From positions 1-33,697 of the IMG/VR virus record IMGVR_UViG_3300020043_002519: DNA of 33,697 bases; one strand, written 5' to 3'. The position numbers and the translations under genes were made by a program. This DNA comes from a virus. Lineage: Duplodnaviria; Caudoviricetes. The notes under the pieces were generated by a model that was not told the DNA's origin, ran no database searches, and saw nothing but the letters and a program-made list of their open reading frames with translations. This document shows positions 1 to 33,697 of the stretch, piece after piece; within the stretch, counting starts at the first letter, position 1, and each line of letters begins with the position of its first letter.

Positions 1-6
1 AATTGT

Positions 7-14
7 TATATTAG
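7..14 (+). promoter_or_regulatory. Bacteroidota-type -7 promoter element variant (TATATTAG)
   Basis: One mismatch to TAnnTTTG, 4 nt before the GTG at 19; the same octamer occurs at 29118. Confidence 0.45.
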
Positions 15-18
15 CATC

Positions 19-477
19 GTGAATGTAGAAAATATAGACAAACTTTACACGTATGCTAAACACTTAGCGGGGGATCTTGGGCAGGATTTAGTACACCACA
101 TCCTGCTCGAACACGCTCCCCGCAAATATTCAAAAGATTTAGCCTATCTAAAATATTCTATAAGAAATGCGTACTACAATCCTAAGTCATCATTTAACAA
201 GCTATACCATCCACTTGGATTGGATGAACTTTGCGACATCGAAGATATACACCACGACACAAACAACTACGACTCTCAACTTTTACACCGTATCTTTCTC
301 GAATTAGAACGCGAGGGGTACGGTTTAGAGGTTCAAGTGTATAAGGATTGTACCCTAGTTGGTTCACTTACTAAACTATCGAAGTCGACTAAACTAAATC
401 CACGAACTATCACAAAAATTACTAAATTTGTACACAATGAAATTATTAGACGTTATACACAATTGGAACTTGACTAA
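19..477 (+). CDS. Phage sigma-factor-like transcription regulator
   Basis: GTG start; region-2-like N-terminus (LYTYAKHL..DLGQDLVHHILLE) and C-terminal HTH-like segment (SLTKLSKSTKLNPRTI); lies ahead of the late genes. Confidence 0.55.
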   Translation: MNVENIDKLYTYAKHLAGDLGQDLVHHILLEHAPRKYSKDLAYLKYSIRNAYYNPKSSFNKLYHPLGLDELCDIEDIHHDTNNYDSQLLHRIFLELEREGYGLEVQVYKDCTLVGSLTKLSKSTKLNPRTITKITKFVHNEIIRRYTQLELD

Positions 478-691
478 TGTTATTTGGGGCTGGTTCGTTG
501 CGTTCATCATTCATCAAGAAATGAACATTGCTTATCAAATCAAGAAAGCAACTAAAATCCATCCGACTCGTTATATTAAGGTATTGGACTGTTACCCATG
601 CTTTACGTTTTGGACTTCGTTAATCGTTACACAATCAATAACAGCATCAATAATCGCGTTTCTTATCGCACAATTTTTAGACAGAAAATGA
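437..691 (+). CDS. Small membrane protein with CxxC (DUF1360-like)
   Basis: Hydrophobic segments plus LDCYPCFTFW motif; ATG at 437 preferred over the track start. Confidence 0.55.
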   Translation: MKLLDVIHNWNLTNVIWGWFVAFIIHQEMNIAYQIKKATKIHPTRYIKVLDCYPCFTFWTSLIVTQSITASIIAFLIAQFLDRK

Positions 692-1071
692 TACTATCAG
701 AAGATTCACAGAAATCACTTGACCATATTCGATTCAAAGTCGAACGTCAACAATACGACCTTAGAGGGGTTGAGTTACAATGCCTTGCACAAGTATTCGA
801 AGAGATTCAGTTTGTAATGGTAAAGAAGAAAGTCAAGTTAAATATCGGTTGTCCAGGTTGTGTTAAGACAGCTATTAACGTGGTTTACAATTTCATTCAT
901 TCACACGAAGAAAGAACGAATAGCAACAATGCTAAGGTTGAGGTTAAGCGAGTAGATGCGCCAATTGAGCAACCCAAACTATCCGAGTTACGTCTTAAAT
1001 ATCCACACATTAAGGCAACGTCCGTCGAGGTATTCCTTCAAAAATTAGAAGATGAGCGAAGAGGTAACTAA
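688..1071 (+). CDS. Hypothetical protein with CPGC motif
   Basis: ATG at 688 overlaps the upstream stop (ATGA); CxxC motif. Confidence 0.65.
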   Translation: MILSEDSQKSLDHIRFKVERQQYDLRGVELQCLAQVFEEIQFVMVKKKVKLNIGCPGCVKTAINVVYNFIHSHEERTNSNNAKVEVKRVDAPIEQPKLSELRLKYPHIKATSVEVFLQKLEDERRGN

Positions 1072-1237
1072 ACAAGATGAATCCGTTACACTACTTGCAG
1101 TAATCGGTAGGGAATACATCCTACATTGTCAGCAAGATAGAGAGTTTCGACGTAAGATGGAAAAGACTCCATACGGAATGAAGATTAAAACATTATTAAA
1201 ACACTTGAAAAATGGGAACAATATTCCAAATAATTAA
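1052..1237 (+). CDS. Hypothetical protein
   Basis: 61-aa ORF overlapping its neighbours in a packed operon. Confidence 0.55.
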   Translation: MSEEVTKQDESVTLLAVIGREYILHCQQDREFRRKMEKTPYGMKIKTLLKHLKNGNNIPNN

Positions 1238-1295
1238 AACAGTGATCGCTTTAGGTGCGATTGGTTACGGTATGTACGTTTTATTTACGATATAA
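1212..1295 (+). CDS. 27-aa single-transmembrane micropeptide (not in ORF track)
   Basis: MGTIFQIIKTVIALGAIGYGMYVLFTI*; fills the gap and its TAA overlaps the terS ATG (TAATG). Confidence 0.55.
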   Translation: MGTIFQIIKTVIALGAIGYGMYVLFTI

Positions 1296-1705
1296 TGGCA
1301 AACAAACACCGCGATATAGATATTGATGAACTTACAAAGTACTCACTAGAGTATTGCGATGAATGTATTGAGAATACAAATGAGGTCGCTACTTCAAGCG
1401 GTAAAATACTTGAGATTAGAAACCGACATTTACCAACGATAAAGTATTTCTTACTTCATTGGTTAAGACGTGAACACCCTGAGTTTTATATGCTTAAACG
1501 TACTCAGTTCTATGAGGCATTGAAAAGCGATACACACCCATTATCGAACACTATAAAAGCATTAGATGAAGATTTCAAGGCTTTAGCTGAGGACATTGTA
1601 GCGAACGAAGGCAAGGGAATATTCTATGCAAAGAATAGATTAGGTATGCACGATAAGCAACATATCGAGAATAAGACGGTAGATAAATTTGAGTTCGACG
1701 ATTAA
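1295..1705 (+). CDS. terS: Terminase small subunit
   Basis: Directly upstream of and overlapping terL; C-terminal IFYAKNRLGMHDKQHIE typical of small terminases. Confidence 0.75.
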   Translation: MANKHRDIDIDELTKYSLEYCDECIENTNEVATSSGKILEIRNRHLPTIKYFLLHWLRREHPEFYMLKRTQFYEALKSDTHPLSNTIKALDEDFKALAEDIVANEGKGIFYAKNRLGMHDKQHIENKTVDKFEFDD

Positions 1706-2888
1706 AGGATATAGACCACATTCAAAACAGAAGATAATACACGCATCGATCAATAACGAGGACGCGAAGTATTACGTTTGCAATATTGGTAGGCAGTTCG
1801 GTAAGTCGTTACTAGCAGAGAATCAAAGTCTATACTGGTTAATCAATGATAAAGGCAGTTCGGTAGGTTGGGTTTCTCCAATCTATAAGCAATGCAAGAA
1901 AGTATACGACGAATTAAAGCGTGCCACCTTAAGTAGTGGACTATTTCAATACAATGATACCGACCTAATTATAAAAGGGTTCGGTTCTAAACTGCAATTC
2001 TTTAGTGCTGAACGTCCGGATAACATTCGAGGTAATACATTCGACTATTTGATATGTGATGAGTTCGACTTTATGAAAACCAACACGTGGGAAGAGGTAT
2101 TGCAACCTACTGTACTAGTCAAAGGTAAAAAGGTAGTATTCATTTCAACTCCGAGAGGTAAACGAATGATGTACAAGCTATCTTTATTACGCCACAATGA
2201 TGATAGATACCGATACTTTCAATTTAGTTCGTATGACAATCCTATGATTGACCCGCGAGAGATTGATAGCATTAAAGAAACCGTACCCGAACACATATTT
2301 AAACAAGAATATCTAGCTGAATTTATCGACGGTGCAAGTGGACTGTTTAAGAACGTTCGTGAATCGGTACAACTAGCAACGGCAAGCGGTAAACTATTCG
2401 GAGGTTTAGACATTGGACGAGCGGATGACTATACGGTACTAACAATTGGAACTAAAGACGGTGGGGTTTTGCACGTTGAGAGATGGAGACAAGACGAATG
2501 GACTAGAATAATTGATAAGGTAGCGGAAGTTATTAGAAAGTACAATGCTAGTGTGTACGTCGAGGTTAATAACCAAGGCGATGTATTTTATGAATTACTA
2601 CGTGTAAAGGTTGGTAATCTAGTCGAACCATTTACAACGACATCGAAGTCTAAACCGATCATGATTGAAGATTTAGCGGTTGCATTTGAACAAATGGAAT
2701 TGAAGCTACCTAACCATGAGTTTCTAATAGATGAACTTGAAGCGTTTACCTACGTGTTCGACGCTAAAACACGCCACGTAAAGTATGCAGCACCCGAAGG
2801 AATACACGATGATAGTGTGATTAGTTTAGCATTATACAATCAAGCACGTAAGAATCTCTCACAGCGCGGTAAATACTTCGCATCATGA
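1689..2888 (+). CDS. terL: Terminase large subunit
   Basis: Walker A GRQFGKS, Walker B YLICDE, motif III ISTP, nuclease motifs GLDIGRADD and HDDSVISLAL; TTG start. Confidence 0.95.
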   Translation: MSSTIKGYRPHSKQKIIHASINNEDAKYYVCNIGRQFGKSLLAENQSLYWLINDKGSSVGWVSPIYKQCKKVYDELKRATLSSGLFQYNDTDLIIKGFGSKLQFFSAERPDNIRGNTFDYLICDEFDFMKTNTWEEVLQPTVLVKGKKVVFISTPRGKRMMYKLSLLRHNDDRYRYFQFSSYDNPMIDPREIDSIKETVPEHIFKQEYLAEFIDGASGLFKNVRESVQLATASGKLFGGLDIGRADDYTVLTIGTKDGGVLHVERWRQDEWTRIIDKVAEVIRKYNASVYVEVNNQGDVFYELLRVKVGNLVEPFTTTSKSKPIMIEDLAVAFEQMELKLPNHEFLIDELEAFTYVFDAKTRHVKYAAPEGIHDDSVISLALYNQARKNLSQRGKYFAS

Positions 2889-2921
2889 GGATTCGACACG
2901 TTTATATTATATTAATTTTGT

Positions 2922-2929
2922 TATCTTTG
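2922..2929 (+). promoter_or_regulatory. Bacteroidota -7 promoter element (TATCTTTG)
   Basis: Exact TAnnTTTG match in the AT-rich intergenic gap, 5 nt before the ATG at 2935. Confidence 0.6.
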
Positions 2930-2934
2930 CTATT

Positions 2935-3840
2935 ATGGTATCTTCTAATAAGCCTTATAGGGTTCTTAATCTAAGTTCAAACGATTACGCAAACTATGCG
3001 AATGACAATGCGAGGGCGTTACGTTCGATAGGAGTTGATTGTAAGGACGGTTCTATTAATGCACATCCGTTTGGGTACAAAACGCAGGGAGTCATAACGA
3101 CAGCGGCTCAAATCATGATGAACTATAATAAGTACGATTGCGTACAGATATTCCATACTGATATGAATCTGTACAATCTAGTTAAAGACCATCCAAATAT
3201 TGTAGTGTACCATACGGGAACGAGATTTAGGCAACAATCAGAACACTATGCAAATGCTTTTCCAAATGCGAAGATAGCAACCGATCAATGCGAGTTTCTA
3301 TTGCAGTATCCGGATATGTACTACATAGCACCACATACGGAATTGAAACCCGTAACGAAACAAACAAGCGGTAAGTTAATCATTGGACATTATCCTAGCA
3401 ACCCTGATGTAAAAGGAACGAAGCAAATAGAGGCGATGTTAGCACCTTTTCACAATGATTTTGATATACGAATCGACACGAAGAAATTAACGCATGAAGA
3501 GAATTTAAAACGGGTAGGAGAGTGTGATATTTATATCGAACTGTATGCACCAACTCAGAACGGTAAACCATACGGATGTTTCGGGACGTCTGCATTTGAA
3601 GCTACGGCATTGGGGGCGGTAACGATAACGAATAATATCAACCGCAAAGCATACGAGGACGTATACGGACGCCAACCGTTCTTAACACCACATACCGAAA
3701 GAGAATTTCAGAATACTATATTTGGACTAGCAGACCGAGATGGATACGACATTGTGAAGGAAGCAATGCACGCAGGTTTCTACGAAAAGCATAGCATTAC
3801 AGAAACGGGTAGAAGAATTAAAAGATTGATAGAGAGATGA
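2935..3840 (+). CDS. GT-B fold (GT4-like) glycosyltransferase
   Basis: IIGHYPSNPDVKGT, CDIYIEL and FGTSAFEATALG resemble the C-terminal GT-B nucleotide-sugar-binding domain. Confidence 0.7.
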   Translation: MVSSNKPYRVLNLSSNDYANYANDNARALRSIGVDCKDGSINAHPFGYKTQGVITTAAQIMMNYNKYDCVQIFHTDMNLYNLVKDHPNIVVYHTGTRFRQQSEHYANAFPNAKIATDQCEFLLQYPDMYYIAPHTELKPVTKQTSGKLIIGHYPSNPDVKGTKQIEAMLAPFHNDFDIRIDTKKLTHEENLKRVGECDIYIELYAPTQNGKPYGCFGTSAFEATALGAVTITNNINRKAYEDVYGRQPFLTPHTEREFQNTIFGLADRDGYDIVKEAMHAGFYEKHSITETGRRIKRLIER

Positions 3841-4367
3841 AAGCAAACCTAAAAGACTGGATTGAAGCAACCGCAAACCTAAACAAGCGAAGACAATTTT
3901 ATGGACATACGAATGACAACGTACATACAACGTCCACAATTAGCACGTATAAAAACCATATTGAAAAGTGTGGTTATGGTAAGTCAGTTCTTGACGTGGG
4001 TTGTGGTTCGCAGTCGTTACGATACCAATTACCCGAAGGAGTTAAGTACTACGGGCTAGATGCGTTCCCAATTGTACCCGATACGATTGAATGTGCTATT
4101 GAAGATATGACAGACTTAACAGTAGATACTTGCTTTGCATTTGCAGTATTAGATAATTCTAGGGATTTCTTTGAGGCTTGTGAGTCAATGAAACGAATAG
4201 CACAGCGAAACATAGGTATATTGACGGGTATTGATATAGATGTGGATGAATACCATACGTTTAAATTACAACTATCAGACTTCGATATAGCTTTTGAGGG
4301 TTGGAAATGTACACATAGAGAAAAATTACAGCCTAAAGTTTGGCTATTAAACTACGAAAAGCAATGA
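3837..4367 (+). CDS. Class I SAM-dependent methyltransferase
   Basis: Motif I VLDVGCG, then YYGLD; ATGA overlap with the upstream gene. Confidence 0.8.
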   Translation: MKANLKDWIEATANLNKRRQFYGHTNDNVHTTSTISTYKNHIEKCGYGKSVLDVGCGSQSLRYQLPEGVKYYGLDAFPIVPDTIECAIEDMTDLTVDTCFAFAVLDNSRDFFEACESMKRIAQRNIGILTGIDIDVDEYHTFKLQLSDFDIAFEGWKCTHREKLQPKVWLLNYEKQ

Positions 4368-4975
4368 GTTTTCCAAAGGTTACGATAATAATACCGTTCC
4401 ATCATGATCGTGGGTGGTTAAATGAGGCTATTAATTCAGTAAAACAACAGAACTATCCAGGAGAAATAGAACTGATACTATCCGAATCTCCTAACTCGGT
4501 AGGTTACAACATCAATCGAGGGGTTGAAATGGCTACGGGTAAGTATGTCAAGTACCTATGCGACGACGATAAGTTAACGTTTAACTGCATTTGGGATTCT
4601 GTACGTTCTATTGATGGGTTTGATTTCATTCACGGCAACGCAATTAACAAATGGTCAGGACGTGAAGAGTTCCAAAGACCAACTAAAGCTAAGCCAACAC
4701 TTGAGAATATGTTAACAAACAACGTTATCCACGGTGGTACACTTATGTACTCAAAGGAACTGTTCAACAAGGTGGGGCTGTTCGATGAGTCGCTAGATTG
4801 TGCTGAGGAATACGAGTTTAATATGCGATGTTTACAGAAAGGAATGAAGCTAGGGTATTGCAATAGTACGCTATACATTTACAGACGCCACGATGAACAA
4901 AAGAGTTTAGGTAAGCAAGCGAACCAAGCGATACGAAAAGAAAAGATTGAAGCAATTAAAAATAGATTTAGATGA
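4364..4975 (+). CDS. Glycosyltransferase family 2 (GT-A)
   Basis: PKVTIIIP, INRGVEMATGKYVKYLCDDD (DxD), VGLFDESL..EEYEF, YRRH; ATG at 4364 overlaps the upstream stop. Confidence 0.9.
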   Translation: MSFPKVTIIIPFHHDRGWLNEAINSVKQQNYPGEIELILSESPNSVGYNINRGVEMATGKYVKYLCDDDKLTFNCIWDSVRSIDGFDFIHGNAINKWSGREEFQRPTKAKPTLENMLTNNVIHGGTLMYSKELFNKVGLFDESLDCAEEYEFNMRCLQKGMKLGYCNSTLYIYRRHDEQKSLGKQANQAIRKEKIEAIKNRFR

Positions 4976-5571
4976 AAGAATTAAGATTACCAAAGCGTAC
5001 CGAAGATCTACGCATTAAACACTTCAAAGCGTTATCGAATCCAAACTATACAGACACGCCAACGATTAGAGAGGTGTGCGATTTTATGGCTGAGTTTACG
5101 GGTGAACATTATAACGATGTGTTGACTTGGGACATTCCGCACATGATAGATGCGTATGTTCACGTAAAGGAATTGTACAGTGATATAAGGATAAACAAAC
5201 CACAGCAAGTTATAACAATCGGTGGTATGGAATACGAACTAATTAACCCCCACAAAGTCGGGGCAGGTTGGCATATGGATTTCGCAAAGGGAGATATTAA
5301 TACAGATCCAATATGGATGGCTTGTTTATTCTATTATCCAAAGGGTGTGCGATACGGTACAACGGATGACAATAAGAACCTACTCTATCCAATTGCAGAG
5401 CGTCGTAATGCAGTAGAACGTGAAATGGATTTACAAACATTTTTAGAGGCGTCCGCTTTTTTTTTGCAGAAAATCGAACGATCAATGAGAGGCTCTATGG
5501 AGAAAAGAAAAGCAACGGAAAAGACAGTCAAGATAATTCAAAGTTTGCGTGGGAGGAAGCCATTGATATAA
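4972..5571 (+). CDS. Tail assembly chaperone (short form)
   Basis: 199-aa ORF with a T9 slippery run (A-F-F-L) and an open -1 frame beyond it, the lambda G/GT arrangement. Confidence 0.6.
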   Translation: MKELRLPKRTEDLRIKHFKALSNPNYTDTPTIREVCDFMAEFTGEHYNDVLTWDIPHMIDAYVHVKELYSDIRINKPQQVITIGGMEYELINPHKVGAGWHMDFAKGDINTDPIWMACLFYYPKGVRYGTTDDNKNLLYPIAERRNAVEREMDLQTFLEASAFFLQKIERSMRGSMEKRKATEKTVKIIQSLRGRKPLI

Positions 5572-5690
5572 TAGCGAAGGAGTTTTTTAACGGGGATTGG
5601 GATGCAGTTACCGACTTGAATATTTACACATTAAACCATAGATTTAATTTTTTTGTACATAAACAGAAAAAAAATAACTTTAAGAAGTAG
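4972..5690 (+). CDS. Tail assembly chaperone, -1 frameshift extended form (~239 aa)
   Basis: The -1 frame from the T run at 5457-5465 stays open to TAG at 5688-5690, 2 nt before the next ATG. Confidence 0.65.
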
Positions 5691-5692
5691 AG

Positions 5693-6265
5693 ATGTCAGA
5701 TGCTGATAAGATAGGAGCGTTAAACTTAGGACAAGCAAAGAAAGTCCTACAAGCGAAGAAAGGTAGCCCGTTAGAAGAGTTACTCAAAACGCTATGTCAA
5801 GACGTTTCCGATCAGCTAGTCGAGTCGTTGGATAGTCATGGAGTGAAAGCAAGTCTTAACCTTAGACAATCAATAAAGCCCGATAGTCAAGTTACGATTA
5901 ATGGTAGTGAGGTTACGATAGGAATTAATGCAGACTTTTACTGGAAGTTTGTGAACTACGGTGTGAATGGTAGTGAGGTTGGACATGGTGCGCCCGATTG
6001 GGGAACGCAACCTGCTCAAGAAAAGAGTTTTCATCAAGCGATATTAGATTGGATTCCTTACACCGGTACAACTTTACCCGATGGATTCTCTAGTTACGAT
6101 TCTTTCGCATGGGCTATTCAAACGAACATAGCGAAGAAAGGTAAGGAAGCAAGACCGTTCTATACAGACGTTGTGAACGATGAACTAGTTGAGTACCTAC
6201 GTAAACCGATATCAGATTTACTAGGACGTTCAATACAAATTAATATAGTAGATCCATGGCTATAA
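5693..6265 (+). CDS. Neck/tail completion protein (HK97 gp10-like)
   Basis: LRQSI, YWKFVNYGVNG and RPFYT motifs; located in the tail module. Confidence 0.55.
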   Translation: MSDADKIGALNLGQAKKVLQAKKGSPLEELLKTLCQDVSDQLVESLDSHGVKASLNLRQSIKPDSQVTINGSEVTIGINADFYWKFVNYGVNGSEVGHGAPDWGTQPAQEKSFHQAILDWIPYTGTTLPDGFSSYDSFAWAIQTNIAKKGKEARPFYTDVVNDELVEYLRKPISDLLGRSIQINIVDPWL

Positions 6266-7281
6266 ATACTTATCGTTCAAGTCCCGTTAGTCAAACGGTT
6301 ACAAGTGGTAATAAAAATACTTGCCCTAGTGAGGATGCTGTATTCAATGCGATTGCTTTGGTTGGTGGTGCTGCTACATTCCTAGCGCTTACGGATACAC
6401 CTGCAAGTTATACGGGGCAAGCGTTAAAAGTTGTGCGAGTTAATGCAGGTCAAACAGCTTTAGAGTTCGTTACGTTGGCAGGTGGTGGCGATATGTTATC
6501 TACTAATAACCTTTCAGACGTAGCTAACGTTGCAACTGCTAGGACTAATTTAGGGTTAGATACAACAGCAAACCAAACCGATTCAACTGATAAACGTTTC
6601 ATGTCAGATGCTCAAGAATCTAAACTTGACGGGCTAACTCAGTACACAGATGAACTTGCACAAGATGCTGTTGGTGCAATGGTGGCTAATAGTACATTTG
6701 TAAACCTTGCCTATGTAGACGGCACCCCTAGCTTAACCCCTTCACTTTCAGCAACGGGTACACCATCATCTACTACGTTCTTAAGAGGTGACAATACTTG
6801 GGGAACACCAGCAGACCCTTATGGATGGACTACAATAGTAAAGAGTGCAAATCAAGATGTGACGAATAGTGCGACGCTTGTAAATGATACGGACTTGCAG
6901 TTTTCAGTTGTTGCTGGTGGTCATTATATGATTGAAATGGACATAGTTTTTTCTTGTAATAATACCTCTTCAGATTATAAAAATGCCTTTAATGTAAGTG
7001 CTGGAACAATATCTGGAAAAGGTTTTATGATAGGTCCAACTGCAACGGGAGCGTCACAAGTAAATGAATATGCAGCAAATGCAGTGGCTACAAGTACAAA
7101 TCTTGCCTTAGGTGCTCCGATAGCAAATCTTGATAATTTAGTAAGCACAAAAATTATTTTCTCTTTTATGGCTTCATCAAACGCAACTTTTAGGTATCAA
7201 TTTGCACAAAACTCAGCTGTAGCTGCGACAACTGCTAGAACATGGAAAGGCTCAATACTTAAATATAAAAGAATAGACTAA
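6256..7281 (+). CDS. Tail fibre/virion appendage protein
   Basis: Fibre motifs LTDTPASYTGQ, NNLSDVANVATARTNLGL, TTFLRGDNTW; beta-rich C-terminal domain. Confidence 0.7.
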   Translation: MAINTYRSSPVSQTVTSGNKNTCPSEDAVFNAIALVGGAATFLALTDTPASYTGQALKVVRVNAGQTALEFVTLAGGGDMLSTNNLSDVANVATARTNLGLDTTANQTDSTDKRFMSDAQESKLDGLTQYTDELAQDAVGAMVANSTFVNLAYVDGTPSLTPSLSATGTPSSTTFLRGDNTWGTPADPYGWTTIVKSANQDVTNSATLVNDTDLQFSVVAGGHYMIEMDIVFSCNNTSSDYKNAFNVSAGTISGKGFMIGPTATGASQVNEYAANAVATSTNLALGAPIANLDNLVSTKIIFSFMASSNATFRYQFAQNSAVAATTARTWKGSILKYKRID

Positions 7282-8402
7282 TGGCAGTAACAATACATAC
7301 AACCCCCGCAGCGTTTTCGCCTTCTGATAATCCGCTAACATTTAGATTCTCATCTAATCAAACGGCACAAGCTAACTTTAGTTATATCGTTAAAACGTTT
7401 CTTAATACGGTTGAGATTGGCGAAGATAGGGTTTTTCCTGAGTCGGGAATTTATGCGCATTACGATTGTTCTAATATCGTTCGCGGTTTAATGCCTAGTC
7501 CATCGTTCTCAACTGCATTATGGCAAAACTCAGGCACTAACTCAAGTCTTTACATCACGGTAACGGAAGAGTATGGAACAACGCCAACACTACAAGCAAG
7601 CGCGACTAGTTCAACTATAAAGATATTCAAAGGACGTTTGAGTGATCGTGAGTGGGAATCATTCAGTAGCGCAACGTGGCAAAATCTATTGTTCCTTACC
7701 AACTATCCACGAACGCAAAGAATGGAAGTAATGCGAGCAACACCTGTTTACTTGAATATGATAACGGATGCTAGTAAGACTTTAGAGATTAAACTATACA
7801 ATGGTGTTACGCTATTGGATAGCTATACCGATACACAAACCTATGTTATCGCTCAACTGAATTTGAATACTACAAACCTACAAGCGACTGCGGGATTTTC
7901 AAGTGGGGACATTACACTAGCAACGCATTATACAGTACAAATAGGAACGTCTGAAATACTTACGATATATTTCTATGATGACTATTGCTATTCGCCAAAT
8001 ACATTAACGTGGCTAAACGATTACGGTGCGTTTGATAGTTTTATATTTGCGCACAACTTAGAGCGTAATTCGAACGTTAAAGACCGTAGTTATTCTAAAC
8101 AGTTTGGACAATGGAACGGTACATCATTTACATACGATTCAAACGATAGCGGAGAACGTCGAGTAGGTACAACAGTTTCCAACGAAGGAAACATATATAC
8201 CGATTGGATTAACGAAACTAAACAACATTGGTTAACTGAATTGTACCGTTCGCCTTTACATCGTTTGTATGTAGGTTCTAGCGCATGGAGTGTTAAAGTT
8301 ACAACGAACGCTTATAGCTTTAAGCAGCAACGATTCGAAGAGTTACTATCTGAGTCGGTTGGGTTTACGTATTCTTATAACCACCAATCAATGGTACTAT
8401 GA
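7281..8402 (+). CDS. Tail structural protein (distal tail/baseplate-like)
   Basis: Thr/Ser-rich, beta-rich, WLNDYGAFDSFIF motif; coupled to the next tail gene. Confidence 0.6.
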   Translation: MAVTIHTTPAAFSPSDNPLTFRFSSNQTAQANFSYIVKTFLNTVEIGEDRVFPESGIYAHYDCSNIVRGLMPSPSFSTALWQNSGTNSSLYITVTEEYGTTPTLQASATSSTIKIFKGRLSDREWESFSSATWQNLLFLTNYPRTQRMEVMRATPVYLNMITDASKTLEIKLYNGVTLLDSYTDTQTYVIAQLNLNTTNLQATAGFSSGDITLATHYTVQIGTSEILTIYFYDDYCYSPNTLTWLNDYGAFDSFIFAHNLERNSNVKDRSYSKQFGQWNGTSFTYDSNDSGERRVGTTVSNEGNIYTDWINETKQHWLTELYRSPLHRLYVGSSAWSVKVTTNAYSFKQQRFEELLSESVGFTYSYNHQSMVL

Positions 8403-10705
8403 CAGATGAACTAATCGTAAACAGTCAGTCGTTGGATATGTCGGAAGCGTTACCCGTTCCGATTTCGTTCGCTATTGCAGACGTTAAAGATCCATCGAAG
8501 CGTAAACAATCGTTTTCTAAGCAAGTAACGTTACCGGATACAATGGTAAACCGCGCTTTCTTTACCGGTTCTTTTAGTTTGACCGTAACCGAGAACGGTA
8601 TTTCCTTTGATGCTACCGAGAAAGCTACCGTAACACTAAAGAAAAGAGGTGTACAAGTACTTGACGGTGTGTTAAAGTTGGATAAAGTTACGGTACTAAA
8701 CCAAGAAATGAAGTTTTTATGTACCGTTCTAAGCGATAATGTAGACTTATTTCAGCTATTATCCACGATAATGGTCAATGAATTGGACTGGAGTGCATAC
8801 GATCATGTACTAAACCGTACAAATATTAAGGCTTCATGGGTTGCAACGGCAGGAACGGGCTATTATTACCCACTTATTGAGCGTGGAAACAACCGTTTAG
8901 GGGCTACAATTTGGCGAACAATTGATTTAATGCCGTACATTTACCTACGTGAAGCTCTAGAAAAGGCTTTAGATTGGGCTGGTATTGAGTGGGACAGCGC
9001 ATTTTTAGATACAACTCAGTTCAAAAATATCCTATTCGGTTACGGTGGGGGAGAAATCCGTACCATTTCAGCAACCGATCAGGCTAATAGAAAGATTGAG
9101 ATAGACAATGGGGACGTTGTGAACAGCTTAACAGCGTTCTGTAATACATCTTACTACCAACAAACGAATACAACCGTATCAAGAAACTTGAGTTATTCAT
9201 TTAATTCATTCAATCCGTTCTTAGATACATACTTTACGAATACGATTACAAGCGACTTCCTAGATCAATACGATAATGGCGAGATTTCAATACAGCAAAA
9301 CGGAAATTACAACCTAGCTTTCGGACTGAATATTGATTACTCGGTTAACGTTGGTACTATGACTTTCAATGCTATAACTTCGCCACGTTTAATAGTTCGA
9401 AGAAACGGTACACTAGTTCAAGAGGTTACTTGCAGCGTACAACCTTATACAACCGCTACGGGTACATTTGCACTTGACACGAATACAAACTTCAATCTGA
9501 ATCTAAATGCAGGCGACTTGCTTACATTCGAGTTGAAGATACAAGGTGTGGGAGTTACTGCGGGAATAGGTGTTGCGGCTCAAACGGTTTCGGTAGCGTT
9601 ATCGACTACGACACCAATAACAATAGACTTGACATCAATTGACACTACCATAACAGACGGCGCAACGGTTCGACTTCATAACTACATTCCTGCAATGAAA
9701 TGTAGCGACTTGCTACTAGGTGCATTACGTCAATTCAACTTGTACCAATCAGAACCGAGTTTAGATGACGTTACGAAGATAGAACCTGCGATAGATTTCT
9801 ATACTGGTACGGATGTGTTCAAAGATATTACTCAACAGATAGACCATAAGAAAGCGATTAACATACGACCTAGTGCAAACGAATATGCAAAGGTTATCAG
9901 TTATAAATTTAAAGATTCAAAAGATTACGATTTTGTACAGTACCTAGATAAGTGGAAAGAAAACTACGGAGACTTAGAATATACGCAAGGAAGTTACTAT
10001 GCTAAAGGCGAAAACAAAACGGAGTTGCCATGGTCGACAATCATTCCGTATCAAGTTGCTCCGGGTATTCTTGTACCTAGATTCGTTAAGATTGAAAATA
10101 ATGTAATGAAGCAAAACGCGGGTGCGCCTCGTATCATGTTCCGCAATGGACAAAAGACAGGTTCGTTTACTTTACGCGATACGGTTGGAACGGGTAGCGA
10201 ACAATTAACAACTTACCCTTGTGTACATCATTTTGACAATTGGAATAATCCTACAATGGACTTGAATTTTAAGTTGGTTAACGAATTGTTTTATACGGCA
10301 ACGATAGTAACAACGGTAAACTGTTTCTCAGAATACTATTCTGTATTCATTAACGAAATGACTAGTCCCGCAGGTCAATTAGTTAGCTGTTCTGTTACGT
10401 GGGACGAGCAAGAAATTAAAGCAAGGGATTTCGGTAAATTGATTATGATTAACGGGGGGTTGTTTAGATTAAATTCTATTAGTGAGTTTTCAGCAGACGT
10501 CGAAGCAAGTACCGAGATCGAACTAGTAAAAGTATTGAAGGCAAAGAAAGCAAGACGTAGACAAATTAATAGACCTGCATACGTACCACCAATATTAGGA
10601 GTTGGCGACTTAGCAAGCCCTCTTGGAGTTGGTGGCGATACGGGTGTAATATTGGGAGGTAATGGTATAGTAAGTACCGGAAATAGTAAAATAATAAGAG
10701 GATAG
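8399..10705 (+). CDS. Large tail tip/hub protein
   Basis: 768 aa; N-terminal ISFAIADVKDPSKRKQSFSK typical of Bacteroidota siphovirus tail proteins; position in module. Confidence 0.65.
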   Translation: MTDELIVNSQSLDMSEALPVPISFAIADVKDPSKRKQSFSKQVTLPDTMVNRAFFTGSFSLTVTENGISFDATEKATVTLKKRGVQVLDGVLKLDKVTVLNQEMKFLCTVLSDNVDLFQLLSTIMVNELDWSAYDHVLNRTNIKASWVATAGTGYYYPLIERGNNRLGATIWRTIDLMPYIYLREALEKALDWAGIEWDSAFLDTTQFKNILFGYGGGEIRTISATDQANRKIEIDNGDVVNSLTAFCNTSYYQQTNTTVSRNLSYSFNSFNPFLDTYFTNTITSDFLDQYDNGEISIQQNGNYNLAFGLNIDYSVNVGTMTFNAITSPRLIVRRNGTLVQEVTCSVQPYTTATGTFALDTNTNFNLNLNAGDLLTFELKIQGVGVTAGIGVAAQTVSVALSTTTPITIDLTSIDTTITDGATVRLHNYIPAMKCSDLLLGALRQFNLYQSEPSLDDVTKIEPAIDFYTGTDVFKDITQQIDHKKAINIRPSANEYAKVISYKFKDSKDYDFVQYLDKWKENYGDLEYTQGSYYAKGENKTELPWSTIIPYQVAPGILVPRFVKIENNVMKQNAGAPRIMFRNGQKTGSFTLRDTVGTGSEQLTTYPCVHHFDNWNNPTMDLNFKLVNELFYTATIVTTVNCFSEYYSVFINEMTSPAGQLVSCSVTWDEQEIKARDFGKLIMINGGLFRLNSISEFSADVEASTEIELVKVLKAKKARRRQINRPAYVPPILGVGDLASPLGVGGDTGVILGGNGIVSTGNSKIIRG

Positions 10706-10707
10706 AT

Positions 10708-11370
10708 ATGAGTTGCGACAAATACGCGAGAATGATTATTAAGCAAGGAACGGGCATAGCTACGATTCCTGCAAGTACAGACCATAGAAATGGGGATTGG
10801 ATAGCTACGGATATTTACGATGGGGAATTGTATTTAGACACAGCTACTGGTATAATCTATACATCGGTTAACGGTGTTATTCAGATTGCTGTTTACGGTA
10901 CATCGACAAACTTTGCAAATACGGATTTGACTTTCGATGCAAATAGAACGCATAATACAGATGGGTTTACAATGTTCTTATCAACTGATAACGGAGCGTT
11001 TACGGAAGCAAGTTTGGAGATGTCTACAACGAATGCGAATCTATTGTTCGGCACGGCAGGTTTACTTATAACATCATCAGGTAGCTTTATTAAAGGTGGG
11101 GTTCAATATACAATTGCGAATAAACTCGCAAACTATACAATACTAGCTTCTAACCATATTATAAACTGTCCCTTAGGTACATTCACAGTTACGTTACCCA
11201 AAGCCGTTAGTATATCCGGCAAAGAATACATAATCAAAAACAGCGGTTCGGGTGTAATTACTTTAGATGGTAATGGTACAGAAACAATTGATGGGGCTTT
11301 AACACAAACATTGAACCAATACGACTCAGTTAAAGTTGTTTCGGATGGTGCTAATTGGATAATCATTTAA
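10708..11370 (+). CDS. Tail fibre-like protein
   Basis: GELYLDT N-terminal motif; C-terminal TVTLP..IIKN..TIDG..SDGANW fibre domain. Confidence 0.65.
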   Translation: MSCDKYARMIIKQGTGIATIPASTDHRNGDWIATDIYDGELYLDTATGIIYTSVNGVIQIAVYGTSTNFANTDLTFDANRTHNTDGFTMFLSTDNGAFTEASLEMSTTNANLLFGTAGLLITSSGSFIKGGVQYTIANKLANYTILASNHIINCPLGTFTVTLPKAVSISGKEYIIKNSGSGVITLDGNGTETIDGALTQTLNQYDSVKVVSDGANWIII

Positions 11371-11380
11371 TAAATAAACT

Positions 11381-12544
11381 ATGAGTTACTTATTTAAGTC
11401 CCCAAAGGACGTACAATTTATTGGAGCAAAGTCCGATTTACCAACACCCGCAGCAGGTGTTATTACATTACTTGCAAATAAAACATACTTCTTTACGACA
11501 ACGGTTGACTTAACGGGAGATCGTTTGGTATGTGGTGCGAATACAACTATTATCGGTGGCTCTTCTGAGAATTGTAGAATTAAATCTACGGGCTTAACGG
11601 GTACGGCTTTGATAACTTCGGTATATTCTTTACCCATGCGAAACATAACTATCGAAGCGGATGTAGCTATTGCACTTGACGGAGATGGAACTACAACGGC
11701 ATTGGATTGGTTCGGTGTGAACTTTACAGATTGTGCAACGGTTGGAACGGTAAAGGATTATACTAACTTCATTATGGCAGATAGTGCCTTTCTTAATTCG
11801 GGTGGGCTAACGTTTGACGGTACTATTGGAACGGTAGGATTTTCTCAATGTCTATTCGATGTAAACGGAACGAACACCGCTTTTATACTACCGGCAACTT
11901 TAACAATTACTAGAAGATTCAGGGTTATCTATTCTTCATTCGTTGTAACAAGTGGGCAAACGGGAATCGATGCAAATGCTTCAGCTACTATACCAACAGA
12001 AGCATATATTTTAGATACGGTAAACTTCGCAGGTGGTGGTACATATCTAAGCGGTTTAACTCACACTTCGAATGATTCACTATTTATCAATTGTACTAAC
12101 ATAACGAACACAGCGGTTAACGGTCAATTATATATGCAAGGTAATGCAACAGCTACGACCATATCCAATACAACCGACTTCTATAAGGTAGCAGGAACTA
12201 CAACGGCAAGCGCGGATAATTCGAAATTCAGTCATTCAGATAACAGACTAACTTGTGACGCTGTGATTTCAAGAAAGTATTTGATAATGGCATCCTTAGC
12301 GGTTACTAGTGGAGCATCTCACTTATTGGAGTTTGGTTTCTATGACTCACAATTAGCAGCAATACGCACACCGTCAAGAACTAAGGTTACTGCAAACGCA
12401 GGCGGAAGAGCTGAGAGTGTTACATTTATGTGCGTTGTTACAATGAAGTCAGCGGATTACATAGAGATATGGTGTAGAAATACGACGTCTGCACAGACAA
12501 TCACAGTTGAACAAATGAATTTCACAATAACAGAAATTAAGTAA
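11381..12544 (+). CDS. Virion appendage/receptor-binding-like protein
   Basis: Thr/Gly-rich, beta-helix-like central region and a beta-sandwich-like C-terminus. Confidence 0.55.
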   Translation: MSYLFKSPKDVQFIGAKSDLPTPAAGVITLLANKTYFFTTTVDLTGDRLVCGANTTIIGGSSENCRIKSTGLTGTALITSVYSLPMRNITIEADVAIALDGDGTTTALDWFGVNFTDCATVGTVKDYTNFIMADSAFLNSGGLTFDGTIGTVGFSQCLFDVNGTNTAFILPATLTITRRFRVIYSSFVVTSGQTGIDANASATIPTEAYILDTVNFAGGGTYLSGLTHTSNDSLFINCTNITNTAVNGQLYMQGNATATTISNTTDFYKVAGTTTASADNSKFSHSDNRLTCDAVISRKYLIMASLAVTSGASHLLEFGFYDSQLAAIRTPSRTKVTANAGGRAESVTFMCVVTMKSADYIEIWCRNTTSAQTITVEQMNFTITEIK

Positions 12545-14796
12545 TGGCAGAAGAAATAATATTTAAAGTCGGAGTCAATACGGGTAACACCGCGAAGGAC
12601 TTAGATAGTATCGATAAAGAGTTAAAAAGCATTTCGAATACCTCCAAAGATATGGCGGGTATAGATAAACGTTTCGACGACCTTAACAAACGGGTTGCAA
12701 GCGGTACTATGACAATGCGAGAAAGTACCAAAGCAATTAAGGAATATCAAACGATAGCCTTGCAAGCGGGTGCAGAAAGTCCCGTAGGTCAACAAGCTAT
12801 TGCGAACGCTGCAAAGTTAACGGATGAACTAGGGGATTTAAAGACTCAGATAAACAACGCTGCAAACGATGGACGTAATATGCAAGCGGCTCTACAATTA
12901 GGTAGTGGAATAGCTGCGGGATATGGGGCGGTGCAGGGTACAATGGCACTAGTCGGAGTTGAGTCTGAGAACTTGCAAAAGACCTTCGTTAAATTACAAG
13001 CGGTACAATCAGTACTAGCAGGAATCGAACAGATCCGTGCTATACTTGAAAAGGAATCGTTCTTAATGCAGAAAGCTAAGATTGTAGCGACTAAAGCACA
13101 GACCGCTGTTGAAATAGTTTATGCCGCTGCGGTTGGTGGTACTACGGGAGCAATGAAAGCGTTAAGACTTGCGATGTTATCTTTACCTATCGTGGCTATA
13201 ATTGCGGGTATCGTAGCTTTGGTTGCTGCTATTGCATCGTTCGCTTCAGAAGAAGAGAAAGCAGAAGCGCAAAACGAAGCATTAACAAAGTCATATGAAC
13301 GTCAAAGCGATGCATTAAGTAGATCAACATCTGCTAGACAACGTGAACTTGACAATATGATTAAACTCAGAACGGCTCAAGGTGCAAGCGAAGAGGAACT
13401 ACACCAACTTGAACTTGACCGATTGAAAGAGTCTGAGATTGCGAGGGTTAAAGGGTGGGAGCTTGAGAGGCGGTTAATGGCTCAAAAGCAAACGCAATAC
13501 TACCAAGCATTAAGAGAAGGTAACGAAGAACTTGCAACTTCTATTCGTGGCGAGGTTTCGCAACACAGGTCAAAATACCAAGAGTTGAAATCTTTAGACG
13601 GTCAATATAAAAATGACAAACTAGTTTTGGAAGCTGAATTTAAAAACAAGGAAGCTGAAAAGGAAGAGGAGTCGAATAATAAAGCTATTGAAAAACGCAA
13701 AGCACGAGAGGAAGCTGAAAAAAAGAGGCTTGAAGATGAAGCAAAACTACGTGCTGAACGTGAGAAATTAATGAAAGACTATATGCTCGCATCGATTGAA
13801 GATGAAGAGTTACAAAAGTTAATGATTCTCCAGGAGTCGCACAAACGTGAAGAGGCTGAATTGATCGCAAAGTTTGGAAAAGATACCGAACTATTAAAGC
13901 AATTACAGACTAAGCAAGATACGGAGTTGAACGCTTTGAATGAAGAGTTGGGCGCGCAAAGAAAAGCGGCTCAAGATGAAAAGGACAAGAAAGCGGAAGC
14001 GGATAAACTAGCAAAGATACAAAGCGATAATCTAAGCGCACGTTCACGTATCGAAGGCGAGTTGATGAATATGCAATTAGAGTCTGATTTGAAACGTGAA
14101 TTGCAAGCGGAACTATGGAAGTTAGAAATGGAAGACGCATTATTAAACACCGATTTAACAGAAGGCGAAATATTCAAAATTAAAGCAGACTATGAATCAA
14201 AGTTATCACAGCTTAAAAAACAGAAAGCAGAAGAGGACAAACAAATCCAATTAGACACTATTAACGCATCGACTCAGATTGCAGCGCAGGGATTGAACTC
14301 AATTCAATCACTTTCAGACGCTATCTTTTCGGCTAAGATGTCAAAACTTGAAAAGGGTAGCGCAGCGGAACTAGCAGCAGCAAAGAAACAGTTTGAAATA
14401 AACAAAAAGTTACAGATTGCGAGTGCTGTTATTTCGGGGGTGCAAGGTGTTATTAATGCGTTAACGGCTCAGTCGGTTGTGCCGGAACCGTTTGGAACAA
14501 TTCTAAAGGCAGCTAACGCGGTGGCAATTGGAATCAGTACGGGTGCAAATATCGCAAAGATTAAGAATAGTAAGTTCGAAGGTGGTGGTAGTGTTTCAAG
14601 TAGTGGTGGATCAGTTAGTGCGCCTTCTATGCCTATGCCAAACGTTTCAGAACCTAGCTTAACAGCAACGGCAGGACTCGCAGGAAGTGGTACAACTGAT
14701 ACCAAGCCAAACAAGGTCTATGTATTGGATTCAGACATTACAGCACAACAAAACCAAAGCGCAAAAGTGCAAACATTAGCAACCTTTGGCGGTTAA
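12544..14796 (+). CDS. Tape measure protein
   Basis: 750 aa, Ala-rich helical, hydrophobic segment followed by a long E/K coiled coil and a Gly/Ser-rich tail. Confidence 0.85.
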   Translation: MAEEIIFKVGVNTGNTAKDLDSIDKELKSISNTSKDMAGIDKRFDDLNKRVASGTMTMRESTKAIKEYQTIALQAGAESPVGQQAIANAAKLTDELGDLKTQINNAANDGRNMQAALQLGSGIAAGYGAVQGTMALVGVESENLQKTFVKLQAVQSVLAGIEQIRAILEKESFLMQKAKIVATKAQTAVEIVYAAAVGGTTGAMKALRLAMLSLPIVAIIAGIVALVAAIASFASEEEKAEAQNEALTKSYERQSDALSRSTSARQRELDNMIKLRTAQGASEEELHQLELDRLKESEIARVKGWELERRLMAQKQTQYYQALREGNEELATSIRGEVSQHRSKYQELKSLDGQYKNDKLVLEAEFKNKEAEKEEESNNKAIEKRKAREEAEKKRLEDEAKLRAEREKLMKDYMLASIEDEELQKLMILQESHKREEAELIAKFGKDTELLKQLQTKQDTELNALNEELGAQRKAAQDEKDKKAEADKLAKIQSDNLSARSRIEGELMNMQLESDLKRELQAELWKLEMEDALLNTDLTEGEIFKIKADYESKLSQLKKQKAEEDKQIQLDTINASTQIAAQGLNSIQSLSDAIFSAKMSKLEKGSAAELAAAKKQFEINKKLQIASAVISGVQGVINALTAQSVVPEPFGTILKAANAVAIGISTGANIAKIKNSKFEGGGSVSSSGGSVSAPSMPMPNVSEPSLTATAGLAGSGTTDTKPNKVYVLDSDITAQQNQSAKVQTLATFGG

Positions 14797-14838
14797 AAAG
14801 TACATCGTTTTTTAAATTTTAACTTTAATAAATAGAGA

Positions 14839-15903
14839 ATGACAAAGTATTATAAAATAGTAGTAAACGAAGATGACGATACGGGTATTGATTTCAATGC
14901 CTTTGTCGATGTTCCCGCTCACTTAAAAGGATTCATAGCCTTTGGTAAGGAACAAATTAAGTATTCGTTTAATGATGAAAAGCGTATTGTTACGGGTGTA
15001 ATGATTTCAGCGGGTACACCTATTTATAGATTCAGTCAGGAACTAGGCGAGCATTACGTTTTCTTTGAACCGCAAACTATCGAACGCATTAGAAGAAAGT
15101 TCTTTAAAAATGGATTCATTCAGAATCTTAATAAAGACCACGATCCAAACCAAGTCACAAAGGATGCGTTTCTAGTGGATTCGTATATCGCTAGTAACTC
15201 AGATCCTAAACTACCGAACATTCCCGAAGTATTTAACGGTCAATCTTTACAAGACGGTACATGGATTGCAAGCTACCAAGTAACAAGCGACTCACTTTGG
15301 GAAGATGTTAAAAGCGGAAAATTCAACGGCTTCTCAGTTGAGGGACTATTTGAAAAACAAGAAGTAAAAATCAAAACAAATATAACAATGAAGAAACAAA
15401 GCAAAAGTATTTGGGACATCTTTAAAAAAGAAGTTTCAAGTACTGAAACATTCGCAAGTGCTACTACTGCGGAAGGTGTTGCTGTTACTTTCGAAGGTGA
15501 ATTGGTTGAAGGAACGCCCGTGTTTATCGAAACAGAAGGCGAACAAATGCCAGCACCGGAAGGAGAACACCAAATTACCTTAGAAGATGGTAGTGTAAAA
15601 GTTATTGTATTGGATGCACAAGGTTTAGTTGTATCTGTTGCAGACGTAGAAGTAAACGAAGATGAAACGGGAGTATCTAAGGAAGAGGTTGCAGATGCAA
15701 TGCGTTCTATGATGTCAGAAGTTAACGATCGTTTCACAGCTATCGAAGCAATTAACACAAACCTAGTAGCAGAAAATGCGCAATTGAAATCAGAAATCGA
15801 GTCTTTCAAAGCGTCTGGAAAGTTCGGTGCAAATCCAAAAAAGACAGACGAACCAAATACTAGAATGTCAATTGCTGACATGATTAAAAACGCAAAAAAA
15901 TAA
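14839..15903 (+). CDS. XkdF-like prohead protease fused to scaffold domain
   Basis: EKRIVTGVM, NKDH, GTWIASY, VKSGKFNGFSVEG; acidic C-terminal half with PAPEGEH; directly precedes the capsid gene. Confidence 0.8.
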   Translation: MTKYYKIVVNEDDDTGIDFNAFVDVPAHLKGFIAFGKEQIKYSFNDEKRIVTGVMISAGTPIYRFSQELGEHYVFFEPQTIERIRRKFFKNGFIQNLNKDHDPNQVTKDAFLVDSYIASNSDPKLPNIPEVFNGQSLQDGTWIASYQVTSDSLWEDVKSGKFNGFSVEGLFEKQEVKIKTNITMKKQSKSIWDIFKKEVSSTETFASATTAEGVAVTFEGELVEGTPVFIETEGEQMPAPEGEHQITLEDGSVKVIVLDAQGLVVSVADVEVNEDETGVSKEEVADAMRSMMSEVNDRFTAIEAINTNLVAENAQLKSEIESFKASGKFGANPKKTDEPNTRMSIADMIKNAKK

Positions 15904-15907
15904 TATT

Positions 15908-16894
15908 ATGCAAATCGGAAGATTGGGGAAATCCCTAAAAGAAAAATTTGACTACGATGTAACGGGGTTACCTGCGTGGACAGACAACACAATGCCAAAC
16001 GTTATCACAGACGTTATTGAAAATTCTAATTTCTTAGGTCGTTTGACTTTGGAAGAGAATGTAAAAGGAACAAAGGAAATCGCGTTATTGAATGCTGATG
16101 TAACTTTGAAAGCGAAAGTATCTTGTACTCCTTCGCCTGATGGTTCGGTTATCTTCACTGAAGAGAACTTAACAACAGTTCCTTTGTACATGGGTATCGA
16201 GTTCTGTAATGAGGACTTAAACACAAAGATGACTCAAGTATTGAACGTATTAGGATTGAAGCGTCAAGAAGGACAACTTCCTGCACCGCTTGAAGATATC
16301 CTTATGGCTTACCTTTTGAAGAACTTACAGCGTAAGGCTCAAAGATTGGTTATCTTAGGAGATACTGGTTCTGTTGATGCTGAATTAGCTTTGATGAATG
16401 GACTTCGTTACCGCATTAACAACAATACAGACGTTGTTGATTACATGAGTGCTGAGGCGTCAATTACAGCTTCAAATGCTTATGCTATCGCTTACGGTTT
16501 ATTCAAAACTATTCCTGCTGAATTGTTCGATAACGGATATACAGTTGAGATTTTCTGCGGTAGAGATAAAGCGTTATTGATTCTTGAAGATTGGAACAAT
16601 GCTAATCCTTACTCTCAAGTTGCTGTACCTACCGAGGTTGGTACTTCAATGGAGTTTGTTCTTCCTTTGACTAACATTAAAGTAGTAACTCTTCCTGAGT
16701 TGACTGGGACTAACGAAATGTGGGCTTTGCCTTTAGCGTTGGCTTTCTTAGGTGTTGATTCATTGGATGATATGTCATACGAAATTAAGTACGATTCTTA
16801 CAACGATAAATTGAAGGCTGAGGCTTCTTTCCGTTTAGGAACAAACATCGTATGGGGTCAGTATTTCACACGTTTACAGTTAGCTGTATCTTAA
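15908..16894 (+). CDS. Major capsid protein
   Basis: 328 aa after the protease/scaffold; strongly biased codon usage typical of highly expressed genes. Confidence 0.8.
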   Translation: MQIGRLGKSLKEKFDYDVTGLPAWTDNTMPNVITDVIENSNFLGRLTLEENVKGTKEIALLNADVTLKAKVSCTPSPDGSVIFTEENLTTVPLYMGIEFCNEDLNTKMTQVLNVLGLKRQEGQLPAPLEDILMAYLLKNLQRKAQRLVILGDTGSVDAELALMNGLRYRINNNTDVVDYMSAEASITASNAYAIAYGLFKTIPAELFDNGYTVEIFCGRDKALLILEDWNNANPYSQVAVPTEVGTSMEFVLPLTNIKVVTLPELTGTNEMWALPLALAFLGVDSLDDMSYEIKYDSYNDKLKAEASFRLGTNIVWGQYFTRLQLAVS

Positions 16895-16905
16895 TTCGAT
16901 AGGAC

Positions 16906-17421
16906 GTGAGCTGCGAAATCACAACTGGTTACAGTAAGGTATGCGACTCTCCGGGGGGAGTTGCTACCATTTACGCATGGGCAACTTCAAACGTAGATAC
17001 ATTGACTTATGCAGCGGGTGAAATCACTGCTTTGACTTTGGATGCGGGTAAGTATTGCTATGCGTTCAATGTAGAGATTGAAACGGCATCATTCAACGAT
17101 AAGAAAGTTGGTGAGCGTGCAAATTCTGCATACGGTAGAGAACAATCGGGAACGGCTGTTCTTCACGGTAACACTGCCTCAATGATCGTGAATATCGAAG
17201 AACTAGTAAAAGGACGTCATACGGTAGCGGTTAAGCTAAACGACGATACTTACGAGGTGTTCTTCCTAGAAAACGGCGCTGTTGTAACAGATGATCGTGC
17301 TACGGGAACTGCATACGAAGATATGAACGGAACGACACTTACATTTGCCGGTAAGGAAAAACAAAAAGCAATGAAGATCAGTTCAGCGATTATTCTTGCT
17401 ATGCTTTCTCCATTATCATAA
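16906..17421 (+). CDS. Major tail (tube) protein
   Basis: MSCEITTG..C..PGGV and ATGTAYEDMNGTTLTFAGKE motifs; GTG start; followed by a terminator. Confidence 0.7.
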   Translation: MSCEITTGYSKVCDSPGGVATIYAWATSNVDTLTYAAGEITALTLDAGKYCYAFNVEIETASFNDKKVGERANSAYGREQSGTAVLHGNTASMIVNIEELVKGRHTVAVKLNDDTYEVFFLENGAVVTDDRATGTAYEDMNGTTLTFAGKEKQKAMKISSAIILAMLSPLS

Positions 17422-17428
17422 TCTAACT

Positions 17429-17457
17429 GGGGGGCGGGAAACGTCCCCCTTTATTTA
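17429..17457 (+). terminator. Intrinsic terminator
   Basis: GGGGGGCG-GGAAA-CGTCCCCC followed by TTTATTT, after the capsid and tube genes. Confidence 0.75.
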
Positions 17458-17463
17458 AACCCT

Positions 17464-17631
17464 ATGGAATACCACTTTATAAAAGGATTCGGTATGATTC
17501 CGAATACACCTGAGAACAAAGAAATACTAATCAAATTAGGAAAGATTCCAAATGATACTATTAAACAAAAACCAATCGAACACGATAGCGTTAACATTGT
17601 CAGAGTTGGCAAATCCAAACGTAGCAAGTAA
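17464..17631 (+). CDS. 55-aa hypothetical protein (not in ORF track)
   Basis: MEYHFIKGFGMIPNTPENKEILIKLGK...; fills the gap after the terminator and overlaps the next gene. Confidence 0.45.
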   Translation: MEYHFIKGFGMIPNTPENKEILIKLGKIPNDTIKQKPIEHDSVNIVRVGKSKRSK

Positions 17632-17935
17632 TTGGTTATTTCGTTTCGTCTTAGAACAAGATAAGTCATATGAATATCTAAAGTTCCTTACAGATGAAAA
17701 CGCAAACTTTGAAAGATTCAACCTTTTTACTTTAGTAGAGTCTACGGATATTACATTCAAGTTCAAAGGCGATTATACATATTACGTTTATCAAATGCCC
17801 GATACAAATGATACGGTGTACGCACGAGGTATATTAGTGGAATTTGGAAAGATGCGACTGATTGACACGCCAGTAACAATGGCAACATTTACACCAACAA
17901 CAGATACACCAATTTATGATTCGTCAGCTATTTAG
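17552..17935 (+). CDS. Virion structural protein (head completion-like)
   Basis: Beta-rich 127-aa ORF overlapping the portal start. Confidence 0.5.
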   Translation: MILLNKNQSNTIALTLSELANPNVASNWLFRFVLEQDKSYEYLKFLTDENANFERFNLFTLVESTDITFKFKGDYTYYVYQMPDTNDTVYARGILVEFGKMRLIDTPVTMATFTPTTDTPIYDSSAI

Positions 17936-19766
17936 AGAAGCAAACCAACCGCAACCGATTGAGAAGGTTGATAAGAAAGGTTGGATTAAGTGGGGAACTG
18001 AGAACCTATATGCACAATTTCTAGTTGGGTTGTACTACGATAACCCTATTCACGGTGGTATAGTTAACCAAAAAATCAAGTTTATCACAGCGGGCGGTAT
18101 CGAATCGGTCAATACTGATGCCTTAACGAACGGGAAAAGCACGTATAACTACGAAGAGATTGTAGAAAACGTTGCTACCGATGCTGAAATCTTTAACGGT
18201 TGGGCGGTTGTTTACCGTAAAGACCTTGCAACGGGACAATGGTACGCTAGTCCGATCGACTTTGAACTACTTAGACAGACGGAAAACGGTGTATTTGTAG
18301 ACTATTCGGACGATTGGAGTAAGACAAATCAGAACGATAAGACAAATTATAAGCGATTTAAGTCTATTTTCTACGTTACAGATGAAGATACGGAGTGTAT
18401 TTTCTATAATATCGAACGTCCTAAGCAACGAAAACTAGACAAATCAAAGGATTTAACAGCTAATTACTACCCGTTTCCTACCTATAATGGTGCGATTACG
18501 CAGATAATGGCAGGCATTGAGATGGATTACTATACATATTCAGAGGTAATCAATGGGTATAAAGGCGGTACTGTTATCAGTTTACTTAATGGTGTACCGG
18601 ATAGCATACAAGAAGAGAACAAAATAATCGAAAGAGTTAAAGGCGAAGCAACAGACCGCGATAAACAAGGCGGTATTACGGTGCTATTTGCAGATGGTAA
18701 AGATCGCGCTCCTGAGATTAGCCAAATGAACGGCAACGATCTCGATAAGCGTTACATCGAAACGGGTAAAGAAACAATCCGTAAGATAATGATTGCGCAT
18801 GGTGTAATTAGTCCCGCTTTATTTGGTGTGTTGAGTGAAACGATGTTCGGTAGTAAGGAAGAAATGCTTATTGCTTACCAATTGTTTCAAGAGAACTACG
18901 TTAAGCACCGTCAAGATATGATTGCAGAAGGTCTTAACTGGGCTTATAAGAAACTAAACAAATTAGAGTTAGGTTTAACGTTCAAAGAATACAATTTACA
19001 GTTAGAACAAAACGTCGAAGAGGTTAATGCTGTAACTACTGCGATTAATAGCATGAGTCCATTGGTGGCAAATGCACTATTAAAAGCAATGACAATCAAT
19101 GAGCAACGTGCATTAGGTAAATTACCTCCGATTGAAGGTGGGGATACTCTTCAAACAGAAGTAGCACCCGCAGCGTTTAGTTCAGAAGATAAAGTTCTAG
19201 ATTTATTTGCAGCTTGTGGTATTCCAAAGCAAGGTGTACAAATCGTTTCAAGTCAAGAGTTCAAAGAAGATTCAAGCGAAGATGATTTTAAACGTTCGTT
19301 CTTTGGTGGGCGGTTTGAAATGAACTTAACAGATGATGACCGTAACATCTTGCAAATGATTAAGAACGGAGAAAGCTACGATGCTATTTCTAAAGCTATC
19401 GGTAAAGGAGGGGTTTACTTATCAAAGCGTTTGTTTCAATTGCAAGCGAACGGATATGTTAACGATTGGACGGTAACGGATAAAGGAGTTTCAGCTAGTG
19501 CCGTACTTGCAGATTTAGAAGTGCTATATTCTTACGAGTTAAGACCCGATGCACCCGACTTAGTACCTGGAGGAAAGTCTAGACCGTTTTGCGAAAAGCT
19601 AATTGAACTAGACCGATTATATTCACGCGAAGAGATTAACCAAATTAGTGCAAGTATAGGTAGAGATGTTTGGTATTATCGTGGCGGGTGGTATCACAAT
19701 CCTGACACGGATAAAAATACACCATCTTGTAGACATCTTTGGAAAATGAATTTAACAGTAAAATAA
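17916..19766 (+). CDS. Portal protein with C-terminal extension
   Basis: WIKWGTENLY, PIHGGIV, IMIAHGVISPALFGV portal motifs; extra C-terminal RPFC..RGG..CRHLW domain. Confidence 0.85.
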   Translation: MIRQLFREANQPQPIEKVDKKGWIKWGTENLYAQFLVGLYYDNPIHGGIVNQKIKFITAGGIESVNTDALTNGKSTYNYEEIVENVATDAEIFNGWAVVYRKDLATGQWYASPIDFELLRQTENGVFVDYSDDWSKTNQNDKTNYKRFKSIFYVTDEDTECIFYNIERPKQRKLDKSKDLTANYYPFPTYNGAITQIMAGIEMDYYTYSEVINGYKGGTVISLLNGVPDSIQEENKIIERVKGEATDRDKQGGITVLFADGKDRAPEISQMNGNDLDKRYIETGKETIRKIMIAHGVISPALFGVLSETMFGSKEEMLIAYQLFQENYVKHRQDMIAEGLNWAYKKLNKLELGLTFKEYNLQLEQNVEEVNAVTTAINSMSPLVANALLKAMTINEQRALGKLPPIEGGDTLQTEVAPAAFSSEDKVLDLFAACGIPKQGVQIVSSQEFKEDSSEDDFKRSFFGGRFEMNLTDDDRNILQMIKNGESYDAISKAIGKGGVYLSKRLFQLQANGYVNDWTVTDKGVSASAVLADLEVLYSYELRPDAPDLVPGGKSRPFCEKLIELDRLYSREEINQISASIGRDVWYYRGGWYHNPDTDKNTPSCRHLWKMNLTVK

Positions 19767-20272
19767 TGGGAGCATTTTTAACAGATATAGATAGTATTAA
19801 AGAACGCGGTTTTGTAAATAAGAACGTCGAGAATAATATTATTACAACAACGCTTAGAAGAGTACAAGATACAATGCTTTTGCCTATTTTGGGTACTACG
19901 TTTTTTAAGCGATTGTTGCAAGGTGTTGAGGACTCAGATTTAACAGCTGACGAAACAACACTACTAAACGATTATATTCTTGACTTTCTAACGGCTGCGG
20001 TGGATTACCGTATAGTTAAACCATTGTCATATGAAATACGTTCCAAAGTAGTAGGACAAGCGAAAGACGAACACATACAACCCGCTACGCAATCACAAAT
20101 AAACGAATTAGAAGATTCTTTACTTGAAGATGTGAACGTGTATAGAAATAAGCTAATCGGTTACTTGAAAGATAACTGCGAGTTGTTCCCTACCTATAAA
20201 GAATATTTGTGTACCTTTGAAACGATAGCACCGGATAAAGGTGAAACGCGAACAAGGATAAGATTTATATGA
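19766..20272 (+). CDS. Head-tail adaptor protein
   Basis: TAATG coupling to portal; helical protein with QDTMLLPILGT motif. Confidence 0.6.
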   Translation: MGAFLTDIDSIKERGFVNKNVENNIITTTLRRVQDTMLLPILGTTFFKRLLQGVEDSDLTADETTLLNDYILDFLTAAVDYRIVKPLSYEIRSKVVGQAKDEHIQPATQSQINELEDSLLEDVNVYRNKLIGYLKDNCELFPTYKEYLCTFETIAPDKGETRTRIRFI

Positions 20273-20314
20273 AGATAAGCAAGAAAGTAAAGGAAAAACT
20301 AGAGGCATACTACA

Positions 20315-20956
20315 ATGATAAAAAGTCCAAATCAAATACGACTAGAACTAGCGGAAATAGCAAGCGACCACCTACAAATAAATAGTTTTTTTTGGGGGGA
20401 CTTTCTGCGAGCGTATAAAGAGGAAGAGTTAAACTATCCTTTAATGGGTGCGTTCTATCCTAGCGGTTCGTTTCTTAAAAATCAAACTCAAATACAACTT
20501 ACAATATACGTTGCTGATAAACTTTACGATTCATGGTCGAACCTTAACGAAGTTGAAAGCGATACTTTGCAAGTTTGTAGGGACGTTTACCAAATCGTAA
20601 ACAGTTCGGCACGTTGGCAAGCTATCGGACGTGTTCAAAGTTGTACCGTTACGAAGTTTATAGACAAAGGTGGGGACGGTGTAGCAGGTCATCAAATGGT
20701 ATTCCAATTTTTGCTACGTGATCGCGATGGTATTTGCAATATTCCGATTGAAGGTTACGACTTTGAACAAATAGCGGGTTCTGTTTGTTACGCTGCAATA
20801 GTTGAAAATACAGATGCAAGCTATCAAAGTACCGTTGCGAGTGGTGCAACTTTGGTATTACCCGATACGACTTACAATTTCGTAGTGAACGGTGTAACAA
20901 CTACAACTACAATACCAACTTTAAAAAACGAAACAATTAACATAGTATGGCAGTAA
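20315..20956 (+). CDS. Tail terminator/neck-like protein
   Basis: Position in module; HLQINSFFWGD, EVESDTLQVCRD and GVAG motifs. Confidence 0.5.
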   Translation: MIKSPNQIRLELAEIASDHLQINSFFWGDFLRAYKEEELNYPLMGAFYPSGSFLKNQTQIQLTIYVADKLYDSWSNLNEVESDTLQVCRDVYQIVNSSARWQAIGRVQSCTVTKFIDKGGDGVAGHQMVFQFLLRDRDGICNIPIEGYDFEQIAGSVCYAAIVENTDASYQSTVASGATLVLPDTTYNFVVNGVTTTTTIPTLKNETINIVWQ

Positions 20957-22227
20957 CAGTAAATATACCAACAGAAGTAAGTCAAACCATTACGGATGGA
21001 GTGACCAACAAAGCACCGAGCGAAGATGCTGTATTCGATGCGTTGGCAGGAAAAGAATCGTATATTAGAAACACCAATGGCAAAAAGTGGGCTATTTATG
21101 GCGATTCATTTAGTGATGAGCCAAATGACTACGCATCACTTGTAGCTTCTAAACTTGGTTTAACAACTACAAACTACGCAGTAAGTGGATATAGATACTC
21201 GCAAGCCTTAACGGTTATTCAAGGGCAAATTGCAGGCGATGCAAATTTCTTCGATACGTTCGATTATTGTTCTATTCACTTAGGTGTAAATGATTTTGCA
21301 GGAAATCACCCACTAGGAACGGTTGAATCGTTGAGTACTGATGCAAACGTAGCCGGATATTTAAAGAAGTGTATCGAACTTATCTTAACTTCGAATCCTT
21401 TAATTACGCTTTTTATTATCACACCGCCTGAAGCAAATGGACTTGGTGTAACTTATAAAGGTACAAATACGCAAGGGTACACATTAGCACAATTAAACAA
21501 TGTGATTTCAAATATCTGTATGTATTATGGTGTTCAATGTATAGACTTATACAATACTTGTAACTTCAATCTATTTACTATACCTACTTTAACAGTCGAT
21601 GGGCTACACCCTAATGTAGATGGAAGAGAATTGATTTCTAATATCGTTGCTAGTGCGTTTAGAAATATGAATTCACAAGGTAATTCTAATAATTTGACAT
21701 ACTCAGATTTAAGAATAATTGATGCGATTAGAAAAATAACGCTAAAAGATAATACAGCTAATTCACGCTTTGATATTCACGATGGTACAAATGCTGTCAT
21801 TTCTTTAGTTGCTAATGGTCGAATTGGCGTAAATCAAACAGCACCTTCACACCCTATTCAAATAGATTCTGTATTCGCTGCTCAAGCGGATGGTGTTGTG
21901 CGTTGGGGTTCTAATGCTTTAAGTGGGAATAATAGAGGTAGTTTAAGTTGGGATAGTGGCAAAGCAACGGTAAATGGGCAGCAATCATTAGGATTGTTTG
22001 CAGGCGGTGGAGAAAGAATATTACTAGACTTATCAGGTAATCAAGTTTTAGGTACACAATCAGTACTAGCTACAAACGCTACAAACGGCTTTACACATAT
22101 TCCAACGTGCGCAGGTATTCCAACGGGTACACCTACTTTATATACTGGAAAAGTACCTATGGTATTTGATACAACAAATGGAAAACTTTATTTATATTCT
22201 GGCGGTGCTTGGATAGCAATGAATTAA
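20947..22227 (+). CDS. Virion-associated SGNH/GDSL hydrolase with fibre-like C-terminus
   Basis: Blocks GDSFS, NYAVSG, GVND and DGLHP; C-terminal MVFDTTNGKLYLYSGGAW fibre motif. Confidence 0.8.
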   Translation: MAVTVNIPTEVSQTITDGVTNKAPSEDAVFDALAGKESYIRNTNGKKWAIYGDSFSDEPNDYASLVASKLGLTTTNYAVSGYRYSQALTVIQGQIAGDANFFDTFDYCSIHLGVNDFAGNHPLGTVESLSTDANVAGYLKKCIELILTSNPLITLFIITPPEANGLGVTYKGTNTQGYTLAQLNNVISNICMYYGVQCIDLYNTCNFNLFTIPTLTVDGLHPNVDGRELISNIVASAFRNMNSQGNSNNLTYSDLRIIDAIRKITLKDNTANSRFDIHDGTNAVISLVANGRIGVNQTAPSHPIQIDSVFAAQADGVVRWGSNALSGNNRGSLSWDSGKATVNGQQSLGLFAGGGERILLDLSGNQVLGTQSVLATNATNGFTHIPTCAGIPTGTPTLYTGKVPMVFDTTNGKLYLYSGGAWIAMN

Positions 22228-22229
22228 TT

Positions 22230-22499
22230 ATGATGACACCCGATAAAATACTAGACTTCTTAAACAAAGGTGGAACACTAGCCGTAGCTATCCTTGTTTG
22301 CTCGTATGCATTTATACGAATTGAACGCTTAGAAAGGAAAACAGATAATTTGCAAGCGGTTGTAATCGACTGCTATAAAGAACGCTTAGAAGATGTATCT
22401 ATGATGAATATGTCTGCTAGTTTACCGCTACCTATTCCCAAAGAAACTTACGCAATTATGCCTAACAATCCGGTAGGAGAAATTAAACGCAAATGTTGA
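22230..22499 (+). CDS. Membrane protein of lysis cassette (holin/antiholin-like)
   Basis: One N-terminal TM segment followed by a coiled coil; ATG at 22230. Confidence 0.45.
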   Translation: MMTPDKILDFLNKGGTLAVAILVCSYAFIRIERLERKTDNLQAVVIDCYKERLEDVSMMNMSASLPLPIPKETYAIMPNNPVGEIKRKC

Positions 22500-22714
22500 A
22501 ACGAATATTCATAGAATCCACGCAAAGAAACGGCAAGTTTAGTCCTACTTTGCTTACAATGGCTGTTGCTAGTTGGTCGTTTATCTTATACGGGTGGGCT
22601 GACTTCTTTAAATCAGGCTACAATAGTGAGGTGTTTTGGGGCTTCCTTGCAGTAGGTACGGGAATTAAAATAACGGATGCGGTAAGTAAGAAACTTAAAC
22701 CAACAATGGAATGA
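22493..22714 (+). CDS. Putative holin
   Basis: 73 aa, two TM segments, basic C-terminus, upstream of the endolysin. Confidence 0.55.
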   Translation: MLKRIFIESTQRNGKFSPTLLTMAVASWSFILYGWADFFKSGYNSEVFWGFLAVGTGIKITDAVSKKLKPTME

Positions 22715-23148
22715 GAAAGATATGGGAAGAGAGGGTACTAGTAGTATTGATTCTATTAGTCGTTATTTGGATTGGATTTTTGTACGGATGTTCTGCTTCG
22801 TATCACTTAACTAAGTACCAAAAGAAGGGCGGTACGTGTGGACAAATAGACACAATTCAAACGGTACACTATGACACCGTAACAAATCGTTATTACTACA
22901 AAGATTCTTTGATAATTGTAAATGATCGCGTTGTGCCTTTCACACGTACAGAAATTCGTTACAGATACAAAACTATGCGCGATACTATTAAACTCACAGA
23001 AACGAAGATAAAGTACCAATTCAAGCAATCTAAACAACAACGCAAAGTTGACACGCAATGGAGCAAAACAATTAATTTAGTTTTAATCGTTGGTTTGGTT
23101 TTAATAATTTTGTTTATATTAGCAAAAATATTTAAACGATTTATATGA
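22711..23148 (+). CDS. Lipoprotein with C-terminal TM (unimolecular spanin-like)
   Basis: Signal peptide with lipobox LYGC and a C-terminal hydrophobic helix followed by a basic tail. Confidence 0.55.
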   Translation: MRKIWEERVLVVLILLVVIWIGFLYGCSASYHLTKYQKKGGTCGQIDTIQTVHYDTVTNRYYYKDSLIIVNDRVVPFTRTEIRYRYKTMRDTIKLTETKIKYQFKQSKQQRKVDTQWSKTINLVLIVGLVLIILFILAKIFKRFI

Positions 23149-23594
23149 AACTATCCGAACACGTAACTGTTGAAGAATTTGTAAATAGCCCAACAGCAAC
23201 GAATAGAGGTATATCTCAGAGGATGGATAGCACCACCACTCAGAAAGCGAAAGACCTATGCGAGAACGTATTTGAACCGATACGGGCTTACGTTGGTAGA
23301 CCGATTGCGATAAACTCAGGATATAGAAGTCCTGCGCTAAATCGGGCTGTTGGTGGTGCAATGTCTAGCCAACACGTTCGAGGCGAGGCAATGGATTTAG
23401 ATTTGCATGACCGCGACCTATTCGAGTGGATAATTGATAACGTTGAGTTCGATCAGTTAATAGCAGAATTTGGTAGTGGAGATCAGTTTGGATGGTTTCA
23501 TATATCATACAGAAAAGGTGCAAACCGTAAACAAGTTCTAAGGGCTACGAAAAAAAACGGTAAGGTGGTTTATTCACCATACGAAAAACACTAA
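23145..23594 (+). CDS. Endolysin, peptidase M15 family
   Basis: SGYRSPALN, SQHVRGEAMD and WFHISY zinc-ligand motifs. Confidence 0.9.
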   Translation: MKLSEHVTVEEFVNSPTATNRGISQRMDSTTTQKAKDLCENVFEPIRAYVGRPIAINSGYRSPALNRAVGGAMSSQHVRGEAMDLDLHDRDLFEWIIDNVEFDQLIAEFGSGDQFGWFHISYRKGANRKQVLRATKKNGKVVYSPYEKH

Positions 23595-23599
23595 ACTAC

Positions 23600-23623
23600 A
23601 AAGCCTCATATCGGGGCTTTTTT
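23600..23623 (+). terminator. Intrinsic terminator
   Basis: AAAGCCTC-ATATC-GGGGCTTT plus T run after the endolysin. Confidence 0.7.
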
Positions 23624-23634
23624 AATTTAACCAT

Positions 23635-24417
23635 ATGAGTATTACTAGAAAAAGAATGTTTTTCGATATTGAAACGTCTCCGAATATCGGTATCTTTTGG
23701 CGTTCCGGTTACAATTTAACAATCACACCTTACGATATTATCCAAGAACGTGCAATCATTTGCGTGTGTTGGAAATGGGAAGGCGAAGATGAAGTACATT
23801 CTTTGAAGTGGGATAAGAAACATTCCGATAAGAAACTACTTAAAGACTTCATTAAAGAACTTGAAAAAGCGGATGAAGCAATCGCACACAATGGGGATAG
23901 ATTCGATATTAAATGGCTTCGCACACGTGCATTATTTCACGGTGTTGAAATGAATCACACGCTAAACACAATTGACACGCTTAAATGGGCTAAAAGTGGC
24001 TTTAATTTCAATTCAAACAAACTAGATTACATCGCTCAATTCTTAGGAGTTGGTAAGAAAATGGAAACGGGCGGTTTAGATTTATGGAAAAGGGTATGTT
24101 TAGAGAAATGCCAGGATAGTTTACAGAAGATGGTAGACTATTGCAAGGTCGATGTTGAAATATTAGAAAAGGTATTCCACAAATTGAATCCGTATAGCAA
24201 ACCGAAAACACAATATGCAGTTTTAACCGGTGGCGAAAAGTTTGAATGCCCTGAGTGCGGAAAATTAGGACACCACAAAGACCGAAGAACAACGGCACAT
24301 GGTACGATTAAACACGGTATGCAATGTTCTGATCGCCGCACTTGCAGAAAGCAATGGAGTATTAACAATAAAACGTACATGGATTATCTACAATATAGGA
24401 TGCGAAACAATTTATAA
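23635..24417 (+). CDS. DEDD/RNase H-like 3'-5' exonuclease (YprB-like) with C-terminal zinc ribbon
   Basis: FFDIET, AHNGDRFD, YCKVDV; CPECG...CSDRRTC. Confidence 0.85.
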   Translation: MSITRKRMFFDIETSPNIGIFWRSGYNLTITPYDIIQERAIICVCWKWEGEDEVHSLKWDKKHSDKKLLKDFIKELEKADEAIAHNGDRFDIKWLRTRALFHGVEMNHTLNTIDTLKWAKSGFNFNSNKLDYIAQFLGVGKKMETGGLDLWKRVCLEKCQDSLQKMVDYCKVDVEILEKVFHKLNPYSKPKTQYAVLTGGEKFECPECGKLGHHKDRRTTAHGTIKHGMQCSDRRTCRKQWSINNKTYMDYLQYRMRNNL

Positions 24418-24435
24418 CCAAACAAACAACAACGG

Positions 24436-24463
24436 AAAGGCTCACTTATGGTGGGCTTTTTTT
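24436..24463 (+). terminator. Intrinsic terminator
   Basis: AAAGGCTCAC-TTATG-GTGGGCTTTT plus T run. Confidence 0.7.
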
Positions 24464-24517
24464 GTATAGTATAATATGCAATTACACATAAAAACGATGA
24501 AAAAGAATAATATAATA

Positions 24518-24588
24518 ACCGTTCATCATTGATATTTACCGTTCGTCACAATTTGAATAAATAATTGTTAATAAGTTCACTATCTTTG
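24518..24588 (+). promoter_or_regulatory. Early promoter with paired operator-like boxes
   Basis: ACCGTTCATCA (24518) and ACCGTTCGTCA (24538), TGTTAATAA (24566), TATCTTTG (24581). Confidence 0.65.
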
Positions 24589-24609
24589 TAGAAACCAAAT
24601 GTAAGAGAT

Positions 24610-24846
24610 ATGAATTTACAAGCACTAAAAATCAAAGCCGATTCGATGAGTTTCCTTATCCGGCAAATCGAAGTATGCCAAGCGGAAATTAACCGCTTAG
24701 AAAATCGTAAACGCATTATGACTGAACTAAACGAAGAGGGGTTTGTATTTGAATATACAGCACACGACTTCGAAGAGGTTGAATCTGAACTATCCGACTG
24801 GAGAAGAGGAATTTTACAGTACACAAATCAAATAGAAAAGTTATGA
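24610..24846 (+). CDS. Hypothetical protein
   Basis: First ORF after the promoter; coiled-coil character. Confidence 0.65.
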   Translation: MNLQALKIKADSMSFLIRQIEVCQAEINRLENRKRIMTELNEEGFVFEYTAHDFEEVESELSDWRRGILQYTNQIEKL

Positions 24847-25013
24847 ATCCACTAACTAAATGGCTACAAAGCCAAACGAAACCAACGCAAGCGGAGAACA
24901 GCTATACAGAACCGAAGCGAATTAAAATACAGTCAACAGTTGACTTAGGTAAAGGTCTTAGCTTTAACGAGAAAGCCGAGCATATTTTTAAACAAATAAA
25001 AGAATTGAGATGA
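24843..25013 (+). CDS. 56-aa hypothetical protein (not in ORF track)
   Basis: MNPLTKWLQSQTKPTQ...; ATGA overlaps at both ends and fills the gap exactly. Confidence 0.65.
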   Translation: MNPLTKWLQSQTKPTQAENSYTEPKRIKIQSTVDLGKGLSFNEKAEHIFKQIKELR

Positions 25014-25441
25014 AGGTAGGAGATAAAGTAACGTTTAGAAGATGGACTGATTCAGAAGAAACTGGATTTACATTTGTAGGGGAAAAACATATTGGAAAAG
25101 AATGCACTGTTTTAAAAGTGGATGGTAGTGATAATACGTTATTATTAATGCCTAATAAAGCTAATTCTTTTTGGATTCCAAATGTGGCTATTCAACAAAT
25201 AAAACACGAAAGAATTGGATGCAAACCATTAGATCCACTACCTAAAAAAGACAAAATTGTTAAACGTGTTTTAAAAGCATTTAAGCAACGTTCTGATATC
25301 GGAATAAAGAAGTACAACACAACGCTAGAAAGAACCGATCTAAGCACATTAGAATGGCTCACGCATCTACAAGAGGAAATGATGGATGCAACACTTTACA
25401 TTGAACGATTAAAACAAGAATATGACGCCACAACAAATTAA
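25010..25441 (+). CDS. Two-domain protein: SH3/KOW-like N-terminus plus all-alpha NTP pyrophosphatase-like C-terminus
   Basis: MKVGDKV N-terminus; RSDIGIKKYNTTL..WLTHLQEEMMDATLY with an EExxD motif. Confidence 0.5.
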   Translation: MKVGDKVTFRRWTDSEETGFTFVGEKHIGKECTVLKVDGSDNTLLLMPNKANSFWIPNVAIQQIKHERIGCKPLDPLPKKDKIVKRVLKAFKQRSDIGIKKYNTTLERTDLSTLEWLTHLQEEMMDATLYIERLKQEYDATTN

Positions 25442-25703
25442 CCAATTAGAAACGGTTACGCGTATTCAATGCTTAATGCAATGCGTATTGTACCAAATAG
25501 ATGAACTATCGAGCGACACTATATATAAGCGCGAACATAAGCAACGATTTGAGAATTTCTATACATACATATCAAAACTTGTCGAAACGCTCACAGATGG
25601 ATTTAAAAGCGAAGATAAGCAAGTACAGAAAGAAATGGAAAGTTACGTTAAGATATGTAACGAGATTGAAGAAATATTAACTAAGGTAACAATTGAAAGA
25701 TGA
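25422..25703 (+). CDS. Hypothetical protein
   Basis: 93-aa ORF overlapping its neighbours. Confidence 0.65.
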   Translation: MTPQQINQLETVTRIQCLMQCVLYQIDELSSDTIYKREHKQRFENFYTYISKLVETLTDGFKSEDKQVQKEMESYVKICNEIEEILTKVTIER

Positions 25704-26185
25704 TTAGAGTAGATTTAAAACTGTTTAAGGATTATATTGATAGTATGGGCTTTAATCAGTATACACGTAAACGAAGAGTAGTTTATTCTAGGTATGTGTG
25801 TTTCAAATTCATGAGAGATTATGGATATACATTTGAACATATTGGAGAAATGTTTGATAAGTCGAATGAAGTAGGTAAGTTAGATCATGCTACTGTATTG
25901 GCAGGTGTTAATAAATACCATGAGTTAAAATGGTATGCAGACTTTAAAGAGATTAAAGAGGATATTGAAGTAGTGTTAAAATCATTCACTTATAAGCAAT
26001 CTATATTTGATATTACTCAATACGACTTATCATTATTCAATCTTACTAGTATAGAGCGAAACATACTAGAATGTACAACAATTGCAGACTTTACAGTGTT
26101 GAAAAATATTGTTATAAAATCCAAAATATTACCTAACTTAGCTGAATCTAAAGTTTCTAACGATTCTTTTCATTTGGTAGGTTAG
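25700..26185 (+). CDS. DnaA C-terminal-like HTH DNA-binding protein
   Basis: TRKRRVVYSR, TFEHIGEMF and LDHATVL resemble the DnaA domain IV signature (DHTTV). Confidence 0.65.
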   Translation: MIRVDLKLFKDYIDSMGFNQYTRKRRVVYSRYVCFKFMRDYGYTFEHIGEMFDKSNEVGKLDHATVLAGVNKYHELKWYADFKEIKEDIEVVLKSFTYKQSIFDITQYDLSLFNLTSIERNILECTTIADFTVLKNIVIKSKILPNLAESKVSNDSFHLVG

Positions 26186-26219
26186 GTTTTAAGCGCGTCT
26201 GTAATGGATGCGCTTTTTT
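26145..26219 (+). ncRNA. Candidate antisense small RNA
   Basis: TAACTTAG promoter-like element at 26134, seed CTTTTCATTTGGT at 26166-26178 and a terminator; 5' end approximate. Confidence 0.4.
26191..26219 (+). terminator. Intrinsic terminator
   Basis: AAGCGCGTCT..GGATGCGCTT plus T run. Confidence 0.75.
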
Positions 26220-26223
26220 AATA

Positions 26224-26292
26224 ACCACTCAACACGTATAAAAACCGTTCAACACAAATTGAAAAATAGAATGTTAATAAATAGTAATTTCA
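26224..26292 (+). promoter_or_regulatory. Promoter region with paired operator-like boxes
   Basis: ACCACTCAACA (26224), ACCGTTCAACA (26244) and TGTTAATAA (26272), same spacing as at 24518. Confidence 0.55.
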
Positions 26293-26316
26293 CATAAACA
26301 AATAAATAAAAACCAA

Positions 26317-26391
26317 ATGAAAAGTAAGATTAAAACACTAAAAGAATGGATCGAAGTTGTTAACCCTAAACCTATCAGCTATGAATTATAG
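26317..26391 (+). CDS. 24-aa leader peptide (not in ORF track)
   Basis: MKSKIKTLKEWIEVVNPKPISYEL*; A-rich leader; overlaps the helicase ATG. Confidence 0.5.
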   Translation: MKSKIKTLKEWIEVVNPKPISYEL

Positions 26392-27748
26392 TGATTTCGT
26401 TCAACAAAAGAAACATTCGGTAGGTAGTTTTGGATTTACTCCTAACTACATTCCTGAAATGGCTTTCGACTTTCAAAAGCATATTATAGAGAAAGCAATT
26501 GAGAAGGGACGCATGGCTATTTTTGCAGATACCGGACTAGGTAAAACACTTATTCAACTATCAATTGCAAAAAACATTATTCAGCACACAAATAAGAAAG
26601 TATTGATATTAACTCCGTTGGCAGTTGCGTTTCAATTTATTATCGAAGCTGAAAAATTAGGAATTGACGATATAGAGTATTCAAAAGACGGAAAGCATAC
26701 AAAGAAAATAGTACTATGCAACTACGAACGATTACATTATTTCGATTCAAATGATTTCGAGGGTGTAATATTAGATGAAAGTTCGATATTAAAAAACTTC
26801 GACGGTAAAATTAAGAACCAAGTAAACGCTTTCATTAAGAAAATACCGTATCGTTATTGCTCAACAGCCACTCCTAGTCCGAACGATTTTATCGAATTAG
26901 GAACTACAAGCGAGGCACTAGGTTACATGGGTTATATGGATATGCTAGGTAAGTTTTTTAAGAACAATCAAAACTCAGTAGATTCAAATAATCGTAACAT
27001 AGGTGAAAAGTTCTATTTAAAGCCACACGCTGAAAATGATTTCTTTGCATGGGTTAATCAATGGGCTATGATGGTTAAAATGCCATCCGATATAGGGTTT
27101 TCAAATGATCGTTACATATTGCCAGAACTAATAGTAAATAAGCATATTGTAGAAAATCAGTCTTTAATTGATGTTAATGGTCAAGTTCAAATGTTTACAC
27201 CTATAGCAAAGTCAATGACAGAGGTTAGACACGAACAAAAGCAAACTGAGTACAAACGATGTGAAAAGGCTATTGAATTAGCAAGTGGAAAAACATCTGT
27301 TTATTGGTGCAATACAAATAACGAAAGTAAACTACTTCGAGAAATGGATTCGAACGCGGTTGAAATTATCGGTAGTCAGTCAATCGAAAAGAAAGAAGAA
27401 ATACTTTTAGCATTTGCAAACGGTGAAATAGAAAGACTAATTACAAAGGCTAAAATGACTTCAATGGGTTTGAACTGGCAACATTGTCAACACTCAGTAT
27501 TCTTTCCTACATGGAGTTACGAACAATACTACCAAGCTATTAGACGCTTTTGGAGGTTCGGACAAACTAAAGACGTAACTATTGATATGGTTATTTCGGA
27601 CGGTCAAACTAGAGTAGTCGAAGCATTACAACAGAAAACACAAAAAGCAATTGAATTGCACGAAAACTTAACGCGTAACGTTAACAGAACTTTCGAACAC
27701 GTTACAAAAGAATTTAACAAAGAAATCATTAAACCTCTATTTTTATAA
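26381..27748 (+). CDS. SF2 (SNF2-like) helicase/ATPase
   Basis: DTGLGKT, ILDESS, STATP, MGLNWQ and QAIRRFWRFGQ; ATG at 26381. Confidence 0.9.
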   Translation: MNYSDFVQQKKHSVGSFGFTPNYIPEMAFDFQKHIIEKAIEKGRMAIFADTGLGKTLIQLSIAKNIIQHTNKKVLILTPLAVAFQFIIEAEKLGIDDIEYSKDGKHTKKIVLCNYERLHYFDSNDFEGVILDESSILKNFDGKIKNQVNAFIKKIPYRYCSTATPSPNDFIELGTTSEALGYMGYMDMLGKFFKNNQNSVDSNNRNIGEKFYLKPHAENDFFAWVNQWAMMVKMPSDIGFSNDRYILPELIVNKHIVENQSLIDVNGQVQMFTPIAKSMTEVRHEQKQTEYKRCEKAIELASGKTSVYWCNTNNESKLLREMDSNAVEIIGSQSIEKKEEILLAFANGEIERLITKAKMTSMGLNWQHCQHSVFFPTWSYEQYYQAIRRFWRFGQTKDVTIDMVISDGQTRVVEALQQKTQKAIELHENLTRNVNRTFEHVTKEFNKEIIKPLFL

Positions 27749-27750
27749 TC

Positions 27751-28788
27751 ATGAAGAACAAAGTAAAAGATCAAACGATTACAGAAAACTACGCACTATA
27801 CAACAGCGATTGTATGCTAGTATTACCAACTTTAGGAGACGAAAGTATAGACCTATCTGTTTATAGTCCACCGTTCGCAGGGTTGTACAATTACTCTAGT
27901 TCTGAATTAGACTTTTCAAATTGCGAAAGTAAAGAACAGTTTTTAGAGCAATACGAATTTTTAATTAAAGAGATTGCAAGGGTAACAAAACCAGGACGTA
28001 TAAGCGCGGTGCATTGTACGGATGTATTCGATAACACTTGCCGTCTTTGGGACTTTCCTAACGAGATCATTCGATTACATACTAAGTACGGTTTTGAATA
28101 TCGCAACCGTATTACAATTTGGAAAGAGCCTTTGAAAGTTCGTATGCGTACAATGGTACAATCGTTAATGCATAAATTCATTGTAGAAGATTCGACAAAG
28201 TGTTTTACAGCGATGCCTGACTATGTTTTAGTATTTACTAAAAAAGGCGAAAACAAAGTACCCGTAACTCATCCTTTTGGGATTAATCACTACGCAGGAG
28301 AAACACCAATTTTACCAAACATATTAAGAGCGTGGAACAATGCAAATAATACAGACTTTAACTCTGAGCAACTCTGGGAACATTTAAATATTATCAATGA
28401 GGACGATAAAATAACTAAATTGAATCACTACATTTGGCAGCGTTATGCCTCTTCTGTTTGGGACGATATAAGAATTGACAATGTTTTACCGTTCAAAGAT
28501 TCAAAGGAAGAGGACGACGAGAAACACGTACACCCGTTGCAATTAGATGTAATTGATCGTATTGTTGAATTATACTCTAATCCTGGCGAAGTTGTTTTAA
28601 CTCCATTTATGGGTGTAGGTAGCGAAGTATTTAGCCCCGTTTCAATGGGTCGTAAAGCGATTGGAATTGAATTAAAAGATAGCTATTATAAACAAGCTAT
28701 TTTGAATTGTCAAGATGCTGTAAAACGTTTCAAAGCGAAGGTAAAACAAATCAGTATTTTAGATCAAATCGAAGAAACTGAAATGTAA
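27751..28788 (+). CDS. Amino DNA methyltransferase (N4C/N6A, beta-type order)
   Basis: Catalytic SPPF precedes SAM-binding TPFMGVGS; KHVHPLQLDVI. Confidence 0.88.
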   Translation: MKNKVKDQTITENYALYNSDCMLVLPTLGDESIDLSVYSPPFAGLYNYSSSELDFSNCESKEQFLEQYEFLIKEIARVTKPGRISAVHCTDVFDNTCRLWDFPNEIIRLHTKYGFEYRNRITIWKEPLKVRMRTMVQSLMHKFIVEDSTKCFTAMPDYVLVFTKKGENKVPVTHPFGINHYAGETPILPNILRAWNNANNTDFNSEQLWEHLNIINEDDKITKLNHYIWQRYASSVWDDIRIDNVLPFKDSKEEDDEKHVHPLQLDVIDRIVELYSNPGEVVLTPFMGVGSEVFSPVSMGRKAIGIELKDSYYKQAILNCQDAVKRFKAKVKQISILDQIEETEM

Positions 28789-29108
28789 TGAAAATACATC
28801 TACAAATCAAACCCTTGTCAGTCAATGAAGCCTGGCAGGGGCGTAGATTCAAAACCGATAAATACACCGCTTACGAAAAGTTAATGCGTTCAATGCTTCC
28901 TAAATGCGAAATAAAGGACTTTACACAGCTAAAAATAACGTAGGGCTTTTCAAACATGGCAAGCGACATCGACAACCCAACTAAATTGGTGCTAGATATA
29001 CTACAAAAACAGTACGGTGTGAATGATCGCGACATAGTGCATTTAGTTTTGCACAAAAAAAAGGTTGCGAAAGGTAAAGAATTTATTGAAATTTGGTTTT
29101 ACGATTGA
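28788..29108 (+). pseudogene. rusA: RusA-like Holliday junction resolvase with one in-frame TAG (28941-28943)
   Basis: KPLSVNEAWQG...KIT*GFSNMASDIDNPTKLVLDILQKQYGVNDRDI; DIDN..K..D and ND motifs; TAATG-coupled start. Confidence 0.75.
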
Positions 29109-29117
29109 AATATTTTG

Positions 29118-29125
29118 TATATTAG
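29118..29125 (+). promoter_or_regulatory. -7 promoter element variant (TATATTAG)
   Basis: Immediately upstream of the structured leader. Confidence 0.5.
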
Positions 29126-29130
29126 CAGAC

Positions 29131-29214
29131 GAATCGTGCAGGATTCTGATAGGTAAAAACATTCAAACCCTTTGGGAAAGTAGGACTGCACTCCGAAATT
29201 CCAAAGGGTTTTTT
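29131..29214 (+). ncRNA. Structured leader RNA with kissing loops, loop-E motif and U tract
   Basis: Two hairpins with complementary loops GTGCAG/CTGCAC; AGTA/GAA internal loop; 13-bp basal stem followed by T6. Confidence 0.65.
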
Positions 29215-29228
29215 ATTTAAAATTTATT

Positions 29229-29459
29229 ATGAAAAAAAGAATTATTATCGTGAACTTGAAAGAGTTTTTTCACTTTGGTATTGATAAACCGTTTTCAATA
29301 CTTGCCGAATTAGAGAAGATTGTTTATGATTCAGAATCTTACACCGAAACTATTCAAATTGAATATAGAGGTTGTGTGTTTGACTTTGTATTTCAAGAGG
29401 CACGTATAGAAAAAAATGGGCTTGTAATAGTCAAATATTTGATTAGTAATATATTTTAA
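29229..29459 (+). CDS. Hypothetical protein (AT-rich)
   Basis: 76-aa ORF between the leader RNA and the replication initiator. Confidence 0.55.
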   Translation: MKKRIIIVNLKEFFHFGIDKPFSILAELEKIVYDSESYTETIQIEYRGCVFDFVFQEARIEKNGLVIVKYLISNIF

Positions 29460-29470
29460 ATATAAAGTAT

Positions 29471-30184
29471 ATGAGTATCGGATATATAAAACTTCATCGT
29501 TCATTAATTGAATGGCAGTACTGGGACGATCATAATACAACAAGGCTTTTAATTTACTTTTTAGTATCTGTTAATTATGAATCGAAAAGATGGAAAGGAA
29601 TTGATATAAATTGCGGTTCTATGGTAACGTCTTTTGATAAAATATCAATAGCAACGGGGCTTTCAGTTAAGCAAGTTAGGCGTTCAATTAAAATTTTAAT
29701 TGATTGCAAGGAAGTAACACAAGTAACGACAAACAAATTTCAGCTTATAACCCTAGTTAAATGGGCAGAATTGCAAGTTGAAGAAAATAAAAGGGCAACC
29801 AAAGGACAAACAAAAGACAATCAAAGGGAAGGTCAAAGGGCAACAACTAAAGAAGTTAAAGAAGAAAAGAATAATATACAGATTGAAAACTTCTTAAATT
29901 GGTTCAATGAATCAATAGAAAAAAAGACGGGAAAAAAAGGAAAGTTTAAAATTCTATCAAAGACGGATGAAAGCAACTTTAAAAAAATAAGGGCTTCATA
30001 TGAGTTTCAAGATTTTGTAATAGCTTTCAATAGCTTTTGGGTTAATCAATGGGCAATTGAAACAAACAACAGAACACCGTCACACTTCCTTAGAGTTGAT
30101 AACTTTAATAAATACTTGAATCAAATTAGCGGTTCGAATACAGCCCCACGTTTAACAATGATAACAATTGCAGACCATGATTAA
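29471..30184 (+). CDS. Phage replication initiator
   Basis: GYIKLHRSLIEW N-terminus with wHTH, repetitive linker, C-terminal TPSHFLR..NFNKYLN; precedes the helicase. Confidence 0.8.
   Translation: MSIGYIKLHRSLIEWQYWDDHNTTRLLIYFLVSVNYESKRWKGIDINCGSMVTSFDKISIATGLSVKQVRRSIKILIDCKEVTQVTTNKFQLITLVKWAELQVEENKRATKGQTKDNQREGQRATTKEVKEEKNNIQIENFLNWFNESIEKKTGKKGKFKILSKTDESNFKKIRASYEFQDFVIAFNSFWVNQWAIETNNRTPSHFLRVDNFNKYLNQISGSNTAPRLTMITIADHD
29790..29844 (+). repeat. Iteron-like repeats (putative replication origin)
   Basis: Five imperfect 10-12-nt units starting AAAG (AAAGGGCAAC twice) inside the initiator gene, followed by an A-rich tract. Confidence 0.55.
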
Positions 30185-31199
30185 GAAGTTATCAGAAGTT
30201 AGAAACGAACTAGATCACTTGCATAAAGTTGGAATAGAACAAGGTAAGGATGTTGGATGGAGTTGGGAACAATTCCCGTACACCGTTAAACTCGGATCGA
30301 CTACATACATAGCAGGCGCACCCGCATCCGGTAAATCAGAGTTTTGGTTTGAGATTCTTATAAACCTTTCTTGTTTGCATGGATGGAAGCACGTAATTTA
30401 CAGCCCTGAAACGGGTTCGCACGTGGATATTTACAGCGAGTTAATGCACAAATTCATTGGTAAGCCTTACGTTAAAGGTAATTGGATGATGAACGAAGTT
30501 GAAAAATTGACTGCCGAACGGTTTATTGAAAAGCATTTCTTCGTATTTGATGACCAAAGCGAAATGACTGCAAAGAATTTCTATGAGTTTATAGATGAGT
30601 TTGAAAAGCAACATAACATAACTATCCAAACCACAACAGCCGACCCATGGAACGAATTAAAATCGGACTTTAAACCCGAAGATTTAGGGCGTGAAGATAT
30701 GTTTTTAAGTAGGGTATTAGGGGACGTTCGTAAACACGCGAAGAAAACCAATAAGCATCATTGCATAATTACACACGTTCGAGATCAAAGACTAGAGAAA
30801 AGCCCCGAAGGAACGTACTACTATCCAATTCCAACGGCTAGAGATTTGGCAGGTGGTCAAACGTGGTTTAGAAAAGGAATGAGTATGATAATGTTTTGGC
30901 GTCCACCTAAAGGATTTGAAGTTGAACCAGGAGTTATTGCAGAAGATAATGAGGTTCACGTTAAGATTGTAAAGACCAAACCAAAAGGAACAAGTAAGAA
31001 CGGTACTTATAAATTCTTTCTTAATATTTCAGCATACCGTTACTACATGAAGGATTTTGTAGGCAAAGAGATTTATTCAGATCGTGGTGCATACGACACC
31101 AAACCTAGCAACAACTTTCAAACGGGCGTAGCGTTCAAACCATTACCGATGAATACAGAATTTGATATAACACCTTTAACCGATGAAACACCATTTTAA
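30177..31199 (+). CDS. SF4 (DnaB/T7 gp4-like) replicative helicase
   Basis: Walker A GAPASGKS, YSPE, ADPWN, ITHVR, DLAGG and KIVKTK. Confidence 0.8.
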   Translation: MIKKLSEVRNELDHLHKVGIEQGKDVGWSWEQFPYTVKLGSTTYIAGAPASGKSEFWFEILINLSCLHGWKHVIYSPETGSHVDIYSELMHKFIGKPYVKGNWMMNEVEKLTAERFIEKHFFVFDDQSEMTAKNFYEFIDEFEKQHNITIQTTTADPWNELKSDFKPEDLGREDMFLSRVLGDVRKHAKKTNKHHCIITHVRDQRLEKSPEGTYYYPIPTARDLAGGQTWFRKGMSMIMFWRPPKGFEVEPGVIAEDNEVHVKIVKTKPKGTSKNGTYKFFLNISAYRYYMKDFVGKEIYSDRGAYDTKPSNNFQTGVAFKPLPMNTEFDITPLTDETPF

Positions 31200-31201
31200 T
31201 C

Positions 31202-31630
31202 ATGAAGATAGAGTATTTTCAAACATCATTTGAAACGAAGGTTAATCTAGCAGATGCTTTTATTTCGGATTTAACCGTTAAGTATTGTGAACAACAGATG
31301 AAGATGAACCAACCGCGTAAAGCATTGGAGTTTTCAAGTAAGGTTTACAAAGTTCAAGAAGTATTTATATCAATCCGTTCCGTTTTTAGACGTGCTGAAA
31401 ACGATAACAACAAACTTCTAAAAGAAAACGCAGAACTTAAAAAGCGGTTACACGAATACGAACGAACAGATAAGGCACTGAACGAATTGAAACCTAATAC
31501 AGAACTTGAAGCAAAGTACCGAGATGAGATGCTAAGTTTCAAAGATAAGTACCAAATGCGAATCCAAGAACTAGAAATTGAAAACGATCAGTTGTTAAAG
31601 CAGTTGATAAAATTAAATCAAAACACATGA
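31202..31630 (+). CDS. Hypothetical coiled-coil protein
   Basis: 142-aa ORF in the operon. Confidence 0.65.
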   Translation: MKIEYFQTSFETKVNLADAFISDLTVKYCEQQMKMNQPRKALEFSSKVYKVQEVFISIRSVFRRAENDNNKLLKENAELKKRLHEYERTDKALNELKPNTELEAKYRDEMLSFKDKYQMRIQELEIENDQLLKQLIKLNQNT

Positions 31631-32298
31631 AAACATACAAAATTTTAAACCTATACGCTTGCCTTGGAGGTAACCGATACAAGTGGGACGAAGTAGCTAA
31701 AGAAGCAGGGATTGAAATTGAAGTTACTGCTATTGAATGGGATGAAGAACTTGCTAGGTTATACCAGGAAAGATTTCCAAATGATATAGTAATAGTAGAT
31801 GATGCACACCAATATCTGTTAGATCATTACAAAGAATTCGATTTCATTTGGTCAAGTCCTCCTTGTCCAAGTCACTCAAGAATGAGAAAAACAAATACCG
31901 GTGATGGAGATAGAAAGAGTAAAGCCACATATCCAGATATGAAGTTATATCAGGAGATAATATTTTTAGATAATTTTTTTGATGGAAAGTATGTTGTTGA
32001 AAACGTTATCCCATATTACGAGCCATTAATTCGTGCGCAAGAAAGAGGACGGCATTTATATTGGGCTAACTTCACTTTACCAGGATCATTGAATGACAGA
32101 AGAGCTAATAATTTTATAAAGGCAAAGCAATCAGAACTTGAGAAATTCCACGAAATAGATTTATCAACATACAAAGGAACGCAGAGAAAAGATAAAATTG
32201 CCCGTAACCTGGTAGACTACGAAGCAGGAAGAACTATATTTGAAACGGCTTTAGGTATAATCAGAAAGAAGGATGTTAGACAAACCGAACTATTCTAA
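31627..32298 (+). CDS. C5-cytosine DNA methyltransferase (short phage type)
   Basis: NLYACLGG, WSSPPCP (catalytic PC), VENV and RGRHLYW. Confidence 0.85.
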   Translation: MKTYKILNLYACLGGNRYKWDEVAKEAGIEIEVTAIEWDEELARLYQERFPNDIVIVDDAHQYLLDHYKEFDFIWSSPPCPSHSRMRKTNTGDGDRKSKATYPDMKLYQEIIFLDNFFDGKYVVENVIPYYEPLIRAQERGRHLYWANFTLPGSLNDRRANNFIKAKQSELEKFHEIDLSTYKGTQRKDKIARNLVDYEAGRTIFETALGIIRKKDVRQTELF

Positions 32299-32300
32299 AA

Positions 32301-32363
32301 TGACGAACGGTCAAATAACTATTTAAACGGCAAACCACTATCCAAACCGAATCCATATCTTTG
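32301..32363 (+). promoter_or_regulatory. Promoter with inverted operator-like boxes
   Basis: TGACGAACGGT (32301) is the exact reverse complement of the 24538 box; partial box 20 nt later; TATCTTTG at 32356. Confidence 0.6.
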
Positions 32364-32384
32364 TTGAAACCAAATGAGAAAAAT

Positions 32385-32570
32385 ATGAAAGAAGCACTAA
32401 ATTACATCGAACAAGAATTGACACTACAAAGATTCTTAATCGAAAAGTTCTATGATGAACTAGGTAAATCAGATTTAAACATTGCTAAGATGCACTGGGA
32501 TGCTGAAATACGAATGGCAAAAGCACAGATAACACAGTTAGAAAACGTTAAAACATTATTGACGAGATGA
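32385..32570 (+). CDS. Hypothetical protein
   Basis: ATG at 32385 after the promoter and A-rich leader. Confidence 0.6.
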   Translation: MKEALNYIEQELTLQRFLIEKFYDELGKSDLNIAKMHWDAEIRMAKAQITQLENVKTLLTR

Positions 32571-32878
32571 GAATAATTAACTACGACGAAACGGATAGAA
32601 TAGCGGATTGCTCAATGCAACGCGGTTCGAGAGTGTACGATGTTCAGATAGTGAACATCGAGTATTGCACAGTGTACGATGCGATTACAGAAGAAAGCGA
32701 TATTGACTTAACCGAGTTTACCGCTACCGAATACGACAACGAAAGCGATACGTTTATACCGCTTACACTTACCAATGATGAGATATACCAATTCAAACGT
32801 GGACTACTTGAATACATCGACTTCGAAGATGAAAGCGAGATGTTCGATAGTGGAGATCGTGAGGGGAGTTGTTGGTGA
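32567..32878 (+). CDS. Acidic hypothetical protein
   Basis: ATGA-coupled; very Asp/Glu-rich. Confidence 0.65.
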   Translation: MRIINYDETDRIADCSMQRGSRVYDVQIVNIEYCTVYDAITEESDIDLTEFTATEYDNESDTFIPLTLTNDEIYQFKRGLLEYIDFEDESEMFDSGDREGSCW

Positions 32879-32948
32879 TAACGTTTTGCAACTATACGCA
32901 CCTTGGATATGTACGTTTTTGCGTATAGATGCTGTTAGGTGTAGTATT
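32871..32948 (+). repeat. attC-like palindromic site 1
   Basis: TAAC (32879) .. GCAACTATACGCA / TGCGTATAGATGC .. GTTAGGT (32934). Confidence 0.65.
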
Positions 32949-33330
32949 TTTTAACAATGTAAATTTATAATTATGACAATATTTGAACAAATAAGAAATA
33001 GTAGAAAGTCAACTGACGGGTTTTTATATCAAGTTTCAAAAGAAGATTATAATCAAATAAGAGATGATTATAACTATGATGAACAAAGAGTACCTATTCA
33101 TCCAATGCACCAATTTTATATTGATAATTATGGTAAACAATTTCATTATGAGAAATATATCGAATGTATTTTAAATTACCAACTTAAAGAAGATTATGAA
33201 TATAAAGTAATTATTAACGACCAATTTAAAGACCCAACTATTATAAAGGTTTTCATTGTCGTTCGGGTGTGTTCGTAATATTGCACCTAACAGTCGTGCA
33301 GGCGATGGCTTTAGTCTCGCTTGTGCTTTG
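32935..33330 (+). mobile_element. Integron-like gene cassette
   Basis: Starts at G|TTAGGT, carries a single ORF, then ACCTAAC-hairpin-G|TT; the ends are complementary. Confidence 0.55.
32973..33278 (+). CDS. Cassette-borne hypothetical protein
   Basis: 101 aa; visibly more AT-rich than the flanking genes. Confidence 0.65.
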   Translation: MTIFEQIRNSRKSTDGFLYQVSKEDYNQIRDDYNYDEQRVPIHPMHQFYIDNYGKQFHYEKYIECILNYQLKEDYEYKVIINDQFKDPTIIKVFIVVRVCS

Positions 33331-33339
33331 TTAACCGAC
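33277..33339 (+). repeat. attC-like palindromic site 2
   Basis: ACCTAAC (33285) .. GTGCAGGCGA / TCGCTTGTGC (with G-T pairs) .. GTTAACC (33330). Confidence 0.55.
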
Positions 33340-33362
33340 GTTTCAATGTCGGAAATAATTAG

Positions 33363-33370
33363 TATATTTG
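33363..33370 (+). promoter_or_regulatory. Bacteroidota -7 promoter element (TATATTTG)
   Basis: Exact TAnnTTTG match followed by two AAAACCAAAT leader copies. Confidence 0.6.
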
Positions 33371-33395
33371 AAAACCAAATAAAAACCAAATAGAG

Positions 33396-33697
33396 ATGAG
33401 TACAGAAACAAAAACACACTGGAAGAAATTAAAGAATCCGCTTTACTTAGGAGCGTATGACTTTCAACCGAAAGAAGAACGAACAGTAACGATTAAAGAA
33501 GTTATTGTCGAATCAGTAAAGAACACAGACGGAAAGTCAGAGGAATGTACCGTTGTGCATTTAGTCGGTTCGAAACCGTTTATTTGCAATTCAACCAACG
33601 CGAAAGCAATTACGAAGATAACCGGATCGCCTTATATCGAAGAGTGGCAAGGTAAACAGATTTGTTTATTTACGCAAACTATCCGAGCGTTTGGAGA
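33396..33697 (+). CDS. Conserved phage protein, possibly ssDNA-binding/recombination (3' truncated by window)
   Basis: MSTETKTHWKKLKNPLYLGAYD...NSTNAKAITKITGSPYIEEWQGKQI; open to the window end. Confidence 0.6.
   Translation, partial: MSTETKTHWKKLKNPLYLGAYDFQPKEERTVTIKEVIVESVKNTDGKSEECTVVHLVGSKPFICNSTNAKAITKITGSPYIEEWQGKQICLFTQTIRAFG

Follow-up and report, generated by a model that had tools for sequence, protein, structure and literature searches.

The window analysed here, meaning the whole stretch of DNA, is a linear virus record of 33,697 bases (estimated completeness 98%) with terminase, portal, endolysin, methyltransferase, initiator and helicase genes, all on the + strand. Several of its intergenic regions are headed by TAnnTTTG-type boxes, and since TAnnTTTG is the −7 box of sigma-A promoters in Bacteroidota (PMC9723704, PMC6847099), the host of this phage is probably a member of the Bacteroidota.

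A 120-base gap between a rusA-like gene and a run of genes formed by ORF76, a replication initiator and a helicase is occupied by a leader of about 85 nt (Table 1), which follows a family-wide plan consisting of a TAnnTTTG-type promoter, a hairpin (P1, with loop L1), an A-rich linker and a long terminator hairpin (P2, with loop L2). At the offset of the window's promoter box, relatives have TATATTTG or TATCTTTG; the Bacteroidota box spans −12 to −5 (PMC9723704), and transcription would start near 29130. No other TAnnTT(T/A)G box is present on the + strand between 29126 and 32234, and the minus strand from 28324 to 31106 has no antisense promoter of this type.

Table 1. Features of the leader and of the genes on either side of it
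Feature	Position	Strand	Basis
rusA-like resolvase gene, 5' boundary of the element	28788..29108	+	both halves match phrog_11573; second half matches Pfam RusA
Sigma-A −7 box variant TATATTAG (consensus TAnnTTTG, Bacteroidota)	29118..29125	+	sequence
Hairpin P1, GAATC-GTGCAG-GATTC (loop L1, GUGCAG, 29136-29141)	29131..29146	+	sequence, RNAfold, covariation
A-rich linker with AAAACAUU-like motif	29147..29164	+	sequence
Hairpin P2, predicted intrinsic terminator	29165..29214	+	sequence, RNAfold, covariation
P2 outer stem, 13 pairs, one G-U	29165-29177 with 29199-29211	+	
P2 internal loop, AAGUA / GAAA	29178-29182 / 29195-29198	+	
P2 apical part, GGA-CTGCAC-TCC, 3-bp stem (loop L2, CUGCAC, 29186-29191)	29183-29194	+	
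P2 U-tract	29209-29214	+	
ORF76, 76 aa, family not recognised, exchangeable slot behind the leader	29229..29459	+	Pfam/PHROG scans, homologs, contigs
Replication initiator / DnaD-like helicase loader	29471..30184	+	phrog_2514, E 5.8e-17
Replicative helicase (primase/helicase family)	30168..31199	+	phrog_5482 (unknown function), E 1.5e-42; phrog_239 (primase/helicase), E 3.2e-15

Both hairpins are predicted by RNAfold (−27.3 kcal/mol, z = −3.26; 1 of 200 shuffles as good), and the composite pattern of the leader has a single match in the window and none in 100 shuffles. P2 was missed by a simple terminator scan because the scan has a loop limit of 3–8 bases. The AAGUA/GAAA internal loop of P2 has the sequence signature of, and is presumably, a loop-E-like (sarcin-ricin) motif, for which AGUA faces GAA between two helices and non-canonical pairs form. 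A preliminary description of this DNA had located the box, P1, the P2 stem with its internal loop and apex, and the T run, and every one of these positions was confirmed in the sequence. It had also placed the element at the head of the replication operon; the leader does precede that operon, but ORF76 comes first and the initiator only after it.

The rusA-like gene is split by an in-frame TAG (28941-28943), where related contigs in three of four runs have a Tyr codon (TAC or TAT), which makes the TAG either a nonsense mutation confined to this record or an error in the sequence; recoding of TAG was considered and dropped, as the relatives read Tyr and other genes of the window end in TAG. For ORF76, Pfam and PHROG scans gave no family and an Atlas search gave no match. 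It has seven homologs besides itself, and in one related contig 226 other bases replace it between leader and initiator. A role for ORF76 as a dedicated regulator was therefore rejected, since it belongs to no family and its slot is exchanged among relatives.

Elsewhere in the window, two intergenic imperfect palindromes bounded by TAAC ... GTT (32877-32940 and 33285-33336) flank a small ORF (32973-33278); they resemble integron attC sites, and the GTGCAG inside the second is probably there by chance. A AAACCAAA motif recurs at five intergenic places in the early region (24592, 26310, 32367, 33372 and 33383), usually shortly 5' of a start codon, with three copies within a few bases of a TAnnTTTG box. 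Three ORFs between the terminase and the structural genes (2935-4975) look glycosyl-/methyltransferase-like by eye; a family scan of the first of them, the only one of the trio scanned, gave no match.

Covariation of the loop pairing among relatives

Relatives of the leader were collected by three routes. With only the P2 apex and the T-run fixed, a pattern search matched 53 viral loci, 52 of which have the exact complement of the P2 loop upstream, in three variants. In an alignment of 30 rows (29 distinct relatives and the window; locus L150, in which the structure is absent, was omitted) 93.4% of the cells are paired, with a covariation score of 0.701 against 0.192 after shuffling. A second, loop-blind pattern fixed the linker, AGTA, CGAA and the T-run and neither of the loops; it matched at least 119 loci in the 39 of 64 parts of the collection that were scanned. 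The P2 fold is present in 42 of these loci, representing 28 distinct sequences and nine loop sequences (hereafter codes), and all 42 have a six-of-six loop complement upstream. Such a complement was found at 5 of 77 unfolded loci and in none of 650 swaps between loci with different codes. The complementarity of L1 and L2, noted in the preliminary description, is thus not a matter of chance.

In the corresponding alignment (A5), 94.5% of the cells are paired and covariation reaches 0.761, against 0.237 for shuffled and at most 0.178 for slid controls. Compensatory changes occur in four of the six kissing pairs, with one row out of register at L1, and covariation extends to the stems, where 4 of 4 counted pairs of P1 and 11 of 11 in the outer stem of P2 covary. 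Kinship among the sequences inflates these counts, but nine codes still require several independent paired changes. Stem mismatches comprise 56 G-U against 12 A-C, which indicates that the + strand is the folded RNA. The GCA/UGC core of the code is well kept in leaders of the window's type, as is loop E. Loop positions 3–5 are less variable than the stems, so nothing points to diversifying selection acting on the code.

The third route went through the initiator protein and reached 80 loci, 52 of which have the promoter, a long terminator hairpin and an upstream loop match of at least 6 nt; of the other 28, five offer less than 300 bases of upstream sequence, and a variant promoter caused at least one (L244) to be missed. 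Because relatives share codes, 138 of 812 swapped pairs in this set also match over at least 6 nt, and the loop-blind swaps between different codes are the cleaner control. The signature of AGUA opposite GAA, found in the window, is carried by 7 of 29 initiator-anchored leaders, which were selected neither for it nor for the AAAACAUU-like linker motif that is also present among them. Counted up to the G-C part of P2, the linker is mostly 18–21 nt long (mean 19.5 in 47 distinct leaders). A loose first pattern had matched 120 viral loci, none with the leader architecture. Ahead of a related initiator, one locus (L187:1118-1275) has a longer two-hairpin leader with a loop match of only 4–6 nt, possibly a third subtype. 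Covariation of the loop pairing in relatives had been proposed beforehand as the test of the structure; it was found and the pairing was not refuted, and these comparisons support a conserved, covarying loop–loop pairing in an RNA that heads a replication operon and has no Rfam family.

Subtypes, carriers and a third copy of the code

The family falls into a subtype A, which includes the window and has loops of 6–7 nt and the AGUA/GAA internal loop, and a subtype B, which has an L1 of 13–14 nt, a match of 7–10 bp and no loop E. Loop E is therefore specific to subtype A, subtype B mostly having a UGAA/GGA internal loop in its place, and both subtypes share the kiss and the terminator. A linker motif that is AAAACAUU(AUU)- or AAGGUAUUAUU-like is kept in both subtypes, though the search did not select for it.

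First genes behind 28 subtype-A leaders include initiator-like genes (DUF6291, DnaD-like), NUMOD4-HNH nucleases, a methyltransferase and small ORFs; no protein family is common to all leaders, and no metabolic theme is evident among the downstream genes. At six loci (L129, L131, L133, L136, L143 and L386:1780-1989) proteins of 67–79 aa that look alike by eye are encoded, often directly behind the leader, one of them matching Pfam PF24448 weakly, below the cut-off. Subtype B is represented in two cultured phages: in Cellulophaga phage phi18:3 the leader lies ahead of gp007 and its DnaD-like loader, and in Tenacibaculum phage Gundel_1, where it was read by eye and has a weak U-tract, ahead of an annotated anti-repressor. 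Searches of cultured phages by blastn returned short chance matches only for the window element and no match for a subtype-A relative. A tyrosine integrase is encoded by 1 of 27 carriers (phi18:3) and by 0 of 21 records that are at least 90% complete. Classical prophage immunity is thus not the setting in which the leader usually occurs.

In the host genomes that were searched, no subtype-A leader came to light. A pattern search of genome contigs yielded noise, in which model R1 matched 0 of 100 loci and gave one weak match (E 0.21) in the remaining 20; the same model had no match in sets of 5 and 151 Bacteroidota genomes, where 29–150 candidates were scored per genome out of hundreds to thousands. 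The loop-blind pattern matched in 9 of 401 Flavobacteriaceae genomes, which does not exceed the reversed control, and none of the matches was structured by eye.

The leader behaves as a module. Contigs in three of four runs carry the leader of the window with few changes; pieces covering the leader alone differ at 1 in 121 and 4 in 144 bases, and the flanking rusA pieces are about 87–90% alike. In run X1, contigs diverge from the window at the end of rusA or just past the promoter and, as far as loose ends of 30 bases tell, look like they continue into other leader alleles. Three relatives of the helicase (80% identity) have other codes at the same position. The window and each of 19 near-complete relatives carry one leader; a second one, differing in code, is present in two genomes, as counted with a whole-genome descriptor that also gave six unstructured 6-nt background hits and missed Gundel_1. 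These second kissing leaders (L414 in G173 and L397 in G159) both lie on the minus strand, and the one in G173 heads a gene whose start resembles NUMOD4-HNH nucleases.

In 25 of 47 distinct subtype-A leaders, which have 11 codes among them, a further copy of L1 follows the terminator. This third site tracks the loops across six codes, and ends 4–5 nt 5' of the ATG in 22 of the 25; the T-run starts 11–13 nt away from it in 20 leaders and only 7 nt away in three. Non-cognate codes were found in 5 of 470 trials, four inside an ORF and one in a leader (L237:1010-1125) whose loops have one code and whose start-codon site has another; it is likely a natural recombinant, and its mixed code makes it a useful test case. 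The third site is absent from the window and, among the 47 distinct leaders, from all with a code ending in GCAU. Since it copies L1, L2 has two possible partners, and a copy of the code at the start codon points to competition among these partners; in Flavobacterium, base pairing close to the start codon reduces translation (PMC6847099). The three copies of one hexamer around a promoter also resemble direct, inverted and direct copies of an operator, and the hexamers could accordingly be DNA sites for a phage repressor, or a chance match. This is very improbable, as the sites are always found in the loops of hairpins whose stems covary, G-U mismatches outnumber A-C ones, and the swap control rules out chance.

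A possible mode of action

Comparison across the family shows that the promoter-like box, P1, the linker and P2 with its U-tract are kept, while L1 and L2 change together, joined by the third site in about half of the leaders with loop E. This leader is very probably regulatory in some form and is likely an RNA switch that sets the amount of replication initiator. A more specific reading, to which we give about an even chance, is that it acts as an attenuator of the initiator-helicase operon in which the kiss between L1 and L2 favours read-through and terminated copies repress in trans.

Folding of the growing transcript, modelled with nested folds only, forms P1 first, pairs L1 with L2 at 72–84 nt and forms P2 from 88 nt. 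P1 would thus fold first, and L2, which emerges some 20 nt ahead of closure of the P2 outer stem, could kiss L1. With helix dimensions of about 2.8 Å per pair and 6 Å per base, rough geometry suggests that a 19-nt linker can span the finished, kissed P2, yet is too short to wrap once round the stem. As long as RNA polymerase holds the 3' end, a further helical turn inside the kissed ring would be hindered, and because the linker cannot wrap the stem under these conditions the kiss is taken to mean read-through (ON), a direction suggested by this geometry and by analogy with the guanidine-IV riboswitch, for which it was measured. Were P2 to close first, the outcome would be a free RNA of about 85 nt that presents L2 at the tip of a stiff stem. 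By pairing with L1 of newly made transcripts this RNA could force their termination, and by pairing with the start-codon copy, where there is one, it could block translation. The kiss would keep L2 off the start-codon site, so that both sites act with the same sign, and the feedback would scale with genome number and be specific to phages that share the same code.

The searches revealed neither an antisense promoter nor a remote sRNA nor a protein shared by all leaders, which would leave the terminated leader itself as the simplest effector, by analogy with the CI RNA of phage P4. A separate trans-acting sRNA, or remote targets, had been considered and was dropped, as cognate matches are not enriched over non-cognate codes in 20 genomes: once leader and antisense-of-leader rows were excluded by eye, 11 loop hits (0.55 per genome against 0.51 for non-cognate codes) and four start-codon hits (0.2 against 0.13) lie outside the leaders. 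The finished RNA may also kiss itself through the 19-nt linker, which would mask L2 and weaken any action in trans.

An explanation in cis is available for each of the three covarying sites, and the covariation data fit equally well an attenuator that works within one transcript, with the kiss competing against terminator closure and against pairing of L2 with the start-codon site. Polymerase speed, Mg2+ or a protein of the phage or its host, bound to loop E or to the linker, would set the balance. Differences in code would then be neutral compensatory drift combined with cassette exchange. The stronger conservation of the code core than of the stems and the chance level of remote targets agree with this cis reading. 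The usual distance of the third site from the T-run is a plausible reach in cis, but the 7 nt seen in three leaders is short for spanning a stem of about 18 bp, and no protein family follows all leaders, their genes ranging from initiators and HNH nucleases to methyltransferases and small ORFs. We regard this version as unlikely, though a serious contender.

The strong terminator-like stem with its U-tract, and a conserved linker length that may permit the kiss in the finished RNA, would also suit a constitutively terminated small RNA whose kiss is a stable fold or an aid to termination, the operon being served by leak-through or another promoter. This leaves unexplained both the code-tracking third copy at the start codon and the fixed position ahead of initiators, and no second TAnnTT(T/A)G box lies on the + strand in the interval searched downstream; we consider it improbable.

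Comparison with known RNA systems

As the preliminary description had stated, the element belongs to no named Rfam family: against Rfam 15 the window gives 0 hits at the gathering threshold, and 16 related loci give 0 hits at E ≤ 1. The best weak match of the window, FuFi-1 (RF02986; 18.4 bits, E 0.1), covers the linker and terminator stem, but the 5' multistem of FuFi-1 is unmatched and the score lies far below the gathering score of 59.6. The family was not described in the literature searched, although the alignment supplement of PMC10690425, with 8,495 IMG/VR candidates, may hold parts of it; neither 'Bacteroid' nor 'kissing' occurs in the main text of PMC5737381.

In the guanidine-IV (mepA) riboswitch, the loop of a 5' hairpin kisses the loop of the terminator hairpin, an interaction that impedes terminator completion and favours read-through (PMC11611296). 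The phage leader has the same kissing of a 5' hairpin with a terminator hairpin, and its loop pairing covaries; however, guanidine-IV is not among its three Rfam hits up to E 10, its code varies (11 codes), many leaders have the third copy at the start codon, and the genes behind it are replication, HNH and antirepressor genes and not guanidine exporters. The shared architecture, together with the well-kept loop E and GCA/UGC core of subtype A, would be expected of a metabolite- or ion-sensing riboswitch whose ligand stabilises the kiss, as the preliminary description had suggested in part. That option is weakened because the code varies within subtype A and the sister subtype has other loops and drops loop E altogether; downstream genes have no metabolic theme in common and the Rfam hits up to E 10 include no riboswitch family, so that a ligand-sensing role is quite improbable.

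The CI RNA of phage P4 pairs with seqA upstream and seqC downstream, with premature termination of replication-gene transcription as the outcome (PMC4825925). CI and the C4 RNAs of P1/P7 resemble part of the leader family in having a short pairing sequence with complementary sites on both sides, in the same leader and ahead of replication genes; upstream and downstream target sites of the P4 type are present in 25 of 47 relatives, and the window has the upstream site only. In Gundel_1 the leader stands ahead of an annotated anti-repressor, an arrangement like that of the P1 c4-ant operon. The phage leader differs in being far shorter, in having the terminator tip as its effector loop, in showing no evident processing step and in its carriers, which mostly have no tyrosine integrase; the C4 families of Rfam match neither the leader nor the 16 related loci. 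In the repZ system of IncI-alpha plasmids and the attenuators of pT181 and pIP501, too, a replication initiator is under the control of RNAs that pair through a type-specific code. Compared with these antisense and pseudoknot rep leaders, the phage leader has no leader peptide, both partner loops lie on one strand, and no minus-strand TAnnTT(T/A)G promoter accompanies it in the interval given above.

We tentatively propose, with somewhat less confidence than the attenuator reading itself, a minimal, protein-free replication-control and exclusion system of mostly non-integrating Bacteroidota phages, in which an 85-nt RNA would be attenuator, terminator and its own trans repressor at once, using a code of 6–9 nt at up to three sites that defines orthogonal incompatibility groups and is swapped as a cassette. 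Control or timing of the replication initiator in small, integrase-less Bacteroidota phages was not found in the literature searched, and the leader offers a concrete control point, with phi18:3 and Gundel_1 as cultured carriers. If it acts in cis only, it would still be an uncatalogued family of kissing-loop attenuators with a well-supported pseudoknot. If the trans step is true, it would provide natural orthogonal RNA switches for a phylum without Shine-Dalgarno control, and would be a compact equivalent, built from RNA alone, of the immunity systems of P4 and P1. Failing the sequence tests for both systems, the leader combines a guanidine-IV-like architecture with a logic like that of P4 CI and P1 C4.

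Follow-up and report, generated by a model that had tools for sequence, protein, structure and literature searches.

A portable hairpin-bearing gene cassette in a phage genome and a candidate integron-like recombination system of Bacteroidota

Background

Integron cassettes and their attC sites are the closest described counterparts of the locus reported here. In the accessible text of PMC2727003 and PMC12901181, a cassette comprises one promoterless ORF and an imperfect hairpin, with R'' and R' boxes that are complementary within the cassette, a crossover in the R' core, an unpaired central loop and a variable terminal loop. The cassette that we describe agrees in each of these features, and its hairpin (site 1) also has the G after the AAC of R'. 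Relatives of the locus further resemble the integrons described there in having an attI-like non-hairpin site beside the recombinase gene. The attC definition of PMC2727003, as far as the accessible text goes, includes two or three extrahelical bases in the R''-L'' arm; none are present here, where the loop is 5x1 or 5x2, and the site geometry also differs from that of aadA7 as printed in the accessible part of PMC9892861.

Qi et al. 2023 (PMC9892861) reported CALINs in virulent phages, including Polaribacter phage P12002L. Going by the accessible portion of that paper, the P12002L CALIN is similar to our locus in that attC-type sites are carried by an integrase-less Bacteroidota phage with DNA methyltransferase cargo, and P12002L_attC1 has the same TAAC...GTTA build as the class described below. 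That portion treats the sites as ordinary attC and contains no dedicated recombinase, inverted ORF rule, empty and filled alleles or docking class. Cassettes can also enter attG secondary sites away from the platform, at short GTT-type cores (Loot et al. 2024, as cited in the accessible part of PMC12901181), and in this our locus is similar; unlike attG, which is an incidental site in the genome, the likely target here is a conserved hairpin element that unrelated phages have in common.

On the side of the enzymes, the available part of Cury et al. 2016 (PMC4889954) sets aside recombinases without an IntI domain near attC sites, and that of Neron et al. 2022 (PMC9024848) names one complete integron in Bacteroidetes proper. 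In the inverted-integrase integrons of Treponema, as given in the available part of PMC4889954, the recombinase is co-directional with the array, as it is in three host arrays of our class (L086, L087 and L089), but those integrases are classed as IntI, unlike the Bacteroidota enzyme described below, which has no IntI insertion. The accessible parts of PMC8138268, PMC8618304, PMC13616975 and PMC2864571 do not describe the system. We found no description of a dedicated recombinase, inverted phage cassettes or a docking class in the open-access literature, with subscription journals largely outside this search.

Results and discussion

Genome and locus

The window, by which we mean the whole 33,697-nt stretch of DNA that was analysed (G000), is an entire virus record, linear and 98% complete according to CheckV. 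It encodes terminase, portal, tail, lysis, helicase and methylase functions with all main ORFs on the + strand. The cassette locus lies near the right end of the record, after the ORFs at 32361-32570 and 32567-32878 and before the gene at 33396 (Table 1). The host probably belongs to Bacteroidota, judging from the site family and from TAnnTTTG elements before genes, which we take to be the promoter consensus of that phylum both for this assignment and for the promoter-like elements of the table. TAnnTTTG is absent between 32364 and 33362, and the ORF inside the cassette is, as an earlier note on this DNA had claimed, AT-rich and without such a promoter of its own. Transcription of the cassette likely starts from the predicted element upstream of the two resident ORFs, if that consensus holds. 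TAnnTTTG together with a similar AAACCAAA stretch precedes small ORFs at 24581-24602, 32356-32377 and 33363-33380, and these three elements are likely a phage early-promoter repeat.

Table 1. Coordinates of the features of the cassette locus, as positions in the window
Feature	Position	Strand	Length	Remarks
Promoter-like element, TAnnTTTG	32356..32363	+		Predicted; upstream of two resident ORFs
Resident upstream ORF	32567..32878	+	103 aa	Stop codon abuts left crossover; outside mobile unit
Site 1, cassette-borne attC-type hairpin	32879..32937	+	59 nt	TAAC 32879-32882, GTTA 32934-32937
Mobile gene cassette	32882..33290	+	409 nt	Hairpin 1, ORF and matching end; both borders within TAAC
Cassette end adjoining hairpin, R''-box arm	32934..32948	+		Complementary to 33277-33291; minus strand RYYYAAC
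Cargo ORF	32973..33278	+	101 aa	26% GC against 38% in the window; no TAnnTTTG consensus
Far cassette end, R'-box arm of predicted circle	33277..33291	+		Minus strand GTTRRRY; contains right crossover
Site 2, resident hairpin, likely docking site	33288..33333	+	46 nt	TAAC 33288-33291, GTTA 33330-33333
Promoter-like element, TAnnTTTG	33363..33370	+		Right of site 2, before resident gene starting 33396 (PHROG 21613)

The protein encoded upstream of the cassette has no relatives in the viral collection, and its ORF is uncovered in the runs that carry the cassette. The downstream gene has 16 relatives (28-67% identical), in which we saw no site by eye in the 260 nt upstream; at such identities they are too distant to serve as empty alleles and were dismissed as such. 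Immediately to the right of the GTTA of site 2 begins a small inverted repeat (33335-33352, 5-bp arms, 8-nt loop). It may be what is left of a unit that had no ORF, or else a regulatory stem in front of the promoter-like element at 33363. Two DNA methylase genes of the genome (27751-28788 and 31627-32298) lie outside any site found by our strict hairpin detector, which is conservative and missed site 2 itself.

The cassette recurs with identical borders among different neighbours

The interval 32882-33290 is a portable cassette that recurs with identical TAAC borders amid different neighbours. When the contigs of 8 of the 24 listed sequencing runs were compared with the window, the whole unit was found in five of the eight, from four studies, over 32878 or 32879 to 33291, at 98-100% identity and with unlike flanks. 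The match spans 32878-33291 in X1 (0 differences) and X2 (5), 32879-33291 in X3 (5) and 32878-33295 in X4 and X5 (6 each), and contigs have loose ends at 33291. At least three different left flanks occur among the whole-unit contigs (X1, X3 and X4/X5), and the four runs compared over a long stretch gave no cover at 32300-32859 or 33420-33697. Partial pieces were found in X6 and X8, where starts also fall at 32877-32878, and internal and right-end pieces in X7. X1 also holds a sister contig in which the two cassette ends enclose a different stretch of 264 nt, and L034 and L042 have the hairpin and ends of the site 1 cassette with different ORFs. A GenBank phage search returned no record covering 80% of the query, and among the matches listed (30 of 43) all were weak and short, with E of about 0.5. 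All the sequence elements that the earlier note described are present where it placed them, and its proposals of a mobile cassette and of accessory genes being loaded into phages are both supported.

The borders are not those first proposed. Because the shared contigs span from the TAAC of site 1 to the TAAC of site 2, hairpin 1 lies inside the unit and hairpin 2 outside it, and by analogy with attC chemistry the exact cut would fall at AA|C within TAAC. The earlier note had instead drawn the unit as 32935-33330, cut at the G|TT of the right arms and carrying hairpin 2. The window alone yields a self-complementary circle in both registers, and the flanks of a modelled empty allele can pair with a 2-nt shift, which would suit that drawing; against it, the contigs of other runs diverge at either border exactly where a left arm has its TAAC, every whole-unit contig has hairpin 1 and ends within 4 nt of the TAAC of site 2, the insertions in relatives lie at TAAC, and one X1 contig has site 2 alone in other flanks. 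We find that register barely credible. The circle junction derived from it was the wrong one to look for, since the unit carries hairpin 1, and the two sites differ in role: site 1 travels, and site 2 is the resident, likely target.

The cassette ends are complementary, and the sites form a bulge-free hairpin class

Site 1 is built of TAAC, a 5x1 unpaired loop, a stem with one mismatch, a 19-nt loop and GTTA, with its + strand corresponding to the attC bottom strand, and it folds better than shuffled sequences on both strands (z -2.75 on +, -3.03 on -). The match between outer arms across the two sites, which the earlier note pointed out, was listed independently by a repeat finder as an inverted repeat of 32932-32948 with 33277-33293 (17 nt, 88%). 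The ten bases beyond the core form eight Watson-Crick and two G-T pairs on the + strand (10/10 with G-T), and the ACCTAAC and GTTAGGT boxes are complementary within the cassette, as the boxes of integron cassettes are. Read on the minus strand, the unit runs G|TTAGGT, ORF backwards, ACCTAAC, hairpin, G|TT, which is the anatomy of an integron cassette with its gene reversed. A further pairing that had been proposed, of gttggt with accgac, exists only when shifted by 2 nt and reaches 3/10 in register, though the shifted form does occur in the modelled empty allele as best folded.

The same pattern extends to a family of sites. A 20-nt pattern of site 1 matched 28 viral loci and 11 genome loci, and all 11 of the latter are Bacteroidota by record title, in agreement with the suggestion of a distinct Bacteroidota site class. 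A right arm is present in 27 of the viral loci, some of which are duplicates; in 22 of these the 12 nt after GTTA match the downstream TAAC end at 8-10/12, compared with 6/12 at most for the site's own left flank. For adjacent sites in all fetched loci, pairing of at least 8/10 is seen within cassettes in 94/143 and within sites in 9/143, against a permutation expectation for end pairing of 10.5 on average and 21 at maximum out of 143. Per cassette there are 1.07 G-T and 0.24 A-C pairs on the TAAC-first strand, an excess that marks this strand as the folded one. The G-T strand bias had been thought non-canonical; it becomes canonical once the + strand is read as the attC bottom strand.

Sites defined by their cassette ends form hairpins in 198 of 212 instances, where one site may count on both strands, as against 3/181 control TAAC/GTTA pairs. 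They range from about 40 to 160 nt, with a loop asymmetry of 3-4 nt in 177/198, and like attC they have an unpaired central spacer and variable terminal structure. The extrahelical bases of attC are missing: a single-base bulge is absent in 195/198, and the outer 11 stem positions of sites 1 and 2 contain no bulge. The orientation of the gene is also reversed relative to attC, in which the ORF lies upstream of the site on the top strand. In mostly viral cassettes the ORF is on the TAAC-first strand in 139/156, with 5 in the opposite, canonical orientation and 12 unclear; bacterial cassettes have it in the opposite, canonical orientation in 5/5 and 15/19, the other 4/19 being phage-like by longest ORF. 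The cassette of the window is a discrete mobile unit of ORF plus site with its crossover in the R' core, the + strand TAAC being the minus-strand GTTA, and the exact base is placed by the analogy above. By the IntegronFinder/HattCI definition a CALIN has at least two attC and no IntI close by; G000 has no IntI and two hairpin sites, one of them cassette-borne.

Rfam gave 0 matches at E<=1 in the window from 24000 to 33697 and, over 20 loci, a single sub-threshold match to a Wolbachia sRNA. Identity with Flavo-1 (RF01705) was ruled out, there being no Rfam match and the alignment showing a different motif.

Site 2 is a likely docking hairpin, empty or filled in related phages

Site 2 has a 4x3 loop, a 10-pair stem with three G-T pairs and an 11-nt terminal loop. 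Since by itself it folds no better than shuffled sequences (z 0.06 and -0.50) and its most stable fold is another one, the case for its reality rests on its family. A 17-nt left-arm pattern found 38 viral loci, and in 33/34 distinct contexts found by the left arm alone the GTTA arm is present at a fixed offset; changes in the stem mostly preserve pairing. The left arm also shows an AAC-7-TA spacing.

In related phages, hairpins of the site 2 class occur empty or filled exactly at this TAAC. In the empty docks L050, L061 and L075 the stop of a gene runs straight into the hairpin. Compared with L050, the loci L047 and L071 have an additional 777 nt at TAAC, made up of two TAAC-bounded units, with a left flank that is 100% identical over 64 nt, and L077 has an additional 1049 nt. 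Likewise, L064 has 824 nt more than the empty L066, whose junction L068 and L069 share, and different inserts lie between common flanks in L052/L063, L053/L067 and L046/L059. The junctions of empty and filled alleles share only the 4-nt TAAC. The comparison of relatives that the earlier note called for yields empty and filled alleles with different inserts, although at TAAC and not at G|TT. Its self-complementary empty site is not supported: real empty alleles pair at just 4-6/10 in register, with 1-4 Watson-Crick pairs, and the modelled allele pairs with a 2-nt shift. Site 2 is likely the target where the cassette was inserted. We also considered arrival of site 2 by a cut at its other arm, which would leave a bare GTTA upstream; none was found within 1.6 kb in six empty alleles, and the 2/35 walks that ended at a "bare" GTTA both probably reflect missed hairpins.

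Alternatively, site 2 might be an attC left by a cassette that was domesticated long ago and has a decayed or distant far end, so that the insertion was an ordinary site-by-site event. The retention of both TAAC and GTTA arms in 33/34 contexts fits such an origin, and the window stops 364 nt beyond site 2, which would leave the far end outside it. The right flanks of the class, however, are backbone common to related phages; a matching cassette end was found in 0/23 distinct ones within 1450 nt, and none within the roughly 2.4 kb examined, compared with 15/22 for site 1, and the loop is 4x3 and not 5x1 or 5x2. We hold this origin to be doubtful; it concerns only where site 2 came from and is compatible with the rest of our preferred reading.

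One could also see the hairpins as RNA elements, terminators or processing sites, among which modules were swapped by homologous or illegitimate recombination at short repeats, routes that Qi et al. raised for phage attC capture in the accessible part of PMC9892861. T-rich runs follow the stems of the site 2 class, which end transcription units, and the region lies among replication genes of the phage. Yet the junctions share TAAC alone, and the cassette-specific pairing of ends over hundreds of bases has no role in termination. Neither hairpin is matched by Rfam or listed by a scan for intrinsic terminators (short G+C-rich stem, loop of 3-8 nt, T-run), their loops of 19 and 11 nt lying outside its range. 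Such an account seems to us very unlikely, and site 2 may double as a terminator.

Cargo of the cassettes

The homologues of the cargo protein form five clusters at 68-92%. It has no Pfam, PHROG or NCBIfam family, no usable Atlas match and no relatives in the viral collection. Its structure model (pLDDT 60) shows no clear fold match: the best VIA match (Z 5.2, rmsd 4.2 over 82 residues) is below the trust level, as are AcrID1-like viral proteins at Z 4.4-4.7 among the tied fold matches. The name "aminopeptidase", given by the source to one homologue, is without support. Our best guess, held with low confidence and drawn from the company it keeps, is an accessory protein for interaction with the host or its defences. 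Another homologue, the 139-aa P0004, extends 38 residues beyond the usual stop and perhaps reads through a neighbouring site. A scan of metagenomes with the cargo found one locus, L017:2337-2640, a 68% relative broken after 72 codons. By eye, the row of genes around it is very AT-rich and lacks cassette ends, and it is possibly the source or a decayed copy of the cargo gene.

A Pfam family is assigned to 23 of the 140 viral cassette ORFs scanned, of which 13 encode DNA methyltransferases, two Mom proteins and eight other products. For the cassette ORFs of L018-L174, taken from the first Met, 52/140 have their start within the hairpin, so that the reading frame crosses the GTTA arm, and 110/140 viral ones end within 20 nt of the closing TAAC. 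The host arrays L086, L087 and L089 have long sites of about 126 nt, with TIR, NACHT/STAND, HEPN and ABC-3C-type genes in the array regions; these are likely anti-phage cargo, whereas phage cassettes carry methylases.

A recombinase family linked to the sites with fixed polarity

G000 itself has no tyrosine recombinase, as the earlier note had said of the window: a PF00589 search gave 0 matches there and was positive in 14/14 control genomes. The scan of Bacteroidota and phages that the note had suggested, for arrays and a linked tyrosine recombinase, did reveal a polarised link. Three isolate loci have complete 20-kb flanks, and in all of them the array begins with a tyrosine recombinase gene that is co-directional with it; one of the three copies, as listed, comprises only the 164-aa catalytic part. 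In G002 two recombinase copies match the catalytic half only (171-aa open frame), as truncated or split genes. A relative of the enzyme at E<=1e-55 is present in 60/201 sampled Bacteroidota genomes, the query's own included. Sites occur within 1.5 kb downstream of the recombinase in 7/26, and within up to 8 kb in 14 of the 20 top-ranked enzyme regions, where all 27 sites share one strand. For the best 80 of 198 viral recombinase relatives, 52 loci together have 166 sites on the strand of the gene, all but two lying upstream of it (164), compared with seven opposite-strand sites and 0 sites in one shuffle, duplicates included. The viral loci L095 and L096 have the host-type layout, with sites on the strand opposite to and downstream of the recombinase gene, and in this they differ from the other phage loci. 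This co-location ties the site class, in a constant orientation, to one recombinase family without the IntI insertion.

The arrays also have an attI-like element. In 20 of the 36 viral loci walked, drawn from 37 of the best 80, the array closes with a TAAC-7 nt-TA that forms no hairpin and lies 56-237 nt ahead of the gene match, and five bacterial regions have a similar non-hairpin end; G000, having no integrase gene, has no attI beside one. A fixed TAAC-N7-YANNCG motif was rejected, as it accounts for just 7/41 non-hairpin ends, about 14 of which look like missed hairpins. We read the same AAC-7-TA spacing, on the other strand, in a Shewanella attI in the accessible part of PMC9892861.

The linked enzymes score 192 and 209 bits against TIGR02249 (cut-off 265), and 208 and 211 against XerA (cut-off 220), and also miss the XerC/D cut-off. 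XerA, XerC and XerD give the best profile and PDB sequence matches; unlike these, the linked enzymes fall below all curated cut-offs and are located at the head or tail of cassette arrays. Xer recombinases act on double-stranded dif sites. Where VchIntIA (2A3V) has 52 residues the linked enzyme has 10 at the aligned position, a stretch that we take to be the IntI insertion that binds extrahelical bases. In lacking this insertion of about 42 residues and scoring below TIGR02249, the enzyme is unlike those of IntI integrons, and the missing insertion fits the bulge-free sites.

An ordinary integron cassette moved by the classical IntI of a co-occurring bacterium, with the Xer-like genes as bystanders, would also have the minus-strand anatomy RYYYAAC...G|TT. 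The accessible part of PMC9892861 reports that IntI1 recombined 5/6 phage-borne sites, one of them, attC2, from the Polaribacter phage, and recombinases without an IntI domain near attC were judged not to be IntI by Cury et al. in the available part of PMC4889954. However, the tested site that matches our class, P12002L_attC1, was the only one of the six that IntI1 failed to recombine (PMC9892861, same portion). The bulge that directs strand choice by IntI is absent in 195/198 end-defined sites, complete integrons are rare in Bacteroidetes going by the available text of PMC9024848, and the sites have a strict polarity toward a non-IntI enzyme. We judge this explanation unlikely. The cassette works like an integron cassette, but it is not a member of the IntI integrons: the enzyme has no IntI insertion, the sites have no extrahelical bases and the ORF is reversed. 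The enzyme behind it is likely integron-like and not a classical integron integrase.

A model for insertion

We put at about 75% the probability of the whole reading, in which a portable unit with TAAC borders entered site 2 at its TAAC through an integron-like tyrosine recombinase acting in trans. By integron chemistry, the + strand would fold as single-stranded DNA, and excision would yield a cassette circle whose joined ends pair with each other and lengthen hairpin 1; the modelled circle junction reaches -17.2 kcal/mol on the + strand and -12.9 on the - strand, against -9.9 in place. The enzyme would cut between AA and C, with the strand chosen by the asymmetric 5x1 loop and not by extrahelical bases. 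As the 98%-complete genome has no recombinase, the enzyme likely acts in trans, and it may come from a co-infecting phage or from the host, itself likely a member of Bacteroidota. Since the gene of a phage cassette follows the hairpin on the strand that would fold, a cassette inserted where the early unit ends would have its promoterless gene placed under the predicted promoter at 32356. Cassettes in phages also differ from integron cassettes in having their ORFs on the bottom strand behind the hairpin, and in what is probably a separate resident hairpin class as target.

Some observations weigh against this reading. The back-joint of a circle is absent from the contigs of the eight runs, although rare forms are lost from contigs. 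For this locus no empty allele was found, the upstream gene having no relatives in the viral collection. The link to the enzyme is one of co-location, with no recombinase in G000; site 2 alone does not beat shuffled sequences; and the 68% cargo relative has ordinary genes around it and no cassette ends. The longest ORF has the phage orientation in 4/19 bacterial cassettes, and a true IntI may help, since one of the two Polaribacter-phage sites was recombined by IntI1 (PMC9892861, accessible part). Nor does the reading account for the spread of docking hairpins to new loci.

Conclusions

A wider picture, which we consider evenly poised, is that of a second integron-like system in Bacteroidota and their phages, with an Xer-like enzyme without the IntI insertion and bulge-free hairpin cassettes whose genes point forward in hosts and backward in phages. 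Recombinase-free phages would keep a dedicated hairpin as landing pad where an early operon ends, draw on a shared pool and borrow the enzyme. If the link to the enzyme is true, hairpin cassette recombination needs neither the IntI insertion nor extrahelical bases, which were thought to be defining, and the step from Xer-type recombinases to integrons becomes directly testable. This locus offers a minimal substrate pair of a 409-nt cassette and a 46-nt target. The same link would explain why Bacteroidota look nearly free of integrons in surveys that require IntI, despite relatives of the enzyme in 60/201 genomes. In phages, the system would allow early regions to become mosaic with base precision and would serve the exchange of DNA-modification genes, which make up 15 of the 23 Pfam-assigned cassette ORFs.
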